From Ignavibacteriales bacterium (GTDB taxonomy: Bacteria; Bacteroidota; Ignavibacteria; Ignavibacteriales; Ignavibacteriaceae), in contig CP065001.1 in assembly GCA_016700155.1 (NCBI GenBank), forward strand, positions 2,746,659 through 2,810,658: a stretch of DNA of 64,000 bases, written 5' to 3'. The first letter of the stretch is position 1, and each line of letters starts with the position of its first letter. The position numbers and the translations under genes are program-made. The notes under the pieces were generated by a model. The model was not told where the DNA came from. It did no database searches and saw only the letters and a program-made list of their open reading frames with translations. This document shows positions 1-64,000 of the stretch, piece after piece.

Positions 1-1
1 A

Positions 2-931
2 CCGGAAAAAGCTAATGACGGACTTGGTTATTATGATGGCGATCCTAATGCGAGATGGGCTTCAGAACCCATGCCCGAGTGGATTCAATTTGATCTGGGA
101 ACATCACGTGAAATTTGTCTTGCCCGACTTTCATTCTATAACTTTCAGTCAGGAAGAATTTATGAATTCACACTTCAGTCATCTATTGACGGCAACAGCT
201 GGTCACCAATACTGAATAATATTTTTTCTGTTGAAGAAGAATGGACTGTTGTTCAGTTTGCGCAAACTACTGCCAGGTATTTACGAATAATTTTTAACGG
301 AAATAATCAAAATACTTGGGCTAATCTGTGGGAAGGCGAAATGTGGGGACCTGATGGTGTATTCCCGGTTGAGTTATCATCGTTTACTGCTCAACTGCTA
401 CATAACAAAGTACAGCTTGATTGGTCAACGTCAACAGAAACGAATAACTATGGTTTCGAGATTCAAAGGAAAAATTCAGTTGATGAAAATTCCGACTGGG
501 TAAAGATAGGATTTGTCGAAGGCGCTGGCAACAGCAACAGTCTGAAAGTTTATTCGTTTGTTGATAATACACTATTACCAGGAACTTCTTACTACAGATT
601 GAAACAAGTCGACACAGACGGAAAATTTTCTTATACCGAGGAAATTGAAATCGTTAACGACATCCCATTGAGTTTTGAATTAAATCAGAATTATCCAAAT
701 CCTTTTAATCCATCTACTATAATAAAATTCTCTCTTCCTCAGGATATAGTTGTTAAACTAAGTGTATATAATATTCTTGGCGAATTGGTACAAACACTTG
801 TTGATCAACAAATGAAAGCGGGATATCATGAAATTACATTCAATGCTTCCGGACTTTCTTCAGGACATTATTTCTACAGAATAGAAACTGACCAATATGT
901 TGAAATTAAAAAGATGGTCCTGATCAAATAA
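2..931 (+). CDS. 5'-truncated secreted protein with an F5/8 type C (discoidin)-like N-terminal region and a T9SS (Por) C-terminal sorting domain
   Basis: The reading frame is open back to the window start, so the gene begins upstream. The motif 'WIQFDLG' is typical of discoidin domains. The C-terminal ~80 aa carry the 'NYPNPFNPST..KF' T9SS CTD signature. A hairpin terminator follows. Confidence 0.75.
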   Translation, partial: PEKANDGLGYYDGDPNARWASEPMPEWIQFDLGTSREICLARLSFYNFQSGRIYEFTLQSSIDGNSWSPILNNIFSVEEEWTVVQFAQTTARYLRIIFNGNNQNTWANLWEGEMWGPDGVFPVELSSFTAQLLHNKVQLDWSTSTETNNYGFEIQRKNSVDENSDWVKIGFVEGAGNSNSLKVYSFVDNTLLPGTSYYRLKQVDTDGKFSYTEEIEIVNDIPLSFELNQNYPNPFNPSTIIKFSLPQDIVVKLSVYNILGELVQTLVDQQMKAGYHEITFNASGLSSGHYFYRIETDQYVEIKKMVLIK

Positions 932-965
932 GCAACCAGTTACCGTGGTTGTTAGTGTAAAAAAA

Positions 966-991
966 GGCTGGATTGGATCCAGCCTTTTTTT
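966..991 (+). terminator. Rho-independent terminator (GGCTGGAT-tgg-ATCCAGCC followed by T7), preceded by an A-run, so potentially bidirectional
   Basis: Perfect 8-bp stem and a T-tract directly after the stop of the upstream CDS, read from the sequence. Confidence 0.7.
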
Positions 992-1475
992 ACATGTGGC
1001 TAATATTATTCAGAGTAATTTTTACAAAACCGGTAATTGTTATAGGAAATATTGAGTAATTCAGAGCTTTTTGGTCAATTATGCAGTGGCACGTTTATTA
1101 TGACTAATACAATGAAAGTATTGTAAACTGGACTAAACTTTCAAATACTTCTTTCGATAATGAATATGGAATAACGTATTCAGCGAGTCACCAAAATTAA
1201 ATAATGGTTAACTTAGGGAGTGTGCAAAATGTTAAACGTAAACAAAGTCCAGGCAGTTCAAAGCAGTCATCTTTTCAATTCAAATATACTTGCTGATTCA
1301 GCGATTGAACAAAACATAACAGGTTTTGAAGAGTATCGCCCATTTAGTTTGAGCCACCGAAAGCTTAGTTCAAAAGCAAAATTCAATTTCAGTATAGCTT
1401 ACTTCGTAGCTTTAACAGCAATGATATTTTTACTGTTTGCCTGAAAAAATAATTCGAGTAGTATTAGTATTCTGA

Positions 1476-1943
1476 TTAAAGTTTTTTAATTACTTTGGCT
1501 GGCACTCCGGCAACGATAGTATTGGCTGGAACACTCTTGGTCACAACAGCTCCCGCACCAACAATCGCATTTTCTCCAACCGTAACACCACACAAGATTG
1601 TAGAAGAAGATCCTATAGATGCACCTTTTTTTATGAAAGTTTCTTCAACTTTCCAATCAGATTCTGTCTGCATAGAACCATCAAGATTTGTGGCTCGCGG
1701 ATATTTGTCATTTATGAAAGTAACATTGTGTCCTATGAAAACATTATCTTCTATATGAACACCTTCACATATAAAAGTGTGAGAGGATATTTTACAATTC
1801 TTTCCAACGGTAGAGTTTTTTTGAATCTCTACAAAAGTTCCGACCTTTGAATAATCATCAATGGAACATCCATAAAGATTTACAAAATCAAATATTTTAA
1901 CTTCCTTACCTAATTTAACGTTGTTTATATTCTTTTTTTCCAC
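1476..1943 (-). CDS. Hexapeptide-repeat (left-handed beta-helix) sugar N-acetyltransferase, WbpD/PglD-like
   Basis: Repeated [LIV]GxxxxI hexapeptide pattern over ~155 aa. It sits next to a Gfo/Idh/MocA dehydrogenase and a phosphoglycosyltransferase. Confidence 0.7.
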   Translation of the reverse strand: MEKKNINNVKLGKEVKIFDFVNLYGCSIDDYSKVGTFVEIQKNSTVGKNCKISSHTFICEGVHIEDNVFIGHNVTFINDKYPRATNLDGSMQTESDWKVEETFIKKGASIGSSSTILCGVTVGENAIVGAGAVVTKSVPANTIVAGVPAKVIKKL

Positions 1944-2483
1944 TTAGTCTCCTGTAACAATATGTTGAGTATTAACTGTAATCTCTGAAAAAGATTTTCC
2001 GGTAAGTATAGTTCTTATCTCACCTTTAAAGTTCCATTCCAGAATTGGTTCTGATTTAAATGGTTTTGTCGATTTAATTCTTATTCGCCCTAGTTTCTTT
2101 GATGAAGTTGTTATCATTTCATTACCAGGAAATGAACCGAACGCAATTAATGGCAAGTCACCTGAACCATCAAAACTAAAAGCTGCATTTGGCAGAAGAG
2201 ATATTTCGGAACTGCCTTCTACATATGAACACGATAAAGAATCCGTTTCTTTCAATCTCTCCCAGACATAAAGAGCGCATTGATAAGATGTCAGTTCAAA
2301 TGAATCTTCATATGCTTGGATTAATAGATCGAATTCAAAAGTGTTTTGATCAACCAGTGAGGAGTTTGTAACAGACACACGATATTCAGGTTTTTGATCC
2401 TGGCTTTCAGAAAAAATTATTATTCCTGAAACCAGTCCGATTAATACTATGGTACTGAATATCAGGAGAAATTTATGCTTCAC
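1944..2483 (-). CDS. Hypothetical protein with N-terminal signal/anchor helix
   Basis: ORF with a hydrophobic N-terminus (LLIFSTIVLIGLVSGIIIF) and no recognisable motif. It lies within the sugar-modification module. Confidence 0.4.
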   Translation of the reverse strand: MKHKFLLIFSTIVLIGLVSGIIIFSESQDQKPEYRVSVTNSSLVDQNTFEFDLLIQAYEDSFELTSYQCALYVWERLKETDSLSCSYVEGSSEISLLPNAAFSFDGSGDLPLIAFGSFPGNEMITTSSKKLGRIRIKSTKPFKSEPILEWNFKGEIRTILTGKSFSEITVNTQHIVTGD

Positions 2484-2529
2484 TATAAAACCGGATATTA
2501 CGATTTGAATTATTTACCTGGTTAAATTT

Positions 2530-3549
2530 TTAGATAGAAACAAAATCAGAATTTATTTCTACCAGTTCACCTTTGTTCTTAATTGAAATATTACTCGCCT
2601 CCAGGATCTTTACAACCATAAGTCCGTCAACTCCGCTTGTCATCGGTTGTCTGTTCTCATCGATTGACTTGATGAATTCATCTGCAGCAAGAGCCAGAGC
2701 TTCTGTCTGAGCCACTTTTGGAGAATGCATATCCCCTATCCGATATTGAACTAATGCATCATATTTTTTTTCATCAGTATTAATTTCAACACCGGAGTCA
2801 TATACTTTTATCTTTTCAAAATTTTCCATGTCATCGAAGACTAACATTTTTTTGTCACCACCAATCATCATTCTTCTGATCTTGACAGGTGATGTCCAGT
2901 TAACATGAAAATGAGCGAAGCAGTTATCATCAAAGTAAACTGAAAGATGCGCAATATTTTCGTGTCCATTATAATTAGCTATTCCGGTTGCACAAACTCC
3001 TGTTACTTTATGATCGCTGATTACATAATTCATGATGGAGAGATCGTGAGGTGCCAGATCCCACATAACATTTACATCATTCTGAAATAATCCGAGATTA
3101 ACTCTGACGGAATCAAAGTAGAGTACTTTTCCGAGTTCGCCGCTTGAAACCAATTGTTTCATTTTTCTAACCGCGCCTGTGTAAATAAACGTGTGATCAA
3201 CAAAGATCTTCAGATTTTTTTTATCAGCGAGTTCAATCAGTTCTTCTGCCTGACGGGAGTTTGATGTAAATGGTTTCTCAACCCAGATATGTTTTCCGGA
3301 TTCAAGTGCTTTTTTTGCAAAATTGAAATGCGAATCAACAGGTGTTGCGATTACGATTGCATCTGCATCACCTTCAAATAATTCTGAACAATTATTTGTT
3401 AATTCTGTACTTGGAAATTTATCCTTAATAAATTTTAGTCTTTCGGGTCTTTGATCGCACCCAATTACTTTGGTTACATTTTTTTGTGCTAAAAAATTCC
3501 GCACAAGGTTCGGTCCCCAATAACCTAATCCCAGTACTCCAATTTTCAT
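2530..3549 (-). CDS. Gfo/Idh/MocA-family NAD(P)-dependent oxidoreductase (UDP-sugar dehydrogenase-like, WbpB-like)
   Basis: N-terminal Rossmann motif 'MKIGVLGLGYWGPN'. The 339-aa size and the acetyltransferase neighbour fit this family. Confidence 0.7.
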   Translation of the reverse strand: MKIGVLGLGYWGPNLVRNFLAQKNVTKVIGCDQRPERLKFIKDKFPSTELTNNCSELFEGDADAIVIATPVDSHFNFAKKALESGKHIWVEKPFTSNSRQAEELIELADKKNLKIFVDHTFIYTGAVRKMKQLVSSGELGKVLYFDSVRVNLGLFQNDVNVMWDLAPHDLSIMNYVISDHKVTGVCATGIANYNGHENIAHLSVYFDDNCFAHFHVNWTSPVKIRRMMIGGDKKMLVFDDMENFEKIKVYDSGVEINTDEKKYDALVQYRIGDMHSPKVAQTEALALAADEFIKSIDENRQPMTSGVDGLMVVKILEASNISIKNKGELVEINSDFVSI

Positions 3550-3612
3550 TTCCGCTTCTCCTTAATCCGCATATAATTATTGAAAATCATTCTGTGTATA
3601 CTTTTATAAAAT

Positions 3613-5067
3613 CTATTTACCGCCACGTGAAAAAAACATAGTTGGAATAGTTTGAAGTATCAATTGTAAATCAAACCAGGGCGACATATTATTTATGTAG
3701 TACAGATCCAGTACTACAGAATCTTTAAATGATACTGAACTGCGACCCCAAACCTGCCATACACCGGTACATCCGGGAATCACACTTACTCTTCGCTTTT
3801 GCCATTCGTCATAATTTTCATATTCGTAAGGTAAACATGGTCGCGGACCGACAAGACTCATATCGCCTTTTACTACGTTAAACAACTGAGGCAGTTCATC
3901 GAGTGAAGTCTTACGTATAAATTTTCCAATCCAGGTTATTCTGTTTGTGTTAATAATCTTTGAACCCTCGGCTGCAGAGTCGCCATTTTTCATAAACTCT
4001 AACATCTTCTTCATCCGTTCCTCGTCTTCGCCTTTACACACTGTCATAGAACGGAATTTATAAAACTTAAATGGCTTTCCATTTCTTCCTATACGTGTTT
4101 GAGAAAAGAAAACAGGTCCTGCTGAAGTTGTTTTGATAATCAGTGTAAGCATAATGAAAAGCGGGGAAAGAATTATCAAACCAATAATTGAAGCGAGAAT
4201 ATCACTCGCCCTTTTCATACCAAGTGTCAAACTATTATTATAATGCGGTGCTACATCAAGAACAGGAATATCCGCGTACTTTTCAGTTGAAACCTTGCGT
4301 GCAACAATGTCAAACATTTCTGAGGTAAGCCGAACTGTGACGTTAAGAGTTTTACAAAGGTCAAGTGTTTCTAGTAATTTGTCATAACCATCATTATCAA
4401 TTGCGACTAAAATCTCATCGATATTGTGCTCTTTTATAATTTCTCTTATTTCACTTATTCTTCCAAGAACCTTTTTGCCGCTTACAATTTCTTCTGCAAC
4501 TTCTTTATCATCATCAACAAAACCTATGATTTCCAAACCTATCGGATTTTCAAATAATAATTTTGTTGCTAATAACTTGCCGGCTTTTCCATCACCAATG
4601 ATTACAACATTCCTTTTAAACTGGTTGTTCTTTAACCTGATATACAAACCGCGAAGCAATTCGACGCGTACCAGATAAAGGAATGGAAGAGCAATTAGTA
4701 AAAATGTAAAAATGATTAATCTTGAATCAATTATGTTAGATGATTTGATAAGAAAAGAAACAAGAACAATATTTAATGCACCATAGTAAAGTGCTTTTAT
4801 TATTCCGGTAAAGTGTGAAGCTCTTGTAAGTATAACATTTATTCGGTAAAGACTGTTGAACTGAAAGATAAAAAGAAAAATGAATGATAAGAGCAGGCAA
4901 ATAAACAAGATTGGTTGTGAGACACTTAAGAAATCAACGAAAGAAAGATGTTCATCCATCCTTAGTAGATAAATCGAAATTACAAAAGAAAGAAAGATGA
5001 CGATAACATCCGCAATACTAAAAAAGTATTTATACTTAGGCGTTTTTTTCATGTTGATTATCTGCAT
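3613..5067 (-). CDS. Polyprenyl-phosphate sugar-1-phosphate transferase (WbaP/EpsB-type initiating phosphoglycosyltransferase)
   Basis: Five N-terminal TM helices and a central CoA-binding-like region. The C-terminal 'bacterial sugar transferase' signature reads 'KRASDI..SPLF..IK..SAGPVFFSQTRIGRNGKPFKFYKFRSM'. Confidence 0.8.
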   Translation of the reverse strand: MQIINMKKTPKYKYFFSIADVIVIFLSFVISIYLLRMDEHLSFVDFLSVSQPILFICLLLSFIFLFIFQFNSLYRINVILTRASHFTGIIKALYYGALNIVLVSFLIKSSNIIDSRLIIFTFLLIALPFLYLVRVELLRGLYIRLKNNQFKRNVVIIGDGKAGKLLATKLLFENPIGLEIIGFVDDDKEVAEEIVSGKKVLGRISEIREIIKEHNIDEILVAIDNDGYDKLLETLDLCKTLNVTVRLTSEMFDIVARKVSTEKYADIPVLDVAPHYNNSLTLGMKRASDILASIIGLIILSPLFIMLTLIIKTTSAGPVFFSQTRIGRNGKPFKFYKFRSMTVCKGEDEERMKKMLEFMKNGDSAAEGSKIINTNRITWIGKFIRKTSLDELPQLFNVVKGDMSLVGPRPCLPYEYENYDEWQKRRVSVIPGCTGVWQVWGRSSVSFKDSVVLDLYYINNMSPWFDLQLILQTIPTMFFSRGGK

Positions 5068-5644
5068 AGTTATTGTCTATTCACTTTAATTAAGAGCAAA
5101 AGATGTTGATTTGATTAAGACTAAAACTATGCCACACCAAAAGCATAACTGGCTGCGAATTAAACTAAAATTTATTTTAAATGTCAGTTCCATATTGAGA
5201 TTAGTTTCTTAAAAGAATCATTATATGACACGATTTTGTAACATTTTGTTAACTTTTTTTATATCAAATTAAAACTTTGAAGAAGAACAAAAATCCAAAA
5301 CTATAACATGACACTCATCGGATCATAACACAACAATCAGCATTCTCACTACGGAAACATCAACCAATCATTTTCTTTTATTTTTTTTGCGATGACTTCT
5401 AACTTGCCCACGCAAATTTAGAAAAGTTTTCTGAAATTAACTTATCATTTCAGTGTTAACGCAAAAAAAAAGTATCATTAATAAATTATTAAATCAAGCT
5501 TCCAATCGGACTTTCGATTTATACATGCATTTTTTGAATGTAGTAATTATGTGTACAATCAATACAGATATAAACTTGATTCTTTAAACCTCTTCGGTTA
5601 CGTTTAACGCATCATTTTTACAAAATTTTATTCAAGGCACTAAC

Positions 5645-6142
5645 ATGGCACAAAACCATTCCTTTGATATAGTATCAGAAATTGACCTGCAGGAAGCAGA
5701 TAATGCAGTTAACCAGGCTATCAAAGAAATACAACAGCGTTATGATTTAAAGGATTCTCTAACTGAAATAGAACTCAACAAAAAAGACAAACTCATAAAT
5801 ATTAATACCAAAGATGACTATTCTCTGAAAGCAAGTATTGATATACTTCAGACAAAATTTATTCGCAGAGGAATTTCCATCAAAGCACTTAAACTCGAAG
5901 AACCTGAAACCGCTGCTGGCGGAAGAATAAAACAAAGAATAACTCTTGTCAGCGGTATCTCAAAAGAAAACGCAAAACTGATCACCAAAATGATCAAAGA
6001 TTCAAAACTAAAAGTCAACGCACAAATTCAAGATGAACAGGTTCGCGTTCAAGCTCCAAAAATCGATGACCTTCAAGCTGTAATAAAACTTGTCAAAGAA
6101 GCTGAACTGAATTTTCCTACTCAGTTTGTAAACATGAAATAA
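5645..6142 (+). CDS. yajQ: YajQ-family (UPF0234) nucleotide / cyclic-di-GMP-binding protein
   Basis: The 165-aa length and the N-terminus 'MAQNHSFDIVSEIDLQEADNAVNQA' match the YajQ family. Confidence 0.75.
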   Translation: MAQNHSFDIVSEIDLQEADNAVNQAIKEIQQRYDLKDSLTEIELNKKDKLININTKDDYSLKASIDILQTKFIRRGISIKALKLEEPETAAGGRIKQRITLVSGISKENAKLITKMIKDSKLKVNAQIQDEQVRVQAPKIDDLQAVIKLVKEAELNFPTQFVNMK

Positions 6143-6450
6143 CTATGTGATCAATTGTCTACTGAAAGAACTTCACAATTCAAATAATTGAATAGCACTT
6201 CTCAGTTTTCAATTTCGCCTGAAAATGAATTCGTAGTATAGAATACATTTAGTGAACATTTGTTCACTACATATTTATTACTTTCCTGATTCAGATGCAA
6301 TAGCCACTCATTATTTATAAGAAATTAATTTTATCCAATATCGATTCGAATTAATCACTCCTGATGAATTTGAGTAAAGTGACGATTTCTAAATTGACTT
6401 ATTGCCAAAGTATTATAAATTTTGTTCTGAAAATATTTCATATAGTTATA

Positions 6451-6645
6451 ATGAGAACCGACGACGAAATGATCTGGAAGTGCCAGTACTGCGGTCGTGA
6501 AAACAGTGTTTGGATCGATTTAACAGTTAATGGAAAACAGGACTTTATAGAAGACTGTAGAATATGCTGCCGCCCCAACAGGGTAATAGTCACTGTTGAT
6601 GTTGATGATAATGTATTTATCGAATCCAGGTTAAGCGACGAATAA
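6451..6645 (+). CDS. Small CPxCG-motif cysteine-rich (zinc-ribbon) protein
   Basis: 'CQYCGRENSVWIDL...IEDCRICCRPNRV' gives a CxxC...CxxCC arrangement typical of the CPXCG small-protein family. The likely ATG is at 6451, inside the longer ORF-track entry 6364..6645. Confidence 0.55.
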   Translation: MRTDDEMIWKCQYCGRENSVWIDLTVNGKQDFIEDCRICCRPNRVIVTVDVDDNVFIESRLSDE

Positions 6646-6900
6646 TTCAATCGGCACTTCAACACACCGGATAAATAAAGGTGGATGATTTCAGCTATAC
6701 GAGCTGATTTGGAGAAACCTTTACATCATCTTTGGAATGTGCGGCAGTTAAAACCGCCCAGACTCCAATAAGCAAATTAAAAACGACTACCACAATAAAA
6801 AAGAGTCCAAGTAATTCTAAGAAGTTCATAAATACTCCTTTAGATTATTATATAGGTTACTTAATCCTGAACAACATATATCGAACTGTAAATAAAATTT

Positions 6901-8175
6901 TTAATCCATTATCATTCTTAAAAAGGAAGAACTGTCCTCTTCAAAGCTGTCTTCTTCCTCTTTCTTTTTTGCTTTTTCCCGCGACCAGCCATAACGTGAT
7001 GCATCAGGATTGAATCCGGTTTTAGGTGTTTCATCCTGATTTTCATCCAGCGATTGTTTTGGTAGTTTCACCCTGATAATTGTTGGCACATCCAGATTAT
7101 CTTTATCAACATCTTTTGCATCACCAAAATCAAAACCACCGTTGATTATATAACTGTCATTCGATTTTACAGTCTGCGGTTTAGAGTTCTTGGATGAATA
7201 AATCTGTTGTGTACCATCAAACCCTGTTGCAATAACAGTGTATGAAACGTAATCATTCATTTCTTCTTTTCTAACGCATCCGAAAATTACATTGGCTTCT
7301 TCTCCGGCAGCTTCAAAGATTACATTGTTACCTTCATTAATTTCCTGCATCGTAAGATTGTTCGAGCCGGTAACATTCAGCAATACACTCTTTGCGCCTT
7401 TAATGTTTATACCTTCAAGCAACGGACTTGAGATAGCTTTTTGGGCTGCTTCAATTGCTCTGTTCTCACCGCTTGCTATTCCGCATCCCATTAAGGCTTC
7501 ACCGCTCTGGTTCATAACCGAACGCACATCAGCGAAATCTACATTAATCAATCCTTCCACAGTGATGATATCAGCTATACCACGTGTTGCTTCGTAAAGA
7601 ACTTCATTTGGTTTATCGAAAGCTGTAAATGCATTAGTGTTTTTGTCAAGAATGCTTAACAGTCTTTCATTAGGAATAACAATTAAGCTATCAACATATT
7701 GCTTAAACTCCTGTATTCCCTGCTCAGCATTAAGCATTCTCTTTTTACCTTCCCAACGGAAAGGTTTTGTAACAATACCCACAACAAGAGAACCGATACT
7801 TTTTGCTATTGACGCTACAACAGGTGCACCGCCTGTTCCGGTACCGCCGCCCATACCGGCGGTTACGAAAACCATGTCGCTGCCCGCAAGTGCGTCAGCT
7901 ATACGTTCCCTGTCTTCTTCAATTGATTTTTTCCCAACATTAGGATCCGCACCGGCACCCAAACCTCTTGTTATTCCCGCGCCACATTGAATTTTATGTG
8001 TTGCGCTGCTGCTATTTAAAACCTGCGCATCAGTATTCACGGCAATGTACTCAACACCGGTGAGTCCGCGTGCAATCATACTTTCAATTGCATTGCATCC
8101 ACCGCCACCAACGCCAACAACTTTTAGTACAGCAGAAGATGGTCTCTCTCGGTCTATAGTTGCAAATCGCGACAT
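6901..8175 (-). CDS. ftsZ: Cell division GTPase FtsZ
   Basis: Tubulin signature 'VVGVGGGGCNAIESM' and 'GGGTGTG' motifs. A long disordered C-terminal linker ends in a conserved acidic tail. It is the last gene of the dcw cluster. Confidence 0.95.
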   Translation of the reverse strand: MSRFATIDRERPSSAVLKVVGVGGGGCNAIESMIARGLTGVEYIAVNTDAQVLNSSSATHKIQCGAGITRGLGAGADPNVGKKSIEEDRERIADALAGSDMVFVTAGMGGGTGTGGAPVVASIAKSIGSLVVGIVTKPFRWEGKKRMLNAEQGIQEFKQYVDSLIVIPNERLLSILDKNTNAFTAFDKPNEVLYEATRGIADIITVEGLINVDFADVRSVMNQSGEALMGCGIASGENRAIEAAQKAISSPLLEGINIKGAKSVLLNVTGSNNLTMQEINEGNNVIFEAAGEEANVIFGCVRKEEMNDYVSYTVIATGFDGTQQIYSSKNSKPQTVKSNDSYIINGGFDFGDAKDVDKDNLDVPTIIRVKLPKQSLDENQDETPKTGFNPDASRYGWSREKAKKKEEEDSFEEDSSSFLRMIMD

Positions 8176-8199
8176 AGGTCCTCCTTGTAATGGGTTTTA

Positions 8200-9450
8200 T
8201 TATAATTCATCAAAAAACTGTCTTACTTTTTTCATGACAAGTGAAAATTTGTTTTTACTTTTCGACTTGCTTTTCTTTATCAATATCTGGTAGTCACTTG
8301 ATTTACCGCCCGGTATACCGCGAATCAATCCGGCTACGGTAGCAAACTCAGGACTTTCAATTTCATTTGATAATCCTGTTCCAAGTTCCTGCGGCACACC
8401 AATCCGTGTGGGCAGTCCAAAAACATCTTCGGCAAGTTCCGTGCATCCTTTTAACAAAGAACCACCGCCCGTTAAAACTATTCCTGCTTTAATTTTGTTT
8501 TTGAATCCTGCACTTCGTATTTCATTATCAACTAAACTAAAAAGTTCCCGCATCCTTAAACTTATTATTTGAGTTAATAGGCTGATAGGAATTTTAGTAT
8601 TACCTCTCGCACCTACGCCTCTTATCAATATGTCTTCTTCTTTTATGATCGCACTTTCAGAAGCATAACCATATTCCTTTTTCAACATTTCTGCTTCATC
8701 AGTCACAACTCCGAGTGACTCACGTATATCATTAGTTACCTGGTTACCGGCAACGCCTATTACTTTTGAGTGTTTGATAGCTTTGTTGTGAAATATTGCA
8801 ATGTCAGTTGTTCCGCCGCCAATATCAATTAAAGCAACACCTAAATCTTTTTCACTCTCTTCAAGAACCGACGAGCTTGATGCAATTGGTTGAAGTATAT
8901 AATCTTTTACTTGAAGTCCCGCGCGCTCAACAGATTTTTTTATATTCTGGATTGCAGGTATAGAAGCAAGGACAATATGATTAGTTGCTTCGAGTCTTGA
9001 ACCTGACATCCCTATCGGGCTTTCAATACCTCCCTGGTGATCTACAGAATATTCTTCAGGAATTATGTGAAGTATTTGTCTGTCTGATGGAATTCTTATC
9101 GTTCTTACATCGGCTTCAAGTCTGTCAAGATCAGCTTTAGTAATTTCTTTATCTTCACTGCTTATGGTTACATAATTTCTGTGACGGATACTTGTTATAT
9201 GTTCACCGGCAACACCAACATTTACAACATTGATATCGAACCCGGCTCTGTTTGATGCGATTGATACTGCGGACTTAATTGCTTCGGCAGTTTTGCCTAT
9301 GTTGGCAACCAATCCTTTGTGCAAGCCTTCGGACGGCGCAACTCCGAATCCAAGAATATCTATTCTGTTTTGCTCATCATTTTTTTCTGCAATGACTGCA
9401 CAAACTTTTGTTGTTCCTAAATCAAGTCCGACCATTATCTCTTTTTTCAT
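8200..9450 (-). CDS. ftsA: Cell division protein FtsA
   Basis: Actin-fold N-terminus 'MVGLDLGTTKVCAVIAE', located between ftsQ and ftsZ. Confidence 0.9.
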   Translation of the reverse strand: MKKEIMVGLDLGTTKVCAVIAEKNDEQNRIDILGFGVAPSEGLHKGLVANIGKTAEAIKSAVSIASNRAGFDINVVNVGVAGEHITSIRHRNYVTISSEDKEITKADLDRLEADVRTIRIPSDRQILHIIPEEYSVDHQGGIESPIGMSGSRLEATNHIVLASIPAIQNIKKSVERAGLQVKDYILQPIASSSSVLEESEKDLGVALIDIGGGTTDIAIFHNKAIKHSKVIGVAGNQVTNDIRESLGVVTDEAEMLKKEYGYASESAIIKEEDILIRGVGARGNTKIPISLLTQIISLRMRELFSLVDNEIRSAGFKNKIKAGIVLTGGGSLLKGCTELAEDVFGLPTRIGVPQELGTGLSNEIESPEFATVAGLIRGIPGGKSSDYQILIKKSKSKSKNKFSLVMKKVRQFFDEL

Positions 9451-10223
9451 TCAACTGATTCCATATTATGTGACGCACCCAGATAAACAGCATTATCAAA
9501 TCTGAAATCCAGATACTCACTAACTGCAACAATATCCTGGTTGAGTGTACTCATAATAGCTTTAAGCGCCAGGATCTTTTTTGCTTCTTTGCCTCTTCCA
9601 AAAATTACAGGACTATTCAAACCACTAAAGGACAGTATAATATCGCCGCCTTTTCTAAGATTTATCTCCGAAAGTTTTTTTACAAGGTTATGATCTGTCA
9701 ACGCTGCTGCATCAATAATTTTAAATGCTTCAATTAATTCTTCAGTTCTTACAATTGCCTGTGGTTTTATTCCTTCATCATATTTCATATTATTTATAAC
9801 CGGCAGATCAACCGCTCTTGTGTTTACAAGTATCGGAAGAAGTTCAAACCTGTTTGTAATAAGAAACGGATCACTCCCGCCAATCAATAATGCTTTGATA
9901 GATTTTTCCTGAACATACGCTTTGATTTTTTTTGTGCCCTCAAATAATACATCCGCATTCTGTATGTACGGATGTTTTTCAAGCCTGTCTTTTACAATTG
10001 CTGGAGTAATATTTTTAAGCCTGCTCAATTCATTCAGTTTTGCAAAAGCGAGATAATCATTTTCTGAAAGAAGATTACAACCGGTTAACTCAATCACTTC
10101 TGCTTTTCCCTCATACTCTTTTTTTGCCGGAGATACTATCAAAATTATTAATAGCAAAATTAATACAGAAAGGATAACTCTTCCTAATTTTGATGAATTT
10201 CTTTTTTCGTTTTTATCTGTCAT
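9447..10223 (-). CDS. ftsQ: Cell division protein FtsQ/DivIB (POTRA domain)
   Basis: Single N-terminal TM helix, about 250 aa, located between murC and ftsA. Confidence 0.7.
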   Translation of the reverse strand: MTDKNEKRNSSKLGRVILSVLILLLIILIVSPAKKEYEGKAEVIELTGCNLLSENDYLAFAKLNELSRLKNITPAIVKDRLEKHPYIQNADVLFEGTKKIKAYVQEKSIKALLIGGSDPFLITNRFELLPILVNTRAVDLPVINNMKYDEGIKPQAIVRTEELIEAFKIIDAAALTDHNLVKKLSEINLRKGGDIILSFSGLNSPVIFGRGKEAKKILALKAIMSTLNQDIVAVSEYLDFRFDNAVYLGASHNMESVE

Positions 10224-11596
10224 TAATTTTCACTTAACATTTTTACAAACTGCATTCCGAATTTCCAGATATCTCCTGCACCCATTGTAACAAAAATATC
10301 ACCGTCTTTTTTAATCTCATTTAGAACCTGCGGAACTGAGTTTTTGTCTTTTACATAGATAACGTTCTTATGTCCGAACCTCTTTGCAGCCTCTGAAATC
10401 AGCTCTCCGGTGACTCCTTCAATCGGCAGTTCCCTTGCCGGATAAATATCTGTACAAATAAAAATATCTGAATTAAGAAATGATCTGCCGAACTCCTGGT
10501 AAAAATCTTTTGTCCTGCTGTAAAGATGCGGCTGAAATATTGCGACCAATCTTCTGTCCCAGCCTGATCTAATTCCAGCAAGCGTTGCACTTGTTTCAGT
10601 CGGGTGATGTGCGTAATCATCGATCACTAGAACTTCCTTGTTGTACTTAACTTCGAACCTTCTGTACACACCAGTGAATGATTCAAGAGCTTTTTTAATT
10701 ACAGAAAAATCTATTCCTAGTTCTTTAGCGATGCATACAGCAACCAATGCATTCTTTACATTGTGAACCCCGGGAATTTTAAGTGTGATCTTCCCGAGTT
10801 CTTTCCCAAGATATTTTACAGTGAATGAACTTGTAAATTCGTTGTGAACAATATCAACCGCTCTTATATCTGCCTGAGTAGTTAATCCATAAGTAAAAAT
10901 TCTTTTGTTGATCTGCGGGATTATATCCTGCAGCGCCGGCTCATCAAGACAAAGAACAACAAATCCATAGAACGGAACTTTATTTGCAAATTCAATGAAA
11001 GCAGATTTTATATCATCAAGATCTTTATATGTATCAAGATGCTCACTTTCAAGAGTAGTGATAGCCGCAATTGTCGGAGTAAGCTTTAAAAATGTTCTGT
11101 CGAATTCATCCGCCTCAACAACAATAAACTCGCCGTTGCCAAGTCTTGCGTTTGTTCCACCGAGTCCGCTTAACTTGCCGCCAACAATTATTGTAGGATC
11201 AATTCCGCTTTCAGTCAATGTTAATCCAACCATTGATGTGGTTGTTGTTTTTCCGTGCGTACCTGCAATGCCGATCCCGTATTTCATTCTCATTGTTTCA
11301 GCTAACATTTCTGAGCGTTTAATGATCGGGATCTTTTTTTCAATTGCAGCTTTTACTTCCGGGTTATCGGTTGTTACTGCGGATGAGTACACAAGCACAT
11401 CAACATCATGAAGATTTTCAGGTGAATGACCTTCAAATATTTCGATGCCAAGATCACTTAACCTGTCTGTTATTTCGGATAATGATTTATCGGAACCGGA
11501 TATTCTGAATCCCTGGCTTAAAAGAATTTCTGCAATACCGCTCATTCCGATTCCGCCGATACCAACAAAGTGAACTTTTTTAATATTCTTAAACAT
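10223..11596 (-). CDS. murC: UDP-N-acetylmuramate--L-alanine ligase
   Basis: 'VHFVGIGGIGMSGIAEIL' N-terminal motif and a Mur ligase 'GTHGKTTTT' P-loop. Confidence 0.9.
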   Translation of the reverse strand: MFKNIKKVHFVGIGGIGMSGIAEILLSQGFRISGSDKSLSEITDRLSDLGIEIFEGHSPENLHDVDVLVYSSAVTTDNPEVKAAIEKKIPIIKRSEMLAETMRMKYGIGIAGTHGKTTTTSMVGLTLTESGIDPTIIVGGKLSGLGGTNARLGNGEFIVVEADEFDRTFLKLTPTIAAITTLESEHLDTYKDLDDIKSAFIEFANKVPFYGFVVLCLDEPALQDIIPQINKRIFTYGLTTQADIRAVDIVHNEFTSSFTVKYLGKELGKITLKIPGVHNVKNALVAVCIAKELGIDFSVIKKALESFTGVYRRFEVKYNKEVLVIDDYAHHPTETSATLAGIRSGWDRRLVAIFQPHLYSRTKDFYQEFGRSFLNSDIFICTDIYPARELPIEGVTGELISEAAKRFGHKNVIYVKDKNSVPQVLNEIKKDGDIFVTMGAGDIWKFGMQFVKMLSEN

Positions 11597-11600
11597 GATT

Positions 11601-12080
11601 TTAGCTTCGTTTTAAATTCTGCATTGTTTCGATCAACAGGTTTTCATTTTCATAATCATATGGTCTTAAGATAATCGGTCTGCGTCTGTTAATAAGTTTT
11701 ATCCTTATTAATCTGAAAGCTCTGTTCCCGTTCTGTCTTTTCGCTGCCGAAATTTTAATATTTGATATATCCTTCAAATTAAATTTCCTTGTTCTGAACC
11801 TGTTGACAAAAGCTATACTATCCGTATTTATTTCCAGATGTTTATTCTTATATAAGTTATAAAGCAATGAGATTATTGAAATCAAAACTATAAACGCGAA
11901 GAAATAAATTATAGGATCTTTAAATACCAGTTTGAATGAATCTTCGACAAACTCACCTCTGATCACCATATAAATTATCGCAGCAACAAAATAGATTATT
12001 GTTGATTGATAGTAGATCGACATATTGTATCTGAAAATTTTAATATTTGTATCAGCATCACTCATATTATGCTTCTGCAA
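11601..12080 (-). CDS. Small membrane protein (two TM helices plus a bPH/DUF304-like cytoplasmic domain?) inserted between murG and murC
   Basis: 159-aa ORF overlapping the murG stop by 14 nt. It has two hydrophobic helices and no Mur-family motif. It occupies the position where murB or ddl often sit. Confidence 0.45.
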   Translation of the reverse strand: MQKHNMSDADTNIKIFRYNMSIYYQSTIIYFVAAIIYMVIRGEFVEDSFKLVFKDPIIYFFAFIVLISIISLLYNLYKNKHLEINTDSIAFVNRFRTRKFNLKDISNIKISAAKRQNGNRAFRLIRIKLINRRRPIILRPYDYENENLLIETMQNLKRS

Positions 12081-13167
12081 GTTTTATTGCGTTGTCCGCT
12101 ATTATATCCGCGGCTTCAGGCTTTGCAAGCAGCAGCGAATTATTTTTCAGTTCATCAAGTTTGTGATTATCGTTAATCAGCTTTGACACTACTAACAAAA
12201 TCTTTTCATGTATTTCAGCATCTTTAATCAGCAATGCCGCATTTCTAAATTCCAAAGACTTTGCATTATAGTACTGATGGTTCTCAGCAACATTTGGAGA
12301 AGGCACAAGTACCGATGGAAGTCCGAGTACAGTCAGCTCTGAGATTGTTGTTGCGCCGGCACGGGCAAGTACAAGATCACACGCAGAGTAAGCAAGATCC
12401 ATTCTTTCTATAAACGCACTTATGAAATTCATTGATGTTGCAAGATTTTTATTCTGTTCAAAATAATTTTTACCTGTTTGCCAGATAACCTGAATCCCCT
12501 CTTTCTCAAAATCGGTAAGTGAAGCCGCGATCGCTGAATTTATCGATGCCGCTCCCAGGCTTCCTCCAAGTACAAGTAAGGTTTTTTTAGTATCTATTAA
12601 ACCAAAGTATTTAAGCGCGTCAGTCCTGTTACTTAAAACCAGTGAATGCCTGACAGGATTACCGGTTGATCTTAACTTTTCTTTATTCTTAAAATATTTT
12701 TTTGAATCATCAAAAGTGATATGTATATCATTAGCATATCTTTCAAGGATTCTTGTTGTTACTCCCGGGTAACTATTCTGCTCAAGCAATATTACTTTTG
12801 ATCCGGTAACTTTAGCGCCAAACACGGCTGGTCCGGCAACGTAACCGCCTGAACCTATTACAACTTTTGGCTTGAATTTCAGGCTGATCAGTATTGATTG
12901 AAATACTGATACTACAACCTTTAACGGGAACAATAAATTTTCAATTGTCATTTTTCTTGAAAATCCTTTTATCCAGATTGATTTAAATTTATAACCGAGT
13001 TCCGGTATCACTTTTCCTTCTATCCTGGTTTTTGTTCCGACGAATAAAATTTCCGCTTCGGGTTTTTTTAATTTAATTTTTTCTGCAACTGCAACTGCGG
13101 GAAACAAGTGTCCGCCTGTTCCGCCGCCTGCTAATAAAAATCTATATGGGTTGCTCAACCGCGCCAA
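12067..13167 (-). CDS. murG: UDP-GlcNAc:undecaprenyl-PP-MurNAc-pentapeptide GlcNAc transferase
   Basis: 'LLAGGGTGGHLFPAVAVAE' N-terminal glycosyltransferase-28 motif. Confidence 0.9.
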   Translation of the reverse strand: MARLSNPYRFLLAGGGTGGHLFPAVAVAEKIKLKKPEAEILFVGTKTRIEGKVIPELGYKFKSIWIKGFSRKMTIENLLFPLKVVVSVFQSILISLKFKPKVVIGSGGYVAGPAVFGAKVTGSKVILLEQNSYPGVTTRILERYANDIHITFDDSKKYFKNKEKLRSTGNPVRHSLVLSNRTDALKYFGLIDTKKTLLVLGGSLGAASINSAIAASLTDFEKEGIQVIWQTGKNYFEQNKNLATSMNFISAFIERMDLAYSACDLVLARAGATTISELTVLGLPSVLVPSPNVAENHQYYNAKSLEFRNAALLIKDAEIHEKILLVVSKLINDNHKLDELKNNSLLLAKPEAADIIADNAIKLAEA

Positions 13168-14275
13168 CTGCTAATCCGTCTGTTTTGTTCTGTTCAATTG
13201 AATTTGCAATCGCAATATTCAGTAAAATGCCGACACCTATACATTGAAAAATTAATGATGTGCCGCCATAACTAATAAATGGTAAAGGCAACCCTGTAGT
13301 TGGAACCAATCCTGTTGCTACAGCTATGTTTATAAACGCATTCAGAATAATTGAAAAAGTTATACCGAATGCCAGCAACTGTCCAAACCTGTCTTTAGCT
13401 TTTTTTGCGATGAGAATTCCGGCAACAAAAAGAACAAGATAACTAAGAATAATTACCACAGCTCCGATAAATCCCATTTCCTCTCCAAGAATCGCAAAAA
13501 TAAAATCACCATAAGCTTCCGGAAGGAACAGGTTGCTTTGTTTACTGTGTCCCATACCTATTCCGAAAAGTCCACCGCTTCCTAATCCGAGTAAAGCCTG
13601 CTTTACCTGGATATTAATATCACCGCCGTTATGCAAACTATTTATATAAGTAAAAATTCTTTTTTGTGAATGCGGGAAGAGTAACGCGGCTGTTAATCCT
13701 GTTCCGATTGCTCCTAATGCTGAAAAGATAATATGTTTTAATCTTGCACCGCCGACGAACAATACAGTCAATCCAGTCAACATCAGGATAACTGCATTAC
13801 TAATGTTGGGCTGAATCAGCACTAAACCGGAAATGATAATTATCCAGAAGAATAAATGAATAAATGATTCCTTATAACTTGCGACCAGTTCTTTACGTGT
13901 TTCAATTAAAACAGCAAGATGAATTATCAATACTAATTTAGCCATATCCGCAGGCTGGAATGTTATGAAGCCAAGATTTATCCATCTGCCGGCACCCTTG
14001 ATTGTAGGGGCTACAAACAGGGTCATCAAAAGTAAAACTGTCATACCAATTATTGCAGGTTTACTTACGCTTTTGTAAATCTCATAAGGTATGAATGCGA
14101 AAAGCACCATAAATCCAAAACCAAGTAAAACTTTGCCGAGATGTGAATTAAATAAATGATATAGACTTTCAAATTTGAAAATACTATATGAACTGCTTGC
14201 ACTCATCACAATTGCCAGACCAAGCAGCATCAATAATACAACATCAAAGAAAACTGTGAGTGCCAATTTTTTCAT
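13142..14275 (-). CDS. ftsW: SEDS-family peptidoglycan polymerase FtsW
   Basis: About 10 TM helices, located between murD and murG. Confidence 0.85.
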   Translation of the reverse strand: MKKLALTVFFDVVLLMLLGLAIVMSASSSYSIFKFESLYHLFNSHLGKVLLGFGFMVLFAFIPYEIYKSVSKPAIIGMTVLLLMTLFVAPTIKGAGRWINLGFITFQPADMAKLVLIIHLAVLIETRKELVASYKESFIHLFFWIIIISGLVLIQPNISNAVILMLTGLTVLFVGGARLKHIIFSALGAIGTGLTAALLFPHSQKRIFTYINSLHNGGDINIQVKQALLGLGSGGLFGIGMGHSKQSNLFLPEAYGDFIFAILGEEMGFIGAVVIILSYLVLFVAGILIAKKAKDRFGQLLAFGITFSIILNAFINIAVATGLVPTTGLPLPFISYGGTSLIFQCIGVGILLNIAIANSIEQNKTDGLAVGAVEQPI

Positions 14276-15622
14276 TTATAATTCATTCACTGCTTTTTTA
14301 AAAACTTGTCCACGGTGCTCATAGTTATCAAACATATCGAAGCTTGCGCAGGCTGGCGAAAGTAGTACAATCTCATTTTCCCTTGCTTCATTAACAGCGC
14401 TGACTACTATTTCTTCCATGGATTTTTTTATTTCTACTTTAACAAGACTATGAAAAAAGTTAAATACTTTTTCAGCAGAAGAACCGATTGCGTATATCTT
14501 CTGAACTTTTTCGACTACAAGATCTTTTATCTGGTTATAGTCATTCCCTTTATCCTGTCCACCGAGTATAAGAAAAATCGGGGCGTTAAAACTTCTTAGT
14601 GCATACCATACTGAATCCACATTGGTTGCTTTGGAATCATTAATAAACTTGACACCATCAATTTCCCTTACCAGTTCAAGCCGGTGTTCAACGCCTTTGA
14701 AAGTTTTCAGTCCCTCTAGGATTTTCTCATTCTCAAAACCAAATACTTTTGCCGCACAGATTACTGCCATTGCATTAGCAACATTATGCTCGCCACGAAT
14801 AAATATATCATCAGTCGTACAGGAAAAATCAGTATTTCCGTTTCTGTTGTAAACGACTGTTTCACCTGTCAATCCGCAGCCATCCTTTATTTCATCTTTC
14901 AATGAAAAATACAGGTCACGGCTTTTATGTTGACCTACAGCATCCATAAGACTTTCACTGTCTCTGTTCAATATCAGGAAATCGTTTTCATCCTGGTTTT
15001 TATAAATATTCAGTTTTGAAGCGATATAGTTTTCAAATTTATTTTCATACCTGTTAAGATGATCAGGTGTTATGTTGAGTATCATAGCGACAGCAGGTTT
15101 GAATTTATCTATCAGGTCTAATTGAAAGCTTGAAACTTCAAGCGATACAAATTCATTTTCTTTAACATCCGGTGCTATTTCTGAAAAAGCCAGTCCTATA
15201 TTCCCCGCTGTATAAGTTTTGGCTCCGCATACATTAAACAAATGTGAACACAAACTTGTTGTGGTTGTTTTTCCGTTTGTTCCGGTTATAGCAATAATTT
15301 TTCCTTTGCAATACCACGAAGCAAATTCAAGTTCACTGACTACTTTTATTTTTTTTGAGATAGCATTCTTTAATACCGGCGCATCTGATGGAACACCGGG
15401 ACTAACAACCATCAAGTCACATTCATAAACTTTTTCAGAGTGCTGTCCGATCTCAAATGAAATATTTTCTTTCTTCAACTGCTCAACGGATTTTCTTACT
15501 TTGTCATTATCGGATGAATCACTCACGAACGGGACAGCATCAAATCTCTTTGCGAGTTTAGCCGCACCAACACCGCTTCTGAATGCGCCGACAATTGATA
15601 TTTTCTTTCCGTTTATTTTCAT
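14276..15622 (-). CDS. murD: UDP-N-acetylmuramoylalanine--D-glutamate ligase
   Basis: Mur ligase P-loop 'GTNGKTTTTS', located between mraY and ftsW. Confidence 0.9.
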   Translation of the reverse strand: MKINGKKISIVGAFRSGVGAAKLAKRFDAVPFVSDSSDNDKVRKSVEQLKKENISFEIGQHSEKVYECDLMVVSPGVPSDAPVLKNAISKKIKVVSELEFASWYCKGKIIAITGTNGKTTTTSLCSHLFNVCGAKTYTAGNIGLAFSEIAPDVKENEFVSLEVSSFQLDLIDKFKPAVAMILNITPDHLNRYENKFENYIASKLNIYKNQDENDFLILNRDSESLMDAVGQHKSRDLYFSLKDEIKDGCGLTGETVVYNRNGNTDFSCTTDDIFIRGEHNVANAMAVICAAKVFGFENEKILEGLKTFKGVEHRLELVREIDGVKFINDSKATNVDSVWYALRSFNAPIFLILGGQDKGNDYNQIKDLVVEKVQKIYAIGSSAEKVFNFFHSLVKVEIKKSMEEIVVSAVNEARENEIVLLSPACASFDMFDNYEHRGQVFKKAVNEL

Positions 15623-16731
15623 TAACGAATCTTAAATGAAGTTAAGCTAACAATAGCAAGAATTATTGCTATGATATAAAACCTTACTACTATTTTCGGC
15701 TCGGGCCATCCAAGCATTTCAAAATGATGATGGATAGGTGCCATCTTAAACACTCTTCTTCCCTCTCCGTATTTTTTCTTTGTGTACTTGAAATACAATC
15801 TTTGAACTATAACTGAAATTGTTTCCATAAAGAACACACCGCCTAAAATCGGTATCAGCAATTCCTTTTTTACAAGTACAGCGAGTATTCCAAACGCACC
15901 GCCAAGTGCAAGTGAACCGGTATCACCCATAAAAACCTGAGCCGGATAAGAGTTGAACCAAAGGAATCCAAGTGAAGCTCCTATCATCGCTGCAATAAAA
16001 ACAGTAAGCTCACCGGAGCCGGGCAGAAAAATTATGTTCAGGTAATTTGAATAAATCGCGTTACCGCTTACATACGCGATAACCGCAAGCGCAAGCATAA
16101 CTATAGTAGTTATTCCGATTGCCAATCCATCCAATCCATCAGTCAGGTTAACAGCATTGGAAGTTGCGGTTATTATGAATACAACAACCGGTATATACAA
16201 GTATGAAAAATCAAAATTCACATCTTTAAGGAACGGAACAGTTGTAACGGAATTAATTCCTTCAAACTGCGGCGAGAAGTAAATGACGGAACCCACTATA
16301 AGCCCGATTACAATCTGACCTAATAGTTTATATCTTGCTATCAATCCGTTGGGGAATTTTTTTACAACTTTTAAATAATCATCAAGAAAACCTACGAGAC
16401 TTAACCAGAGTGTTCCGGTGAGTATTAATATTATATAAGTACTGTTTATATCAGCCCAAAGCAGAACCGGGATTGCAACAGAAAGTACAACGATTATTCC
16501 ACCCATAGTTGGTGTTCCGGCTTTTGACCAATGAAATTTTGGTCCGTCAGCTTTTTTTGCTTCACCTATCTGATACTTTTGTAACACGCGGATTATTCTC
16601 GGTCCTAAATAGAGTGATAGAAATAATCCGGTTATCGCTGCCAGTGCGGATCTGAAAGTGAGGAACCGGAAAATATCAAACCCCGGAGGACTGAAAGTTT
16701 TGTTTATATATTCAAATAGATAGTAAAGCAT
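15622..16731 (-). CDS. mraY: Phospho-N-acetylmuramoyl-pentapeptide transferase
   Basis: Polytopic membrane protein with 'NAVNLTDGLDGLA' and 'HHHFE' MraY motifs. Confidence 0.9.
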   Translation of the reverse strand: MLYYLFEYINKTFSPPGFDIFRFLTFRSALAAITGLFLSLYLGPRIIRVLQKYQIGEAKKADGPKFHWSKAGTPTMGGIIVVLSVAIPVLLWADINSTYIILILTGTLWLSLVGFLDDYLKVVKKFPNGLIARYKLLGQIVIGLIVGSVIYFSPQFEGINSVTTVPFLKDVNFDFSYLYIPVVVFIITATSNAVNLTDGLDGLAIGITTIVMLALAVIAYVSGNAIYSNYLNIIFLPGSGELTVFIAAMIGASLGFLWFNSYPAQVFMGDTGSLALGGAFGILAVLVKKELLIPILGGVFFMETISVIVQRLYFKYTKKKYGEGRRVFKMAPIHHHFEMLGWPEPKIVVRFYIIAIILAIVSLTSFKIR

Positions 16732-18122
16732 TATCTGGTGAATCTTTCCTCAATAACTTTTACGAATTCTTCCATCTTCATACCGCGCGATCCCTTGAAC
16801 AGGATGACTGTTTCATGAAGATCCAGTCCACTAAGAAACATTGCTAGTTTATTTCTGTTCGGAAAATGTCTTTCAGTTAACTGCTTACCTTTCAGTTGTG
16901 AATGAACATTCTTCATCAAAGTACCGGTTGTATAGACAGCATCTATATTATTAGAGATAAGAGTATCAGCAAGCTTTGTATGAAGCTTAACACCATCTTT
17001 GCCGAGTTCAAACATATCTCCGAGTACCGCAATTTTTGTCTTCTGTTTATCCATCAATGAAAGAAGTTCAATTGAATGATTCATCGATTCAGGGTTTGCA
17101 TTATATGTATCGTCGATTAAAACAGTACTATTATATTTTTTAATCGCTAATCTCTTATCAACGTTTTTAAATTTCTTCAGTGCGATTGAAATTTGTTTTG
17201 GTGTTATACCAAGCTCAAGCGCTATAGCCGCGGCAGAAAGAAAATTTTTGGCTCCCTGTTTTCCGGCTAAAGGCAGTTCATATATGAACGACTTATTTCC
17301 GAAAACTAATTCTGTTATTGGACATCCGGTGCTGTTATATCCCAAAATATTTCCTTTTATATCAGGGTTATTCTCGAATCCAAAAGTTCTTTTTGATTTA
17401 TAACTTCTGCCTTCCTTTTTTAAAAGCGGATCATCGGTATTAATAAAGATTTTACCGCCTTTGTTATTTGTGATTTTCAACAGCGCAGCTTTTTCTTTAA
17501 GAACACCTTCTTTGTTTCTGAAAAATTCGATATGTGAGTGACCAATATTTGTTATCATACCATAATCAGGTTGTGCAATTGCTGCTGTATATTCAATCTC
17601 GCCGAAGTGATTTGTTCCGTGTTCGAGTATCACCACTTCATGATTATGATTCGCTTTTAATAAAGTCAGCGGTACACCGATATGATTATTATTGTTGGCT
17701 TCTGTCTTTACGGTTCTGTACTTCTGACTTAACATTGCTTCAAGCAGTTCTTTAGTTGTGGTTTTACCGGCACTTCCGGTAAGTGAAACGATCCTGGCTT
17801 TAAGTTTCGAACGCCAGATTCTGGCTACATCGCCAAGTGCAATTGTTGTATCCTGAACTGAAATCATCGGCAGTTCAAGATTCATAAAGTCTTTTGCTCT
17901 GTTTTCTGTTATCATAACTGCTGATGCACCTTTTTTAATTGCTTCGTTAATAAAATTATGTCCATCAAATTTATTTCCCTTTATTGCAATAAAGAGACTC
18001 TTCTTATTAATCTTTCTTGTATCGATTGATACAGCCTCAACCGGGTCATAATCATCCGGGTTGTATATCCTTGCTGTCGGCAAATCGAACATATCCTTAA
18101 GTGAAAGAACAATTTTTTTCAT
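16731..18122 (-). CDS. murF: UDP-MurNAc-tripeptide--D-Ala-D-Ala ligase
   Basis: Mur ligase motif 'SLTGSAGKTTTKE', between murE and mraY. Confidence 0.9.
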   Translation of the reverse strand: MKKIVLSLKDMFDLPTARIYNPDDYDPVEAVSIDTRKINKKSLFIAIKGNKFDGHNFINEAIKKGASAVMITENRAKDFMNLELPMISVQDTTIALGDVARIWRSKLKARIVSLTGSAGKTTTKELLEAMLSQKYRTVKTEANNNNHIGVPLTLLKANHNHEVVILEHGTNHFGEIEYTAAIAQPDYGMITNIGHSHIEFFRNKEGVLKEKAALLKITNNKGGKIFINTDDPLLKKEGRSYKSKRTFGFENNPDIKGNILGYNSTGCPITELVFGNKSFIYELPLAGKQGAKNFLSAAAIALELGITPKQISIALKKFKNVDKRLAIKKYNSTVLIDDTYNANPESMNHSIELLSLMDKQKTKIAVLGDMFELGKDGVKLHTKLADTLISNNIDAVYTTGTLMKNVHSQLKGKQLTERHFPNRNKLAMFLSGLDLHETVILFKGSRGMKMEEFVKVIEERFTR

Positions 18123-19588
18123 ATCCCCAGGTACTTTTGAGCGATTTCTTTATCAGAGAAATGTGAACGCTTTCCTTTTATTTCCTGGTAAGTTTCGTGT
18201 CCTTTACCTGCAATCAAAATAACTGCATTATCTTCAGAAGATTCGATTGCAGATTTTATTGCCTCTTCCCTGTTTTCAATTACTCTAAAATTATTTTTTG
18301 AAATTCCCTTTTTTATCTCATCGATTATTGCAAGTGGTTCTTCATCACGAGGATTATCCGATGTAATAAAAATTTTATCACTCAACTCCGAAGCAACTTT
18401 ACCCATCAAAGGTCTTTTGCTTTTATCCCTGTTACCACCGCATCCGAAGACTGTATAAACAGGTTGATCACTCCCGACAATTTTTCTAACTGCCTGAAGA
18501 GCTTTTCTTAAACTATCTTCAGTATGTGAGTAGTCAATTATAACTGTCTTTAAATTTTTACTTACTACTTGGAATCTGCCAGGTACTTGTGGAGTCGTTT
18601 TAATGCCTTCAACTGCCTGCTCAGGAGTTATACCTGAAACAATAGTTGATGCAAAAGCGGCTGTCGCGTTATATGCGTTAAACTCTCCTACCAGACCGGT
18701 ATGGAGCGTGTAAACATCGCCTGAATATTTAAGATTAAATGTTGTTCCCTTCAGATCATATTTTATATCTGATATTTTGAAATCAGAATTTTCGGCACAG
18801 CCGTATGAAAATAGTTTTGCGCGGGTATCCGCTATTATCGCCTTGGAATTCCGATCATCAATATTATAAACACAATTAGATGATACTGACAGGGTATCAA
18901 ATAAAATCTTTTTTGCAGTAAGATAGTTTTCAAACGTATTATGAAAATCCAGGTGATCAGAAGTAATGTTACTGAAAACTGCAGTTGAAAATTCCAACTT
19001 ATGGACTCTCTTCAACTCTAATGAATGAGATGATACTTCCATCACAGCCGCTGAGCAGCCTTCATTTATCATATCATAAAACAATCGGTTAAGATCATTT
19101 GATTCCGGAGTTGTGAGTGAAGACGGTATAACTGTATCACCTATAATAGTTGAAATTGTTCCGATCAATCCTGTTTTGTTTCCGGCTTTCTCTAAAATAT
19201 TTTTTATAAAGTATGATGTAGTTGTTTTTCCGTTTGTACCGGTTATTCCTATCAGGTTCAATCTTGAAGATGGTTTTCTGTAGAATGAATCTGATAATTC
19301 GGCTAATGCTATTCTGCTGTCTCTTACAAGTATCTTCGCTGCGTTTGTGTGATTGTAGATTTCATCCGGAATCACATCGTTAACTTCTGTAACAACTGCC
19401 AATGCGCCTTTATTAAGGGCATCAAGAATGAATTTGTGTCCGTCACTTTTATATCCTTTTATGGCAACGAAAACAGAATTCTTAATTACTTTCCTGGAAT
19501 CGTAAACGATATCGGCAACATCTTTCCGTTGAACTTCGCCAACTACCTGTATAGCACTTACATCATCAAGCAAACGTGTTAATTCCAT
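18119..19588 (-). CDS. murE: UDP-MurNAc-L-Ala-D-Glu--2,6-diaminopimelate (or L-Lys) ligase
   Basis: Mur ligase motif 'GITGTNGKTTTSY', between ftsI and murF. Confidence 0.9.
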   Translation of the reverse strand: MELTRLLDDVSAIQVVGEVQRKDVADIVYDSRKVIKNSVFVAIKGYKSDGHKFILDALNKGALAVVTEVNDVIPDEIYNHTNAAKILVRDSRIALAELSDSFYRKPSSRLNLIGITGTNGKTTTSYFIKNILEKAGNKTGLIGTISTIIGDTVIPSSLTTPESNDLNRLFYDMINEGCSAAVMEVSSHSLELKRVHKLEFSTAVFSNITSDHLDFHNTFENYLTAKKILFDTLSVSSNCVYNIDDRNSKAIIADTRAKLFSYGCAENSDFKISDIKYDLKGTTFNLKYSGDVYTLHTGLVGEFNAYNATAAFASTIVSGITPEQAVEGIKTTPQVPGRFQVVSKNLKTVIIDYSHTEDSLRKALQAVRKIVGSDQPVYTVFGCGGNRDKSKRPLMGKVASELSDKIFITSDNPRDEEPLAIIDEIKKGISKNNFRVIENREEAIKSAIESSEDNAVILIAGKGHETYQEIKGKRSHFSDKEIAQKYLGI

Positions 19589-21565
19589 TTAATAAACTGC
19601 AGCTCCTTCAATTGATACTTCAGCACATTGAAGAAAACAAATCATTCCCTTCTTAATTTTTTCTCCTGGTATGATGCTCTGTGTTGAGATAATTCCCGAA
19701 CCGGTAACCTTATAATTTATTCCGAGTTCAGTTAATGCTGTTATTGCATCACGCAGTGTAGCACCATTAAGGTCGGGCATAATGTTTTTGTTTGTGATTG
19801 TCACCTTTTTGTATTTCTTTGGTGAAAATGTTTGCTCACTGTTTTTTGTAAAGACCATTTTAATATCAGCATCGTTTTCCTTGTTCACTTCCGGCGCTTG
19901 AAAATCTTTGAGATTGGAAGTGATAATTCGGTCAACAATATTTTTGAAAATCGGTGCTGCTACATATCCGCCGTACTTACCTACTTTAGGAGAATTCACA
20001 AGAACCAGGCAAACTACTTTTGGATTGTCTGCTGGGAAAAATCCAACGAAGGAAGAGTTATACTCTGTTTTTGAATACTTGCCGTTCACCAGTTTTTGTG
20101 ATGTTCCTGTTTTACCACCGACATGAATAAGTTCCGACTTAGCATTTTTTCCGGTTCCTTTTTCCACAACTGAAGCAAGAATTTTTTTCATTTTCTCAGA
20201 CGTACCGGCAGAAATAATTCTTCTTACTTCCTTAGGCTGATTTTCATAAATGATGTTTCCGTCAGCGCCAATTTCTTTTTTAATAAGCTGAGGTTGATAT
20301 AAGATTCCGCCATTCACTATTGCACAATAAGCAGCTGCCATTTGAATTGGAGTGACTGAAATTTCATAACCGAATGAAACAAATGCTTTTGTTATATCAT
20401 TCCACTCAGTTGGTTTTTTCAATCTTCCCTTTACTTCTCCCGGAAGATTTATTGAAGTATAATTACCAAACCCGAAACCGCGGATATATTTATAAAAAAT
20501 CTCTTCATCAAGTTTTTGTGCAAGTTTTGCCATACCGATGTTACTCGATTGCTCCATAACTCCTGAAGGATTTAACCAGCCATTTTCATGCGTATCGGTT
20601 ATGTTAACATTTTTGTATCTGTATTTTCCATTTTCACCAAACACCAGTGTTTTATCATTTACAAGATTTTGATCAATCAGAGCTGACATTGATATCGCTT
20701 TGAAGGTAGAACCTGGCTCATATGTATCTGTTATAACTTTGTTTCGTCTTTCGGAATCGGAATAGTCCCAATATTTATTTGGATCAAAATCACCAATGCT
20801 GGAGAGTGCGATTATCTCACCAGTGTTTGGGTCCATCATTACTCCTACTGCATCACTTCCCTCGTAGAGTTCAATACCTCTTTTGAGTTCTTCTTCAAGA
20901 ATGTTCTGGTATGATTTGCTGATTGTAAGAACTATGTTATTTCCATTGACCGGTCTCCTCGTTTCTTCTTCGGAGATTGTGATCATCTGGTCAATTGCAT
21001 TTCTCTCAACAAGTCGGATACCTTCAGTACCAGTTAAATTTTTATCGAAGAATTTTTCAATTCCGTTCACGGAAACATTTTCATTATTCACATAGCCAAG
21101 TACATGTGAAGCAAAATTTTCATAGTGATAAACACGGGTTGGATCCTCAGCATAAAAGAGTCCATTAACTTTGAATTGTTTTAACTGCAGGGCTGTTTCT
21201 GATGCTACCTTCTTTTCGATACAAATATTTTTCCCTGTGCCTGACATTAAATCGAGATAGTGCGATTTGTTCTTCTTAAAAATTTTACTGAATCGTTCAG
21301 CGATTTTTTGCTTATCAGCCTTTTTTGTCATTCTTAGATCGACAAAAAATGAAACATCATTCTTGTTATAAACAAGTAAGGTATTGTCACGATCGAAAAT
21401 GAATCCGCGTTCGGGATTTATTTTTTCGACTCTGGTCTGCTGTTTTTCTGCGAAGTATCTTAATTCTTCACCCTTAACAAGCTGAATATCCACAAGCTTA
21501 ACAACCAATGCTACAAAAAAGAGAAATATCAATGCTATTACGACCAGCGCTCTGGAATTATTCAT
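19589..21565 (-). CDS. ftsI: Penicillin-binding protein 3 / FtsI transpeptidase
   Basis: N-terminal TM helix and dimerisation domain, then a transpeptidase with the STFK, SSN and KTGT motifs. Confidence 0.9.
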   Translation of the reverse strand: MNNSRALVVIALIFLFFVALVVKLVDIQLVKGEELRYFAEKQQTRVEKINPERGFIFDRDNTLLVYNKNDVSFFVDLRMTKKADKQKIAERFSKIFKKNKSHYLDLMSGTGKNICIEKKVASETALQLKQFKVNGLFYAEDPTRVYHYENFASHVLGYVNNENVSVNGIEKFFDKNLTGTEGIRLVERNAIDQMITISEEETRRPVNGNNIVLTISKSYQNILEEELKRGIELYEGSDAVGVMMDPNTGEIIALSSIGDFDPNKYWDYSDSERRNKVITDTYEPGSTFKAISMSALIDQNLVNDKTLVFGENGKYRYKNVNITDTHENGWLNPSGVMEQSSNIGMAKLAQKLDEEIFYKYIRGFGFGNYTSINLPGEVKGRLKKPTEWNDITKAFVSFGYEISVTPIQMAAAYCAIVNGGILYQPQLIKKEIGADGNIIYENQPKEVRRIISAGTSEKMKKILASVVEKGTGKNAKSELIHVGGKTGTSQKLVNGKYSKTEYNSSFVGFFPADNPKVVCLVLVNSPKVGKYGGYVAAPIFKNIVDRIITSNLKDFQAPEVNKENDADIKMVFTKNSEQTFSPKKYKKVTITNKNIMPDLNGATLRDAITALTELGINYKVTGSGIISTQSIIPGEKIKKGMICFLQCAEVSIEGAAVY

Positions 21566-21887
21566 ACTTTTCTAATAAAAAATTTTCAAGGTCTTCAACT
21601 TTTGATTTATCTATTGTAATGCTGATAACCTGAGCAGTTCTTCCTACCATTTGAAGTTCAGATTCAGCAATGGGTACGATTCTTTCTTCAGACATCAGGT
21701 ACTGAACTTCAGCGAACAGATTAACTTGTTTATTGTTTACCGTAACCAATTCCTCTTCCGCCAGCACTTTTTGTTTCGCAAGTTGTTCGCATTCTAGTTT
21801 AAGACTCACGTAGCCAACAATGACAAATCCTGTAACAACGAGAACAAATAATGAAAATACTATTGTTGGTTTTACACTTTTTTTCAC
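21558..21887 (-). CDS. ftsL: FtsL-like cell-division protein (single TM plus coiled coil)
   Basis: 109 aa, between rsmH and ftsI. N-terminal TM helix followed by a heptad-like region. Confidence 0.6.
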   Translation of the reverse strand: MKKSVKPTIVFSLFVLVVTGFVIVGYVSLKLECEQLAKQKVLAEEELVTVNNKQVNLFAEVQYLMSEERIVPIAESELQMVGRTAQVISITIDKSKVEDLENFLLEKYE

Positions 21888-22807
21888 ACAGCCTCTGCAA
21901 CTCGTAATTTTGCGCTTCGTGCTCGTCTGTTTTTTTGAATTTCAGAAATACCAGGAGTAATCGGTTTCCTAGTAATTATTTTTAACCTTGGCGTTTTTTC
22001 GCATTTGCATATCGGATATTCTTTTGGACAAATGCAGTCAAGAGTCTCATACTTAAAAACTTCTTTTACAATCCGGTCTTCAAGGGAATGATATGTGAGA
22101 ATTGCTATTCTACCGCCTGATCTGAGCAAGGTAATTGACTTGTCGAGAAACGATTTGAGTTTGCCCAATTCATCATTAACATAAATTCTTAAAGCCTGGA
22201 ATACTCTTGATAAAGTTTTGCTCAAATAATTCGGCGGAGTCAATTTTTCAATTATAGAACTGAGTTCAATGGTTGTTTCAATTTTTTTCTCTGCACGTGC
22301 TTCACAAATTTTTTTTGCGATCTGTCTTGATTTTTTTTCCTCACCGAATTCAAATAATATTTTAGAGATACTCTCTTCGCTAAAAGTATTAACTATATCA
22401 GAAGCATTTAGTTTTTTCGTTTTGTCCATTCGCAAATCAAGTTGCGCGGATGATCGGTAAGTAAATCCTGATGATGCATTATCAAGTTGAAAAGAAGAGA
22501 CACCTAGATCAGCGAAGATTCCATCGAATTTATCGATTGACTCTATCTTCGAAATTGTATCTATTTCTGAAAAATTATAGTTGTACAATTTTACTCTTTT
22601 ATCATCTTTAAATTTGTTATAAGAAAAATTGAAGGCATCCGTATCAACATCCGTTGCAATTAAAACTCCGTTAGTGCTTAAATGTTTCAGAATACCTTCC
22701 GTGTGACTTCCGAATCCTACCGTGCCATCAAAATAAAAACCATCACTTCTGGTTATCAGATGAGTTATACTTTCATCCAACAGTACAGGAGTATGATGAT
22801 CACTCAT
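21884..22807 (-). CDS. rsmH: 16S rRNA (cytosine1402-N4)-methyltransferase
   Basis: 'DGTVGFGSHTEGIL' SAM-binding motif, located after mraZ. Confidence 0.9.
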   Translation of the reverse strand: MSDHHTPVLLDESITHLITRSDGFYFDGTVGFGSHTEGILKHLSTNGVLIATDVDTDAFNFSYNKFKDDKRVKLYNYNFSEIDTISKIESIDKFDGIFADLGVSSFQLDNASSGFTYRSSAQLDLRMDKTKKLNASDIVNTFSEESISKILFEFGEEKKSRQIAKKICEARAEKKIETTIELSSIIEKLTPPNYLSKTLSRVFQALRIYVNDELGKLKSFLDKSITLLRSGGRIAILTYHSLEDRIVKEVFKYETLDCICPKEYPICKCEKTPRLKIITRKPITPGISEIQKNRRARSAKLRVAEAV

Positions 22808-23271
22808 TTAATTGTCATAACCTTTGCAGCTATTTGCTCATAGCTTTCTTTAGTTTGACTTATATAATTCTGGTAAATCTGCGGGTTCCAGATTTCAATT
22901 TTTTTCAACACACCAAGTATCAAAACATCTTTATCAATTTTAGCGTACTCTATTAATGGTTGAGGGATTAGGATCCTCGATTGTGAGTCCATAGTATCTT
23001 CAGTAGCATGCTGAAGCATCATCCGGATAAAAAGAGAATCATCAGGTGTGAATGAATTTAATTTCAACAGTCTTTCTTCAATTTGCTGCCATTCATTTAA
23101 CGGGTAAATATCGATGCAAGTACCCGTGCCTTGAGTTATAACAAACGAATCATTTGCCTCAGGAGATATCTGCTTGCGGAGCTTAGCTGGTATGCTAATT
23201 CTGCCTTTAGTATCTATTGAATATGTAAATTGTCCTCTAAACAAATTGACCTCTTTGGGTTTTTCCTCCAC
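22804..23271 (-). CDS. mraZ: Transcriptional regulator MraZ
   Basis: 155 aa and first gene of the dcw operon. Tandem MraZ half-domains are present. Confidence 0.85.
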   Translation of the reverse strand: MEEKPKEVNLFRGQFTYSIDTKGRISIPAKLRKQISPEANDSFVITQGTGTCIDIYPLNEWQQIEERLLKLNSFTPDDSLFIRMMLQHATEDTMDSQSRILIPQPLIEYAKIDKDVLILGVLKKIEIWNPQIYQNYISQTKESYEQIAAKVMTIK

Positions 23272-23402
23272 TATTCCCCACTGCTACCCAAAATAATGGA
23301 TTTTTTTCTGAAATGTCAAGAAAAATCTATAGGTATTCCCACAATTTTTTTGAGCCGACGGGATTAAGAAGTCTGATTAGTAAGTGGATTTAAAATGGAA
23401 AG

Positions 23403-23475
23403 AGCCAACTGCCGGAATCGAACCGGCGACCTACTCATTACGAATGAGTTGCTCTACCAGCTGAGCTAAGTTGGC
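23403..23475 (-). tRNA. tRNA-Thr (anticodon CGT)
   Basis: Hand-folded as a 73-nt cloverleaf: acceptor GCCAACT/AGTTGGC, D-arm GCTC..GAGC, anticodon stem ACTCA/TGAGT with loop TTCGTAA, T-arm GCCGG-TTCGATT-CCGGC, discriminator U. No CCA is encoded. Confidence 0.85.
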
Positions 23476-23508
23476 TTCTTGTAGAAATGATTTAATTAGA
23501 AAAAACTA

Positions 23509-23604
23509 CTATCTAAGTTTCTTTTTATGACGGTTCTTTCTTAGTCTTTTCTTTCTTTTATGTGTAGACATTTTATGTCTTTTGCGTTTTTTTCCGCAAG
23601 GCAT
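23509..23604 (-). CDS. 31-aa highly basic peptide resembling ribosomal protein bS22
   Basis: The minus-strand translation gives 'MPCGKKRKRHKMSTHKRKKRLRKNRHKKKLR', which resembles actinobacterial/Bacteroidetes bS22 (…[20 protein letters not shown]…). A GGAGAT Shine-Dalgarno sits 4 nt upstream. It is absent from the ORF track because it is shorter than 60 aa. Confidence 0.5.
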   Translation of the reverse strand: MPCGKKRKRHKMSTHKRKKRLRKNRHKKKLR

Positions 23605-23629
23605 TTTTATCTCCTTGTTAATTAATTAT

Positions 23630-24535
23630 TTAATGTGACTTTAATAATTCCTGCGCTCTCTTACCTACTTCATTATTAGGATTTAGGTTGAATGCTTTTG
23701 TCAGCCATTCCTTTGATTTAGCAAGATTTCCCGCGCTTAAATTTACAATACCAAGATTGAGATGTGCTATTTGATGATCAGGCTTATAAGATAAAGCTTT
23801 TGTCATTTCTGAAATTGCATTTTCATAATCCTGCAGATTGTAATAACAGACTCCCATATCAACTCTTGCATCAGCATCATCTGGTTTTACTGTTAAATAT
23901 TTTTTGTAATTACTGATTGCCTTTTCAAACATCCGGGAGTCATTTTGTAAATGAGCTAATTCCAGTAAAGATGCAAGATCAGTTGAATCGGCATCAACCT
24001 TTTTCTGTAATTCATTAATCAGATTTAATGAAGTAAGGTCAACACCCTGTGACTGTGTCGAAAAATTATTGCTTAATGTTACCGCAGCAGGTTCAGTTTG
24101 AAAAGCCCCGGTCAAAATTAAAATCACTAAGAGTATGATTACAACCCCGGCTGTGGCTAATAAAAAATTATTTGCACCAAGTGATTTCGGAGAATCATTA
24201 ATTTGTTTACCGGATTTATTTTGATGCTGCAGATTTACTTTATTCGATGTCTGCTTTTTGGTTTCTTTGATCTTCGGTTGATCACGTCTAGCTGTTGTAG
24301 TGGAAATACCTTTGCTGCCTTCTAATTTTACTCCACAACTTTCACACACTGCATTTTGCTCTGAATTTTCTTCACCGCAATTATCACATATTATAATGTT
24401 AGTAGCTTCAACTTGTGGAAGTGTTGATGGCTTTGGTTCTTTTTCTTCTTCAGCTTTCAATTGATAACCACAGAAGGGACAAAACTTAAATTCTCTTTCT
24501 AACTTAGAACCACACCCTGGACAAAAATTTGACAT
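23630..24535 (-). CDS. Zinc-ribbon / TPR-repeat membrane protein
   Basis: Two N-terminal CxxC…CxxC zinc ribbons ('CPGCGSKL..CPFCGYQL', 'CDNCGEEN..CESCG'), one TM helix and C-terminal TPR-like repeats. Confidence 0.6.
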   Translation of the reverse strand: MSNFCPGCGSKLEREFKFCPFCGYQLKAEEEKEPKPSTLPQVEATNIIICDNCGEENSEQNAVCESCGVKLEGSKGISTTTARRDQPKIKETKKQTSNKVNLQHQNKSGKQINDSPKSLGANNFLLATAGVVIILLVILILTGAFQTEPAAVTLSNNFSTQSQGVDLTSLNLINELQKKVDADSTDLASLLELAHLQNDSRMFEKAISNYKKYLTVKPDDADARVDMGVCYYNLQDYENAISEMTKALSYKPDHQIAHLNLGIVNLSAGNLAKSKEWLTKAFNLNPNNEVGKRAQELLKSH

Positions 24536-24536
24536 C

Positions 24537-24833
24537 TTAACCTTTCTTTTCCTTCATACCTTTATCAACTAAATCCTTAAAGTCCTTTGAGAATTTGAAG
24601 GTCGGAACAAAATGTTCAGGAACGAATACCTGTGCACCTGTTTTAGGATTCCTTGCCTGGCGAGCATTTTTCTTTTTCACTTTATAACTTCCAAATCCGC
24701 GAATTTCTATACCATGACCTTCCTTCAGTGCTTCAATCACAGTTTTAAAAAATCCTTCAATAATTGCTTCGGTCTCCAATTTAGTGAGCCCGGTTCCCGA
24801 TGCAACCTTATCGACTATGTCTGCTTTAGTCAT
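24537..24833 (-). CDS. HU/IHF-family DNA-binding protein
   Basis: 'MTKADIVDKVA...GFGSYKVKKKNARQARNPKTGAQVFVPEHFVPTFK' is the HU arm signature. The ORF track allows an alternative start at 24848. Confidence 0.8.
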   Translation of the reverse strand: MTKADIVDKVASGTGLTKLETEAIIEGFFKTVIEALKEGHGIEIRGFGSYKVKKKNARQARNPKTGAQVFVPEHFVPTFKFSKDFKDLVDKGMKEKKG

Positions 24834-25107
24834 GTTCCACCTTTTCAATCATTAAAAAATTTTATAACTCTTTGTAAATTAAAGGTTTAAATTATCAAAC
24901 AATGTCCGAAAAAACAAACTTTGCTTTGCGTATTTATGAAAAAGGTTGTAGACTGCCTCTGCATTTTTTAACATCTCTCTTAATCTCAAATTGATAAAAT
25001 TCTCGGTTTTAGTTTTGTGAATATGCGATCCTATTCAATTATTTAGATTATTTGAATGGTATAATTATTGGAAATTTGTAAATGTTTTCTGCTTAATTGA
25101 GGGTGCT

Positions 25108-25458
25108 ATGGAACTATTAGATATTATTATCATTGCTCTAAGTATTGTACTTGTCCTTCTTTTGATATTATTACTATTCTCCTTTATAATCTATAAGGTT
25201 AAAGGAAAGGATAGTTATTTGTTACTTAGAGATAATTCTGATTCGTTATTGTTCGGTCAAAAGGAATATCTGCACGAAGTAGTAAAACCGCGCAAACCTC
25301 AGCTTTATAAAGTTGTTAATGAAAACACAGAGCTAATAACTGTTAAAGCAACTGATTCCAAAATAAAAATCAATGATAGATTTGTAGTTTATAATTTTTC
25401 AGGTAAGGATTTTAATTCTCCTAAAAGACGAAAAAGATTTACAAGCTGGTCTGAATAA
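25108..25458 (+). CDS. Hypothetical small membrane protein
   Basis: 116-aa ORF with an N-terminal TM helix and no recognisable motif. Confidence 0.35.
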   Translation: MELLDIIIIALSIVLVLLLILLLFSFIIYKVKGKDSYLLLRDNSDSLLFGQKEYLHEVVKPRKPQLYKVVNENTELITVKATDSKIKINDRFVVYNFSGKDFNSPKRRKRFTSWSE

Positions 25459-25460
25459 AT

Positions 25461-26477
25461 TTAAATTTTGGGCAGCCTTTCTAAATATGAACTGTTGCTT
25501 AGAATAGCATATGATTCTGTCCGTCTTAACTCATCAAGATTAATACTGTTCATATAACTCATTGCGCTCCGTAAGCCATCTGAAATTCCATCGATAACAT
25601 TTTTTACAGCTCCTTTATACGCCACCATTGTTTCTTCACCCTCAATAAATTCGTTTCGCATTTTCACACCAAAAGAAGCTGAACCGCGATATTTTTTCCA
25701 CAACTGTCCATTGTATTTAATAACCTCCCCGGGTGTTTCCCTGGTTCCGGATAACATTCTGCCAAGCATTACTACATCAGCACCGAGTGAGATTGCCTTT
25801 GCAATATCACCTGAACTTTTAATTCCGCCGTCGGCTATTATTTTGATCTTCATTTTTTTATGATTGCGTTGTGATACGACGTTGAGTAAGGACGATACTT
25901 GTCCGATTCCTATGCCTGTCTGAATTGACGTGCTGCAGACTGAACCATTTCCGATTCCAACACGCACGGCATCTGCACCAGAATTTTCTAACTGATCAAG
26001 CGTTGAGAAATGTGCAATATTTCCAACAATTACTTTCACATTGTACTTCTTCTTAATTGTTTCTGTCTTGTTAAGTACTTCTTTATTATTTGCATTTGCT
26101 GTATCTATACAGATCAGATATCCCCGCTCAACTAATTTTTCTATATCTTTTTCCGGAGTGTTAAGTGCGATAGAAACTGCACTGACAAGATTTCCATGAC
26201 CATTTGAATTCATTATTGAAGATAGTGATGAATCAAACCTGTTAAGTATTCCAATACAGCCAAGCCTTGAAAGTTCTTCTGCCATATCAATTCCTGTTAC
26301 AGTATCCATTGGACTTGACAGAACCGGTAATAACAATTTCTTTTCCAGAAAATTACATGTTGTATCTGCTTCGGTTCTGGATTTAATCCTGGATATTTCG
26401 GTTGGGATAAGACTTATATCATCATAAGTGAGAGACATATGATACTCATTCAATTCTCTCTTGGAATAGATCTTCAT
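25461..26477 (-). CDS. IMP dehydrogenase / GMP reductase family TIM-barrel enzyme without a CBS pair (GMP reductase-like)
   Basis: 'IADGGIKSSGDIAKAISLGADVVMLG' and a 'GIGNGSVCST' catalytic Cys loop. The 338-aa length with no CBS insertion fits the GMP reductase branch. Confidence 0.6.
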   Translation of the reverse strand: MKIYSKRELNEYHMSLTYDDISLIPTEISRIKSRTEADTTCNFLEKKLLLPVLSSPMDTVTGIDMAEELSRLGCIGILNRFDSSLSSIMNSNGHGNLVSAVSIALNTPEKDIEKLVERGYLICIDTANANNKEVLNKTETIKKKYNVKVIVGNIAHFSTLDQLENSGADAVRVGIGNGSVCSTSIQTGIGIGQVSSLLNVVSQRNHKKMKIKIIADGGIKSSGDIAKAISLGADVVMLGRMLSGTRETPGEVIKYNGQLWKKYRGSASFGVKMRNEFIEGEETMVAYKGAVKNVIDGISDGLRSAMSYMNSINLDELRRTESYAILSNSSYLERLPKI

Positions 26478-26527
26478 TTTTGTGCCTTAGTGTTTTTTTC
26501 TTTTTAGAATCGTAAAAATAGTTGGCG

Positions 26528-28369
26528 TTATAATTCCAGTTCATCAAGTAGCAGGTTCATTTTTGCAGCAACAGCCTGCACCGGTGTACTGGAACTCATA
26601 TCTACACCAGCATCGCGTAGTATGTTAATTGAATAATCCGAATTACCGGCCTTAAGAAAGTTTAAATACTTTTCAACAGCCTGTTCTCCGCTTAACTTAA
26701 TTTTATTTGATAAAACTTCAGAAGCTGCGAACCCTGTTGCGTATTGAAAAACATAAAAGTTATAATAGAAATGTGGAATCCTTGCCCAACTGTATGACTC
26801 TTCTTCATCAACGACCATTGATTCACCCCAGTATTTTTTAAACAGCCTGCTATAAATGCCACATAAATCCTGAGCCGTTAAAGCTTCGCCTGCTTCAGTT
26901 TTTTCATATACGACTTTTTCAAATTCAGCGAACATTACCTGCCTGTAAAATGTTGAAGTAATGTTGTTCAGATATTTTTCAACCAGGAATAATTTTTCGT
27001 GTTTTGATTTTGTATTAGTGATTAAATATTCAAGCAGCAAGGCTTCATTAAATGTTGATGCTACTTCAGCAAGAAATATTGAATAGTTTGCGTAGATATA
27101 AGGCTGAGTTTGTCCTGTATAGTAAGAATGCATATTGTGACCCATCTCATGCGTAAGTGTAAACACATCATTCAAAAGATCCGTCCAATTAAGTAAAACA
27201 TAAGGATGAACACCAAACGTGGTGCCGGATGAATAAGCACCGCTTCGCTTGGATGGAGTTTCATACACATCAATCCACCTGTTATTAAATGCTTTTTTGA
27301 TTGAAGCAAGATAATCATTACCCAAAGGTTTTAAGGATTCCAGTACAATTCCTTTTGCTTCATCAAATGAATATTTTTTTTCTTTGTCAACTGAAAAGAG
27401 TGTGACATAAACATCGTAAGGGTGCAATTCATCCAACCCAAGAATTTTCTTTTTTATTTCTGCCCATCGGTGCAGAGGTTTAAGATTTTCATTTACAGTC
27501 TTAATAAGATTTTCATATACACTTACCGGAATATTATTCCGGCTGAGAGATGTTTCCAGCGCTGAGCTATAGTTCCTTGCCCGTGCATTAAATACATTCG
27601 CTTTAAGGTTGCCATTAAATAACGACATGAAAGTGTTATTGAATTCTGTGTAAGGTTTAAGATAGTTTTTAAATGCGCGTTCCCTGTATTCCCTATCCTT
27701 GGAATACATTGCGGCGTAATATCTGCCGTGAGTTATCTCAATATCATTTCCGCAATCATCCTGGATAACAGGGAATTTAAGATCGGCATTGGTCATCATT
27801 GAAAACACATTATAAGGTGTCATCGAAAGTTCACCTGATAGTGCCAGAATTTTTTCTCCTTCTTCGCTCAGGGTATGAGCTTTGAATCTTGAAAGATCAT
27901 CAAGATAATGCGCATAAACATTAAGATCCTGATTTGTTGCAATCATTTCTCTAAGTGTGTCCGAAGGAATATTTAATATCTCAGGTTTTATGAATGAAGA
28001 TTCGGCTGAGAGTTTTACTGATAGTGATTTAATACGCTCATCCATTGACTGATAAACCGGGACTTTCATATCACTATCTTTGGAAAGCATTGCGTAGAGA
28101 TAAAGTCGTTCCAGTTTGATTCCTATTGAATCATCAAACTGAAGACACTTCAAGAGATTTTCAGAATCCTGTCCGACTAATCCTTTAAACTTTTTGTATC
28201 CTGCGAGATTGTTTTCAACCCATTTAAAATCATTTTCCCAATCAGCATCTGTTTTATAGATATGAGATAAATCCCATTTGTATTTATCATCAATATCACT
28301 TCTCTTTAACAATGATGCCTGTTCCGTTTGAATTTCCTGATTACTGTTTAGTATAGAATTATATGACAT
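26528..28369 (-). CDS. pepF: Oligoendopeptidase F (M3B metallopeptidase)
   Basis: HEXXH zinc motif 'HEMGHNMH' in a protein of about 610 aa. Confidence 0.8.
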   Translation of the reverse strand: MSYNSILNSNQEIQTEQASLLKRSDIDDKYKWDLSHIYKTDADWENDFKWVENNLAGYKKFKGLVGQDSENLLKCLQFDDSIGIKLERLYLYAMLSKDSDMKVPVYQSMDERIKSLSVKLSAESSFIKPEILNIPSDTLREMIATNQDLNVYAHYLDDLSRFKAHTLSEEGEKILALSGELSMTPYNVFSMMTNADLKFPVIQDDCGNDIEITHGRYYAAMYSKDREYRERAFKNYLKPYTEFNNTFMSLFNGNLKANVFNARARNYSSALETSLSRNNIPVSVYENLIKTVNENLKPLHRWAEIKKKILGLDELHPYDVYVTLFSVDKEKKYSFDEAKGIVLESLKPLGNDYLASIKKAFNNRWIDVYETPSKRSGAYSSGTTFGVHPYVLLNWTDLLNDVFTLTHEMGHNMHSYYTGQTQPYIYANYSIFLAEVASTFNEALLLEYLITNTKSKHEKLFLVEKYLNNITSTFYRQVMFAEFEKVVYEKTEAGEALTAQDLCGIYSRLFKKYWGESMVVDEEESYSWARIPHFYYNFYVFQYATGFAASEVLSNKIKLSGEQAVEKYLNFLKAGNSDYSINILRDAGVDMSSSTPVQAVAAKMNLLLDELEL

Positions 28370-28497
28370 AAACTTCCTTCTGCCCGGAGCCGGGGATAAT
28401 TATTTTTTTCTTATTTAAAAATAATAAAATTTTTGTTGATTAAATCTTAGCTTTTCAGAAACCTTAATGTTCGTTAGTTACTAATCCATAACCGTTA

Positions 28498-29631
28498 TCA
28501 TTTAATAAAGATCATTTTCTTGGTAATGCTGTTGATCCCTCCGGCAGAACTACCTGAATTAATTTCAAGTCTGTAGAAATAAATTCCGCTCGTCAGATTT
28601 AGTTCATCTTTTCCATTCTGTAAAGGAAATTCAGTTTCATAAGTACCGGGAGATTTATTTTCATTTACAAGTATCTGTACAAGGTTACCAAGAACATCAT
28701 ACACAGATAACTTAATATCAGAATGATCTGCAACAGTATATTTGATTTTTGTTTTTGGATTAAATGGATTCGGATAATTCTGTTCAAGTTTAAAATCTAT
28801 TTCATCCGGTAACAACTCAGATACATCAGTCGGCGGAGTTAAAATTTCTGCAGTGTATCCAGGAATTGTAAATACCGAGAAATTAAGTACGGACAAATCA
28901 ATAACTGTCGATGGAGCAAATTCCTTTACAATCCAGTTTGATGGCGCAATCCAAACGGAATCATTAAAAGATAAAATAGGTACAGCAACAGGTGGAAATG
29001 GTGGTATTGTTACAACATAACTTATAACATTACTCATTACAAATTTTTTGCAATTAAATTCCCCGATGGCTGTCTGCAGATTTTCATCGCTTAACCGATT
29101 GCCACTGAAAGTAAATCTCAATGGAAGTGTAATTGAATCATATGTTATCGAAGTATCGTATGAAAAAATTGTGTAGCTGGTATTAATGTTTGATCCCATC
29201 CTGTATTTTGAATACCATCCTTTGAATGACTGGAACAAATTCACAAAACTGAATGAACTGTCCAATTCAAGTGAATCAAGAAGATTTAAAACACCTGAGA
29301 AGCCTCCGTTCCTGTAATATTCAAAAGCTTCTGAGCCTGATAAATTCAGAAAGATTGAATCACTGTATGGCAATGAAGGAAGAATTTGTTCCGCTCCTGT
29401 TTTTGAAACAACATATTTCGCTTCCCTGCCGAAATAGTCAGCAGTGGTTGCGAATGAATCCACTTTGAATGTAATAGCAGAAGGAACCGGCTGGTTAAGC
29501 GAATCAAGCAGGGTCAGCTTATAATTCCACTTATGACCTGATGAACCGGGGAAATAATCTGATGCCTGTTGTGAATAAATTAATCCTGAACTAAAAATAA
29601 TTATTAAAAGAAGTAAGATATTTTTTTTCAT
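28498..29631 (-). CDS. Secreted protein with a T9SS C-terminal sorting domain
   Basis: Signal peptide and the C-terminal 'NYPNPFNPKTKIKY…' CTD signature, the same family as the 5'-partial gene at 2..931. Confidence 0.7.
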   Translation of the reverse strand: MKKNILLLLIIIFSSGLIYSQQASDYFPGSSGHKWNYKLTLLDSLNQPVPSAITFKVDSFATTADYFGREAKYVVSKTGAEQILPSLPYSDSIFLNLSGSEAFEYYRNGGFSGVLNLLDSLELDSSFSFVNLFQSFKGWYSKYRMGSNINTSYTIFSYDTSITYDSITLPLRFTFSGNRLSDENLQTAIGEFNCKKFVMSNVISYVVTIPPFPPVAVPILSFNDSVWIAPSNWIVKEFAPSTVIDLSVLNFSVFTIPGYTAEILTPPTDVSELLPDEIDFKLEQNYPNPFNPKTKIKYTVADHSDIKLSVYDVLGNLVQILVNENKSPGTYETEFPLQNGKDELNLTSGIYFYRLEINSGSSAGGINSITKKMIFIK

Positions 29632-29650
29632 TTAGAATTCTCCCGTTTCT

Positions 29651-30730
29651 TTAAAACCATTTTTTCTTTCTGAACACAATGAAAAGACCGACCGCAATAA
29701 TCACCATCAAAAACATTACGAATACATAACCATACTTCCAGTTCAGTTCCGGCATATTTAAGGGACCGGCATTAGTATTAAAATTCATTCCATAAATTCC
29801 TACGATAAATGTAAGCGGGATGAATATCGTCGAAATTATCGTCAGTACTTTTACAACCTGATTCAACTTAAAACTTGAGTTTGAAATATAGATCTCGTGC
29901 ATACCATTAATTATTTCGCGGTAGTTCTCCAGAGATTCCATAACCTGTTTAACATGGTCATTCAGGTCCCTTAAAAATAACAATGTGGATTTATGTATCA
30001 TCTCTTTCGGTTCTTTTTCCAGCGAATAAATTATTTCTCTTAACGGCGCTGCAGCACGCCGGATCTTCATCAGGTCTTTTCTTAACTCGTGAATTGATTC
30101 AAGAACATTCTGATCAGGGTTATCGAGTAAATTATCTTCAATTGATTCAATTTTTTCATCAAGATGTTCAAGCACTAACATATAATTATCTGTTAAAGCA
30201 TCTAACAACCGGTACAACAAATAATCTTCGCCTGATTTTCTTACTCTTCCTTTATTTTCACGTATCCTTACTCTAAGGAAATCAAAAACATCATAAGCGT
30301 CTTCCTGAAAAGTCAGCAAATAATTTTTACCGAGAATGAAACTTACCTGCTCAATTTTAATGCATTCCTGTTTTTTATCATAATCAATCATCTTGGTAAC
30401 AATGAACAGATAGTGGTCATAGTCCTCTATTTTGGGACTTTGATTGACATTAACAATATCCTCAAGCACTAAAGGATGAAGATTAAATATCACCCCGATT
30501 TTTTCAATAGCAGCTATATCGTGTATACCACTTATGTTTATCCAGTTTACCCGTTTATCAAAACTAAGCTTGTCCAGTTCATCAATATTTTTTATTTCTT
30601 TCTCAACAAAATCGGAGGAACTATAATCAAATAAACTGATCCTTATGTTATCAATCTTCTGCCTGCCGGTGAATATGGGCGTCCCCGGAGATGTTCCCTT
30701 CTTTTTTCTTATACTGTGCCGTTTGTACAT
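29651..30730 (-). CDS. corA: Magnesium/cobalt transporter CorA
   Basis: Two C-terminal TM helices and the 'YGMNF' signature. Confidence 0.85.
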   Translation of the reverse strand: MYKRHSIRKKKGTSPGTPIFTGRQKIDNIRISLFDYSSSDFVEKEIKNIDELDKLSFDKRVNWINISGIHDIAAIEKIGVIFNLHPLVLEDIVNVNQSPKIEDYDHYLFIVTKMIDYDKKQECIKIEQVSFILGKNYLLTFQEDAYDVFDFLRVRIRENKGRVRKSGEDYLLYRLLDALTDNYMLVLEHLDEKIESIEDNLLDNPDQNVLESIHELRKDLMKIRRAAAPLREIIYSLEKEPKEMIHKSTLLFLRDLNDHVKQVMESLENYREIINGMHEIYISNSSFKLNQVVKVLTIISTIFIPLTFIVGIYGMNFNTNAGPLNMPELNWKYGYVFVMFLMVIIAVGLFIVFRKKKWF

Positions 30731-30992
30731 AAGTTGAAAGTTTATGATTGAATATCTTGATTATAATTTGGGAAAGATATTCGAAACAATCAAAACACTT
30801 AACAGTTACATCGGCGCAATAGTTCAATAAATAAGCTGAGTTCACTGGTAGCATCAATTGTCAGTTAGTAATTGAACATTGAATTTTTTTCATATAATTT
30901 TGGTATGTGAATATGATTATTGTTTTGATTTAGTCTGTTTCATTTTCTGTGATTGAGTTCTGCGCTGAATGATCTTTTACTAACCTTAAAAA

Positions 30993-32996
30993 ATGGGAGA
31001 AGTCATGGAAAATGAACCCGCCGTTGTACAAGTTTCATTTCTTATAGTCGCAATAATAATTGCGGCATTCACATTACTGCTGATAATATTTAAATCACTA
31101 AAGAGCATTGGTCCTACCGAAATCGGTTTGGTGAATAAGAGATTTTCATTTTCTAAACTTGGCGATGATAACCCGATAGCGTTTAATGGTGAAGCAGGAT
31201 ACCAGGAAGAGCTATTAATGCCGGGCTTACGTTTTAAATTCTGGCCGGTATTTTATATTGAAAAACATCCGTGGGTACAGGTGCCCGCAGGTGAAATAGG
31301 TGTTGTTATTGCTCAGGTTGGAAAGCCTCTTCCAATGGGTGCCAAATCCGCGGTGTATAAAAAAGAGTTCGGGAATTTTTTGAATATAAAAGAATTTATT
31401 TCACTCGGCGGACAGAAAGGTGTTCAGCGTCCCGTATTGCCTCCCGGTTCACTTGTACCGATTCACCCGGTTGGATTTTTGGTGATAACCAAAAAACAAG
31501 TTTACGGATTACCCGTTGCACCGGAGATACGTGACCTTGCAATAAAGCGGAACGGAGTTCTTACACCTGAAGCATTTGGTTTAAAACCAAACCAGCTTGA
31601 TGTTGTTTATATCGAACCGCAGAATGATTCAGACGGAAGAGTACAGGATGTTGTTGGAATTGTTACGGTGAACGACGGCGATCCGTTATCATCCGGAGAT
31701 ATTGCAAGCAGGCTTGGCGGGTTTGAGGATATTTCGCAGCTTGAAAACACAGCCAACACATCAGACATGCACCTGATGGAAACGATACTCGGAAATAAAA
31801 ATACAGTTCATAACAACTACCAGGACTTCCAGTCATTCATTGATAACGGCGGAAGAATCGGTCTGCAGCATGATCCATTGCTTTATGGTATGTACAACCT
31901 GAATCCATTCCTTGTTAATGTTGAAATAGCACCGATGCTGGTTATTGAACAAGGTGAAGTAGCAGTAATAAAATCTTATGTCGGTCTGCCTTCACAGGAT
32001 ACTTCCGGAACAGAATTTAAGTTTGGTTCCATTGTAAGACCGGGACACAGAGGTATATGGAGAGAAGCTTTACGCACGGGCAAGTATCCTTTAAACCCTC
32101 ATTGCTACAAAGCTGAAATTGTTCCGACTGCAATATTAAATCTTAACTGGGCAGAAGCTTCGTCACAGGCGCACAATCTTGACCAGAGTCTTAAGCAGAT
32201 TGTCGCAAAGTCGCGTGAAGGATTTGTGTTCAGGATTGATCTGCAGGTGCAGATACATATTCCGGATACACAGGCATCAAAAGTTATTTCGATGGTCGGT
32301 TCGGTGAGAAATCTTGTTAATGAAGTTTTACAGGCGGCAGTGGGAAATCACTTCCGTGATAAACTTCAGTCAATGCCGGCTATTTCGTTTATCGAAAGAA
32401 GAAATGAAATACAAACCGCGGCAACAGAATATATTGAAGCAAAGCTAAGAGATTATGTTGTTGAAACACGCGGCGTGTATATACAGGATGTTATTCTTCC
32501 TGAAGAGTTAGTGATGGTCCTTACACAAAGGGAAATTGCCAACCAGGAAATACAAACGTATAAGAAAAAAGAAGAAGCACAGCAGCAGAGGATATCAACT
32601 GAAAAAGCAAAAGGTACGGCAGATATGCAGGCGGAACTTGCAAAGTCCGCTGTTAATGTTGATATAAAAAAGAATGAAGCGGCGCAGGTAAAGATCCAGG
32701 CTGAAGCTTATCAATATAAAAAAGAAGCTGAGGGTCGCGGTGATTCCTTCTATGTAAATGAAACCGGTAGAGCAAAAGGCGCGGAGATTGAAGCTGTGGG
32801 ACTTGCAAGAGCAAAAGCCGCAGAGGAATTGCGCAAAGCTGTCGGTGAGCAAGGAACGACTCTCGTTAACGTAATTGACGCTGTAATGAAAGGTGATAAA
32901 AAGATAATGCCCGATATACTTGTTGCAGGCGGCGGCACCGGCGGCTCACTCGACGGACTTGCAGCAACGTTAATGAAATTTTTACAGACGAAGTAA
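30993..32996 (+). CDS. Flotillin-like SPFH/Band-7 domain membrane protein
   Basis: N-terminal TM helix and an SPFH domain, followed by a long Ala/Glu/Lys/Gln-rich coiled-coil 'flotillin' tail. Confidence 0.7.
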   Translation: MGEVMENEPAVVQVSFLIVAIIIAAFTLLLIIFKSLKSIGPTEIGLVNKRFSFSKLGDDNPIAFNGEAGYQEELLMPGLRFKFWPVFYIEKHPWVQVPAGEIGVVIAQVGKPLPMGAKSAVYKKEFGNFLNIKEFISLGGQKGVQRPVLPPGSLVPIHPVGFLVITKKQVYGLPVAPEIRDLAIKRNGVLTPEAFGLKPNQLDVVYIEPQNDSDGRVQDVVGIVTVNDGDPLSSGDIASRLGGFEDISQLENTANTSDMHLMETILGNKNTVHNNYQDFQSFIDNGGRIGLQHDPLLYGMYNLNPFLVNVEIAPMLVIEQGEVAVIKSYVGLPSQDTSGTEFKFGSIVRPGHRGIWREALRTGKYPLNPHCYKAEIVPTAILNLNWAEASSQAHNLDQSLKQIVAKSREGFVFRIDLQVQIHIPDTQASKVISMVGSVRNLVNEVLQAAVGNHFRDKLQSMPAISFIERRNEIQTAATEYIEAKLRDYVVETRGVYIQDVILPEELVMVLTQREIANQEIQTYKKKEEAQQQRISTEKAKGTADMQAELAKSAVNVDIKKNEAAQVKIQAEAYQYKKEAEGRGDSFYVNETGRAKGAEIEAVGLARAKAAEELRKAVGEQGTTLVNVIDAVMKGDKKIMPDILVAGGGTGGSLDGLAATLMKFLQTK

Positions 32997-33368
32997 GAAC
33001 ACTTAACATATCGATTCCCTCAGAGCAATTCCGTTTTGAGGGAATAGATTTTACTGATGATGGATATTGATGCTGGATACTGGATACTGGATGCTTGCTC
33101 TCTGATGCCGGATAATTCCTAAATCACAAATCGTTGATCTTCATTCGTTAATCATTCCTAAGTAATCCTATTCGTCTTTACCTCTGTATTCTGCTGCGTA
33201 ATAGTACACTGAACCGCATTCAATCAACAATTCTTTATGATGATTATGATTTTGACAGATAAACCCACAAAAAAACTACTGACTATTGTTTGAGTTCTTC
33301 TGTTTGAACTATTTGTCTATTTATCAGCTACAGGTGGAATCGTTAATCATATATGATAATGGTTCAGT

Positions 33369-33655
33369 TTGAGTGCATTTCTCATCACGTTTAGCATATT
33401 CCCGTTCACATTGAGTACATTCCCGTTCTCGTTTAGTACATTTCTGTTCACGTTAAGTACATTTCTGTTCACGTTGAGTACATTTCTGTTCACGTTTAAT
33501 ACATCCCGATTCACATTAAGTACATTTCAGTTCACATTAAGTACATTTCAGTTCACATTAAGTACACTTCCGTTCAAGTTAAGTACATTTCTATTCACGT
33601 TAAGTACATTTCCGTTCACATTAAGTACATTCCTGTTCACGTTTAGTACATTCCT
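33369..33655. repeat. Tandem array of about 13.7 copies of a 21-bp unit (consensus ttaagtacatttctgttcacg)
   Basis: Copies were read directly from the sequence. Because the 21-nt period is a multiple of three, an artefactual 106-aa ORF (FTLSTFL heptads, TTG start) runs through the array. Confidence 0.9.
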
Positions 33656-33705
33656 AAGAGAATTTTATTTGTTTTTGTTAAATAAATGAGGAAAAAGGTT
33701 GAGTT

Positions 33706-34101
33706 ATGTTAAAGTTTAATTTCAAGTCTGTGTTCGCTGCACGCGGGATTCAGAGTCCAACAGGGTTTTTAAGAAGGGCTGGGTTTTCTCCGCATACTGC
33801 TTCTTATATAGCAACGGGTAAGGTTGAGAAGTTGAATTTAAAGTTGTTAGAGAGGTTGTGCATTTTACTTAATTGCACTCCGCACGATTTGCTTGAGTGG
33901 GTTCCGGACACTAAGCTGGCTGACCCAGGCAGGTTTGAGTTGAGCAAGTTGGCTGGTGAGAGGAAAGTACATTCGCTGCAGGATGATTTGAGCGAACTGA
34001 CGCTGGGGAAGGTGGAGGAGGTGAAGAGGTTTATTGAGGAGAAGAGGAAAGAAACAACCTCACCCCCGCCCCCTCTCCTTGGTAAGGAGAGGGGTGAGTG
34101 A
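33706..34101 (+). CDS. XRE/Cro-C1-type helix-turn-helix DNA-binding protein
   Basis: '…ATGKVEKLNLKLLERLCILLNCTPHDLLEW' is an HTH_26-like motif. The last ~15 codons ('TTSPPPPLLGKERGE') are encoded by a GC-rich hairpin, so the true C-terminus may be altered. Confidence 0.65.
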   Translation: MLKFNFKSVFAARGIQSPTGFLRRAGFSPHTASYIATGKVEKLNLKLLERLCILLNCTPHDLLEWVPDTKLADPGRFELSKLAGERKVHSLQDDLSELTLGKVEEVKRFIEEKRKETTSPPPPLLGKERGE

Positions 34102-34204
34102 TGAGAAGATTTTTTTATTTAAATTTACGGCGGTAATTGTTGTTCACCGGGACGCCTTGAACAACATCTGCAGAATTACCGACCCCCAGCCCGGTGACGT
34201 TCCT

Positions 34205-34231
34205 GCCCGGCGTCCCGGGCGTTTTTATTTT
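34205..34231 (+). terminator. Rho-independent terminator (GCCCGG-cgtc-CCGGGC plus TTTTTATTTT)
   Basis: A 6-bp GC stem with a T-tract closes a roughly 130-nt GC-rich, hairpin-dense segment (34060-34235) downstream of the HTH gene. Confidence 0.65.
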
Positions 34232-34451
34232 AAATATTGAAAGTACTTATGAATTAATATAAGTTGGAATTGATTTTATACGCCCCTTTAGAATCCTTTA
34301 AATCCCGGGGCAGTGCTTTGAGGCAGTTGTACAGGTTTGGCTTGTATGTGGAAAGCGGATCGGGAGAAAAAATAGTTAAGAGTTTAAAATTATGAGTTAT
34401 GAATTGAAGGACAATTGGAACATATATCCACCTAAGGCGGACAAGTATGCA

Positions 34452-34487
34452 GCCGCGTGCGGGTCTATGTTCTTTATTTAACTAATT
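34452..34487 (+). promoter_or_regulatory. Copy 1 of the conserved island intergenic motif (CCGCgtGCGG palindrome, then GTTCTTTAtTTAAcTAAtt)
   Basis: The sequence is shared with copies at 35461..35504 and 36390..36447. It lies 40 nt upstream of the 34528 CDS. Confidence 0.5.
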
Positions 34488-34527
34488 CACGCAGGTTAAT
34501 TATAAGTTATATTACTAAGAGGAATCA

Positions 34528-35397
34528 ATGCAAGAAGAAAAAATTAAAAAAGGTTTTACGATAAACCAAAAATGGATATTCGCAATCGTATTCAATATCC
34601 TTTTATTGTTGATTGGATACAAAATAGTATTTGCAGATTATCTTATTGATTTAACAAAATTTACATTTTCAGATTTTCTTGCACTATTTCTAGCGCTTTT
34701 CTCAATTGCTATTTCAGTAGCCTTCTATTTTAAAGCAACAGATTCTAGCAGTCGCTTTTATGATAATACATATAAATTCACAAAAGACATTGCAGAATTA
34801 CTGGTTAAAATCGAAAGTAGTTTTGGGGAAAGATTAAAACATCTTGATGAGGGATATACAAGTATTAGGGATAAGTTTGATAAAATACCAAGTTCGACTA
34901 TTACTAAAGAAAAGGTTCAAACTCAAGAAGAGTTAGATGAGGTAAAAAAAGAATTTGAAAAGAAATTGAAAGAGAAAGAGACATTATTAAATGATACTCT
35001 ACAAAAAGCACATTCAAATGAAAAGGATAGAAAGTTTATAATAAATCAACTTAACAAAAAAGAAGTTGAGCTACAGCTTGAGAAAGAGAAAGTTGAATTA
35101 TTAGAAGAAAAATTGATGAGTTATAATAATTTGGAAAGAGAAAGAAGCAGAAAGTTTATTCCACCATCAACGAAAATGTTATGGATGCACTCGATTTTAA
35201 TCCCCTTAGGAGAAAAATTTATTAAAAATGCTTCTTATACTGAATTAAATAAAAAATTTCAAGAAAATTTAAAAAACTTTTCAGAGAAAGCACTTCTAGA
35301 TGTATACAGATATGGAATGATGGATAAAGATAAAAATTTAACCGAAGAAGGTTTTCATTATTTAAAAGAACTAGCAAATAATACTGGCGTAATATAA
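34528..35397 (+). CDS. Hypothetical membrane protein: two N-terminal TM helices and a long cytoplasmic coiled coil
   Basis: Hydrophobic segments at about aa 15-35 and 48-68, then a K/E-rich heptad region ('LEKEKVELLEEKL'). No catalytic motif was recognised. Confidence 0.5.
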   Translation: MQEEKIKKGFTINQKWIFAIVFNILLLLIGYKIVFADYLIDLTKFTFSDFLALFLALFSIAISVAFYFKATDSSSRFYDNTYKFTKDIAELLVKIESSFGERLKHLDEGYTSIRDKFDKIPSSTITKEKVQTQEELDEVKKEFEKKLKEKETLLNDTLQKAHSNEKDRKFIINQLNKKEVELQLEKEKVELLEEKLMSYNNLERERSRKFIPPSTKMLWMHSILIPLGEKFIKNASYTELNKKFQENLKNFSEKALLDVYRYGMMDKDKNLTEEGFHYLKELANNTGVI

Positions 35398-35460
35398 CAA
35401 GTGCTTCAACCCGACAGCGTTTTCGCATTTGGTTTTTTTATAATTTTAGCGTTTAGTGCT

Positions 35461-35504
35461 CCGTTTCGGGTAACTTGTTCAAAGTGTTCTTACTAAATTA
35501 ATTT
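35461..35504 (+). promoter_or_regulatory. Copy 2 of the conserved island intergenic motif (…gtttcgggtaACTTGTTCAAAGTgTTCTTactAAATTAAttt)
   Basis: Shares the 'ttcgggt…acttgttcaaagt…tcttta.t.aattaa' core with copy 3. A perfect 13-bp palindrome follows at 35509..35546. Confidence 0.5.
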
Positions 35505-35508
35505 ACTT

Positions 35509-35546
35509 GCAAACCGTGCTTGCAAAGAAAGATAAGCACGGTTTGC
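35509..35546. repeat. Perfect 13-bp inverted repeat (GCAAACCGTGCTT … AAGCACGGTTTGC) with a 12-nt loop
   Basis: Read directly. It lies in the intergenic region between island genes 34528 and 35640. Confidence 0.85.
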
Positions 35547-35639
35547 TAAATCATCGGCAGTTGTAGTTTTATTTGGCAGTCTTGTTCTGGGCTGCGGGTT
35601 AAGCACAAAGCCGTTAGCAAGCTTAAAGAGCATATATAA

Positions 35640-36335
35640 ATGGAAACTATAATTGCAGTTACAATAGCAGTATTTGGTTGGTTGACAAATCATTTCCTTA
35701 CTTTGAGAGCCCAAAGGAAATCCTTTATGGATCATTTGATCAATAATGCAAGAATAGAAATATGTAATGGAATCCGTGACTATATAGATTGGTTGAATAA
35801 ACTTGTTCAACATAATGCTACAATAAGCTTAATTATTGATTTCCCCGGTCAAATTGATAAACTTGAAAAGCCCTATAAATTTTATATTATCGAAATTAGA
35901 AAAACACTTAAAGAAGTATTTCTTGATCCAAGATTTATAACATTACTAAGTGAATATGAAACACTATTTCCTGAAACAAAACAAATAAACTCATATATAC
36001 ATAGAAAGCATATTGCATTATACATAAATATTGAAAGTGCAATTATGTTTGAAAACGAAAATGAGATTGACAAAAATAATTTTTTAAAGGCCATAAAAAA
36101 ATTAGATTTTAATCTTGTTGGAGCTCAACAAGCAGCAGTTAGAGATTTATTAATTGTTTTACAAAACTTAACCTTAGGAAAAATTAAAAAGTATAAAAAA
36201 GAATTTTCTGCATATCCAATGACAAAGCATCCAAGAATATTGTTGGATAAAAATCGGAATATCAAAATAGTTCAATATGGCGAAAAAGATTATCCAATTA
36301 ATGCTGAATTAGATAAATTATTAGAAAATAAATAG
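35640..36335 (+). CDS. Hypothetical protein with an N-terminal TM anchor
   Basis: 'ETIIAVTIAVFGWLTNHFL' hydrophobic helix followed by a roughly 200-aa soluble domain with no known motif. Confidence 0.45.
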   Translation: METIIAVTIAVFGWLTNHFLTLRAQRKSFMDHLINNARIEICNGIRDYIDWLNKLVQHNATISLIIDFPGQIDKLEKPYKFYIIEIRKTLKEVFLDPRFITLLSEYETLFPETKQINSYIHRKHIALYINIESAIMFENENEIDKNNFLKAIKKLDFNLVGAQQAAVRDLLIVLQNLTLGKIKKYKKEFSAYPMTKHPRILLDKNRNIKIVQYGEKDYPINAELDKLLENK

Positions 36336-36389
36336 CTTGCTAACCTGTTGCTCAACGCCGACCGCTTCGCTTTAGCGGTGGTTTTCAAG

Positions 36390-36447
36390 TTTTCGGGTTG
36401 GTTCTTTTTAGCTGGTTACTTGTTCAAAGTTCTTTAGTTAATTAACC
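36390..36447 (+). promoter_or_regulatory. Copy 3 of the conserved island intergenic motif (ttttcgggt…ttACTTGTTCAAAGTTCTTTAgtTAATTAAcc), preceded by the ACCGC…GCGGT palindrome at 36361-36379
   Basis: Aligned by eye to copies 1 and 2. It lies 95 nt upstream of the 36542 CDS. Confidence 0.5.
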
Positions 36448-36541
36448 GTTTTTTTAATTTTAATTGTGGTGCTTTTCGGCTGCTTTCAAGTTATGGGCGG
36501 CGCGTTAGCAGCCACGCCGTTATAAATAAAAGGATTTGTAA

Positions 36542-37918
36542 ATGGAGTTTAAATATCCTAAGGACTTAATAAAAATTTTAAAAGAAAGATGGTTTAATTT
36601 TCAAAAAACGTTAGATACACCTTCGAAGAAGTTTAAAAAACAAAAGGATAAAGATTTTCCTAATGATAGAAATTTAAAAACGATATTGAATGTCATTTAC
36701 CATGCGTCATTTTTAACCGAGGAAAGTCGAAGGATTGCTTATAGAATAGGTTATGTGTCACCAGAAAAATGTGAACAAAAAATATCTGATATTAATATGA
36801 TTAGTGAGCCAATAAAATTATTAATTCCAGTTCCATTCACAGTTCAAGAGATATTAAAAATAGCACCTTCTGTTAATCCAAATCAGTCTCTAGTATTAAT
36901 TTCTGAAGGGGATAAAATTCAAACTAACTTAGAAAATAGTGAATTGTATATATGGGGAATACTTGATTTAGGTTCTGAATGGTGGGAAGTTGTCTCTGGT
37001 TTATCATCTGCTGCGATGTGTCCGCCAAATATTTTGACTGTAAGTTCCACTTCACCTGGAAATATTACGGTCACTACAATTGGTTCTGTATTGTTTCGGC
37101 TTTCAGCTGGTAAAATCTTGGGAACACCTTTAGAAGATTTAAGTTTGGGCTTAATTGGTGGATTTTTAGATAATAGCGCGAAGGCATTATATAGTGATTC
37201 GGTAAAAAGAATTAAAGTGGAAAAATATGATGAAAGAGAGGATTCAGATAAATACCCATACCAGACTTATTATCAAACATTCAACAGTATTCTGAATTTT
37301 GCAAAAGATAAATTACATGGAGCCACATTTATCGTAATTCCAGACGAAATAAATTACAATGATACTCGTTTAACAGATCGAATTAATATAAAATATATTT
37401 TCGATAAAGATATCATATGGGATAAGTTAATAGACTTATGTGAAGCCAATTATTTTTATTACAAGACATTATTTTATGATAAATTCAAAATGATTCTTGA
37501 TAAAAGGAAAGCATCACCGAAAGAATTAAAGGATCTAATTAAATGGGAAAATTCCAAACAGCAGCTTGAAAAAAAAATAATTGATATTGAAAAATTTATT
37601 GCTCAGTTATCTTGTGTTGATGGCGCTGTTGTTCTTACATCTAAATTAAGAATAATTGGTTATGGAGGTGAAATACTAGCTCAATCTTCTAGTTTGACCT
37701 CAATAAAATCTGCAAATGATCCGGATGCCAAATCTTATATAGAAGTAGATATAAATAATTTTGGAACTCGACATCGTTCAGCATTCAGAATGTGTTCAAG
37801 TTTTGATAATTGTGTCGCTTTTGTAATTTCCCAAGATGGAGGTATCAAGGCAGTTAAACGAAATGGACCCAATTTAATTTTGTGGAATAATGTTAATCTT
37901 GGAGAGACTAGTATTTAG
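36542..37918 (+). CDS. Diadenylate-cyclase (DAC/DisA_N)-like domain protein with an uncharacterised ~250-aa N-terminal domain
   Basis: The C-terminal half carries the three DAC hallmark motifs. They read 'HGATFIVIPDE' (cf. RHGALIVIE), 'DGAVVLTSKLRIIGYGG' (cf. HDGAVIxxxxRIxAAGC) and 'GTRHRSAF…VAFVISQDGG' (cf. GTRHRAA…VSEETG). An insertion of about 80 aa separates the first two motifs. The N-terminal region has no recognisable motif. Confidence 0.6.
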   Translation: MEFKYPKDLIKILKERWFNFQKTLDTPSKKFKKQKDKDFPNDRNLKTILNVIYHASFLTEESRRIAYRIGYVSPEKCEQKISDINMISEPIKLLIPVPFTVQEILKIAPSVNPNQSLVLISEGDKIQTNLENSELYIWGILDLGSEWWEVVSGLSSAAMCPPNILTVSSTSPGNITVTTIGSVLFRLSAGKILGTPLEDLSLGLIGGFLDNSAKALYSDSVKRIKVEKYDEREDSDKYPYQTYYQTFNSILNFAKDKLHGATFIVIPDEINYNDTRLTDRINIKYIFDKDIIWDKLIDLCEANYFYYKTLFYDKFKMILDKRKASPKELKDLIKWENSKQQLEKKIIDIEKFIAQLSCVDGAVVLTSKLRIIGYGGEILAQSSSLTSIKSANDPDAKSYIEVDINNFGTRHRSAFRMCSSFDNCVAFVISQDGGIKAVKRNGPNLILWNNVNLGETSI

Positions 37919-38026
37919 GTATCACCTCTTTAATCCGTCAAGACCGGACAAGTAAGTAAAGAGTCCATAAAGTGGCAAGCAATGGTACAAACAGTAAAAG
38001 TATATCAGTCCGAATAATTTAATTTT

Positions 38027-39148
38027 ATGAGCAAATTATTTTTAACTCTTGTTGTATTAGTGATTGTTACATCGCTCTCAGTTCCTTCATGCACATTTTC
38101 AAAGATAATATGGCATAACTTTTCTTCTATTGACGATTATAAAATTTTTGATAATGCTGAGCTAAGTCCTTCCAGCAAACCTTTTCATTTTTATGAATCT
38201 GATAAAAGTGAATTGATAACTGAATTAATTAAAAACGAAATATTAAAAACTGATATCGACAGCCTGCTGAGTTCAAACTCAACCACGGCTTTTTTAGTGA
38301 TAAAGAACGACACTATTATTTTTGAAAAATATTATAATGAATACAATGACAGTTCTCTTTCTTTATCTTTTTCAATGGCAAAGTCTTTTTTGTCAATGTT
38401 AACCGGCTGTGCAATTGACGACGGTTATATTAAATCAGTTGAACAGCCTGTTACAGATTTTGTCCCTGAACTTACTTCAAAGGGATTTGACAAAGTAAAG
38501 ATCAAACACCTGTTACAAATGACATCAGGAATGGACTATAGTGAGTCGGATAATCCTTTCGGGATTCATCCTCACTTTTACTATGGTTCTGATCTTGAGA
38601 AAAAACTACTCTCGCTTGAACTGGCAACAGAACCGGGAAAGGAGTTCCGTTATAAAAGCGGAGAAGCGCAGTTACTGGGGCTGGTACTAAGCAGAGCACT
38701 GAAATCAAAATCCATTACCGAATACACACAACAAAGGATATGGAACCCTCTTGGAATGGAGTACGGCGGGTTGTGGAGTGTTGATGATGAAGAGAATAAA
38801 CTGGAAAAAGTTTTCTGCTGCCTGAGTGCAAGAGCTAAGGACTTCGCTAAAATCGGCAGGCTTTATTTATTTAATGGCAACTGGAATGGAACCCAGATAG
38901 TATCACAAAGCTGGGTTGAGCAATCAACCAAGATAGATACCAGTGAAGGCAGTGCCTGGTTCTACCAGTATATGTGGTGGTTAGTATCAGCGGATGAAAA
39001 AGATTTTATGGCAGTGGGTCATCTTGGACAGTATATATTTGTTTCACCTGAAAAGAATTTGGTGATTGTGAGACTCGGTGAGAGTGAAGGAAGTTTGACA
39101 CGGAAAGATTGGACCAGGATTTTTAATGCGTTAAAAAAAGTCATCTGA
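38027..39148 (+). CDS. Serine hydrolase of the beta-lactamase / PBP4-like esterase family, secreted or lipoprotein
   Basis: Signal peptide ('…SLSVPSC') and the S-x-x-K motif 'SMAKSF', in a protein of about 370 aa. Confidence 0.65.
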   Translation: MSKLFLTLVVLVIVTSLSVPSCTFSKIIWHNFSSIDDYKIFDNAELSPSSKPFHFYESDKSELITELIKNEILKTDIDSLLSSNSTTAFLVIKNDTIIFEKYYNEYNDSSLSLSFSMAKSFLSMLTGCAIDDGYIKSVEQPVTDFVPELTSKGFDKVKIKHLLQMTSGMDYSESDNPFGIHPHFYYGSDLEKKLLSLELATEPGKEFRYKSGEAQLLGLVLSRALKSKSITEYTQQRIWNPLGMEYGGLWSVDDEENKLEKVFCCLSARAKDFAKIGRLYLFNGNWNGTQIVSQSWVEQSTKIDTSEGSAWFYQYMWWLVSADEKDFMAVGHLGQYIFVSPEKNLVIVRLGESEGSLTRKDWTRIFNALKKVI

Positions 39149-39222
39149 CAAAACGGAAACATCAGAAAATAAATTTTATTATGGATTGATCTATTCGATG
39201 ACGGATGAGTGTTGATTTACTA

Positions 39223-39250
39223 TTCTGGTCGGGATTAATCCCGACCAGAA
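39223..39250. repeat. 13-bp perfect palindrome TTCTGGTCGGGAT-ta-ATCCCGACCAGAA between convergent genes
   Basis: Read directly. The hairpin is GC-rich and lacks a flanking U-tract on either strand. Confidence 0.8.
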
Positions 39251-39266
39251 CCCACAAACAAAAATA

Positions 39267-41348
39267 TCAGTTTACACTCTGCAATAAATTTATATTCTTT
39301 ACTTCACCGGCAATTAAAAGTGTGTCATCAATTTTTATAACGTAGTCAGGATTAGGAATTGCGTTAATCCTTTCACCTTTCTTCTCCTTGGTTTTGATCG
39401 AGAGAACATCAACCCCATATTCCTTACGGATATTTAATTGGCGGATCGATCTGCCGATAAAAGATGCGGGAGGTTTTATTTCAACTATTGAATACCCTTC
39501 CATAAACCTGTGGTGATGTTCATCATCCTTCATACTTATGCTGCTGGCAAGTGTTGAGGTGATGTCGCGGTTTTCAATTTCTTTCTGGTATGCGTCCTGT
39601 ATATCCTTACGCCAAAGCATACCGAGTATTTTTTTGCTTCCGGGTGATTCAACTACCGGGATTCCTTCGTAGTCATGTTTTTTCATTTTGTCCAAAGCTG
39701 CCTGGCAGTTCTCATCAGGAAAGGCTGTGTTAAAAACGGGGTCGGCAAAATCACCGGCGATGAGTAAATCCTTCAATGATTCTTTTTCAAAAAGATGTTC
39801 TTTGATATCATAGATAGATATCATTCCTTTTATTTCATCTTCTGAATTCAAGACGGGAAATTCAGGACTTTTACTTCTCAACACCCTGTTAACAACAAGG
39901 TTGAAATTTTCGTGTTCTCTTATCACATCAAATTCTTTTGAAAAAACATCACGCACATAAATAGATTCCATCACATTTATTTCAGCGCCTTCTCTTATCC
40001 CTATATTCTTCAGCAATAGTTTAAGAGTATAAATTGATTCGCGCGAAAGTTTGGATGAAACAAGTGTACTGATGATACATGTCACCATCAAAGGAAGGAT
40101 TATCCTGTAATCATTTGTAAGTTCAAACACGATGATGATGGCGGTTAACGGGGCTCTTGCGGTTCCGGCGACAAGTCCGCCCATTGCAACAACAGCGTAA
40201 GCGCCTGCGGGCGCTGTAATGTCGGGGAACAGATTATTGGACAGAACACCAAACGCATAGCCAAGCATCGCGCCCATATAAAGTGAAGGTGCAAATATAC
40301 CTCCAGATCCTCCTGAGCCAAGTGTAATAGACGTGGCGATGATCTTAACAAAAATTAATATGAATGCCGTATGCCACAACAGGTTTCCGTAAAAAGCATC
40401 ATCCATAGTTTCATAACCAACGCCCATAATCTGAGGATAGAGTAAAGCGATTAACCCGATTGCCAAACCGCCAAGTACAGGTTTTAAGTATTCCTGCATC
40501 TGAATTTTGTTGTCAAAAAAATCCTCAAAGAAATAAAGCACTTTTATAAAGAGGTAGGAAACCAAACCACTTGCGAGTCCCAGCACTAAGTAAATAATTA
40601 TTTCATAAGGCGAATAAAGATGAAACTGCGGAACAAGGAACGCAGCAAAGTTTCCTTCAAAGGTGTGTGAGATTAGTGTGGCCACAACCGCGGAAATAAT
40701 TATCGGCGCGAATTGAACAACGGCATAATCCATCAGTATAATTTCAACAGCGAATAACGCTCCGGCTATCGGCGCATTGAATGCAGCCGCAATACCGGCA
40801 GCGGCACCGCATCCGACAAATGTTTTTAATCTTTTACTTGATATGCGAAGGAACTGTCCGACTAATGAACCAAGGCTTGAACCGATCTGAATTATCGGTC
40901 CTTCCCTGCCAACCGATCCGCCGGTTCCGATTGTAATTGCAGATGATATCGTTTTAATGAATGCAACTCTTCCGCGGATCTTTCCGCCTTTCAAAAGAAT
41001 TGCCTGCATTACTTCGGGTACTCCGTGACCTTTTGCTTCAGGAGCAAAAAAATGTATCATCGGTCCGACAATTAATCCGCCGATCATAGGAACAAGAAGG
41101 ATTATATACCACGCGGAGTTTGTAACATCCTGGAGAAAATTTCCTTCACCGGGGAATGCTATATCCGCAACGAAGTGGATCATCAAGCGGATAAGCACTG
41201 CGGCAAATCCGGCAAGCACACCAATGATAACTGAAATACTTATCATAAATGTGTATTCAGTCATCTTCAGTTTTTCTATTGAATCAGCAACTGAGCGGGA
41301 GAACTTTGTGTATAACTTTGTAAGACTTTTCATAAACAAAAAAAACAA
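39267..41348 (-). CDS. ClC-family chloride channel/antiporter with a C-terminal CBS pair and an RCK_C (TrkA-C) domain
   Basis: 'GSVGREGP' and 'GGSGGIFAPSL' selectivity-filter motifs. The 693-aa protein has cytoplasmic regulatory domains. Confidence 0.8.
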   Translation of the reverse strand: MFFLFMKSLTKLYTKFSRSVADSIEKLKMTEYTFMISISVIIGVLAGFAAVLIRLMIHFVADIAFPGEGNFLQDVTNSAWYIILLVPMIGGLIVGPMIHFFAPEAKGHGVPEVMQAILLKGGKIRGRVAFIKTISSAITIGTGGSVGREGPIIQIGSSLGSLVGQFLRISSKRLKTFVGCGAAAGIAAAFNAPIAGALFAVEIILMDYAVVQFAPIIISAVVATLISHTFEGNFAAFLVPQFHLYSPYEIIIYLVLGLASGLVSYLFIKVLYFFEDFFDNKIQMQEYLKPVLGGLAIGLIALLYPQIMGVGYETMDDAFYGNLLWHTAFILIFVKIIATSITLGSGGSGGIFAPSLYMGAMLGYAFGVLSNNLFPDITAPAGAYAVVAMGGLVAGTARAPLTAIIIVFELTNDYRIILPLMVTCIISTLVSSKLSRESIYTLKLLLKNIGIREGAEINVMESIYVRDVFSKEFDVIREHENFNLVVNRVLRSKSPEFPVLNSEDEIKGMISIYDIKEHLFEKESLKDLLIAGDFADPVFNTAFPDENCQAALDKMKKHDYEGIPVVESPGSKKILGMLWRKDIQDAYQKEIENRDITSTLASSISMKDDEHHHRFMEGYSIVEIKPPASFIGRSIRQLNIRKEYGVDVLSIKTKEKKGERINAIPNPDYVIKIDDTLLIAGEVKNINLLQSVN

Positions 41349-41472
41349 GCAGTCCGAAGTAAAGAAGATTAAATTAATCCGCCCCGAACATTTTGTTCAT
41401 CGTAATCAATATAAATTTTTCACGTGTAAACTTAAGATTATAATAAGTGCACGGCAAGTTCAGATGATTTTT

Positions 41473-42324
41473 TTATGAACCAAATTTTGTTATGCCGCAT
41501 AACTTCAGACTCTCATTCCACAGCCTGTCAGTTGTATTCTGGTCATAACTTGACATTGAAGTCTCTTCAACTTTTTTATTGGCAAAATATTTTCCGGATA
41601 TATTTTTCACTTCATCTGAAGTCGCAAGATATAAAGGAGTTTCCGCTCCTTTCTCAGGATTATCATTTTTAAGTTTGTGAATGAATCCGAGTGCTCGCGG
41701 TTTTCCCTGGAAGTCACTTAGCAGGTTTGTTGCAACGACTCCGGGACTGAGAGCGTTTACTGTTATTCCTGTCCCGTTCAATTCTTTTGCAAGTTTGTAA
41801 GTGAATAAAATTTGCGAAAGTTTTGTCATACTATAAACGCGGAGGTATTGATAGTCTTTTTCGGAGTGCAGATCATTAAAATTTATTCCCACTCCCCTGT
41901 GCGCGCCTGATGAAACATTTATTATTCTTGATGGTGATGCTTTCAATAATAAGTCCATCAGCAAGTGGATAAGCAAAACATTTGACAGATAGTTTGCAGC
42001 AAACTGGTATTCATAGCCATCAACTGTCACCTGGCGCTGATGAAGAATAATTCCAGCATTATTTATAAGAACATCTATCTTGCTGAACTTATTATGTATC
42101 TCTTCAGAAAGTTTTTTTATTTCATTCATTGAAGAAAGGTCAGCGACGAGCAGATGGACCAATTCATTTTTAGTTTGTTTGATGATCTGCCGTTTAGCTT
42201 CTTCGCCTTTTTCTTTATTGCGGCAAATCATTATTACTTCAGCGCCAAGTGATGCTAATCCTGCGGCAGTTGCTTTTCCAATTCCGGTGTTTGCGCCGGT
42301 TACTATACAAATTTTATTTTTCAT
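41473..42324 (-). CDS. Short-chain dehydrogenase/reductase (SDR)
   Basis: 'CIVTGANTGIGKATA' Rossmann motif and a Yx3K active site. Confidence 0.8.
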   Translation of the reverse strand: MKNKICIVTGANTGIGKATAAGLASLGAEVIMICRNKEKGEEAKRQIIKQTKNELVHLLVADLSSMNEIKKLSEEIHNKFSKIDVLINNAGIILHQRQVTVDGYEYQFAANYLSNVLLIHLLMDLLLKASPSRIINVSSGAHRGVGINFNDLHSEKDYQYLRVYSMTKLSQILFTYKLAKELNGTGITVNALSPGVVATNLLSDFQGKPRALGFIHKLKNDNPEKGAETPLYLATSDEVKNISGKYFANKKVEETSMSSYDQNTTDRLWNESLKLCGITKFGS

Positions 42325-42395
42325 TTAATTTTTTTGTTTTTAAAAGATGACATCTTTCAACAAAGATGTCATCTTTTTTTTATTTGTAACATAGA

Positions 42396-43250
42396 TTAAA
42401 AATCAAAATCAGATTTCCAGAATTTTATTTCATCAAATCTTGCAGTAAGATCGCCAACTCCTTTATTGTAGCTGAATGAGTAAACAATAATTCCTGCCTG
42501 AAGTTTTGCGGGAAGATCAGGTCTTTCATAAGTTTCCATAACCTGCCATTCTTCAGCAGAATTTTTTCTTGCCATCATATAAAACAAATTGTCTTTGCGG
42601 CTGATCCTTACTTCAGCATCACCTGTTGGCCAGTCAATTCCGATCACGTCACTTTTATCATCTTTAGTGCTCTTCACTTCAACCTGAAGTTTTGAACCGC
42701 GATAACCGACGACAATAAAAACATAATTCTCCCCTTTCGATTCTTCATCAGAAGAAGGGGCACGAAGTATTATACCGCCGAACTGCCAGAGTTTATCAGG
42801 GTACGATGTTGTATCACTCGCCTTACGCGTTTCCACCTTTGTTGAGAAACTAAAATCACCTTCAACATTTTTATAAAACATCGGTCCCTGGTCTTTCATC
42901 CACCAGACTGATTCGATATTAGGCGTGAGAATTAATTTCCCGCCTGCCTGATTCATATCAAGCATATCATCATTAAATTTTGTCCATTCGGTACTTAGTG
43001 AATCAGAATTAAAATCATCGTTCAAATAACTAAGAGGATTTTCCTGGGAGAAATTTTCAACTCCAAGATATTCAGGAAAAATTCTTGCTTTAATTCCTTG
43101 TGGTATATAGCGGATTGAGTATAAGGCAACCATCAGCAATGCAGACATAACAATAAAATACTTTGCTGATTTGCCTTTTTTTAGCAGCAGGTAAAACGAA
43201 AAAATAATACTCACAGCTAACAATATTATTAGTACTGATCTCATTATCAT
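42396..43250 (-). CDS. Hypothetical membrane-anchored protein
   Basis: N-terminal TM helices plus a roughly 200-aa beta-rich domain with no recognised motif. Confidence 0.4.
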   Translation of the reverse strand: MIMRSVLIILLAVSIIFSFYLLLKKGKSAKYFIVMSALLMVALYSIRYIPQGIKARIFPEYLGVENFSQENPLSYLNDDFNSDSLSTEWTKFNDDMLDMNQAGGKLILTPNIESVWWMKDQGPMFYKNVEGDFSFSTKVETRKASDTTSYPDKLWQFGGIILRAPSSDEESKGENYVFIVVGYRGSKLQVEVKSTKDDKSDVIGIDWPTGDAEVRISRKDNLFYMMARKNSAEEWQVMETYERPDLPAKLQAGIIVYSFSYNKGVGDLTARFDEIKFWKSDFDF

Positions 43251-43349
43251 CCTTGAATTGTTGGAGAAGATTATTTTGGCGGTTCAATATAAAAAACTGC
43301 CGCTAAATATTATATGCGGAATGTGAAAACCCGGTCGCAGCCGAAAAAT

Positions 43350-44060
43350 TTATTTGTCCTTTACTCCAAATACGGAGTCCGGAATTCCCTCGTTTATTTT
43401 ATAGTTGGAGTAATAAATAAATACCTGTCCGATTGTTGTTGGGCTTGAATCTTTCTTTTCCTTTTTCTTGCCAAGATCACCGCTCCAGGTTTTGGGAATA
43501 TTCATCTTGTCGAGGTTAAAAGAAAATACCATTTCAGTCGGCAGGTTAAAGCCATTTGAAGGTCCGTCGTATTTTAATTCAATGGTAAATGTACCATTTG
43601 TTTTTGTTGTTGATTCAACCTTAACAACAACATTCTTTTTTGTATCAACCCAGAATGTGGATAAAATAATTTCTGTTTCATCCTCAAGAGGAATAATTTT
43701 TATCGAAGTCGTTTTGATACCGTTTATGATTTCTTCTTTATCAAAAATTGCGGTGTGTTTCTTCTTTAGTAAACCTACCGGCGAAAAATTTATTCCTTCT
43801 TTGGGCAGCATAGCAAACCCTTCTGATTCAATGTGGGTTTTATCCGGCTGCTTAAAAAATATTTTTGCTTTGGATTCAGGAACTTTTATAAACTCAACAT
43901 CAACTTTAATGCGTACATCAACCTGGTAGTCTTCAATTTTTAAGAACTCATCCTGCACCCTTTTAAGTATTTTTTCGGGTTCATCCTGTTGAGCAAATAA
44001 TAAACTGGATATGGTGAGTAAAATGAGAAAAATCTTTTTCATTCTTAATCCTTGAATCAT
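43350..44060 (-). CDS. Periplasmic LolA-like (outer-membrane lipoprotein-sorting fold) protein
   Basis: Signal peptide, 236 aa, and position immediately upstream of an ABC-2 permease/ATPase pair. The fold assignment is inference. Confidence 0.4.
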   Translation of the reverse strand: MIQGLRMKKIFLILLTISSLLFAQQDEPEKILKRVQDEFLKIEDYQVDVRIKVDVEFIKVPESKAKIFFKQPDKTHIESEGFAMLPKEGINFSPVGLLKKKHTAIFDKEEIINGIKTTSIKIIPLEDETEIILSTFWVDTKKNVVVKVESTTKTNGTFTIELKYDGPSNGFNLPTEMVFSFNLDKMNIPKTWSGDLGKKKEKKDSSPTTIGQVFIYYSNYKINEGIPDSVFGVKDK

Positions 44061-44062
44061 AG

Positions 44063-44902
44063 TTATGTAAGAATATCTTTTTTTCTGAATAAATAAACTG
44101 TAAGTGAGAACAATCCCACAATGTGCCCCACAAGCACAAGTACTGATTGCAGAATATCATTGTAGTCTACCGGGTCATCAAAAAATGATCGCCAGCTTGA
44201 CATATAAGTTGTGAACAGATATGGTTGAATCGTTTGAAATATATCAATCTGAATTGCTGAAATAATCAGGAAGACTATTATTATCGCCATCGTTGTAACT
44301 ATAGGTCCGATCGCGTTTTCAACTAAAGAAGAAAAGAGAAAAGCAAGAGCGGTGACAACTGTCATACTTAATGTTGCAAAAGCGTAGCCAAACAGAAATC
44401 TCCAAATTATATCATCCGTCGCAAAAATAATTATTGTATTGTTGCTCAGCACCAACAATTCACCTGTACCAAAAATCAATGTGCCTAAACCAAGGCTCAT
44501 CACAGCAAGAAACAGGATCAGCATTGCGGTGTAGATCATTCCCGCAATAAATTTTGATGCAACTATTCTGAACCTTGAAACGGGGCGCGTGATTAATAAT
44601 CTGTAGGTTCCTGCAGTAGCTTCTCCAGCTAAAAGATCACCGGCTACAAGCGTTATCAGAAAAGGAATATGCACGGCAAGCGCACCAAGAATAAGATATG
44701 AAACGAAGTACCCGTTCAACAGGTTTCCGACAAACAAGAATGACTGCTGAATATTTCTTGTCATAAACTTTAGTGAGTTTGAACCTTCAAGCGCCATAGC
44801 AAGCTGAATAACACCAACCAGCAATCCTATGGCAATAAAACCAATATATGTTCTCCACTTTTTGAAAATCTTAAAAAGTTCAATTCTTATCAGGGTTATC
44901 AT
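44063..44902 (-). CDS. ABC-2 family transporter permease
   Basis: Six TM helices. It is translationally coupled to the ATPase (shared nucleotide at 44902). Confidence 0.7.
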   Translation of the reverse strand: MITLIRIELFKIFKKWRTYIGFIAIGLLVGVIQLAMALEGSNSLKFMTRNIQQSFLFVGNLLNGYFVSYLILGALAVHIPFLITLVAGDLLAGEATAGTYRLLITRPVSRFRIVASKFIAGMIYTAMLILFLAVMSLGLGTLIFGTGELLVLSNNTIIIFATDDIIWRFLFGYAFATLSMTVVTALAFLFSSLVENAIGPIVTTMAIIIVFLIISAIQIDIFQTIQPYLFTTYMSSWRSFFDDPVDYNDILQSVLVLVGHIVGLFSLTVYLFRKKDILT

Positions 44903-45822
44903 TATGATGCCTTTTCTGTTATCTGCAGGAAGTATTCTTCAAGCGAACGGGTTGGAATAACCGCACTCACCATAATATTATTTTCATTAAGATACCTGTT
45001 CAACGGAGCTATATCAGTATCCTGCATCGAAAAAATAAATTTATTATTGGCAACTGATTCCAGTTTACTACTCCACTGGCTATTATTTAAAAGTGACTGG
45101 ACTGAACCGGGGTCACTTACCTCAAAGGTAACACGCAGTTTATTCGAATTAAGAAGTTCATTTACTTCGCCCTCTACTTTAGTCGTACCTTTACTTATTA
45201 TTATCATCCTGTTGGCGACAAGTTCCACTTCATACAAAATGTGAGATGACAGAAAAATTGTTTTCTTTTTTTCATTGCTTAACATCAGGATGAGGTCGCG
45301 TATTTCCTTCATTCCCTGCGGGTCAAGACCTGTTGTCGGTTCATCGAGAATAATTAATTCAGGATCGTGAAGTAATGCCTGCGCAATACCAAGCCTTTGC
45401 TTCATTCCATGTGAATATGTTTTTACTTTACTCTTAAACCTTTTTTCCAGTCCTACCAGTTCGAGCAGTTCAAAAATTTTTTTTCTGGAAACATCCGCAC
45501 CTGAAAGTCTTCCAAGTATCTCAAGATTTTTATATGCAGACAGGTAACCGTAAAAATCAGGCTTCTCTACAATCGCCCCGACTTTTCTTAGAATTTCGTT
45601 GCGGTTTTCATTGAGTGATTTACCAAATATTTTTATCGTACCCTGGTTTGGGCGAATGAGCGATAAAAGCATCCTTATTGTTGTGCTTTTTCCTGCGCCG
45701 TTAGGGCCAAGAAAACCAAAGACATCCCCGCGATGTACCGATAAATTAAGGCTGTCAACCGCTTTAAGGTCTTTAAACTTTTTACTTAACCCCGATACCT
45801 CAATAACTTTTTCGCCTGTCAA
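44902..45822 (-). CDS. ABC transporter ATP-binding protein
   Basis: Walker A 'GPNGAGKST', signature 'YSHGMKQRLGIAQAL' and Walker B 'ILDEPTTGLD'. Confidence 0.85.
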   Translation of the reverse strand: MTGEKVIEVSGLSKKFKDLKAVDSLNLSVHRGDVFGFLGPNGAGKSTTIRMLLSLIRPNQGTIKIFGKSLNENRNEILRKVGAIVEKPDFYGYLSAYKNLEILGRLSGADVSRKKIFELLELVGLEKRFKSKVKTYSHGMKQRLGIAQALLHDPELIILDEPTTGLDPQGMKEIRDLILMLSNEKKKTIFLSSHILYEVELVANRMIIISKGTTKVEGEVNELLNSNKLRVTFEVSDPGSVQSLLNNSQWSSKLESVANNKFIFSMQDTDIAPLNRYLNENNIMVSAVIPTRSLEEYFLQITEKAS

Positions 45823-46341
45823 TGAAATGCCTTTTATACTTGTTTAAAAAATCTGATTTGCAGATGCCTACAATATTTACGGTTGAATTTTAATTAACCG
45901 TGATTATATAATTGAAAACTATTACATAAACGGTAGAATTCAGTTACAGAAATTTAAGATTATCCCGTTAATAAAGTTAAATCTGACGACTGAAATTTTT
46001 TAATGGCTCAGGTGAAAATTTTTATAAAATTAATTTCGGATTAATACAAGTGAATGAACAAAAAAATATTTTTTTCTTCATGCGAAAATTAACTTTGCAT
46101 TTTAGAAAAATTATTACAAATTGAGTCAGAGTTTTTGACAATAAAAATTCGTTCTGAAAAAAATTTTCTGGTGCAATTTTCTTTTTCTACGTTTTTTTTT
46201 AATTTGATTTTAGTCACAACAATTCTAAAAATATATCTGGATGAAAATAATACTAATACCACAGACAGCATTTCAAAATTCATCCAACCAAATATTTAAA
46301 CAACCGATATTAAGCAACACATTATGAAACTGGAGTCATGA

Positions 46342-49300
46342 ATGCAAATTAATAGACTGTTTACTGAGGCTGGTAAGGATCCTCTATCTTCAATGGAGTT
46401 TGAAAAAAGAACATCAGAGATAAAAAATCCTGATGGTTCAACTGTATTTAAGATGGAAGATGTTTACGTGCCGGCACAATGGTCGCAGGTTGCAACAGAC
46501 ATCATCGCGCAAAAATATTTTCGTAAAGCAGGGGTGCCAAAACTCCTGAAAAAAAATAAGGAGAAAGGAATTCCTTCATGGCTTCAGCCTGCAAAAGCTG
46601 ATATTGAGAAACTTGAACAGCTTCCTGAGAAAGAAAGATTTTCATCAGAGACTGACTCACGTCAGGTGTTTCATCGTTTGGCAGGATGCTGGACTTACTG
46701 GGGATGGATTGCAAATTATTTTTCATCCGAAGACGATGCAAAAGCATTCTATGATGAACTGGTTTATATGCTTGCCAACCAGATGGCCGCCCCGAATAGC
46801 CCGCAATGGTTTAATACAGGTTTGAACTGGGCATATGGAATTTCCGGTCCTTCACAGGGACATTATTATGTTGATTACAAAACCGGAGAATTAACTGCAT
46901 CTACTGATGCATACACACATCCCCAGCCTCATGCATGTTTTATTCAATCAGTAAAAGATGACCTTGTTAATGAAGGCGGAATTATGGACCTGTGGGTGCG
47001 TGAAGCCCGCCTGTTCAAATATGGTTCAGGCACCGGTTCAAATTTCTCCGACATAAGAGGTTCACAGGAAACACTTAGCGGCGGCGGAAGATCTTCGGGA
47101 TTAATGTCTTTCCTTAAAATCGGTGACCGGTCTGCGGGTGCAATTAAATCCGGCGGAACAACACGCCGTGCCGCAAAAATGGTTACACTTGATCTCGATC
47201 ACCCGGATATTGAAGAGTACATCAACTGGAAAGTTGTTGAAGAACAGAAAGTTGCAGCTATAGTAGCGGGTTCTAAATTATGTAATATTCATTTGAACAA
47301 AATTATGAAAGCCTGTTATGATGAACACCCGGAAAATGACAGGTTCAATAAAAATGTAAATAAAAGATTAAAGCAGGCTGTACTTGAAGCAAGAAAAGTT
47401 CAGATACCGAATAACTATATTGAACGTGTTATTCATCTTGCAAAACTTGGATTCAAATCGATTGAGTTCCCTGTGTATGATACAGATTGGAACTCTGATT
47501 CCTACGCGACAGTATCAGGACAAAATTCCAACAACTCTATCCGCGTTACAAATGATTTTATGCAGGCTGTACAGAATGACGGCAACTGGAACCTGTACTG
47601 GCGTGTAGAAAAGAAAAAAGCAAGAAATGAGAAACGTTCTCCTAAACCATGCAAAACTCTTAAAGCAAGAGAGTTGTATGATCAGATATCTTATGCTGCA
47701 TGGTCATGCGCCGATCCGGGAATTCAGTTCCACTCTACTATTAATGAATGGCATACCTGCCCGGAAGATGGGGAAATAAAAGCATCCAATCCCTGCAGTG
47801 AATACATGTTCCTTGATGATACGGCTTGTAATCTCGCTTCACTAAACCTTGTTAAGTTTTATAATTCATCCGTTCAAAAATTTGATATAGAAGCTTACCG
47901 GCATGCAACAAAGATCTGGACAATGGTTCTGGAAATAAGTGTACTGATGGCTCAATTTCCTAGTAAGGAAATTGCAAAATACAGTTATGAATTCAGGACT
48001 CTGGGATTGGGTTATGCAAATCTTGGTTCATTACTTATGCTTCAGGGAATTCCTTATGACAGCAGCGAAGCGTTTGCAATCTGCGGAGCTATCACAAGTA
48101 TAATGCATATGAGCTCGTATGCTGCGTCTGCTGAGATTTCTAAGGAGATCGGACCATTCCCCAAATACGACAGAAATAAAAATCATATGCTTCGCGTAAT
48201 CCGCAACCACAGGCGTGCTGCATACAATGTTCCCAAGGAGGAGTATGAAGGGCTTTCTATTTACCCGGTCGGTATTGATCCAAAGCATTGTCCTTCCGAT
48301 CTATTAAAAGCTGCCCGTGAAGACGCTGACAAAGCTCTGGAGCTTGGTTCACAATTCGGATTCAGAAATGCGCAGGTAACTGTAATAGCACCAACCGGTA
48401 CAATAGGTCTGGTGATGGATTGTGATACTACTGGTGTTGAACCTGATTTCGCTCTGGTAAAATTCAAAAAACTTGCCGGTGGCGGTTATTTCAAAATAAT
48501 AAATCAATCAATTCCTCCTGCACTTGAAAGATTAGGATATAATAAAGATCAGATTACTGAAATAGTGAAGTACGCAAAAGGTTCAGGCACATTAGCCGGA
48601 TGTCCTTATATAAATCATGAATCACTAAAAGCAAAAGGGTTCACTCCCGAAGCTCTGACAAAACTTGACAAAGCAATTCCGTCAGCATTCGAATTGAGTT
48701 TTGCTTTCAACAAATTTACTCTGGGTGAAGAATTCCTGACTGCAAAACTTGGAATACCATCAGAGGAAATAAACTCATTCGATTTTAATCTGCTTACGAC
48801 TCTTGGTTTTTCCAAACAGGAGATAGCATCAGCAAATGATTATGTATGCGGTACCATGACGATTGAAGGTGCACCATTCCTTAAACATGAACATTACCCA
48901 GTGTTTGATTGCGCAAACAGGTGCGGTAAAAAAGGAACAAGATTCATCCGTCCGATTGCGCATATAAGAATGATGGCTTCGGCTCAGCCCTTCATTTCAG
49001 GGGCTATATCCAAGACGATTAATCTTCCAAACCAGGCATCAGTTGAAGATGTTAAGGATGCGTATCTGCAGTCATGGAAAATGGGAATCAAAGCAAATGC
49101 TCTATACCGTGACGGTTCAAAACTTTCACAGCCGTTAAACTCCGTAAGTGAAGAAGAACTTGAAGCTTTGATGGATGAAAAAGAACGCAATGATATTGTT
49201 AAAGTAGCGGAAAAAATTATTCATCGTTACATCGCAAAGAGAAGAAGACTTCCGGACAGAAGATCCGGCTATACACAAAAAGCAAAAATTAATGGTCAAT

Positions 49301-49935
49301 CCGTTTACATACGTACAGGTGAATATGAAAACGGTCAGATAGGTGAAATATTTATTGATATGCACCGTGAAGGCGCATCATTCCGAAGCCTGCTTAACTG
49401 TTTTGCAATTTCAATTTCACTTGGATTACAACACGGTGTACCGCTTGAAGAATTCATTGATGCATTTGTGTTCACCAAGTTTGAACCGAGCGGAATGGTA
49501 AGCGGTAACGATAAAATTAAAATGTCCACATCAGTGATTGATTATATCTTCCGCGAACTTGCGGTTACATATCTTGGAAGAAATGATCTGTCTCACGTTG
49601 ACCCTGATGAAATAAAATCTAAAGCTTCTCCCGGAATAGTAAAAAAGTTATCTGAACCTGAATTTATCAGTGAAGAACTGATTAGTGAAAGAGTTGTAGA
49701 ACTGGATGAAGAAAAACTTAGTTCTTACCGCAACAGTATGACGACTGTTGAAAATTCGGGGAAACGTTCCGAAAGCTTTAACAGGTCCGGTTCAAATTTC
49801 TCAAAGACAATCCGGCAGGCAATTGAACGGGGATACACCGGTGATATTTGTACTGAATGCCAAAGTGTGACAATGGTCAGGAACGGAACATGCTTAAAAT
49901 GTATCACCTGCGGTGCTACTTCGGGATGCAGTTGA
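46342..49935 (+). CDS. nrdJ: Adenosylcobalamin-dependent (class II) ribonucleoside-diphosphate/triphosphate reductase
   Basis: Active-site Cys loop '[21 protein letters not shown]' in a 1197-aa protein. The C-terminus ends in a CxxC…CxxC zinc ribbon ('CTECQ…CLKCITCG'). Confidence 0.85.
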
Positions 49936-49957
49936 TTCTAATTCAACACTGAAGATT

Positions 49958-49988
49958 AAAAAGCTGCTATACAAGGCAGCTTTTTTTA
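49958..49988. terminator. Bidirectional Rho-independent terminator (AAAAAGCTGC-tatacaag-GCAGCTTTTTTT) shared by convergent nrdJ and the P-type ATPase
   Basis: Stem with flanking A- and T-tracts, read directly. Confidence 0.7.
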
Positions 49989-52076
49989 TTTGCGCATAAG
50001 TCTTGTTGAATTTATAATGGCAAGCAGGGCGACACCCATATCTGCAAATACGGCTTCCCACATTGATGCGATACCTGCGCTGCCCATAGCTATAAAGATT
50101 GCTTTAACACCCATAGCAAAGAAAATATTCTGCCATACAATTTTACGGGTTTGTTTAGCCACATCAATTGCTTCACCTATCTTTGAAAGACTGTCTGTCA
50201 TAATCACAACATCGGCTGCTTCAATAGCGGCATCGGAACCATACGCGCCCATCGCAATTCCTATATCAGCTCTTGAAAGTACGGGCGCATCGTTTATTCC
50301 GTCACCGACAAATGCAATCTTTCCCGAATGTTTTTTCTCTGAAATAATTTTCTCCAGGTGCGATACTTTTTCTTCAGGCATCAATCCTGAATAAACTTTA
50401 TCAGCGCTGACATTTGAGGCAATCAAGTTCGCTGACTTTTCATTATCGCCTGTAAGTATTATTTGTTCATGAATCCCGGCTTCTTTTAGTTGTTTAAATG
50501 CGTCAGCAGAATCCGGTTTGATTTCATCGGAAACAGAAATGAAACCTGCATACTTATTATTCATCGCAATATGTACAACAGTTTCACTCAACTCACACTT
50601 GTCGTGTTCAATTGATTCTTTGTGAAGTATTCTGTCATTACCCGCTACAATAATTTTATCTCCTGATTCAACTTTTACACCGTGACCCGGAACTTCTTCA
50701 TAATTCTTTATATCAGAATTTTGTATAGTTATTCCGGACTTATCTTTTATTGCAACGGCAATTGGATGATTCGAATTTGATTCAGCTATTGATGCATATC
50801 TGAGCAGTTCATTTTCACTAAAGCCATTTAACGGTTTTACACTTGTGACATCAAATCTTCCCTTTGTTATAGTGCCGGTTTTATCGTAGACAATTGTTTT
50901 TACTTCTGTCAGTGCATCAAGATAATTTGAACCTTTGACAAGAATCCCTCTTCTCGAAGCCGCCCCGATTCCTCCAAAATAACCAAGCGGAATACTTATA
51001 ACTAATGCGCACGGACATGATATTACAAGGATTACCAATGCCCTGTAAATCCACTCTGAATATGTTTCACTGAATGGATAAAGTAGTGGAGGCAGAAAAG
51101 CTATCAATGTCGCGATTGCGACTACAGCGGGTGTATAATACCTGGCAAACTTTGAAATGAATTTTTCCGGTTCAGCTTTTTTGGAGACGGCATTTTCAGC
51201 GAGGTGTAATATTTTTGCAACAGAAGTATCACTAAATAATTTTATTGTTTTAATTTTTAGTAAAGATGATTTATTAATCGTTCCTGCCAGGACTGTGCTT
51301 CCGGGCTTAACAAATTTCGGAATCGATTCGCCTGTTAATGGCATGGTATCAAGATAGGACTCGCCTTCCGTTACAGTACCATCAAGAGGAATCTTTTCAC
51401 CAGGTTTGACAATTATTTCTGATCCAATAGTGATTGCTTCAGGTGAAACTTTGATTACTTCACCATTTATTAACTGATTTGCAGAATCCGGTTTAAATTC
51501 AAGAAGTGATTTGATGGAGTTTCTTGATCGTCTTACAGAAAGCCCCTGAAGGAATTCACCAATATTATAAAAAAGCATTACAGCTACTGCTTCATTTAAT
51601 TCATTAATAGCAATAGCACCAATTGTGGCAATAGCCATTAAAAAATTTTCATCAAATATTTTTCCGCGAAAAATATTCTTTATTGCTTTTAATAATACAG
51701 TCCAGCCGCTGACCAGGTATGCACTAATAAAAAGAAAAATTAAAACCAAAGATCCTGCATCAAAAATTCTTAATGATTCAAAAAGGATTGCACATCCAAA
51801 TAGAATAAGAACCAAAACAATCCTTATTATCTCATTTCTCACCTTTTCATCGTCATCATCTTTCAAACTTTTAAATGAAGCTATCCTTTCAACAACAATA
51901 TTGTCATCAACTTCAGCAATTGCAGCTTTGATCCTATCAAAGTCATCGTAATCAATTTTTAAAACAGATGTAAGTGTGTTGATACTGATATTTCTGACAT
52001 TATCAATTTTGTTCAGTCGGGTTTCAATTTTATGAGCACAAGCCGCACAGTCTAAATTTTTAAGTTTGATTTCCAT
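49986..52076 (-). CDS. Heavy-metal (Cd/Zn/Co-type) translocating P1B-type ATPase
   Basis: N-terminal HMA 'CAAC', membrane 'CPC' motif ('SCPCALVIS'), 'DKTGTIT' phosphorylation site and a 'GDGINDAP' hinge. Confidence 0.85.
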   Translation of the reverse strand: MEIKLKNLDCAACAHKIETRLNKIDNVRNISINTLTSVLKIDYDDFDRIKAAIAEVDDNIVVERIASFKSLKDDDDEKVRNEIIRIVLVLILFGCAILFESLRIFDAGSLVLIFLFISAYLVSGWTVLLKAIKNIFRGKIFDENFLMAIATIGAIAINELNEAVAVMLFYNIGEFLQGLSVRRSRNSIKSLLEFKPDSANQLINGEVIKVSPEAITIGSEIIVKPGEKIPLDGTVTEGESYLDTMPLTGESIPKFVKPGSTVLAGTINKSSLLKIKTIKLFSDTSVAKILHLAENAVSKKAEPEKFISKFARYYTPAVVAIATLIAFLPPLLYPFSETYSEWIYRALVILVISCPCALVISIPLGYFGGIGAASRRGILVKGSNYLDALTEVKTIVYDKTGTITKGRFDVTSVKPLNGFSENELLRYASIAESNSNHPIAVAIKDKSGITIQNSDIKNYEEVPGHGVKVESGDKIIVAGNDRILHKESIEHDKCELSETVVHIAMNNKYAGFISVSDEIKPDSADAFKQLKEAGIHEQIILTGDNEKSANLIASNVSADKVYSGLMPEEKVSHLEKIISEKKHSGKIAFVGDGINDAPVLSRADIGIAMGAYGSDAAIEAADVVIMTDSLSKIGEAIDVAKQTRKIVWQNIFFAMGVKAIFIAMGSAGIASMWEAVFADMGVALLAIINSTRLMRK

Positions 52077-52177
52077 GTCGAAATAATTCTTTTAAGGAAT
52101 TTACTTTTGTTACAATCAACAAAAAAGTTTTTTTAAGTGCAAAAATAGATTAGACTTTGTTAGGATAGAAATACAGA

Positions 52178-52903
52178 TTAGAATGAACCGTTGTTCTCCA
52201 TACGCCGACCTCCCATGAATCTTTTCGAATAGTAATCGAGATCAAGCGATGAAACAATCACACCTTTTTTTGAACTGGCATGTGCAAATAAATTATCCCC
52301 AATATAAATTCCCACATGTCCGGGTTTTACTCTTCTGCGGGTATTAAAAAAAACGAGATCACCAAATTTTAACTCTTCCCTGTTATCAATTTTAGTCCCT
52401 TGTGTATACTGCTCTCTTGCAGATCTCAGAAGCTGGATTGAAAGGGTGTTATTGAAAATAGTCTGTGTAAATGCGGAACAGTCAATTCCTTTTTTTGAAT
52501 TACCGCCATACTTATAAGGTGTGTTGAGATACTCGATTATTTCCATCAAAACTTTTTCCTGCATGTTACTATAGTCAGCAGATATTTGAGAACTATTATC
52601 TGATGGATTAATTTTTCTAACTACTTCAGAAAAAGAGACTGCTGTTTCTTCATCTGGAAATTCATCGGAATCTGAATCATCTACAAGATAGTCCCATTCA
52701 AGCGAATCGGCATCCTCTATATCAACGGGGCTTGTTTGTACTGTATCGACTGAAGTGAACCGGACACTGTTCTCGTAGCGTTCTGAAATTGTCTCGCCGG
52801 ATGATTTATAACGTAATGAATTTGAGGAGGAAGCACAGCCGGAATTGAAACTAATCCCGGCTATGATGATGATTGAAACAAAATATCTTTGAAGTTTAAT
52901 CAT
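52178..52903 (-). CDS. NlpC/P60-family peptidoglycan endopeptidase lipoprotein
   Basis: The lipobox 'FNSGC' follows the signal peptide. The C-terminal catalytic triad context reads 'GIDCSAF…GDLVFF…HVGIY'. Confidence 0.75.
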   Translation of the reverse strand: MIKLQRYFVSIIIIAGISFNSGCASSSNSLRYKSSGETISERYENSVRFTSVDTVQTSPVDIEDADSLEWDYLVDDSDSDEFPDEETAVSFSEVVRKINPSDNSSQISADYSNMQEKVLMEIIEYLNTPYKYGGNSKKGIDCSAFTQTIFNNTLSIQLLRSAREQYTQGTKIDNREELKFGDLVFFNTRRRVKPGHVGIYIGDNLFAHASSKKGVIVSSLDLDYYSKRFMGGRRMENNGSF

Positions 52904-52909
52904 TAAACC

Positions 52910-53764
52910 TCAACCCAGGTAAGTTCTCAGGTTTTTACTTCTGGAAGCGTGTCTGAGTCTGCGGATTGCTTTTTCTTTAATCTGTCTTACGCGTTCACGT
53001 GTTAAATTAAATCTTTCGCCTATTTCTTCAAGAGTAAGTGAGTGTTCTTTATTCAAACCGAAGTATAATTTTATTACCTCGGCTTCTCTTTCTGTTAAAG
53101 TTGAAAGTGCGCGGTCAATTTCTGTTTTAAGCGATTCAGTCATCAGCGTGTGATCCGGTGATGGTTGCTGATCATTCTGAATCACATCAAGAAGCCTGTT
53201 ATCCTCCCCCTGCGCGAATGGCGCATCCATTGAAACATGTCTGCCGGAAATTTTTAAAGTGTCTGCCACTTCACTAACATCCATATCAAGTTCCTGGGCT
53301 AGTTCGGTAGCGCTTGGCTCTCTCTCAAATTCCTGTTCAAGGTTGCTGTACGCTTTTCCTATTTTATTTAAAGCTCCGACTCTGTTTAACGGCAGGCGCA
53401 CTATTCTTGACTGCTCAGCAAGTGCCTGAAGAATAGATTGTCTGATCCACCAAACCGCATAAGAAATAAATTTAAATCCTCTTGTTTCGTCGAATCTTTT
53501 AGCTGCTTTTATTAACCCGAGGTTCCCTTCGTTTATTAAGTCACCGAGAGACAAACCCTGGTTCTGATATTGTTTAGCAACACTTACTACGAAACGAAGA
53601 TTCGCTTTAGTTAACATCTCTAACGCAAGCTGATCACCCTTTTTTATTCGTATCGCAAGTTCTATTTCCTGATCCGGTACAAGAAGATCAACCTTTCCAA
53701 TTTCCTGCAAGTATTTATCAAGAGACTGGCTCTCCCGATTTGTATATTGCTTGGTTATTCTCAC
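52910..53764 (-). CDS. rpoD: Primary-type RNA polymerase sigma-70 factor (RpoD/SigA, compact FCB-group form)
   Basis: Region 2 motif '[35 protein letters not shown]' and a region 4 HTH. The 284-aa length is typical of Bacteroidetes-type SigA. Confidence 0.8.
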
Positions 53765-53785
53765 TAAATCACCTCGTCTTTTCGT

Positions 53786-54061
53786 TCATTGATTTATTGT
53801 ATCTACTATTCCGACTATCGAAGCATCAACCGGGGCAAAATCGACCGGCAGTGGTATTACAGCTTCAGATGCTGTTATATAAAAAATTATTTCACCCGGT
53901 CCCGCACCCACTGTATCAACTGCAATAAGCGGTTCGCCATTATTTTTCTTTTCAGAATTCAAGGGCTGAACAATCAGAAACTTGAAATTCTCTAAAGTTT
54001 CATATTTCCTTGTAGCCCAAACTGTTCCTATAACTTTTCCAAGGAACATCAGGATCTCCAT
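53786..54061 (-). CDS. Bacterial-microcompartment vertex (BMC-P; EutN/CcmL/PduN family) protein, copy 2
   Basis: 'FLGKVIGTVWATRK…IAVDTVGAGPGEIIF' resembles EutN 'VIGTVVSTQK…VAVDLVGAGAGD'. Confidence 0.7.
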   Translation of the reverse strand: MEILMFLGKVIGTVWATRKYETLENFKFLIVQPLNSEKKNNGEPLIAVDTVGAGPGEIIFYITASEAVIPLPVDFAPVDASIVGIVDTINQ

Positions 54062-54153
54062 ATATTGTTTATGGAGTCGTTAAATCTATTGAAAACAGCC
54101 GGAAATTTAACATTAAATGGGCTCAAATAAAAGGTAAAAATCTTGTGAACCAT

Positions 54154-54432
54154 CTATTTTGAGACCTCATTTACATCAATTTTATCAACAATAGCCATAA
54201 TTACTGCGTCTACCGGTTTATTTTTTGTTATCTCAGTCTGACGTGAAGAACTTCCGGTCGCAACCAAAACAATTTCTCCTACACCTGCCCCAACACTATC
54301 CACTGCAACTACGAAGTCAGGTTTTTCAATTAAACTCAGATCTAATCTTTTAACAACAAGAAACTTTGAGCCAACAAGATTTTCATCCTTTTGTGTACTC
54401 CATACTGTTCCAATAACTTTTCCGATAAACAA
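54154..54432 (-). CDS. Bacterial-microcompartment vertex (BMC-P; EutN/CcmL/PduN family) protein, copy 1
   Basis: 'MFIGKVIGTVWSTQKDENLVGSKFLVVKRL…VVAVDSVGAGVGEIVLVATGSSSRQ' aligns along its full length with E. coli EutN. Confidence 0.75.
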   Translation of the reverse strand: MFIGKVIGTVWSTQKDENLVGSKFLVVKRLDLSLIEKPDFVVAVDSVGAGVGEIVLVATGSSSRQTEITKNKPVDAVIMAIVDKIDVNEVSK

Positions 54433-54435
54433 TTG

Positions 54436-54825
54436 TTACCTCTTTGGGATTATTACTTTAACCTGATCGGATACGTTTTTATATTTTTTATTATCCAGAG
54501 TTACAATTTTTAGTTTATTTATTTTTGCCAATACATAAACCAATGCATCCCTGTTTGTTCTTACTTTTTTATTCAGACCAGGAACTGATAAACTATATCT
54601 TGAATTCAATCCCAGTACTTTTAATGAATTTAATAATTGAATTACTGAATCCCTATCCTCAATATTATTCACTGAAAATAAAAGTTCAGAGGCATTAATA
54701 ACGGATGTGTAACATATTCCTTTTTGCATAAACTTTTCCAGCGTCGACTCAGTCGCTTTTGTTTTATGAGTGAGATGCTCAATAAGTATATCAGTTTCAA
54801 TAAGGAATTCCTGAGCTTTTACCAA
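54436..54825 (-). CDS. PIN-domain-like protein (VapC-like?)
   Basis: Acidic residues sit at PIN-like positions ('LIETDILIEHL', '…ASELLF', 'RDALVY…TLDNKK'). The assignment is weak. Confidence 0.35.
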   Translation of the reverse strand: MVKAQEFLIETDILIEHLTHKTKATESTLEKFMQKGICYTSVINASELLFSVNNIEDRDSVIQLLNSLKVLGLNSRYSLSVPGLNKKVRTNRDALVYVLAKINKLKIVTLDNKKYKNVSDQVKVIIPKR

Positions 54826-54827
54826 TT

Positions 54828-55130
54828 TCAGTTTTTAATATTTAATTTTTTGATACTTCCCTTACTCTTATAAAATCCTATCAGCAGTTCATCATTTAAT
54901 GATTGTACTTGTTTTATAAGGCTCTTCTTTCTTTCTGGAATGAGATTCAGCATTTCATCTTCAGTAGAAATCGGAATTACTTCAATCTGAACTTTTTTAA
55001 TCGCATATTGTTTTACATAGTCGACAAAGTCGACTGGCAAACTTTTAAATTGAATCTCATCAACTTTTTCTATCCAGGTAAATTTATTTTTTACTGAATT
55101 TTTATTCATTGAGAAAACTTTTTCCGTCAA
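54828..55130 (-). CDS. Hypothetical 100-aa protein (possible partner of the PIN-like gene)
   Basis: ORF only. It is separated by 2 nt from the downstream PIN-like gene and overlaps the deoB stop. Confidence 0.3.
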   Translation of the reverse strand: MTEKVFSMNKNSVKNKFTWIEKVDEIQFKSLPVDFVDYVKQYAIKKVQIEVIPISTEDEMLNLIPERKKSLIKQVQSLNDELLIGFYKSKGSIKKLNIKN

Positions 55131-56265
55131 GATTATTTTTCACATTATAAAAAGCGGCAACAGTTTTACCGACATCAGCAAATGTACTACGAACACCCAA
55201 ATCTTTTCCGGTTTTGTTTTTACCATAGTACAAAATCGGAACATACTCCCGGCTGTGATCTGTACTTGGTGTAGTAGGATCATTACCATGGTCCGCTGTA
55301 ATAATTAACCTGTCTGATGCATTTAAAGTTTCCAAAAAATCAGGCAAAAATTTATCAAATTGCTCAAGCGCTTTAGCAAATCCTTCTGGATCATTTCTAT
55401 GCCCATAATAGACATCGAAATCCACCAGGTTTGCAAATATCAAACTATCTTTAGCTTTAGACGAATATTCCAAAAGTTTGTTACAACCTTGTTCGTTCGA
55501 TTTTGTGAATTCAGGAGTAACTATGCCCCGATGATTAAACAGGTCATTTATCTTTCCGATAGCAACGGTTTTAATTCCATTGGATTTTAAAACATCCAGA
55601 ACCGTATCCGATGGCGGTGATAGCGAAAAATCTTTCCTGTTTGTAGTTCTTGTAAATCGACCGTCACTTCCAATAAATGGACGAGCTATAACTCTGGCTA
55701 CATTTAATGGTTCAATTAATACTTTGCTTCTTGTTGTCTCACAAATTCTGTACAGTTCTTTTAAAGGAATTATATCCTCGTGCGCAGCAATTTGAAAGAC
55801 AGAATCCGCTGAAGTATAAACAATAGGGTAACCGGTTCTGATATGCTCTTCACCAAGCTGCTGAATTATTTCTGTGCCTGATGCTGCGATGTTTCCAAGG
55901 TATCCTTCAATCTGATTCAAATGCAAAAATTTGTCAATTATGTAGTCCGGAAATCCAGAATGAAAATATGAAAAATCCTTTTCGAGAATTATTCCGCCTA
56001 ATTCCCAATGCCCTGTGGTCGAATCTTTCCCTTTTGAACTTTCAATCATTTTTCCGAAAGATGCTTTCGGCTGTTCGGTTTTATTCACACCTTTAATTCC
56101 CGTGATGTTGCCTAAACCCAGGTTACAAAGGTTTGGAAGGTTTAGTCCGTTCACTGCTTCGGCAATATTGACGAGAGTGTTACTGCCTTCATCATTGTAT
56201 TTTTTAGCATCCGGCAATTCGCCGATACCAACTCCATCAAGTACAATGATAAAGAAATTATTCAA
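55102..56265 (-). CDS. deoB: Phosphopentomutase
   Basis: 'MNNFFIIVLDGVGIGELPDA' alkaline-phosphatase-superfamily N-terminus typical of DeoB, with the 'TADHGNDPT' metal site. Confidence 0.85.
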   Translation of the reverse strand: MNNFFIIVLDGVGIGELPDAKKYNDEGSNTLVNIAEAVNGLNLPNLCNLGLGNITGIKGVNKTEQPKASFGKMIESSKGKDSTTGHWELGGIILEKDFSYFHSGFPDYIIDKFLHLNQIEGYLGNIAASGTEIIQQLGEEHIRTGYPIVYTSADSVFQIAAHEDIIPLKELYRICETTRSKVLIEPLNVARVIARPFIGSDGRFTRTTNRKDFSLSPPSDTVLDVLKSNGIKTVAIGKINDLFNHRGIVTPEFTKSNEQGCNKLLEYSSKAKDSLIFANLVDFDVYYGHRNDPEGFAKALEQFDKFLPDFLETLNASDRLIITADHGNDPTTPSTDHSREYVPILYYGKNKTGKDLGVRSTFADVGKTVAAFYNVKNNLDGKSFLNE

Positions 56266-56292
56266 AGAAATCTTTCTAAGAAATTGTAAGGA

Positions 56293-58167
56293 CTAATTAA
56301 TATTTTTTACTGTATTTCCGCCGCGTTCAACAGCTTTTTGAAGAGCAAGATCTGCATTATGAATGACTTCATCAACATTTAGTTTATTTGTTGTGGATGC
56401 CACTCCGACAGATATAGTATATGTAGTTTGTTTAGTAACAACAGCAATCGGTTTACGTGCAATTTTAACTCGAAGTTTTTCAGCCCATATAAAAACATCT
56501 TTTGTAGTTGAGTTAAAGAAATAAACCGCAAAAACTTTCTCATCAAGTCTGCCGTAGATGTTTAACGGCGTCATTTCTTTGGCAATACTCTCTGAAATTG
56601 TTGAAAGAACTTTTGGAAATGGATTACCATCAAAAAGTGATTCCTGTTCAAGAAAATCATCAATCTTGATTAGGGCAAGAGCGCCGGGAATCTTTAATTG
56701 TTCAGATTTTATAAGATCAGAGCTTAGTCTTTCTTTAAATGTATCTGCATTCAATGCCCTTGTTTCAACATCAAAAGCCAGATAGCTTTGTAAAAGTTTT
56801 TGGGATGAGTATGAGTAAATGACGAACGAAATAATATTCAGTGCGCTTCGCAAAAACTGAACATCTGAATTTGTGAAAGCATTCTTTTTCAAACTTTCAA
56901 AACACAGCACTCCGTAATTCTGATCTTTATAAACCAGCGGCACTGCAAGAAAAGAACCGTCAAAACTTACATCCTCAACCTTGGAAAATCTTTTGAAAGT
57001 TCCATTTGATGTGTCATCAATCTTCACCGGAATACCTGTTACAATAGATTTACCCACAAGTGTTCCGGAAATTTCAATCGTAAGATTCTCACCAATATAT
57101 TTTAATGAAGTGTTGTTAACTATTTTAATTGTCCTGAACTGCTTTTCAATCGGATCATAAAAAACAAATGCGAATGCGTCCCAGGGAATCAGCAAACTAA
57201 CTGATTCATGCAAAGTCCTGATCAGATCTTCCTGACTTTCAAGTTTGTTATCAGGGCCGATTAGATTCAGCAAGGCCTTTAATCTCTGCTGTGAAACCGA
57301 TTCATTATGTTTTTCCTCAAAGATAGTTATCAACATTGTAAGGACACGTACAAATCTTCCAAGTGCATAAATAGTTTCTATTCCAAATGCATCACCGACT
57401 TTTGAATCAACGGCAATTATTGCAATTAATGATTTTTCATAGAACAACGGAACACCAACAAAACTTCTTATACCTTGTGCTGAATCATAGTACCTTATAA
57501 CATCCGCTTCTGCAGCGGGTGAAATATCGCTCAATAATTCTGGTTCACCCCTCTGAACTATCTTGCTGAGTATATCATCTTCCAGGTCAAATTTTCTGTT
57601 TGCTACTTCGGTTGATACAGATTTAAATCTTTCGATTGAAAGTTTTTCCTTATTCCTGTGATACCAGAAAAAGATTGCGGTATGAGCAGAGTAAGCTTCT
57701 TTGATAACGGTGAGCATTTTTTCAAGCACAAAACTAAATTGCCCGTTGTGACCCATTCCTGTTGGAAATGATTCGTTCGCTATTTCATCAAATCTCTCTT
57801 TAAGGTCAGGCGGCTTTAACGTTACTTTTGAAGGTCTGAATTCCGGTCTATAGTTATCAGCAGTTATAACATCAGGGTTCGTCTGACGCGAAATAATTTT
57901 AAAAGATTCATCAACAGGTGTTGGTTTGGATTCAAATCCATCTTCGGAAATATCATCCTCAAAATCTTTGTTGTTAAAATTATCTTCAAAACGGAGTGAG
58001 TCGCGAAGGAATATTATGAAAGCTATATATATCAGCAGCAAAGCAAGTGTAATCACCCTTATTACTGTATCGTCTGTAATAAAAAGGAAAATTGCTAAGA
58101 CAGGAACAACTAAAAAAATGAGGATTCTTTTTTTCTGCCGGCGGTCCATATCCAGAAGTACGCTCAC
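56293..58167 (-). CDS. Membrane-anchored GAF-domain protein with a degenerate C-terminal GGDEF domain
   Basis: Two N-terminal TM helices and GAF-like regions. The C-terminal GGDEF fold keeps 'ALALIKIDDF' and 'YTISVGVA', but its active site reads 'RLDEKVF' rather than GG[DE]EF. Confidence 0.6.
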   Translation of the reverse strand: MSVLLDMDRRQKKRILIFLVVPVLAIFLFITDDTVIRVITLALLLIYIAFIIFLRDSLRFEDNFNNKDFEDDISEDGFESKPTPVDESFKIISRQTNPDVITADNYRPEFRPSKVTLKPPDLKERFDEIANESFPTGMGHNGQFSFVLEKMLTVIKEAYSAHTAIFFWYHRNKEKLSIERFKSVSTEVANRKFDLEDDILSKIVQRGEPELLSDISPAAEADVIRYYDSAQGIRSFVGVPLFYEKSLIAIIAVDSKVGDAFGIETIYALGRFVRVLTMLITIFEEKHNESVSQQRLKALLNLIGPDNKLESQEDLIRTLHESVSLLIPWDAFAFVFYDPIEKQFRTIKIVNNTSLKYIGENLTIEISGTLVGKSIVTGIPVKIDDTSNGTFKRFSKVEDVSFDGSFLAVPLVYKDQNYGVLCFESLKKNAFTNSDVQFLRSALNIISFVIYSYSSQKLLQSYLAFDVETRALNADTFKERLSSDLIKSEQLKIPGALALIKIDDFLEQESLFDGNPFPKVLSTISESIAKEMTPLNIYGRLDEKVFAVYFFNSTTKDVFIWAEKLRVKIARKPIAVVTKQTTYTISVGVASTTNKLNVDEVIHNADLALQKAVERGGNTVKNIN

Positions 58168-58241
58168 AGTTTAATAAATTTGTTGAGAAATATAGGTTTA
58201 CGTTTTTTTAATAGCAAATAAACAAAAGCTATTAAAGTAAT

Positions 58242-58826
58242 TCAATAAAATTTTTTATTAAGCCTGCTAAGAATTTCTTTTCTTCCATTCTTCTTAACGG
58301 CTGAGTATAAAAAAAGGTTTTCGTTGAATTGAAGTCCGGGTATCATCTCTGAAACTACCGACTTTGCTTTATTAAATTCGGATTGCTTTAGTTTATCGGA
58401 TTTAGTAAGCACAACAATGCGATCACAGTTTACTGATAACAGATATTCATTAAGTTTTAGGTCAAGTTCAGTTGGTTTGTGACGGCTGTCTATCAAATGA
58501 AAAGCGAGTACAATTTTTTCTTCTGATTTGATAAAATCCTGAATTAACCTTCCCCAGTATTCTCTTTCTTTCTTACTTGTTTTGGCGTATCCGTAACCCG
58601 GAAGGTCAACTATAAAAAAATTATCATCGATAAGGTAGTAGTTAAGTGAACGTGTTTTACCAGGAGTTGAACTTATTTTTGCCAGATCTTTTCGATTGAA
58701 CAGCGAGTTGATAAAAGAAGATTTCCCTACATTGGATCTTCCGCAAAGTATAACAACAGGATAATTATGTTTGGGTAATCCTTTAAGGTCAAATACTGAT
58801 TGAATGAATTCCTGTTTGTCAAACAT
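58242..58826 (-). CDS. engB: Ribosome-biogenesis GTPase YihA/EngB
   Basis: G1 'GRSNVGKSS' and G3 'DLPGYG' motifs in a 194-aa protein. Confidence 0.85.
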   Translation of the reverse strand: MFDKQEFIQSVFDLKGLPKHNYPVVILCGRSNVGKSSFINSLFNRKDLAKISSTPGKTRSLNYYLIDDNFFIVDLPGYGYAKTSKKEREYWGRLIQDFIKSEEKIVLAFHLIDSRHKPTELDLKLNEYLLSVNCDRIVVLTKSDKLKQSEFNKAKSVVSEMIPGLQFNENLFLYSAVKKNGRKEILSRLNKKFY

Positions 58827-58855
58827 AAAACTGAATTAAGATGGTTGGATATTGT

Positions 58856-58887
58856 TCAAAATAAAAAACCCCGAATTCATCGGGGTT
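58856..58887 (-). terminator. Rho-independent terminator after rplQ (AACCCCGA-tgaat-TCGGGGTT plus U-tract on the minus strand)
   Basis: 8-bp GC-rich stem followed by TTTTATTTT on the transcribed (minus) strand. Confidence 0.7.
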
Positions 58888-58909
58888 TGAATTTTTTCTT
58901 CAGAAAAGA

Positions 58910-59416
58910 TTATTTCTCTTTTTTCTTTCGTTTCGGTTTGGCTTCGGTAGTTTCATCTACAACGACCGCATCCTCAATCTTTTCTTCTTTTTCTTTCTTT
59001 GATTCGGCTTTAGCTTTTCTCTTTTCCTTTTTCTCTTCAGCCTTTTCATTTATTACATCATTATAATCAACAAGCTCAATCAACGCCATTTCAGCAGCAT
59101 CTCCAAGCCTGTTTCCTAGTTTAATGACGCGTGTATAACCACCGGGTCTGTCGCCGACTTTCTGAATTATTTCCGCAAAGAGTTCTTTTACAACTTCTTT
59201 ATCATTCACAACGCTCATTATCTGACGTTTGGCATGGAGGTCGTTTTTCTTTGCTTTGGTAATCAAAGCCTCTACAAATCCTCTTGTCTCCTTTGCTTTT
59301 GCGAGTGTTGTTTTAATTCTTTTATGCTTTAAAAGAGAAGTAGCAAGTGAGTTCATCAATGCTGCACGATGGCTTGCGGTTCTTTTAAGCTTTCTTCCTT
59401 TTACTCTATGTCTCAT
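58910..59416 (-). CDS. rplQ: 50S ribosomal protein L17 with a Lys/Glu-rich C-terminal extension
   Basis: '[24 protein letters not shown]' matches L17. About 50 extra residues of K/E-rich tail follow. Confidence 0.9.
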
Positions 59417-59437
59417 TTAAAACCTTCGTCAAAAAAA

Positions 59438-60433
59438 TTAGTGTGTTTCAGTTTCTTCTTTCAGGTATTTGTCAATATCCATTCCGAATTCCAGTCCAAG
59501 GCTTTCAACTATTTCCATAAGTTCTGCAAGTGATTTTCTTCCAAAATTCCTGAACTTCAACATCTCGGCTTCATCTCTTTTAACAAGCTCGGACAGATTC
59601 TTAATGTTAGCTGCTTTTAAGCAGTTGTGTGACCTGACACTTAATTCCAGATCATCAACACTTGTAAGAAGTATTTTTCTAACTCTTTCAGTCTCGCTGT
59701 CCTTCTGACTTACTGCCTGTTCTTCTTCCTGGTCAATATCAAAGTTGATAAATAACTGTATATGATCCCTGAGAATTTTTGCTGCCTGGGTTAATGCATC
59801 ATCAGGTGTAATTGAACCATCTGTGCCGATTTCTATGGTAAGTTTTTCATAGTCATTCTTATCACCGATACGAACATTTTCAACTTCGTACTTAACGTTT
59901 TTAATCGGTGTGAAGATTGAATCAATTGGAATAACACCAATGGTCTGATCAGGCTGAACATTTTCCGCAGCAGGAATATAACCGGTTCCTTTGCCTACAC
60001 GGACTTCTATATCAAGTTTAACATTTTTATTTATGGTTGCTATGTGAAGATCAGGATTCAGAATTTCAACTTCGTTGCTGTTCTTCTGAATATCTGCTGC
60101 TGTAAATTCACCGGCACCGTTGAATGAAATATCAATTTTATTCGGCTTTTTGCTTAGCAGTTTCATTCTAACCTGTTTAAGGTTAAGAATGATTTCAGCA
60201 ACATCTTCAACTACACCATCAATTGTTGTGAACTCATGAAGCACACCGCTGAATTTAACTGATACAATTGCTGCACCGGGTAATGAGGAAAGCAGTACCC
60301 TGCGAAGAGAGTTTCCTAATGTTACACCATATCCTCTTTCAAGCGGCTGCAGAAAAAATCTACCAAATGTATTCGAATAACTTGCTTCATCAAGTACAAC
60401 TGCTTCGGGCATCTTTAAATATGAAACGCTCAT
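59438..60433 (-). CDS. rpoA: DNA-directed RNA polymerase subunit alpha
   Basis: 331 aa with alpha-NTD and alpha-CTD, in the conserved position between rpsD and rplQ. Confidence 0.9.
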   Translation of the reverse strand: MSVSYLKMPEAVVLDEASYSNTFGRFFLQPLERGYGVTLGNSLRRVLLSSLPGAAIVSVKFSGVLHEFTTIDGVVEDVAEIILNLKQVRMKLLSKKPNKIDISFNGAGEFTAADIQKNSNEVEILNPDLHIATINKNVKLDIEVRVGKGTGYIPAAENVQPDQTIGVIPIDSIFTPIKNVKYEVENVRIGDKNDYEKLTIEIGTDGSITPDDALTQAAKILRDHIQLFINFDIDQEEEQAVSQKDSETERVRKILLTSVDDLELSVRSHNCLKAANIKNLSELVKRDEAEMLKFRNFGRKSLAELMEIVESLGLEFGMDIDKYLKEETETH

Positions 60434-60466
60434 TTATTAATCCTCTAAAATTATTCTTAAAAAATT

Positions 60467-61093
60467 TTATTTTGAATAAAGCTCAACTACCAATTGTTCA
60501 TTGGCATTTAGAGGAACATCAACTCTATCCGGCACCTGAAGAAAAGTTCCGGCAAGTGAGGCTTTATCAATTGAGAGCCACGAATACGTGCTGTCTTTAA
60601 CTCTCTTTAGCGAGCTGTGAATTGCATCGAGCTTTTTACTTTTCTCTTTTATTTTAATTATATCACCGGCAGAGAGTAAAAATGAAGGAACATCAACTAA
60701 TCTTTCATTCACAATAACATGACGATGTTTGATTAGCTGTCTTGCCTGTTTACGTGAAGATGCAAATCCAAGTCTGAAGACTACATTATCAAGTCTGCGT
60801 TCAAGGATTTGGATCAGGTTTTCACCGGTACGTCCTTTTTGTTTATTTGCTTTTTCAAAATAGTTTCTGAACTGTGTTTCCAGTAATCCGTATGATCTTT
60901 TTATTTTTTGTTTCTCTCTCAGCTGAATTCCATATTCAGAAACTTTTGATCTGCGGGATATTCCGTGCTGACCTGGAGGATAGTTCTTAGATTCAATCGG
61001 ACATTTTTCAGTAAAGCATTTTTGTCCTTTCAAGAAAAGTTTTTGTTTTTCTCGTCTACATAATTTGCATACTGAATCTGTATATCTTGCCAT
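60467..61093 (-). CDS. rpsD: 30S ribosomal protein S4
   Basis: 'MARYTDSVCKLCRREKQKLFLKGQKC' zinc-ribbon N-terminus of S4. Confidence 0.9.
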   Translation of the reverse strand: MARYTDSVCKLCRREKQKLFLKGQKCFTEKCPIESKNYPPGQHGISRRSKVSEYGIQLREKQKIKRSYGLLETQFRNYFEKANKQKGRTGENLIQILERRLDNVVFRLGFASSRKQARQLIKHRHVIVNERLVDVPSFLLSAGDIIKIKEKSKKLDAIHSSLKRVKDSTYSWLSIDKASLAGTFLQVPDRVDVPLNANEQLVVELYSK

Positions 61094-61114
61094 TTAGTTA
61101 ACTCTCCGTTAAAA

Positions 61115-61501
61115 TTAAACTCTTCTTTTCTTGGGTGGTCTGCATCCGTTATGTGGTATTGGAGTAACATCTCTTATAGCGCTGATCTCCAAACCTGCAG
61201 TGTGTAATGCTCTGATAGCTGCTTCGCGACCTGAGCCCGGACCTTTGACAAATACTTCAACTTTTCTTAATCCAAGATCATATGCTTCTTTAGCTGCTGC
61301 TTCTGCTGAAACCTGAGCGGCAAATGGTGTGTTTTTTCTTGATCCTTTAAAACCATTTTTGCCTGCAGATGACCATGCAATTGTATTTCCATAAATATCA
61401 GTCAGCGTTACAATAACGTTATTGAACGTAGCTTTTACGTGTGCAACTCCGTTAGCATCAACGTGCGATTTCTTTTTTGCTTTCTTAACTACTTTAGCCA
61501 A
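61115..61501 (-). CDS. rpsK: 30S ribosomal protein S11
   Basis: '…[20 protein letters not shown]…WSSAG' is the S11 signature. Confidence 0.9.
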
Positions 61502-61527
61502 GGGTTAAACCTCCAAGTTTTCAAACT

Positions 61528-61911
61528 TTATTTCTTAGTTGGTGTTTTTTTCTTTCCGGCAACTGTTTTTCTCTTACCTTTTCTTGTACGGGAATTGGTT
61601 CTTGTTCTTTGACCTCTTGCCGGTAAACCTCTTCTGTGTCTTATGCCGCGGTATGAACCAATATCCATCAATCTTTTAATATTCTGCTGAACTTCGGAAC
61701 GAAGGGCTCCTTCAACCTTGTATTCAGCTGTCATAATCGCTCTGATCTGCGCAATTTCTTCATCATTAAGATCAGATACACGTTTGTCAGGATTTACTTT
61801 GGCTTTTTCAAGGATTGCTGCAGATACATGCTCACCAACACCAAAGATGTACTGCAGTCCGTAAAGGACTTTTTTATTTTTAGGTAAATCTACGCCAGCT
61901 ATACGAGCCAA
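61528..61911 (-). CDS. rpsM: 30S ribosomal protein S13
   Basis: '[24 protein letters not shown]' matches S13. Confidence 0.9.
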
Positions 61912-61933
61912 TTCACTTCTCCTTAAATTTTAA

Positions 61934-62047
61934 TTAACCTTGACGTTGCTTGTGTTTAGGGTTTTTGCAAATAACTTTAACAACACCCTTACGTTTTATC
62001 ACTTTGCAATTATCACATATTTTTTTTACTGATGCTCTTACTTTCAT
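61934..62047 (-). CDS. rpmJ: 50S ribosomal protein L36
   Basis: The minus-strand translation gives '[37 protein letters not shown]', the canonical zinc-ribbon L36. It is absent from the ORF track because it is shorter than 60 aa. Confidence 0.9.
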
Positions 62048-62057
62048 ACAAGCTCCG

Positions 62058-62279
62058 CTATTTATATCTGTAGGTGATCCTACCTTTTGTTAAGTCGTAA
62101 GGAGAAAGTTCAATAGAAACTTTATCTCCAACCAGAATTTTGATAAAGTGCATTCTCATTTTTCCTGAGATATGCGCCAGTATTTCATGCCCATTATCAA
62201 GCTTAACTTTAAAATGAGCATTTGGTAATGTTTCAGTTACAATGCCGTCAATTTTTATTGGACCTTGTTTTGCCATCAA
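62058..62279 (-). CDS. infA: Translation initiation factor IF-1
   Basis: '[40 protein letters not shown]' is the S1-like IF-1 fold. The true start is probably the second Met at 62276. Confidence 0.9.
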
Positions 62280-63040
62280 CAGACCGTAAGTATTTCAGGC
62301 TTACCGCCTGATATTAATATTGTATGTTCAAAATGTGCAGATGGAAAAGCATCTGCGGTTCTTACTGTCCATCCGTCCGAATCAGTTTTCACTTTTTCTT
62401 TACCGGCATTTACCATCGGTTCAATTGCCAGGGTCATTCCATTTTTTAATCTGCTTCCGGTTCCTCTTTTTCCGAAGTTCGGGATAGAGGGACTTTCGTG
62501 AAGGTATTTACCGACACCGTGTCCGCACAATTCCCTAACAACAGAGAACCCGTTCAATTCAACAAATTCCTGTATAGCAGCAGAAATATCATGAACCTTG
62601 TTGTCATTAACTGCGTTTTCAATTCCAACGTAGAGTGATTTTTCAGTAACATCCAGAAGCTTTTGTTTTTCTTCTGTTATTGGTCCTACTGCTACTGTAA
62701 GCGCAGCATCACCAAAATATCCGTTCTTTTCAACTCCAACATCGATTGAAATTATTTCACCACTTTTTAGAACTCTTTTTCCCGGTATACCGTGAACAAC
62801 TTCATCCTCTACCGAAGTACAGAGAGCAGCAGGAAAATCAATTGAAGGACCACCTTGCGAGTATCCTTTGAATGCCGCTCTTGCATTGTTGCTGAGTATA
62901 TAATCTTCGGCAATCTGATTTAGCTCCCCGGTAGTTACTCCGGGTCTTACATTACTTTTGACCAGTTGAAGTGTTTCTGCTACAATACGACAACTGGTTT
63001 TTATTAAATCAATTTCTTTCTGTGTCTTAATGTAAATCAC
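62276..63040 (-). CDS. map: Methionine aminopeptidase, type I
   Basis: '[14 protein letters not shown]' N-terminus, metal ligands in the pita-bread fold, and position between secY and infA. Confidence 0.9.
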
Positions 63041-63042
63041 AA

Positions 63043-64000
63043 TTATCTGCGGGCTTTTATTTTACCGCTTTTCATAAAACCATCATAATGCCTCATCAAC
63101 AGGTGTGATTCAATCTGCTGAAGAGTATCGAGTGCAACACCAACCATAATCAATAAACTTGTACCGCCAAAAAACTGTGCAAACTGACCTGAAACTCCCC
63201 ACACAGAAACAAATGCAGGAAGTATCGCAATGATTGCAAGGAATATTGATCCCGGCAGTGTAATCTTTGTCAAAATATTATCAATAAACTCTGATGTTTG
63301 TTTACCCGGGCGAATTCCCGGAATGAATCCTCCCTGCTTCTTCATATTATCCGCAACATCTTTTGGATTGAATGCAATCGCTGTATAGAAGTAAGTGAAG
63401 AAGATAATCATCAATGCATATATGAACGAGTAAACCGGCGATGTATAAACAAAATAACTTGAAAGCGTCTGCAAAAATTCATTGTCAGGGAAGAAACCAA
63501 GAATCGTATTAGGTATAAACATAATCGATTGCGCAAAGATTATAGGCATCACACCAGCCGTATTCACTCTTAACGGAATATACTGGGTAACACCACCGTA
63601 TACTTTTCTTCCGACAACTCTTTTTGCATACTGTACCGGAATTCTTCTTGTTCCCTGTGTTACAAGAACAACACCTGCTATTATAAAAACCATAAACACA
63701 ACTATCACAACTTCAATAACAATACTGCGCAAACCACTTATGATAAGATTTATTTCATCCTGAATCGCAAATGGAAATCTTGCTATAATTCCAATAAAGA
63801 TTATTAGTGAAATACCATTTCCAATTCCTTTATCTGTAATCTGTTCTCCAAGCCACATCATAAAGACGGTACCGGAGGTAAGTATCACTATAGTTGAGAA
63901 TGTCCAGAAAAATCCCTGGACCGGTTCAGGAATTATTGGTAAACCCTGAACATTTAAATTCAATAATCTTACAGTTACACCCCATGCCTGCAATGCAGAG
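63043..64000 (-). CDS. secY: Preprotein translocase SecY (N-terminal third lies beyond the window end)
   Basis: Polytopic membrane protein. The frame stays open to nt 64000. The 316 aa seen here correspond to the C-terminal two-thirds of SecY. Confidence 0.85.
   Translation of the reverse strand, partial: SALQAWGVTVRLLNLNVQGLPIIPEPVQGFFWTFSTIVILTSGTVFMMWLGEQITDKGIGNGISLIIFIGIIARFPFAIQDEINLIISGLRSIVIEVVIVVFMVFIIAGVVLVTQGTRRIPVQYAKRVVGRKVYGGVTQYIPLRVNTAGVMPIIFAQSIMFIPNTILGFFPDNEFLQTLSSYFVYTSPVYSFIYALMIIFFTYFYTAIAFNPKDVADNMKKQGGFIPGIRPGKQTSEFIDNILTKITLPGSIFLAIIAILPAFVSVWGVSGQFAQFFGGTSLLIMVGVALDTLQQIESHLLMRHYDGFMKSGKIKARR

What the first reader, a model, noticed from the sequence alone, without database searches (positions are those of the whole stretch)
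33000..39260. Roughly 6-kb accessory island between flotillin and ClC-channel genes: repeat array, HTH gene, then three cassette-like hypothetical genes
The flanking genes (CorA, flotillin, ClC channel, SDR) look like core genome. The region between them has a distinct organisation. It begins with a 21-bp tandem array at 33369-33655. An XRE-type HTH gene follows, then a GC-rich hairpin-dense segment at 34060-34235 that is atypical in this roughly 33% GC genome. Three AT-rich hypothetical genes come next (a 2TM coiled-coil protein, a 1TM protein and the DAC-like protein), each preceded by a related intergenic motif. The island ends with a secreted beta-lactamase-family hydrolase and a GC-rich palindrome at 39223-39250. 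No integrase or transposase is visible, so the mobilisation mechanism is unknown. The nearest tRNA (Thr-CGU at 23.4 kb) is separated from it by core genes. The co-orientation, the shared upstream motifs and the regulator suggest a co-regulated module.
Basis: partly seen in the sequence, partly recalled or inferred. Interest (0 to 1): 0.75.

Follow-up and report, generated by a model that had tools for sequence, protein, structure and literature searches.

The report
Integron cassettes without an integrase
The three "cassette-like" genes between the flotillin and chloride-channel genes are real integron gene cassettes with unusually long recombination sites and no integrase nearby, a known kind of mobile gene array, lying beside an unrelated multi-copy regulator-plus-repeat module.

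Summary
The stretch between flotillin and the ClC gene varies between genomes. The closest relative keeps CorA-flotillin-[gap]-ClC-SDR but has three unrelated genes in a 2.4-kb gap.

The island is a composite of three parts.

1. **33055-34352: a multi-copy module.** It holds a 21-bp x13 array, an XRE/HTH_26 gene and conserved non-coding blocks. At least two further copies occur in the same sample. Homologues down to 57% identity also carry about 21-bp arrays upstream.

2. **34506-37918: three integron cassettes.** Two complete attC sites lie at 35392-35619 and 36338-36525. They belong to a family found on low-GC, mostly unclassified metagenome contigs:
   - 134 sites in 61 loci.
   - All co-oriented in the 42 loci holding two or more.
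   - 92% of arm positions paired, 13 pairs with compensatory changes.
   - In 27 of 34 cassettes the first 10 nt match their own attC's 5' end.
   - On one contig the family sits beside a bona fide integron integrase.

   The window has no integrase, so this is a CALIN.

3. **A compositionally native serine hydrolase gene.**

The "co-regulated module" reading is not supported. Integrons are already reported in Ignavibacteriae. The attC length (188 and 228 nt) and the DACNV-DAC cassette are the less ordinary details.

The parts
33055..33097 (+). Short TGGATAC / 14-bp repeats at the left edge of the multi-copy HTH module
   Evidence: TRF gives period 7 and 14. A similar TGCTGGATAC repeat lies upstream of the second copy, L205 338-394.
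33372..33652 (+). 21-bp tandem array, 13.4 copies, unit AGTACATTTCTGTTCACGTTA. The AGTACATT box is conserved and the rest drifts. Non-coding, iteron-like.
   Evidence: TRF score 324, 81% matches. Equivalent arrays of about 21-bp period precede the HTH homologues in L205, L206, L207 and L208. By my reading of the sequence, all three + strand frames of the L205 array contain stops, so a protein is unlikely to be encoded on that strand.
33706..34101 (+). XRE-type HTH gene (131 aa). Its C-terminal 13 aa are read out of the conserved hairpin, probably because of a deletion relative to the 118-aa paralogue.
   Evidence: Pfam HTH_26, E 1.6e-12. The family has only 19 clusters, the named ones Ignavibacteriales or Ignavibacteriaceae, including two paralogues on the same 4.6-Mb contig.
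34059..34098 (+). Conserved hairpin CCTCACCCCCGCCCCCTCTCCTT-GGT-AAGGAGAGGGGTGAG, part of the multi-copy module
   Evidence: Nearly invariant in the window, L205 and L206. It is part of the fold with z = -5.65.
34118..34231 (+). GC-rich insertion of about 110 bp. It has two hairpins, the second terminator-like, and is bounded by similar A/T-rich direct repeats. It is absent from the other two copies of the module.
   Evidence: Gap in L205 and L206 in alignment A5. Terminator-like site at 34204-34221 plus a T run. Fold. 51% GC.
34300..34352 (+). Conserved non-coding block AATCCCGGGGCAGTGCTTTGAGGCAGTTGTACAGGTTTGGCTTGTATGTGG, the right end of the multi-copy module as far as it can be followed
   Evidence: 94% identical to L206 4047-4097. 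The independent short-read contig L213 starts at 34343, where the repeat ends.
34506..34515 (+). 5' junction of cassette 1: G|TTATATTAC, complementary to GTAATATAAC at 35389-35398
   Evidence: Perfect 10-bp inverted repeat flanking ORF1. It is the second longest among 48 ORFs tested. No recognisable attC or attI lies upstream.
34507..35613 (+). Cassette 1: ORF1 (34528-35397, 289 aa, 2 TM segments plus coiled coil, no family match) and attC1
   Evidence: No Pfam, NCBIfam, PADLOC or PHROG hit. 27.1% GC.
35392..35619 (+). attC1, 228 nt. R'' is ATATAAC and overlaps the ORF1 stop codon. The L'' arm is GTGCTT[C]AACCCG[A]CAGC, the L' arm is GCTGCGGGTTAAGCAC, and R' is GTTAGCA. It belongs to the long class with an internal hairpin at about 35503-35547.
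   Evidence: An HMM built from 26 sites of other contigs scores E 1.2e-42. It is near-identical to the attC of L095.
35614..36519 (+). Cassette 2: ORF2 (35640-36335, 231 aa, N-terminal TM segment, small uncharacterised family) and attC2
   Evidence: An 11-bp inverted repeat, GTTAGCAAGCT at 35613-35623 and AGCTTGCTAAC at 36334-36344, is the longest in the window. The family has 147 representatives among 1.84 billion proteins. 26.3% GC.
36338..36525 (+). attC2, 188 nt. R'' is TGCTAAC and R' is GTTATAA. Short class.
   Evidence: Non-window HMM, E 6.6e-25. It is in alignments A2 and A4.
36520..37918 (+). Cassette 3: the DACNV-DAC gene (36542-37918, 458 aa). The 3' boundary is not defined. No attC follows, only an R''-like GGTATCAC at 37921-37928.
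   Evidence: Pfam DACNV at 1.3e-15 and DAC at 27.7 bits against a cut-off of 27. DGA and GTRHRS are invariant in 23 homologues. The C-terminal fold matches CdaA/DisA. Homologues in L081 and L082 are bounded by attC sites of the same family. No attC hit lies after 37918.
38027..39148 (+). Class C beta-lactamase-related serine hydrolase with an N-terminal signal or lipoprotein peptide. Native composition. Not shown to be a cassette.
   Evidence: Pfam Beta-lactamase, E 3.9e-31. The best solved relative is 6-aminohexanoate-dimer hydrolase. 37.3% GC, z = +0.17. Absent from L001.
39223..39250 (.). Perfect 28-nt palindrome TTCTGGTCGGGATTAATCCCGACCAGAA between the convergent hydrolase and ClC genes
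   Evidence: Self-match. Single copy in the window and absent from 209 loci. No T run follows on either strand, by reading the sequence.

Best explanation
Window 34506-37918 is a short array of three integron gene cassettes with no integron integrase nearby. This is the arrangement called a CALIN, a cluster of attC sites lacking an integron integrase.

Each cassette is one promoterless-looking ORF followed by an attC site. The two complete attC sites are imperfect palindromes. An outer R''/R' pair (..TAAC / GTTA..) and an inner 16-bp L helix are interrupted by two conserved bulged bases on the R''-L'' arm. Between the arms lies a very long variable middle of about 131 and 172 nt.

**Inferred, by analogy with studied integrons.** The bottom strand folds. 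An integron integrase encoded elsewhere in this genome, or supplied by a transient element, cuts between G and TT of R'. Cassettes are excised as circles and re-inserted one at a time. That would explain why neighbouring cassettes are unrelated in content.

**Shown.** The array sits in a variable spot between two conserved genes. To its left is an unrelated multi-copy module: a 21-bp iteron-like array, an XRE HTH gene and conserved non-coding blocks. To its right is a compositionally native serine hydrolase gene.

**Inferred.** The HTH protein probably binds the AGTACATT boxes of its own array, one box per two helical turns. The purpose of that complex is unknown.
For: 1. **Flanking repeats.** ORF1 and ORF2 carry the two longest flanking inverted repeats of 48 ORFs tested (10 and 11 bp). 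Both start with GTTA, 22-27 nt before the ATG, and both end with TAAC at the stop codon.
2. **Same element elsewhere.** A scan for the right-arm pattern found the same element on many low-GC metagenome contigs.
3. **Clean HMM.** An HMM built from 26 sites outside the window hits the window only at 35393-35617 (E 1.2e-42) and 36340-36524 (E 6.6e-25).
4. **Array behaviour.** That HMM finds 134 sites in 61 loci. In all 42 loci with two or more sites, the sites are on one strand.
5. **Cassette logic.**
   - In 27 of 34 cassettes, the first 10 nt after G|TT match at 9 or 10 of 10 positions, as a reverse complement, the 5' end of that cassette's own attC.
   - The next cassette's start matches mostly at only 6-7 of 10.
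   - This is what crossover at G|TT predicts, giving chimeric sites (PMC4889954).
6. **Structure.**
   - On 20 sites, 92% of cells pair, against 30-41% when the partners are slid.
   - 13 pairs show changes on both sides, and 0 of 500 shuffles reach the covariation score.
   - RNAalifold on 11 full-length sites independently returns the same arms, with 11 of 21 pairs compensatory.
7. **Integrase link.**
   - L176 carries this attC family next to a protein scoring 421.9 bits on TIGR02249 "integron integrase" (cut-off 265). NCBI names it integron integrase [Ignavibacteriaceae].
   - The first cassette of L176 shows the same GTTAGCTTAC / GTAAGCTAAC logic.
8. **DAC as a cassette.** Homologues of 81% and 52% identity are attC-bounded in L081 and L082 with different neighbours.
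9. **No integrase here.** None is found in the 64-kb window.
10. **Variable site.** L001 comparison.
11. **Not an assembly artefact.** An independent short-read assembly reproduces 34343-35539 and 35510-42335 at 100% identity.
12. **Prior reports.** Integrons are already reported in Chlorobi and Ignavibacteriae (PMC9024848).
Against: - The middle part of these sites (about 131 and 172 nt) is longer than the 20-100 nt reported for known attC sites (PMC4889954).
- Single-sequence minimum-free-energy folds of the whole sites do not recover the long-range arms.
- The array has no recognisable attC or attI at its head.
- No attC follows the third cassette. Cassette 3 is therefore called mainly from its 5' junction and from its homologues.
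- No recombination was observed. Whether the source genome has an integron integrase is unknown. None of the best 120 relatives of the L176 integrase lies on the 4.6-Mb source contig.
- I could not run IntegronFinder's own attC model.
Confidence: 0.88

Rival explanations
1. The island is one co-regulated functional module, for example a signalling or defence operon. The HTH protein would regulate two membrane proteins and the DAC enzyme, and the shared intergenic motifs would be operators or attenuators.
For: The five genes are co-oriented. An HTH gene with a large array of putative binding sites lies upstream. DAC enzymes paired with membrane effectors exist in defence systems (10.64898/2026.08.10.743927).
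Against: - DAC homologues occur without any ORF1, ORF2 or HTH homologue nearby.
- The HTH module occurs in other places without cassettes or attC sites.
- The 21-bp box AGTACATT does not occur in the intergenic elements, by reading the sequence.
- A terminator-like site and strong hairpins separate the HTH gene from ORF1.
- The intergenic elements behave as recombination sites.
Confidence: 0.04
2. The intergenic elements are ordinary repeated extragenic palindromes or miniature transposable elements scattered in Ignavibacteria genomes, unrelated to integrons. Their position between genes would be incidental.
For: They are abundant in metagenomes. They are long and contain nested hairpins. Short-read assemblies break inside them.
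Against: - They occur only twice in 64 kb, and both copies are in the island.
- They form strictly co-oriented arrays at cassette-sized spacing.
- Their ends are complementary to the start of the gene unit upstream of them, not to a fixed terminal repeat.
- They carry the AAC/GTT triplets.
- On L176 they sit next to an integron integrase.
Confidence: 0.04
3. The whole 6.3 kb is a single genomic island acquired in one event by another mechanism, such as a phage or ICE remnant or homologous replacement of a flanked variable segment. The cassettes would be mere passengers.
For: Homology with L001 stops exactly at the two flanking stop codons. This fits replacement of the whole segment by recombination in the conserved flanks. 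No mobility gene lies in the island.
Against: - The parts differ strongly in composition: 48%, 26-30% and 37% GC.
- The left part is a repeat with other copies in the same sample.
- There is no integrase, transposase, tRNA target or terminal repeat around the island.
- This reading does not conflict with the cassettes being integron cassettes. It concerns only how the present combination arrived.
Confidence: 0.15

Closest known systems
CALIN (cluster of attC sites lacking an integron integrase) and sedentary chromosomal integron cassette arrays, as defined by IntegronFinder (Cury et al. 2016, PMC4889954; Neron et al. 2022, PMC9024848)
   Same: - Two or more co-oriented attC sites less than 4 kb apart, with no intI nearby.
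- One ORF per cassette, on the attC strand.
- Conserved AAC/GTT triplets, R and L boxes, and bulged bases.
- Chimeric sites.
- Cassettes of unknown function with low GC.
   Different: - The middle part of the sites is 131-172 nt, against 20-100 nt reported. Total length is 188 and 228 nt.
- The spacer between the R and L boxes is asymmetric: 2 nt on the left and 6 nt (AACGCC) on the right.
- The last cassette has no attC.
Complete integrons of Ignavibacteria (for example locus L176; integrase cluster P0140, named 'integron integrase [Ignavibacteriaceae bacterium]')
   Same: Same attC family: E 2.5e-38 and 4.6e-32 in L176. Same junction logic.
   Different: L176 has integrase genes. One is degraded and lies on the cassette strand at the head of the array. 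One is intact and convergent at the far end. It also has a non-attC head site. The window has neither an integrase nor a recognisable head site.
Vibrio cholerae repeats (VCR) of the superintegron
   Same: A lineage-specific, relatively homogeneous and long attC type that is repeated many times and breaks short-read assemblies. This comparison rests on my own knowledge.
   Different: VCRs are about 120-130 nt, from my own knowledge. These sites are 188-235 nt and fall into two length classes that differ by a nested hairpin.
Defence-associated DAC enzymes: DS-2C (DACNG+DACNH+DAC) and Panoptoo PanS (minimal DAC with an S2TM-beta effector) (bioRxiv 10.64898/2026.08.10.743927)
   Same: The cassette-3 protein has a DAC domain with intact DGA and RHR motifs and an N-terminal putative sensor region. 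A homologue lies in a defence island next to Thoeris and AbiTii genes.
   Different: - The N-terminal domain is DACNV, not DACNG or DACNH.
- It is about 440-480 aa.
- No conserved partner gene was seen in the six contexts examined.
- It is not in PADLOC 2.0.
- No activity or defence test exists.
Plasmid iterons and centromere-like repeat arrays bound by small DNA-binding proteins
   Same: Ten to fourteen direct repeats with a period of two helical turns lie immediately upstream of the gene for a small DNA-binding protein. Each paralogue has its own diverged array.
   Different: No replication initiator, partition ATPase or plasmid context. The copies are chromosomal. The protein is an XRE-type HTH of about 118 aa. 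Binding is not shown.

Membership tests
Integron attC site / gene cassette | Conserved triplets AAC (end of R'') and GTT (start of R') | tested here: met
   Columns 4-7 and 72-75 (TAAC / GTTA) are invariant in 20 sites, including both window sites.
Integron attC site / gene cassette | Imperfect palindrome with R box and L box pairing, supported across sites | tested here: met
   92% of cells pair, against 30-41% when slid. 13 pairs show double-sided changes. An independent RNAalifold prediction gives the same arms.
Integron attC site / gene cassette | Extrahelical (bulged) bases on the R''-L'' arm | tested here: met
   Two unpaired columns, C at column 16 and A at column 23, are conserved at 90% or more on the left arm and have no counterpart on the right arm. 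On the bottom strand these read G and T. Whether their order matches canonical sites was not checked against a reference.
Integron attC site / gene cassette | Chimeric sites: a cassette's 5' end is complementary to the R'' of its own attC, showing crossover at G|TT | tested here: met
   Window cassette 1 matches at 10 of 10 and cassette 2 at 11 of 11. Across the family, 27 of 34 cassettes match at 9 or more of 10. The control with the next cassette's start gives mostly 6-7 of 10.
Integron attC site / gene cassette | Variable terminal structure of 20-100 nt (typical, per PMC4889954) | tested here: not met
   About 131 nt in attC2 and 172 nt in attC1. The family has two length classes, about 188 nt and 209-235 nt in total. 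This is a typical range, not a mechanistic requirement.
Integron attC site / gene cassette | The attC family is found next to an integron integrase (tyrosine recombinase with the IntI-specific domain) | tested here: met
   L176 80-1069 scores 421.9 bits on TIGR02249 (cut-off 265). attC hits lie 1.3-4 kb away on the same contig. Only one clear case is in hand. The recombinase in L129 scores below the cut-off (202.5 bits).
Integron attC site / gene cassette | Detected by IntegronFinder's attC covariance model | not testable with these tools
   That model is not in Rfam, and no Rfam family hits the island. I recall the program's default upper attC size as 200 nt, which would exclude the 228-nt class. 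This should be checked.
Integron attC site / gene cassette | Integrase-mediated excision and integration | not testable with these tools
   Needs an experiment.
CALIN | At least 2 attC sites clustered on one strand within 4 kb, with no integron integrase in the cluster | tested here: met
   Two sites lie 906 bp apart on the + strand. There is no IntI-like sequence in the window, which extends 34 kb upstream and 26 kb downstream.
Diadenylate cyclase (DAC / DisA_N) domain protein | DAC fold with DGA and RHR active-site motifs | tested here: met
   Pfam DAC scores 27.7 bits against a cut-off of 27. D360-G-A and G408-T-R-H-R-S are invariant in 23 homologues. Foldseek gives probability 1.0 to CdaA and DisA, with TM-score about 0.6 relative to the target. 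The product was not tested.
Known defence DAC systems (DS-2C, Panoptoo) | DACNG+DACNH N-terminal domains inside a CBASS-like operon, or a minimal DAC with an S2TM-beta partner | tested here: not met
   The N-terminal domain is DACNV. There is no conserved partner. PADLOC gives no hit.
XRE/Cro-C1 type HTH regulator | HTH_26 domain | tested here: met
   E 1.6e-12, 47.9 bits against a cut-off of 22.

The most novel reading that the evidence does not exclude
The DACNV-DAC protein of cassette 3 may represent a third class of defence-associated diadenylate-cyclase enzyme. It would be a self-contained sensor-cyclase that spreads as a single-gene integron cassette. It would act through a nucleotide signal on host targets rather than on a dedicated partner effector.

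- The catalytic motifs are invariant across phyla.
- One homologue lies between Thoeris, AbiTii and other conflict-system genes.
- Another homologue lies next to a prophage-type integrase.
- The two classes described in the 2026 preprint do not include it.

A less likely novel reading concerns the multi-copy unit of HTH gene plus 21-bp array. It could be a new kind of chromosomal element that marks or organises variable loci.
Probability: 0.25. Interest if true: 0.6.

Novelty: new member of a known kind. Interest (0 to 1): 0.35.

Why it matters
It turns an unexplained "island" into a defined mechanism, integron cassette capture. It also gives exact cassette boundaries in a poorly studied lineage.

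**Practical value**
- It documents an abundant attC type of 188-235 nt whose longer class may fall outside the size limit I recall for standard detection. Cassette content in such low-GC environmental bacteria may therefore be under-counted.
- It supplies a clean set of sites (28 full-length, 134 hits) from which a lineage-specific model could be built.
- It flags a widespread, catalytically intact DACNV-DAC protein as a mobile cassette with defence-island neighbours. This makes it a reasonable candidate for testing.

None of this changes what is known about how integrons work.

Tried and rejected
- **Rfam.** At gathering and relaxed thresholds it gives only tRNA-Thr and chance-level hits in the island.
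- **Whole-site folds.** The fold of attC1 is only weakly better than shuffled (z -2.43) and that of attC2 is not (z -0.34). Neither recovers the long-range arms. The structure became visible only from comparison of many sites.
- **My first boundary guess.** I placed the crossover at the inner GTTAAGC / GCTTCAAC. I dropped it when the outer GTTA..TAAC repeats proved complementary to each cassette's own end.
- **attC or attI upstream of cassette 1.**
  - The resemblance of 34462-34512 to a right arm, seen by eye, is not detected by any HMM.
  - The 12-nt match to the L176 head region is not significant, E 0.096.
- **attC after the DAC gene.**
  - No HMM hit.
  - The expected R'' (TTATTTATAAC) has only chance-level matches. 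These include one inside the hydrolase start (38036) and a 9-mer inside the ClC gene (39333).
- **Integrase remnant.** No trace in the island or window.
- **Integrase elsewhere in the source genome.** None of the best 120 homologues is on the 4,601,368-bp contig. This is not proof of absence.
- **HTH module as the head of cassette arrays.** Rejected. None of the 61 attC-bearing loci contains it, and L207 and L208 carry it without attC sites.
- **Other libraries.** PADLOC, PHROGs and NCBIfam give nothing for ORF1, ORF2 or DAC. Viral contigs hold no HTH relative. The phage collection holds no DAC relative.
- **Exact-match look-up of the flotillin protein.** Nothing found.
- **Related loci L002, L003 and L054.** They lack the ClC gene within 10 kb, so they say nothing about an empty site.

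Full report
**Observation**

- The flanking genes are CorA, an SPFH/Band_7 flotillin, a ClC channel with CBS and TrkA_C domains, and an SDR.
- TRF reports a 21-bp array at 33372-33652, 13.4 copies, 81% matches.
- The next gene is an HTH_26 (Cro/C1-type) protein.
- 34060-34235 is 51% GC and folds into three strong hairpins, z = -5.65. One is followed by a T run.
- Three low-GC ORFs follow. ORF1 (27.1% GC) and ORF2 (26.3%) are the two lowest of 49 genes. The DAC gene is 30.4%. The 44 non-island genes average 36.8% with sd 2.4.
- The third ORF matches DACNV and DAC.
- The last gene is a class C beta-lactamase-related serine hydrolase.
- 39223-39250 is a perfect, single-copy 28-nt palindrome.
- The only tRNA is Thr(CGU) at 23402-23475.
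- No integrase is detectable in the window.

Corrections: window GC is 36.4%, not about 33%. The HTH gene is the highest-GC gene of the window, at 48%.

**Is it an island?**

The closest genome locus is L001, a MAG filed as Bacteroidetes. Its flotillin is 92% identical and its ClC 90% identical at the amino-acid level. L001 keeps CorA-flotillin on one side and ClC-SDR plus four further genes on the other.

Between the flotillin and ClC stop codons L001 has 2.37 kb with three unrelated + strand ORFs of 322, 194 and 125 aa. None of the window's five island genes is there. Nucleotide homology stops exactly at the two stop codons.

The stretch is therefore a variable spot between conserved genes. 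I found no empty site. The more distant relatives L002, L003 and L054 have no ClC gene within 10 kb.

**The cassettes**

Reading the spacers after ORF1 and ORF2 showed that they are related over their whole length of about 200 bp. Each ORF is bracketed by a perfect inverted repeat that begins GTTA and ends TAAC:
- ORF1: GTTATATTAC (34506-34515) and GTAATATAAC (35389-35398, overlapping the stop codon).
- ORF2: GTTAGCAAGCT (35613-35623) and AGCTTGCTAAC (36334-36344).

I applied the same test to 48 long ORFs of the window. These are the two longest flanking repeats. The others are 9 bp or shorter and of low complexity.

This is the logic of integron cassettes. The start of a cassette is the 3' part of a recombined R' site, and it is complementary to the R'' of the cassette's own attC.

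**The family**

A pattern taken from the right arm (GCSSGTTANNNNNNAMGCCGTTA) was scanned against metagenome contigs.
- About half of the hits were chance matches on high-GC contigs.
- The other half lay on low-GC contigs (0.27-0.37) and shared an extended consensus with the window's sites.

Results from these loci:
- Profile searches found co-oriented arrays at cassette-like spacing in many of them.
- An HMM built from 26 full-length sites, none from the window, finds 134 sites in 61 loci. In all 42 loci with two or more sites, the sites share one strand.
- In the window it hits only 35393-35617 (E 1.2e-42) and 36340-36524 (E 6.6e-25).
- I tested 34 cassettes delimited by consecutive sites.
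  - In 27, the first 10 nt are found as a reverse complement at 9 or 10 of 10 positions, 181-229 nt before the next R'.
  - The start of the following cassette matches mostly at 6-7 of 10.
- Site lengths fall into two classes, about 188 nt and 209-235 nt. The longer class carries an extra internal hairpin.
- The window has one site of each class: attC2 at 188 nt and attC1 at 228 nt.

**Structure**

I joined the two arms of 20 sites and counted pairs for the following structure: R''(7) - 2 nt - 6 bp - bulged C - 6 bp - bulged A - 4 bp, against 4 + 6 + 6 bp - 6 nt (AACGCC) - R'(7).
- 92% of cells form standard pairs, against 30-41% for slid partners.
- 13 pairs have changes on both sides.
- No shuffle out of 500 reaches the covariation score.
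- The outer three positions of the R pair are paired in only about 60-75% of sites. That is expected, because those bases of R' come from the next cassette.
- RNAalifold, given 11 full-length 188-nt sites with no hint, returned the same arms with 11 of 21 pairs compensatory.
- Single-sequence folds did not recover the arms.

The published description of attC sites lists R and L boxes, an unpaired central spacer, extrahelical bases, conserved AAC/GTT triplets and a variable terminal structure of 20-100 nt (PMC4889954). All of these are met except the last, which here is about 131 and 172 nt.

**Link to integrases**

A tblastn with the class 1 integrase sequence, recalled from memory and used only as a probe, pointed to L176.
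- L176 80-1069 scores 421.9 bits on NCBIfam TIGR02249 "integron integrase" (cut-off 265).
- The identical protein is named integron integrase [Ignavibacteriaceae bacterium] in NCBI.
- L176 carries two sites of the family (E 2.5e-38 and 4.6e-32).
- A second, degraded intI lies at the head of the L176 array, on the cassette strand.
- Its first cassette starts at a non-attC site with GTTAGCTTAC, matched by GTAAGCTAAC in its own attC.

Integrons have been reported before in Chlorobi and Ignavibacteriae (PMC9024848).

The window itself has no integrase, no integrase remnant and no significant similarity to the L176 head region. By the usual definition, at least two clustered attC sites without intI, it is a CALIN.

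**Edges of the array**
- Upstream of cassette 1 there is only the junction GTTATATTAC. No HMM detects an attC or attI there.
- After the DAC gene no attC follows. The sequence TAGGTATCAC resembles the TAGGTATAAC that ends the DAC cassette of L082, but nothing beyond that is recognisable.
- The DAC gene is nevertheless a cassette elsewhere.
  - In L082 (52% identity) it is bounded by GTTATACCTA and TAGGTATAAC, with full attC sites on both sides.
  - In L081 (81% identity) it has attC hits on both sides.
- No homologue of ORF1 or ORF2 appears in any fetched locus.

**What the cassettes encode**
- **ORF1** (289 aa, two TM segments, coiled coil) has no match in Pfam, NCBIfam, PADLOC or PHROGs.
- **ORF2** (231 aa, one TM segment) also has no family match. 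It belongs to a small uncharacterised family of 147 representatives among 1.84 billion proteins.
- **The DAC protein**
  - It belongs to a family spread over several phyla.
  - The DGA and GTRHRS motifs are invariant in 23 homologues.
  - An AlphaFold model (pLDDT 87) matches CdaA and DisA over the C-terminal 210 or so residues. Nothing solved matches the N-terminal half.
  - In Dethiobacter the homologue lies between ThsA/ThsB (Thoeris), AbiTii, a DNA methylase, and HD-CE and ORC-CDC6-like genes.
  - In Bacillus cereus it lies next to a phage-type integrase.
  - It is absent from the phage collection and rare on plasmids.
  - A 2026 preprint describes two defence-associated DAC classes: DS-2C with DACNG and DACNH domains, and the minimal Panoptoo PanS with an S2TM-beta partner. 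The DACNV class is not one of them.
  - A defence role is therefore a reasonable but untested guess. Integron cassettes are known to carry phage-defence genes (bioRxiv 10.1101/2024.07.02.601719).

**The left part of the island**

The HTH protein family is tiny, with 19 clusters. The few clusters that carry a name are Ignavibacteriales or Ignavibacteriaceae, and the family includes two paralogues on the same 4.6-Mb contig.

Contigs from the same sample, L205 and L206, carry copies of the whole unit. The shared parts are:
- the TGGATAC repeats, present in L205 but not in L206;
- the box AGGTGGAATCG;
- a private, diverged 21-bp array of about 9-10 units with the conserved box AGTACATT;
- the HTH gene;
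- the hairpin CCTCACCCC..GGAGAGGGG;
- the block AATCCCGGGGCAG..GTATGTGG.

More distant homologues of 57-62% identity, in L207 and L208, also have arrays of about 21-bp period just upstream, each with different unit sequences. None of these other copies is next to attC sites, and none of the attC-bearing loci contains the unit.

The GC-rich stretch at 34118-34231 is an insertion private to the window's copy.

The unit is thus a separate multi-copy module that happens to abut the cassette array. My best guess is that the HTH protein binds one box per two helical turns, as plasmid initiators do on iterons or centromere-binding proteins do on their repeats. Nothing here tests this, and no replication or partition gene accompanies the module.

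**The right part**

The serine hydrolase gene has native composition (37.3% GC, z = +0.17) and no attC. It is absent from L001. I cannot say whether it is an old resident or arrived with the array.

**Assembly check**

Two contigs from an independent short-read assembly of sample SRR11674018 are 100% identical to window 34343-35539 and 35510-42335. They break at the end of the multi-copy module and inside the attC1 hairpin. That is where repeats would be expected to break an assembly.

**Verdict**

The island is real and the cassette intuition was right. The mechanism is a known one, and the regulator is not part of it. I rate this a new member of a known kind. Three details deserve a note: the very long attC type, the DACNV-DAC cassette, and the unexplained module of HTH gene plus array.

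Noticed in passing
window 33055-34352; L205 338-1417; L206 3457-4097; L207 9700-10354; L208 9700-10372: A small XRE HTH gene is always preceded by its own array of about 21-bp period with 9-14 units. In the three closest copies it is followed by two near-invariant non-coding blocks. There are at least three copies in one sample, in different genomic neighbourhoods. The function is unknown. The arrangement is iteron- or centromere-like, but no replication or partition genes accompany it.
   Followed up: partly
window 34118-34231: A GC-rich insertion of about 110 bp with two hairpins, one terminator-like. It is present only in the window's copy of the HTH module. Similar A/T-rich direct repeats bound it (TTTTTTATTTAAAT and TTTTTATTTTAAAT), as a small mobile insertion would leave. 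No second copy exists in the window.
   Followed up: partly
window 35396-35482 (inside attC1); also L195, L095, L178: The left arm of the attC (AACAAG..AACCCGA) can also pair with a conserved central segment (TCGGGTAACTTGTTC). The first 90 nt or so therefore look like a smaller attC nested in the large one, and the minimum-free-energy fold uses this pairing. The pairing seems to co-vary, for example AAGCCGA with TCGGCT in L195. I did not test it formally.
   Followed up: no
L176 80-1069 (+) and 5902-6906 (-): This metagenome integron has two integron-integrase genes. A degraded one lies at the head of the array on the same strand as the cassettes. An intact one lies at the far end, convergent with them, next to a truncated attC left arm.
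   Followed up: partly
L082 12467-12710 and 13989-14025: Inside this array two spacers lack the usual attC and share the motif ATCTTTAATCCGCC. A related motif, CTCTTTAATCCGTC, follows the window's DAC gene at 37929-37942, and ACCTCTTTAAT occurs in L001 near 4914. One of the L082 spacers ends in a collapsed site, ACATAAC-AAGCC-GTTATGC, with R'' and R' only 5 nt apart.
   Followed up: no
L210 1693-10191 (Dethiobacter alkaliphilus contig): The DACNV-DAC homologue lies in a dense defence island: ThsA_Macro, ThsB_TIR, AbiTii, DAC, a DNA methylase, HD-CE and an ORC-CDC6-like gene.
   Followed up: partly
L001 2982-5347: The sister genome fills the same flotillin-ClC gap with three different + strand ORFs: a 322-aa secreted protein, a 194-aa two-TM protein and a 125-aa protein. 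No attC of this family is detected there. GTTAGGC lies 33 nt before the first ATG, and a CTAAC..GTTAG pair lies between the last two ORFs. These may be decayed cassette junctions.
   Followed up: partly
window 33706-34101 compared with L205 745-1296: The window's HTH protein is 131 aa, against 117-119 aa for most of the family. Compared with L205, about 160-170 bp between the gene and the conserved hairpin are missing, so the reading frame runs on into the hairpin and ends ..TTSPPPPLLGKERGE.
   Followed up: partly
window 39333-39341: The 9-mer TTTATAACG inside the 3' end of the ClC gene equals the R'' expected for cassette 3. It lies in conserved coding sequence (PDYVIKIDD, also in L001), so it is most likely chance.
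   Followed up: partly

Follow-up and report, generated by a model that had tools for sequence, protein, structure and literature searches.

What purpose does a long run of 21-bp repeats serve directly upstream of a small helix-turn-helix (HTH) gene in a bacterial chromosome? Such an arrangement is found in an Ignavibacteriales genome within the window, the whole 64,000-nucleotide stretch of DNA analysed here, whose 4.6-Mb source contig provides a chromosomal context. The original prediction, made from the letters of the window, had offered several answers, including a binding-site array, plasmid or phage iterons, and a contingency locus. We followed these up computationally in the window and in homologous loci, which are referred to below by L numbers.

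A single array of 21-bp direct repeats

The array and the elements upstream of it are as follows.

33014..33045, + strand: terminator-like hairpin of the upstream SPFH/Band-7 gene (terminator scan)
33055..33097, + strand: cluster of short 7/14-nt repeats of the TGCTGGATAC type (Tandem Repeats Finder)
33330..33350, + strand: conserved leader motif AGGTGGAATCGTT, about 30 nt 5' of the first unit (alignment of the window with the paralogues L001 and L101)
33369..33655, no strand assigned: 21-bp direct-repeat array of 13 full units and one partial unit, with the consensus TTAAGTACATTTCTGTTCACG and the core AGTACATT; putative phased sites for the adjacent HTH protein
33369..33689, + strand: 'FTLSTFL' open reading frame (ORF) of 106 aa with a TTG start (ORF list), judged to be spurious

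In Tandem Repeats Finder, the interval 33372-33652 emerged as one array with a score of 324, made up of 13.4 copies at a period of 21 that match at 81% and contain no indels; it was far stronger than any other repeat in the 64-kb window. The predicted 14-copy tandem repeat upstream of the HTH gene was thereby borne out, as 13 full units and one partial unit. With the unit register set to 33369 + 21n and substitutions counted against TTAAGTACATTTCTGTTCACG, the full units differ from the consensus at 0-7 positions. The predicted range of 1-4 substitutions per copy describes most units well (0-4) but was slightly optimistic, as units 2 and 7 carry 6 and 7 substitutions. What remains of the 14th unit is TTTAGTACATTCCT alone. 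The units follow each other head to tail at a constant start-to-start distance of 21 without any spacers, in agreement with the prediction that this is not a CRISPR array, and no palindromic half-sites were seen in them by eye. A search for similar sites had also been proposed; across the window, the 17-mer core AGTACATTTCTGTTCAC with up to three mismatches occurs 11 times, always within the array, against 0.35 occurrences expected in shuffles.

The hairpin at 33014..33045, which has upstream equivalents in L006 and L101, appears to shield the array against read-through transcription. The small duplicated motif predicted upstream of the array is present as the TGGATAC-type repeat at 33055-33097. 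This 7/14-nt cluster marks the left edge of the block common to the window and its paralogous copy, and the motif recurs at L001 338-394. The window's module adjoins a low-GC stretch of unknown genes.

The downstream gene and its predicted product

The following features lie between the array and the 3' end of the transcript.

33656..33705, + strand: putative promoter and leader of the HTH gene (consensus matches only)
33664-33671, + strand: candidate -7 box TTTATTTG, one mismatch from the Bacteroidetes TAnnTTTG, at -42 from the ATG
33682-33687, + strand: ATAAAT, candidate promoter or leader element (from sequence)
33688-33698, + strand: purine-rich candidate ribosome-binding site (from sequence)
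33706..34101, + strand: gene for a small predicted Xre/Cro-C1 (HTH_26) DNA-binding protein of 131 aa, 50 nt 3' of the array (Pfam, alignment, AF2, Foldseek)
34070..34094, + strand: REP-like hairpin CCCCTCTCC-N7-GGAGAGGGG, joined to the ORF at its 3' end and recurring after the gene in L001, L101 and L003
34129..34231, + strand: predicted compound terminator of the HTH gene, made of a long hairpin (34129-34183) followed by a GC hairpin (34189-34221) and a T-run (terminator scan)

The HTH protein matched Pfam HTH_26 with E = 1.6e-12 and 47.9 bits (gathering cut-off 22). Its AF2 model reached pLDDT >90 at residues 1-65 and 45-72 in the C-terminal region, and Foldseek retrieved 3bs3, CylR2, SinR, VanU and the N-terminal domain of Stl2, so that the gene product of the window can be modelled as a bona fide DNA-binding fold. 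The closest solved folds, CylR2, SinR and VanU, share the five-helix HTH_26 with flanking beta-strands in the N-terminal 65 residues (Foldseek TM ~0.73-0.77 on the target). These regulators, however, act as symmetric dimers on one or few inverted-repeat operators, and they have neither a 10-unit direct-repeat array nor the conserved C-terminal helix of the present family. The PDB matches 8q86, 8rc5 and 8qe9 (26-30 chains) were considered as a lead to filament formation and rejected, as they represent SaPI2 Stl with phage recombinases and match by the generic HTH only (E ~0.1). The protein length typical of the family is ~117 aa; the last 14 codons of the window copy run through the REP-like hairpin.

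The stretch 33656..33705 is conserved in L001, L086, L087 and L101. In homologous loci, exact TAnnTTTG is enriched between the array and its gene at positions -60 to -31 relative to the ATG, with a cluster at -31 to -49. The compound terminator folds with z = -3.4 and has equivalents in L086 and L087, and the terminator scan found no terminator in the interval between array and gene. The HTH transcript thus appears to be monocistronic and to be ended by its own predicted terminator.

Array and gene form a conserved two-part module

For a survey, we took 82 loci encoding HTH homologues from several phyla and determined the best autocorrelation lag in the 350 nt upstream of the gene. This region was periodic at 21 or 42 bp in 72 of the 82 loci (lag 21 in 44, lag 42 in 28), whereas the control region downstream of the HTH gene showed no lag preference. 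Lag 20 was best in 2 loci, rare period variants of 20 and 41 bp occur, and about 10 of the 82 homologues have no detectable array. Although the unit sequences diverge beyond recognition among loci, the period stays at two helical turns (21 = 2 x 10.5 bp). Autocorrelation of the information content within units gave no signal for a half-unit sub-periodicity of 10.5 bp. Most arrays comprise 9-12 units (median 10), and the median distance from their end to the ATG is 50 nt; the median consensus frequency of the units is 0.69 across arrays. In a Bacteroidota group, the array reaches to 6-12 nt from the ATG with nearly invariant proximal units, and these units must therefore overlap the promoter or leader. 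Conserved blocks start exactly at the first unit, and the block conserved in Bacteroidota is not flanked by convincing terminal inverted repeats or target duplications.

The module is found alone in chromosomes of Ignavibacteria, Bacteroidota and Acidobacteria; cultured carriers include Chitinophaga pinensis, Aquimarina sediminis and Rubrolithibacter danxiaensis. Clustered at 50% identity, the family falls into at least 657 protein clusters, and nearly all members examined have an array. These comparisons showed that array and HTH gene make up a conserved two-part module across phyla, consisting of about ten phased 21-bp repeats and a small Xre-type gene. That period, size and position are strictly kept while the sequence drifts freely clearly marks out a protein-DNA machine. 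The odd repeat of a single metagenome-assembled genome has thus turned out to belong to a large, uncharacterised family. We found no earlier description of array and HTH gene as a module in the open-access literature, and as far as this literature shows, it is previously undescribed.

No recurrent partner was identified by Pfam among the 72 first-downstream genes, which contributed at most 2 members per family and are mostly housekeeping genes. In PADLOC, no defence model drew more than 2 members from these 72 genes, hence no link to defence islands, and the neighbour genes in the window itself matched neither PADLOC nor NCBIfam. Homologous modules adjoin unrelated, often housekeeping, genes, and no ParA, ParM, TubZ, Rep, integrase or partition gene is conserved near them. 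The number of unit-like sites outside the array, in the window or in the flanks of related loci, was not above chance. The description of the gene as an island's HTH regulator is therefore not sustained, given its apparently monocistronic transcript with its own terminator, its unrelated neighbours and the lack of excess extra sites. The module appears from these comparisons to be self-contained and autonomous, being inherited, duplicated and probably also transferred as one piece.

Unit cores follow the recognition helix and are conserved

Unit similarity tracks the HTH region (residues 16-40) when the rest of the protein is controlled for (partial Mantel r = 0.345, p = 0.0005). The rest of the HTH protein also correlates with unit similarity (r = 0.23), and shared descent confounds the co-variation of unit and protein. 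Particular recognition helices go with particular cores: the group NFATRI/V has the core AAACGA in 4/8 cases against 0/62 of the others, and the group TAHNLL has GTTTTAA in 10/13 against 1/57. Such associations showed co-variation of the unit cores with the predicted recognition helix.

In 10 orthologous arrays, 60/77 core columns are invariant as opposed to 59/119 non-core columns (p = 9e-5). Identity in these arrays amounts to 0.924 in the core and 0.819 outside it, compared with 0.875 at the third codon positions of the gene. The alignments showed a pattern of purifying selection on the unit cores.

A cooperative operator array as the proposed mechanism

The reading that we favour, and regard as probable with some reserve, is that of a phased operator array, which the adjacent HTH protein would bind cooperatively on one DNA face and which would overlap the protein's own promoter, allowing autoregulation. 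About 14 asymmetric sites, one per 21 bp, would be recognised by the product of the downstream gene, a 117-aa-type Xre/CylR2-like HTH protein. Since the sites recur every two helical turns, all of them would lie on the same face of the duplex. A single HTH domain would occupy each unit at its core of ~7-8 bp, which reads AGTACATT in the window. The protomers could be held together by a flexible linker and an amphipathic C-terminal helix, which would render the binding cooperative and lead to an extended nucleoprotein filament of ~250-300 bp. Because the last unit abuts or overlaps the putative HTH gene promoter, filling of the array may feed back on HTH synthesis, most simply as autorepression. 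We infer physical binding, C-terminal oligomerisation, the sign of regulation and any roles beyond autoregulation. The earlier suggestion of a binding-site array beside the gene of a DNA-binding protein was thus the right kind of idea, in the form of predicted sites.

Several observations speak against the operator model. The units are asymmetric direct repeats, while for most Xre/CylR2 proteins the target is an inverted repeat, occupied by a symmetric dimer. Oligomerisation is assigned to the C-terminal region, the part modelled at low confidence (pLDDT 45-72). The missing 10.5-bp sub-periodicity and the roughly 10 of 82 homologues that have no array also count against it, and autoregulation by itself leaves the need for ~10 sites and the maintenance of the module unexplained. 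The promoter assignments on which the model draws are consensus matches only.

By analogy, the predicted operator array resembles StbA/stbS, ParR/parC and Cox/Apl. R388 StbA is a small protein of two domains, an N-terminal HTH and a C-terminal one without which activity is incomplete; its targets are ten helix-phased direct repeats in its own promoter, where it acts as an autorepressor and forms a higher-order complex (bioRxiv 10.1101/2022.04.29.490116). A small HTH protein and about ten helix-phased direct repeats at its own promoter are common to both, with binding being predicted in our case. However, StbA is PadR-like and the present family Xre, and the stbS repeats are 9 bp long with an 11-bp period in two sets of five, as opposed to a single 21-bp run. 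StbA/stbS is also plasmid-borne, in an operon with stbB and stbC and with extra operators at other promoters, whereas the present family is chromosomal and apparently monocistronic, has no excess sites nearby and is absent from the plasmids searched.

Partition systems such as ParR/parC (R1, pSK41), the omega heptads and TubR/tubC likewise have helix-phased tandem direct repeats 5' of the operon or gene of the binding protein, and their cooperative binding coats the array and autoregulates, as we propose here. The pSK41 centromere repeats are 20 bp long, close to the unit length here. The pSK41 ParR-centromere complex is superhelical (PMC3074162). In contrast to the present Xre HTH family, the partition proteins are mostly of the ribbon-helix-helix type (TubR is a winged helix), and they always occur with an NTPase (ParM, ParA or TubZ) on plasmids or phages, neither of which was found for the present module. 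Cox of P2 and Apl of 186 are small HTH-type proteins that form head-to-tail oligomers on direct repeats on one face and repress the promoters overlapped by their arrays (PMC3936717; PMC7498355). Their sites, about 5-7 in number, are separated by one helical turn rather than two, and they act with integrase at the att sites of temperate phages, whereas no integrase or phage context is conserved here.

If the predicted operators are real, the module would provide dozens of natural orthogonal pairs of an HTH protein and a 21-bp operator. They could be used to study how Xre proteins read asymmetric direct repeats and form cooperative filaments, and would be candidate synthetic-biology parts for Bacteroidota.

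Alternative readings

We see a modest chance that array and HTH protein constitute a new class of autonomous chromosomal element, a phased nucleoprotein body with a structural or selfish payoff and no regulation of neighbouring genes. This would be an NTPase-free centromere-like or anchoring site, a domain boundary or a boundary of transcription or replication, or a self-propagating cassette among the FCB group and Acidobacteria. Rather unlikely, in our estimate, is a centromere-like or chromosome-organising element in which the HTH-coated array serves as a structural landmark and not primarily as a gene switch, for instance as a site for segregation or positioning that needs no NTPase (as with StbA/stbS), as an insulator of topology or transcription, as a roadblock to replication or as a bridge joining the two or three arrays of one genome. 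Ten or more phased sites go far beyond the need of autoregulation and are a hallmark of centromere arrays, and StbA/stbS, an HTH protein with direct repeats 5' of its own gene, works without a plasmid-encoded NTPase. Several genomes carry 2-3 copies of the module, often with the same core (the window with L001 and L101; L006 with L011; L016 with L018), one array survives beside a degraded HTH gene although intact paralogues exist, and the upstream gene is usually co-oriented. Against a structural landmark stand the absence of ParA, ParM or TubZ, or of any conserved partner, near the modules, their location in multi-megabase chromosomes with segregation systems of their own, and the lack of family members on the plasmids searched. 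A landmark of this kind would also need the HTH protein to bind the array, and so extends the operator model rather than replacing it. If a role as boundary, anchor or roadblock were true, these phyla would gain their first described example of a dedicated chromosomal element of this kind.

We consider it improbable that the array works without the adjacent HTH protein, as curved or UP-element-like AT-rich DNA or as sites of another host protein, the HTH gene being merely regulated. The arrays are indeed AT-rich (median 72%), helix-phased and directly 5' of the putative promoter, and the ~10 homologues mentioned above do without one. A shared host factor or plain curvature would, however, predict similar units everywhere, whereas the cores differ sharply by lineage, following the recognition helix of the adjacent protein. 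Moreover, the window's own unit is not A-tract-rich, and selection appears to act on a specific 7-bp core and not on composition.

Transcription of the array to act as RNA, whether as a ToxI-like antitoxin, as a sponge for protein or as an extended 5' UTR with a regulatory function in the HTH mRNA, is quite improbable. Tandem repeats directly 5' of a gene are the layout of type III toxin-antitoxin loci and are seen here as well. In the clade of the window, a conserved leader motif stands 5' of the array, and in the Bacteroidota group the final units extend to the start codon, so that at least these are probably transcribed. In ToxIN, the repeats of ~36 nt are transcribed, structured and processed, and a terminator and the endoRNase toxin follow. 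Here, by contrast, the repeats measure 21 bp and are poor in structure, no terminator separates array and gene, and the gene product is a predicted DNA-binding HTH protein rather than an endoribonuclease toxin. On either strand, folding of the array is weaker than that of shuffled controls (z = +2.4 and +2.0), and neither the window nor three homologous loci matched Rfam, on which grounds a structured RNA was rejected. PADLOC likewise gave no match, and the fold is HTH_26/CylR2-like instead of ToxN/AbiQ/CptN/TenpN. The strict 21-bp period (2 x 10.5) with its rare 20/41-bp variants points to a constraint on duplex DNA, and a promoter-like predicted -7 box lies between array and gene.

The predicted contingency locus, in which frequent slippage would alter the copy number and thereby switch or tune HTH expression within a population, retains a very slim chance. 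L003 and L005, which have identical HTH proteins, differ by exactly one 21-bp unit, so that indels come as whole units, and close relatives of the window have ~10-14 units. This is nevertheless the sole whole-unit indel seen between two strains; L087-L089, also with an identical protein, show no change in length. Units that are just 60-85% alike (81% in the window) are a poor substrate for slippage, the ten orthologous arrays from different species have 9-11 units in colinear alignment without unit indels, and copy number stays mostly within 9-12 across phyla. For the window's own orthologue, no exact protein match was found, and the metagenome pattern scans made for strain comparison returned no match.

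It is scarcely credible that the repeats are the iterons of a plasmid or phage replicon that has integrated, and that the HTH protein serves as its initiator or copy-number controller. Plasmid iterons (R6K, P1, F, pSC101, RK2) are tandem direct repeats of 17-22 bp beside the gene of their binding protein, which is autoregulated via the same sites, and the 13.4 copies of 21 bp beside a gene for a DNA-binding protein fit this classical picture, as might the low-GC surroundings. Rep proteins, however, are double winged-helix initiators of 30-40 kDa, whereas the present product is a 13-kDa Xre HTH protein (117-131 aa) with a match to Pfam HTH_26 only and none to NCBIfam Rep models. Iterons form part of an origin that also contains DnaA boxes and an AT-rich unwinding element; the present loci are chromosomal, beside housekeeping genes, with no conserved Rep, integrase or partition gene nearby. 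A tblastn search of 72,556 plasmids found no family member, phages gave weak HTH-only matches, none of family type, and 2.9 million viral contigs contained no family-type match.

Finally, we practically dismiss the coding of a heptad-repeat protein by the 106-aa 'FTLSTFL' ORF, which had already been called spurious: one frame is open across the window's array and the variable unit positions 3, 12 and 21 are third codon positions, but the ORF has a TTG start with neither a ribosome-binding site nor a Pfam match, its frame is interrupted by TAA/TAG in the closest paralogue (L001), stops close all three forward frames in 63/71 homologous arrays and all reverse frames in likewise 63/71, and array periods of 20 and 41 occur. 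The frames of the 71 arrays and of the closest paralogue showed the array to be, by this comparison, non-coding, and the ORF exists because the 21-nt period happens to be stop-free in one frame. For annotation, this means that ORFs called over such arrays are artefacts.

Conservation of a 21-bp tandem array upstream of a small HTH gene

The array upstream of the HTH gene is the single outstanding tandem repeat of the window according to TRF, which verified the 21-bp period at 33372-33652 (13.4 copies, 81% matches, 0 indels, score 324). The original prediction had described fourteen copies with 1-4 substitutions each. In its register, counted from 33369 in steps of 21, we found 13 complete units plus a 14th that is truncated, with 0-7 substitutions per unit relative to TTAAGTACATTTCTGTTCACG. 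The 17-nt core, allowing up to three mismatches, occurred 11 times as opposed to 0.35 expected, exclusively within the array. The HTH ORF (33706-34101, 131 aa) begins 50 nt 3' of the array and encodes a Cro/C1-type HTH_26 domain (E = 1.6e-12). As a 106-aa TTG-start ORF across the array was present as well, the observation was confirmed.

A profile search with the HTH protein retrieved 657 clusters (50% identity) at E <= 1e-10, of which the best 150 were nearly all full-length matches, mostly of 110-125 aa. There is no family-specific model in NCBIfam or PADLOC. In the AF2 model, residues 1-65 form a CylR2/SinR/VanU-like HTH domain (pLDDT >90), followed by a low-confidence linker and an amphipathic C-terminal helix (100-117). 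Homologues are about 117 aa long, and the window protein bears an extra 14-residue tail, which is a translated REP-like hairpin fused to the 3' end of the gene. In several Ignavibacteria loci this hairpin, CCCCTCTCC-N7-GGAGAGGGG, lies 3' of the HTH gene:

Window, 34070-34094
L001 (closest paralogue), 1268-1296
L101 (third copy in the same organism), 3925-3950
L003 (homologous locus), ~6388-6412

In the window and in L101 the hairpin was absorbed into the HTH ORF, so that the odd C-terminal tail TSPPPPLLGKERGE is an annotation artefact.

A 21-bp array occupied the equivalent position in each of the first three homologous loci retrieved (3/3), with units related to those of the window in L001 and L002 and unrelated in L003. 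In a survey limited to a single genome for each species, 80 loci were recovered, which belong to Ignavibacteria, many Bacteroidota families, Pyrinomonadaceae and other Acidobacteria, one Anaerolinea, and one Sericytochromatia. Autocorrelation of the 350 nt preceding the start codon (best lag within 5-45, n = 82 loci) gave a best lag of 21 in 44/82 loci, 42 in 28/82, and 20 in two, and the identical test downstream of the gene revealed no preferred lag. Recognisable units number 10 per array in the median, mostly 9-12, and the median distance from the array end to the ATG is 50 nt. The unit consensus sequences are almost wholly different between lineages. Conservation therefore concerns the geometry and not the unit sequence: a period equal to two turns of B-DNA, a length of ~200-290 bp, and the position. 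L003 and L005 encode an identical HTH protein and their arrays differ by exactly one 21-bp unit; insertion or deletion of whole units keeps the helical phase. Between the same two loci, the array region (L003 5440-6000) has ~6% substitutions, mostly outside a TTTAGTGAG core.

The array is real, non-coding, and functional, and constitutes one half of a widespread cis-trans module that is apparently undescribed; a full-text search of the open-access literature found no prior description of one.

Co-variation of the repeat units with the HTH protein

We compared units by the best rotation and orientation of their PWMs. Unit similarity correlated with the distance between HTH regions (residues 16-40) when the rest of the protein was controlled for (partial Mantel r = 0.345, p = 0.0005), whereas the converse correlation with the rest of the protein was weaker (r = 0.23), with shared descent contributing to both. 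The recognition helix NFATRI/V accompanied the core AAACGA in 4/8 cases as opposed to 0/62 elsewhere, and the helix TAHNLL the core GTTTTAA in 10/13 as opposed to 1/57. The clade of the window has the common core RTACATT, and drift is seen in the remaining half of the unit (GTTCAC, TTGTAA, TTGCAA). Among ten orthologous arrays, 60/77 core columns were invariant compared with 59/119 of the rest (p = 9e-5), and identity was higher in the core (0.924) than at third codon positions of the gene (0.875) and lowest outside the core (0.819). The conserved columns indicate that each 21-bp unit contains one selected site of ~7 bp, matching in size the footprint of one HTH domain. The comparisons show that this specific family of small HTH proteins is associated with a conserved, helically phased, non-coding array whose asymmetric sites have selected cores and co-vary with the recognition helix.

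A distant Bacteroidota homologue (L085 4748-4957, 30% identity) has the unit AGTGATGAAATGTACT, the reverse complement of a near-copy of the window unit (AGTACATTTCATCACT versus AGTACATTTCTGTTCAC). Their recognition helices differ, and the likeness is probably due to chance; if real, it would imply that arrays can occur in inverted orientation with respect to the gene.

Autonomy of the module

The module is autonomous. It lies between two terminators in the window, and its relatives have an equivalent layout:

33014-33045, terminator of the upstream SPFH gene
34129-34231, compound terminator of the HTH gene (z = -3.4)

The first downstream genes of 72 loci, which include alanyl-tRNA synthetase, Dus, citrate synthase, and RNA polymerase beta', represent 102 Pfam families, each seen at most twice, and no defence model in PADLOC was matched by more than two of them. 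For the window protein, even the gene that follows its closest orthologue (87% identity) is unrelated. PWM scans of the 64-kb window and of ±5-kb flanks found extra unit-like sites at the chance level (0.13 per 10 kb, real and null). With unrelated neighbours and no further sites beyond chance, the proposed role as the island's regulator is unsupported. A group of ten Bacteroidota species shares a block, 87-95% identical at the nucleotide level, whose start coincides exactly with the first unit. Its end lies directly behind the stop codon (L046) or behind a separate ~400-nt multi-copy repeat; its flanks are unrelated, and one MAG carries two copies. The organism of the window has three copies of the module. 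In the third (L101 3500-3965), the array of about ten units is intact and the HTH gene lacks its ATG and ~65 codons of its interior; the array may be an orphan that stays occupied by the paralogous proteins, with their common AGTACATT core.

Promoter geometry and a proposed model of autoregulation

In the interval that separates array and gene, exact matches to the Bacteroidetes -7 motif TAnnTTTG are enriched at 31-49 nt from the ATG, and the -60 to -31 bin contains 11 of them. The window has a putative -7 box, TTTATTTG, at -42 with one mismatch, and the surrounding stretch is conserved in the paralogues. In the Bacteroidota group, the array runs to 6-12 nt from the ATG, and the two proximal units and the leader are almost invariant. 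These positions, with the promoter assigned from the consensus, suggest that the array abuts or overlaps the core promoter, which is the geometry of autoregulation by occupancy. We propose that each core would be bound by one HTH domain, that protomers joined via the flexible linker and the C-terminal helix would bind cooperatively along one DNA face over ~250 bp, and that the protein would thereby feed back on its own promoter. The 42-bp super-period of 28 loci may reflect a dimeric binding unit over two neighbouring units, as in the dimer across stbDR pairs proposed for StbA (bioRxiv 10.1101/2022.04.29.490116), or, alternatively, two-unit duplications.

We consider this cooperative operator-array model reasonably probable, a main weakness being that it offers no convincing reason for ten sites regulating one small gene. 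A primarily structural role of the array, centromere- or insulator-like, would build on the identical HTH-array binding and seems unlikely to us; the remaining alternatives have small probabilities.

Functionally, the closest known systems are helically phased direct-repeat arrays coated by small autoregulating DNA-binding proteins. The omega and TubR centromeres are such arrays. Others are StbA/stbS of R388, an NTPase-free system of an HTH protein and ten repeats inside its promoter (bioRxiv 10.1101/2022.04.29.490116), the ParR/parC centromere array (PMC3074162), and the oligomerising phage proteins Cox and Apl on direct-repeat arrays (PMC3936717; PMC7498355). The present family differs in several respects: it has an Xre fold and a spacing of two helical turns instead of one, and its module is monocistronic and chromosomal, without an NTPase, integrase, or Rep partner. 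In contrast to the compared plasmid and phage systems, no family members were found on plasmids, and matches in phage records and viral contigs were weak and restricted to the generic HTH region.

Rejected and unsupported readings

The original prediction had regarded the TTG-start ORF as spurious, and this reading holds. The ORF has no protein family match, its frame reads ...TTG TAA in the closest paralogue, stops occur in all three forward frames of 63/71 arrays and in all three reverse frames of 63/71, and periods of 20 and 41 also exist among homologous loci, which together rule out a coding sequence. A structured RNA is contradicted by the array of the window, which folds more weakly than dinucleotide shuffles on the two strands (z = +2.4 and +2.0), and by a search of Rfam with 0 matches. 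The suggested iteron origin is very improbable, with neither a Rep partner nor any family member found on plasmids. A contingency locus, also suggested, is unlikely, as near-identical units prone to slippage are lacking. The array likewise lacks defining features of a type III toxin-antitoxin locus and of CRISPR, already discounted originally.

Other elements around the modules

In a group of Bacteroidota MAGs, a multi-copy repeat of ~350-400 nt lies directly 3' of the HTH gene and recurs in the same loci without it, and several contigs stop within it. It had no Rfam match and is a candidate MITE or ncRNA. Homologous copies occur in L049-L056 and L066; those in L053 are:

5379-5760
1825-2160
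6444-6591
9421-9560
10041-10213

A conserved element (TCCCGGGGCAGTGCTTTGAGGCAGTTGTACAGGTTTGGCTTGTATGTGG...) follows all three paralogous copies in the organism of the window:

Window, 34303-34365
L001, 1389-1417
L101, 4049-4097

It could form a 60-nt hairpin weakly better than shuffles (z = -1.4) and had no Rfam match; both short-read contigs stop inside it, suggesting a multi-copy sequence. Clusters of 7-nt repeats (TGGATAC/TGGATGC type) adjoin the module in the window (33055-33097), L001 (338-394), and L002 (6356-6400). They lie upstream in the window and its paralogue, and in L002 a GATGGTT-type run directly follows the stop codon; they may represent a REP-like sequence specific to the lineage or belong to the duplicated block. 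Downstream of the HTH gene of the closest orthologue (L086 700-880), a GC-rich 60-nt unit (GTCACGGAATGGACTCCCGAAGGGACAGGCGTGGCTGCCAAGTAAGTGTGACTGCCAAGTGACT) is repeated in tandem about three times; L001 has a single copy (1210-1260).

The low-GC stretch at 34528-37918 (0.30 versus ~0.36) contains a 289-aa coiled-coil-like ORF and a 231-aa ORF, both without family match, and encodes a 458-aa protein that combines a DACNV sensor domain with a DAC (diadenylate-cyclase/DisA_N) domain. It had 0 PADLOC matches, looks like an accessory or conflict-system island, and is unlinked to the HTH module in other genomes. Directly upstream of the module, the 667-aa SPFH/Band-7 gene (30993-32996) has a GC content of 0.42-0.43, above its surroundings.

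Follow-up and report, generated by a model that had tools for sequence, protein, structure and literature searches.

What are the elements that recur between the genes of a small island in the genome of an Ignavibacteriales bacterium? The island lies in a 64-kb window (the whole stretch of DNA analysed here, 64,000 nt). A sequence-only reading had described one related element, with a short GC palindrome and an AT-rich box, upstream of each of its three genes, and had offered as explanations a duplicated promoter or operator, a cassette boundary loosely analogous to attC sites, or a MITE-like repeat. We consider it highly probable that the elements at 35392-35619 and 36338-36525 are integron attC sites closing cassettes 1 and 2, and that 34494-34512 is an attI-type junction. 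On this reading the island is a short array of three mobile gene cassettes that lacks an integrase, and the cassette-boundary explanation holds more literally than it was proposed, as indicated by R and L boxes, extrahelical bases, a cassette signature and an association with integrases. The array is a known sort of element whose sites are unusually long.

The strings quoted for the three copies are present within one base of where they had been placed, and the distances of 40, 135 and 95 nt to the next ATG are correct. Relatedness holds for copies 2 and 3, which match a common profile; copy 1 shares only an 18/22 match with copy 3. The elements are real, but copies 2 and 3 represent only the middles of 228- and 188-bp elements that fill the intergenic regions. 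The two regions, IG2 (35398-35639) and IG3 (36336-36541), align from end to end at 72% identity apart from a hairpin insertion of about 40 nt in IG2, and the window has two instances of the shared core pattern where 0.00 are expected. An attC profile HMM built from other genomes and metagenomes only finds two matches in the 64 kb, attC1 and attC2 (Table 1); as had been stated, the search shows no similar sequence ahead of the HTH gene or of the beta-lactamase-like gene. The GC palindromes do lie just 3' of the L'' arm in copies 2 and 3, but the conserved pairing is the long-range one of L'' with L'.

Table 1. Positions of the array features within the window
Feature	Position	Strand	Remarks
Direct repeat CGGACAAGTA (10 bp), left copy	34438..34447	+	Right copy at 37945-37954
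attI-like region with copy 1 (CCGCGTGCGG, ATGTTCTTTA)	34446..34509	+	Alignment to L087 junction
attI-type junction GGTTAATTATAAG/TTATAT	34494..34512	+	Crossover between G34506 and T34507; left boundary of cassette 1
Cassette 1	34507..35613	+	Bounded by attI-type G/TT and attC1 G/TT
ORF g1	34528-35397	+	289 aa; cassette 1
attC1	35392..35619	+	Long class, 228 bp; profile match E 1.9e-56, window left out of training
attC1 R''	35392-35398	+	ATATAAC; overlaps g1 stop codon
attC1 L''	35401-35418	+	Unpaired C35407 (position 16), A35414 (position 23)
attC1 central region	35419-35590	+	Holds hairpin 35509-35546 and copy 2 core 35473-35501
attC1 L'	35591-35606	+
attC1 spacer	35607-35612	+	AAAGCC
attC1 R'	35613-35619	+	GTTAGCA
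Cassette 2	35614..36519	+	Between attC1 and attC2
ORF g2	35640-36335	+	231 aa; cassette 2
attC2	36338..36525	+	Short class, 188 bp; profile match E 1.2e-30, window left out of training
attC2 R''	36338-36344	+	TGCTAAC
attC2 L''	36347-36365	+	Unpaired C36353 (position 16), C36359 (22), A36361 (24)
attC2 central region	Between L'' and L'	+	Holds copy 3 core 36418-36445
attC2 L'	36497-36512	+
attC2 spacer	36513-36518	+
attC2 R'	36519-36525	+	GTTATAA
Cassette 3	36520..37925	+	3' attC decayed
ORF g3	36542-37918	+	458 aa; Pfam: DACNV sensor and DAC/DisA_N domains
Decayed 3' attC of cassette 3	37919-37925 (R''-like); 37937-37949 (L''-like)	+	GTATCAC; GTCAAGACCGGAC; no L'/R' partner

The two sites belong to a large family. 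A search with nhmmer recovered at least 203 full-length elements on 122 contigs, and a pattern search with the 3' arm returned at least 120 metagenome contigs, one array in an Ignavibacteria MAG and three IMG/VR contigs. A close homologue of attC2 is present at the Ignavibacteria MAG locus L004. Two candidates from the first genome scan, in Flavobacteriales (L002) and Colwellia (L003), were chance matches within coding sequence and were dropped.

Family members carry an R'' box with the consensus RYMTAAC and an R' box that begins GTTA; of the 93 elements in which the AAC could be located, 88 have R'' 2 nt ahead of L''. Across 103 elements, the R'' columns have C at -3 in 99, A at -5 in 101 and T at -6 in 97; beyond TAAC/GTTA, the purine/pyrimidine consensus (RYYYAAC/GTTRRRY) is followed loosely. 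Extrahelical bases occur at top-strand positions 16 and 23, with two such bases in 85/103 members and three in 18/103. The unpaired spacer between the R and L boxes is 2 nt long in the 5' arm and a conserved 6 nt (AAMGCC) in the 3' arm; the asymmetry arises because the extended L stem has 6 bp ahead of the first extrahelical base. The spacer of attCaadA7 is less asymmetric.

The L stem, an imperfect inverted repeat that in attC sites supplies the second integrase-binding box of the folded strand, is supported by covariation, on which we relied because the minimum free energy (MFE) structure does not contain it: unconstrained single-strand MFE folds of isolated elements, on both strands, prefer local hairpins, and the MFE z-score for attC2 is only -0.4 to -0.5. 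Among 38 distinct pairs of L'' and L' arms, 90.6% of cells are paired, compared with 74.6% when partners are shuffled. Pair counting over the 16-bp L helix gives 95.5% of cells paired; 9/16 pairs carry changes in both partners, and covariation scores 0.334 versus 0.116 for shuffled data (reached by 0/500 shuffles); slid registers are 28-42% paired with covariation of about 0.03-0.05. Unguided RNAalifold predicts the L stem alone, with a bulged C and a bulged A, and finds compensatory changes in 7/14 pairs of the short class and 16/23 pairs of the long class. Both approaches support the L stem in alignment A4, the first row of which is attC2. The invariance of the 3' arm is partly imposed by the search pattern, which is mitigated by 81 elements not caught by that pattern that add further compensated variants. 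In the central region, RNAalifold shows no conserved pairing in either class besides the optional hairpin of the long class, which has a perfect 13-bp stem in attC1 and covaries across that class.

Gene organisation around the sites is that of cassettes. The three ORFs of the array all lie on the + strand, with leaders of 16-21 nt counted from the end of the 7-nt R' box or from the junction G. Both attC1 and attC2 begin where the gene before them stops, within or at its stop codon, and leave 16-20 nt to the next ATG. In the family, the stop codon is usually 0-30 nt before R'' or overlaps it, and the longest ORF is co-oriented with the element in 130/131 inter-element segments (median spacing 744 bp). 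At least two elements are carried by 87 contig-strands, in tandem arrays of up to 8-9, and elements on both strands occur in one contig only. Further, excision and closure of a cassette at G/TT predicts a circular-permutation signature, in which a cassette start is complementary to the R'' at its own end, since the TTRRRY that follows an attC is part of the next cassette. Such complementarity is found for cassette 1 (10 bp, perfect), where GTTATATTAC (34506-34515) pairs with GTAATATAAC (35389-35398), and for cassette 2, whose start GTTAGCAAGCT is complementary over 11 bp to 36334-36344, the stretch that ends at the attC2 R''. In 15 cassettes outside the window, R'' has a mean of 9.8 bp of perfect complementarity to its own cassette start, compared with a mean of only 5.1 bp to the R' at its own 3' end.

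The attC of cassette 3 is lost, and the cassette is fixed. The R'' expected for it (TTTATTTATAAC) is absent downstream of both g3 and the beta-lactamase-like gene, the attC profile has no match in IG4, and a g3 homologue at locus L128 has a cassette start, GTGATACC, to which GGTATCAC (37918-37925) is complementary. Upstream of that homologue lies a family attC, and downstream the 5' part of another; a second homologue, at L129, forms a complete cassette with a family attC on both sides. These occurrences in other arrays speak for cassette mobility. Neither g1 nor g2 has a Pfam or PADLOC match, PADLOC defence annotation of the cassettes gave zero matches, and no homologues of g1, g2 or the HTH protein were found in 120 related loci. 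Exact-protein look-ups for an empty site or other contexts returned one 7-kb Logan contig with the same arrangement and otherwise nothing. The 10-bp direct repeat brackets the attI-like junction and all three cassettes; it has three copies in the window, against 0.06 expected, a number reached in 0/100 shuffles.

Copy 1 (34452-34487) was rejected as an attC family member, as the family profile has no match in the 1.6 kb searched (copy 1 region and IG4; nhmmer --max), and it was re-assigned to the attI-type junction that is its 3' neighbour. The copy 1 region would be a different, functionally related site of attI type. The junction 16-mer recurs with 14/16 identity at the first-cassette boundary of four related loci (L047, L073, L080 and L107), and a near-identical motif is present in L083. 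In L080 the motif lies 108 nt past the stop of a TIGR02249 integron integrase, and in L073 a 32-aa IntI fragment is all that is left of the integrase upstream of the same junction. Local alignment of 34446-34509 with the integrase-proximal junction of L087 ends at the same G/TTA, with a score of 32 versus 19.4 +/- 2.9 (maximum 34) in 1000 shuffles. First-cassette complementarity amounts to 8-13 bp in five of six related loci with a downstream attC, and to 4 bp in L087. An attI is the unique site beside intI where a first cassette enters, and it ends in G/TT. The window has in common with the intI-adjacent loci L080, L087, L101 and L132-L134 both the junction motif and its position at the first-cassette boundary, and differs in having no adjacent intI.

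Family arrays on Ignavibacteria contigs adjoin TIGR02249 integron integrases, which score 420-422 bits in L080 and L101 (cutoff 265); the TIGR02249 model recognises the extra domain of IntI. Ignavibacteriaceae MAGs at NCBI encode the same protein, annotated as an integron integrase and flanked on either side by family attCs, and the annotation also occurs in Ignavibacterium and Ignavibacteriales MAGs. The association with IntI is present in the family at L080, L101 and L132-L134 and is lacking within the 64-kb window, where no integron integrase gene or remnant was found over about 34 kb upstream and 27 kb downstream of the array. A regular expression for tyrosine-recombinase boxes, and tblastn with three IntI sequences (E up to 100) on 32900-34600, returned noise only, and the contig of the source genome is not among the best 120 IntI relatives listed. 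The array is therefore a CALIN-like degenerate integron, a CALIN-type remnant of an Ignavibacteria-type integron. In L132 and L133, which encode the same IntI protein, the sequence is identical for 88 nt up to TAAGTATTAGTTA and unrelated beyond, a divergence that represents cassette turnover at the attI junction.

By analogy with characterised integrons, the bottom strand of each attC would fold by pairing R'' with R' and L'' with L', and the extrahelical bases left by this folding would orient the integron integrase (IntI). The enzyme would cut the R' box between G and TT, so that a cassette could be excised as a circle through attC x attC or attI x attC recombination, and inserted through attI x attC recombination. 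The window carries three promoterless, co-oriented, single-ORF cassettes, of which cassette 1 would have been inserted at the 34494-34512 junction, and cassettes 1 and 2 could remain mobilisable in trans. The different first cassettes behind the identical attI junction of L132 and L133 give indirect support to IntI-catalysed recombination of a folded bottom strand. Established here are the homology of the sites to a large family, their structural anatomy and covariation, the circular-permutation signature and the cassette organisation; IntI genes adjoin members of the family, and cassettes have been replaced naturally at the attI junction. We infer that the window's own sites are still recombined.

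Three other explanations deserve consideration. The position of the elements upstream of each of three genes, and the HTH_26 protein (Pfam) encoded next door, would suit a duplicated promoter or operator that is bound, for example, by this Cro/C1-type protein (33706-34101) and drives each island gene, and a 9/12 sigma-70-like match at 34486-34513 spans the attI-type junction. The shared core, however, contains no promoter-like site in the scan, and the regional count of such sites is 25 versus 26.2 in shuffled sequence; in 87 family members, neither the Bacteroidetes-type -7 motif TAnnTTTG nor the extended -10 motif is enriched. An operator would have no need of a covarying long-range stem. 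The elements also run from the upstream stop codon to just short of the next ATG, and more than 200 relatives flank unrelated genes, with an HTH homologue found at none of those loci. This idea of the earlier reading is very improbable. A REP- or MITE-like repeat or a terminator family, unrelated to site-specific recombination, would account for intergenic, repeated sequences with inverted repeats such as the attC1 hairpin. Yet there are only two copies in the 64 kb, both inside the island, no T-tract follows the hairpin, and no terminator was called in the elements. Constant co-orientation with the flanking ORFs and tandem arrays likewise speak against the MITE-like interpretation, which would leave the 10-12 bp of complementarity between cassette starts and their own R'' unexplained, as it would the association of the family with IntI. 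We give this explanation as little weight as the promoter.

That the sites serve another recombinase, be it Xer-like, another tyrosine recombinase or an IS110-family enzyme, is less probable still. A non-IntI tyrosine recombinase does lie beside one family member, at L061 (204 bits, below the TIGR02249 cutoff), and IS110-family transposases recur in the arrays; but L061 is a single case, and IS110 elements break the sites at R'' while the cassettes are not flanked by them. The full canonical attC anatomy, including the positions of the extrahelical bases, and cassette turnover at an attI junction adjoining a true IntI argue for the integron integrase. In at least 12 independent family members, an inserted IS110-family element abuts the same position, at or within R'', with a conserved IS end (..CTTTTTACTTATTGGAAATAT), and a DEDD/IS110 transposase adjoins this end in L004, L045, L009, L014 and L024; such insertions were seen in related loci only, none in the window. 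Insertion of this kind is known for the IS1111-attC group of IS110/IS1111-family insertion sequences, which target attC sites (PMC11187229); the likeness holds at the level of the IS110 family only, and membership of the subgroup is putative.

As integron attC sites, the window's elements share with those of sedentary chromosomal integrons (the VCR of Vibrio cholerae) and of mobile integrons (attCaadA7) the R'' (..YAAC) and R' (GTTR..) boxes, the L''/L' stem, the unpaired R-L spacer, the location at the 3' end of a promoterless co-oriented ORF and, by the circular-permutation signature, the G/TT crossover. Their high similarity within a lineage is shared with VCRs (PMC5027507, PMC4889954). On the bottom strand of known sites the extrahelical bases are G16/T23 or G16/N20/T24; G16 and T23 of attCaadA7 occupy the same positions as in the family, and the third unpaired base of VCR2 and attCoxa2 has its counterpart in the members with three such bases (PMC5027507). 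In length, the 188- and 228-bp sites differ from the mobile-integron attC sites tested in that study, which measure 57-70 bp. Known variable terminal structures (VTS) are 20-100 nt long and usually form a stem-loop (PMC4889954), whereas the central regions of the window sites span about 132 nt (188-bp class) and 172 nt (228-bp class), above the reported range; the short class lacks a conserved stem there, and the long class has only the one inserted hairpin. The long VTS is a quantitative departure and removes no recognition feature. Also unlike known attC sites, the family has conserved blocks in the central region (CTTGTTC and two of GGCA).

The blocks are conserved while the L stems covary freely, and the central region has an optional covarying hairpin module; a second function is therefore conceivable, albeit doubtful. 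Candidates could be a host-factor site, an accessory IntI site, or a determinant of strand choice or folding in very long sites; a cassette-expression signal, or a guide-RNA target of homing IS110-family elements, could equally be considered.

IntegronFinder defines a CALIN (cluster of attC sites lacking an integron integrase) by two or more attC sites that share a strand, lie less than 4 kb apart and have no nearby integron integrase (PMC4889954). The window has attC1 and attC2 946 bp apart, start to start, both on the + strand and with no IntI in the window; it shares with CALINs the close spacing on one strand, the absence of intI and cassettes of unknown or non-resistance function. Unlike a typical CALIN, it retains a 5' attI-type junction and its last cassette lacks an attC. 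Because the junction is kept, the array looks like a complete integron minus intI rather than a split-off array piece. Further, the Ignavibacteriales MAG host and the family integrases in Ignavibacteriaceae and Ignavibacterium MAGs are shared with Ignavibacteria/Chlorobi integrons (PMC9024848, PMC3607928). The Treponema-type layout described there, with intI transcribed toward attI, is seen at L080, at L087 and, for the second intI copy (frameshifted), at L101. L132-L134 have the classical layout, in which the intact intI points away from an attI junction that lies about 180 bp upstream of the intI start. Both layouts thus occur in the family, and neither is seen in the window because intI is absent.

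What had been an island with repeats of no evident meaning can now be described as a defined structure, a probable attI remnant followed by three cassettes with exact boundaries, which tell annotators which genes are mobile accessory cargo. The cargo includes a DACNV-DAC (diadenylate-cyclase-like) sensor protein that is cassette-borne elsewhere too. The default attC size limit of IntegronFinder is 200 bp, which the 228-bp class would exceed. Since sites of 188 and 228 bp are at or beyond the size expected by common integron finders, some arrays of this sort may be overlooked in metagenomes. The attC family documented here is large (at least 203 members) and typical of Ignavibacteria, and it offers natural material for the question of how very long attC sites fold and are recognised.

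The two intergenic regions that separate the AT-rich open reading frames g1, g2 and g3 are 72% identical end to end, except for a ~40-nt hairpin insertion in g1-g2, and the core pattern that they share has two occurrences in the window (0.00 expected). The sequence-only reading had described three related copies here; the strings it quoted are in the sequence and its distances to the downstream ATGs are correct. Its observation is real but mis-delimited, as copies 2 and 3 are truly homologous but form only the middles of longer elements (attC1 and attC2). These begin with ATATAAC (35392-35398) and TGCTAAC (36338-36344), respectively, in or beside the upstream stop codon. Two bases past the ..TAAC heptamer, both carry a 5' arm of the form 6 nt-[C]-AAnnnG-[A]-Cnnn, and a 16-nt arm near the 3' end is its exact complement minus the bracketed bases (in attC1, GTGCTT[C]AACCCG[A]CAGC versus GCTGCGGGTTAAGCAC). 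A 6-nt spacer follows, and then GTTAGCA (attC1) or GTTATAA (attC2). Integron attC sites have this R''-L''...L'-R' layout. At top-strand positions 16 and 23, the unpaired C and A coincide with the bottom-strand G16/T23 of attCaadA7, and attC2 carries a third unpaired base, like VCR2 and attCoxa2 (PMC5027507). A profile trained without the window matched only attC1 and attC2 in the 64 kb.

Integron crossover takes place between the G and the TT of R'; bases 3' of that G are therefore part of the next cassette and are expected to match that cassette's own R''. In cassette 1, GTTATATTAC (34506-34515) and GTAATATAAC (35389-35398) are perfect reverse complements, and in cassette 2 so are GTTAGCAAGCT (35613-35623) and the 11 bases that end at 36344; these matches set the limits of both cassettes. 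Upstream of the cassettes, a 21-bp unit (AGTACATTTCTGTTCACGTTA; 13.4 tandem copies, 81% matches) lies immediately 5' of the HTH gene; these repeats resemble iterons or an operator array and are unrelated to the attC family. The GC-rich spacer on the other side of this gene contains, besides an inverted repeat (GGTAATTGTTGTTCA...TGAACAAC...AATTACC), a terminator-like hairpin with a T-run.

Features of the locus and insertion sequences in related loci (window coordinates unless a locus is named)
Feature	Position	Remark
21-bp tandem array	33372-33652	
Cro/C1-type HTH gene	33706-34101	before three AT-rich ORFs
HTH-to-attI spacer	34130-34231	
Terminator-like hairpin	34204-34231	
Direct repeat CGGACAAGTA	34438-34447; 37945-37954	perfect, 10 bp
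Copy 1	34452-34487	
Cassette 1	34507-35613	start complementary to own R''
g1	34528-35397	co-oriented with g2, g3
attC1	35392-35619	profile E 1.9e-56
Copy 2	35408-35504	
Cassette 2	35614-36519	start complementary to own R''
g2	35640-36335	co-oriented with g1, g3
attC2	36338-36525	profile E 1.2e-30
Copy 3	36358-36447	
g3	36542-37918	co-oriented with g1, g2; DACNV + DAC domains
Beta-lactamase-fold gene		next after g3
IS110-family insertion	L004 ~7100-8000	
IS110-family insertion	L045 476-1390	
IS110-family insertions	L009, L014, L020, L024, L050, L056, L063, L081, L103	

When GTDB representative genomes were scanned with the shared core, the sole true relative was an Ignavibacteria MAG array (L004) of three or more cassettes; two further matches, both inside coding sequence, were due to chance. 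In metagenomes, the 3' arm pattern was found on at least 120 contigs, many with several matches. Among the matches listed, 103 elements have both arms, and their 38 distinct combinations are 90.6% paired versus 74.6% with partners shuffled; R'' (consensus RYMTAAC) lies 2 nt 5' of L'', and lengths group at 188 and ~226-228 bp. Also among these, R'' pairs with its own cassette start over a mean of 9.8 bp (n=15), whereas its pairing with the R' of its own 3' end averages only 5.1 bp (n=91). Profile HMMs detected at least 203 full-length elements, up to 8-9 per array, on 122 contigs. [quoted passage not shown] Additional compensated arm variants occur in 81 elements outside the search-pattern selection, so the covariation is not an artefact of sequence collection. 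Three contigs classed as viral (IMG/VR) hold family attC sites, one each in L125 and L127 and two in L126.

RNAalifold, applied to 52 short-class (188 bp) and 33 long-class (228-bp type) sequences, predicted the L''/L' stem alone, with C and A bulged out, and no conserved stem in the central region; the long class adds the inserted hairpin, whose stem also covaries. By pair counting on this structure, 95.5% of L-helix cells are paired and 9 of 16 pairs show changes on both sides; the covariation score is 0.334 versus 0.116 when shuffled (0/500 reach 0.334) and about 0.03-0.05 in slid registers. Unconstrained MFE folds of isolated elements lack the L stem, so support for the fold is comparative, not thermodynamic. 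The lengths of 228 and 188 bp depart from textbook attC sites, whose central region is 20-100 nt (PMC4889954) compared with about 132-172 nt here. Its conserved blocks are CTTGTTC, at the centre of the core first noticed, and two GGCA blocks. A role of its own for this long region is conceivable, if rather improbable.

Integron integrases (TIGR02249, 420-422 bits, cutoff 265) are encoded on two metagenome contigs, L080 and L101. NCBI Ignavibacteriaceae MAGs encode a protein identical to that of L101, which is annotated there as an integron integrase and flanked on either side by family attC sites. The first cassette of L080 starts 108 nt past the intI stop codon, at GGTTAATTAATAG/TTAGGC, and 11 bp of its start are complementary to its own R''. 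L047, L073 and L107 have the same 16-mer at the boundary of their first cassette, L083 has a near-identical motif, and in L087 and L101 this boundary bears the variant ..TAAGTAATAG/TTA. Two loci with the same integrase protein (L132, L133) share 88 identical nt that end with TAAGTATTAGTTA, after which they are unrelated; this break is natural evidence of cassette exchange at the attI junction. L101 and L132-L134 (NCBI/ENA Ignavibacteriaceae MAGs) carry two integron integrase genes ~5.4 kb apart, one intact and divergent from the attI junction, the other frameshifted and co-oriented with its own cassettes, as back-to-back platforms within one minus-strand array whose left-hand part also holds restriction-modification genes.

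In the window, cassette 1 starts at GGTTAATTATAAG/TTATAT (34494-34512), which agrees with the L080-type motif at 14/16 positions. An alignment of the preceding 64 nt, copy 1 among them, with the integrase-proximal region of L087 runs to the same G/TTA (score 32 vs 19.4 ± 2.9 for shuffles), and the attC profile gives no match at copy 1. Given this combination, copy 1 is best read as a probable attI-type site instead of a third attC.

The 64-kb window contains no IntI gene and no detectable remnant of one. In L073, only a 32-aa IntI fragment is left upstream of the same L080-type junction, so such decay occurs; the HTH-to-attI spacer may be the point of intI loss. The attC profile search found no attC in cassette 3; all that is left past the g3 stop codon is GTATCAC, which resembles R'', and GTCAAGACCGGAC, which resembles L''. 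Among 265 relatives of g3, one in L129 (6001-7392, 52% identity) has a complete family attC on both sides, and one in L128 (1360-2736, 81%) is preceded by a family attC and followed by a 5' portion only. The window's GGTATCAC is complementary to GTGATACC, the start of the L128 cassette, and not to the window's own start, indicating mutational decay in cassette 3. The g3 product combines a DACNV sensor with a DAC (DisA_N, diadenylate-cyclase-like) domain, and PADLOC gave no match for it. The direct repeat CGGACAAGTA (three copies in the window vs 0.06 expected) brackets the attI-like junction and the three cassettes; both flanking copies lie within stretches resembling attC L'' arms, and the pair may represent a duplicated target site or remnants of arms. 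By the IntegronFinder definition (PMC4889954), the locus is a CALIN, an attC cluster without integron integrase, most likely derived from a complete Ignavibacteria-type integron.

A duplicated promoter or operator, as the sequence-only reading had proposed, is very improbable: scanning revealed no promoter-like site in the shared core, the count for the region equals that of shuffles, promoter motifs are not enriched across the attC family and no HTH homologue stands beside the relatives. We give equally little credence to REP, MITE-like or terminator repeats, which leave unexplained the co-oriented tandem arrays, the boundary complementarity and the integrase association. Sites of a recombinase other than IntI, the least probable reading, could draw on two observations, the L061 tyrosine recombinase and the IS110-family elements within arrays; however, the former is a single case, and the latter interrupt sites at R'' and do not flank cassettes. 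The L061 protein (1413-2348) scores 204 bits against the integron-integrase cutoff of 265, and its gene is divergent from a family attC ~50 bp away. IS110-family elements (DEDD_Tnp_IS110 + Transposase_20) with a conserved end (..CTTTTTACTTATTGGAAATAT) occupy the same position, at or within R'', in at least 12 independent attC sites, matching the behaviour of the IS1111-attC group (PMC11187229).

The attC-like alternative of the initial reading thus proved right in the literal sense, by anatomy, cassette signature and the family's association with IntI. Integrons of Ignavibacteriae and Chlorobi have already been described, as has the arrangement in which transcription of intI runs toward attI (PMC9024848, PMC3607928), and the sites in the window are a further example of an already known kind of element, the integron attC.
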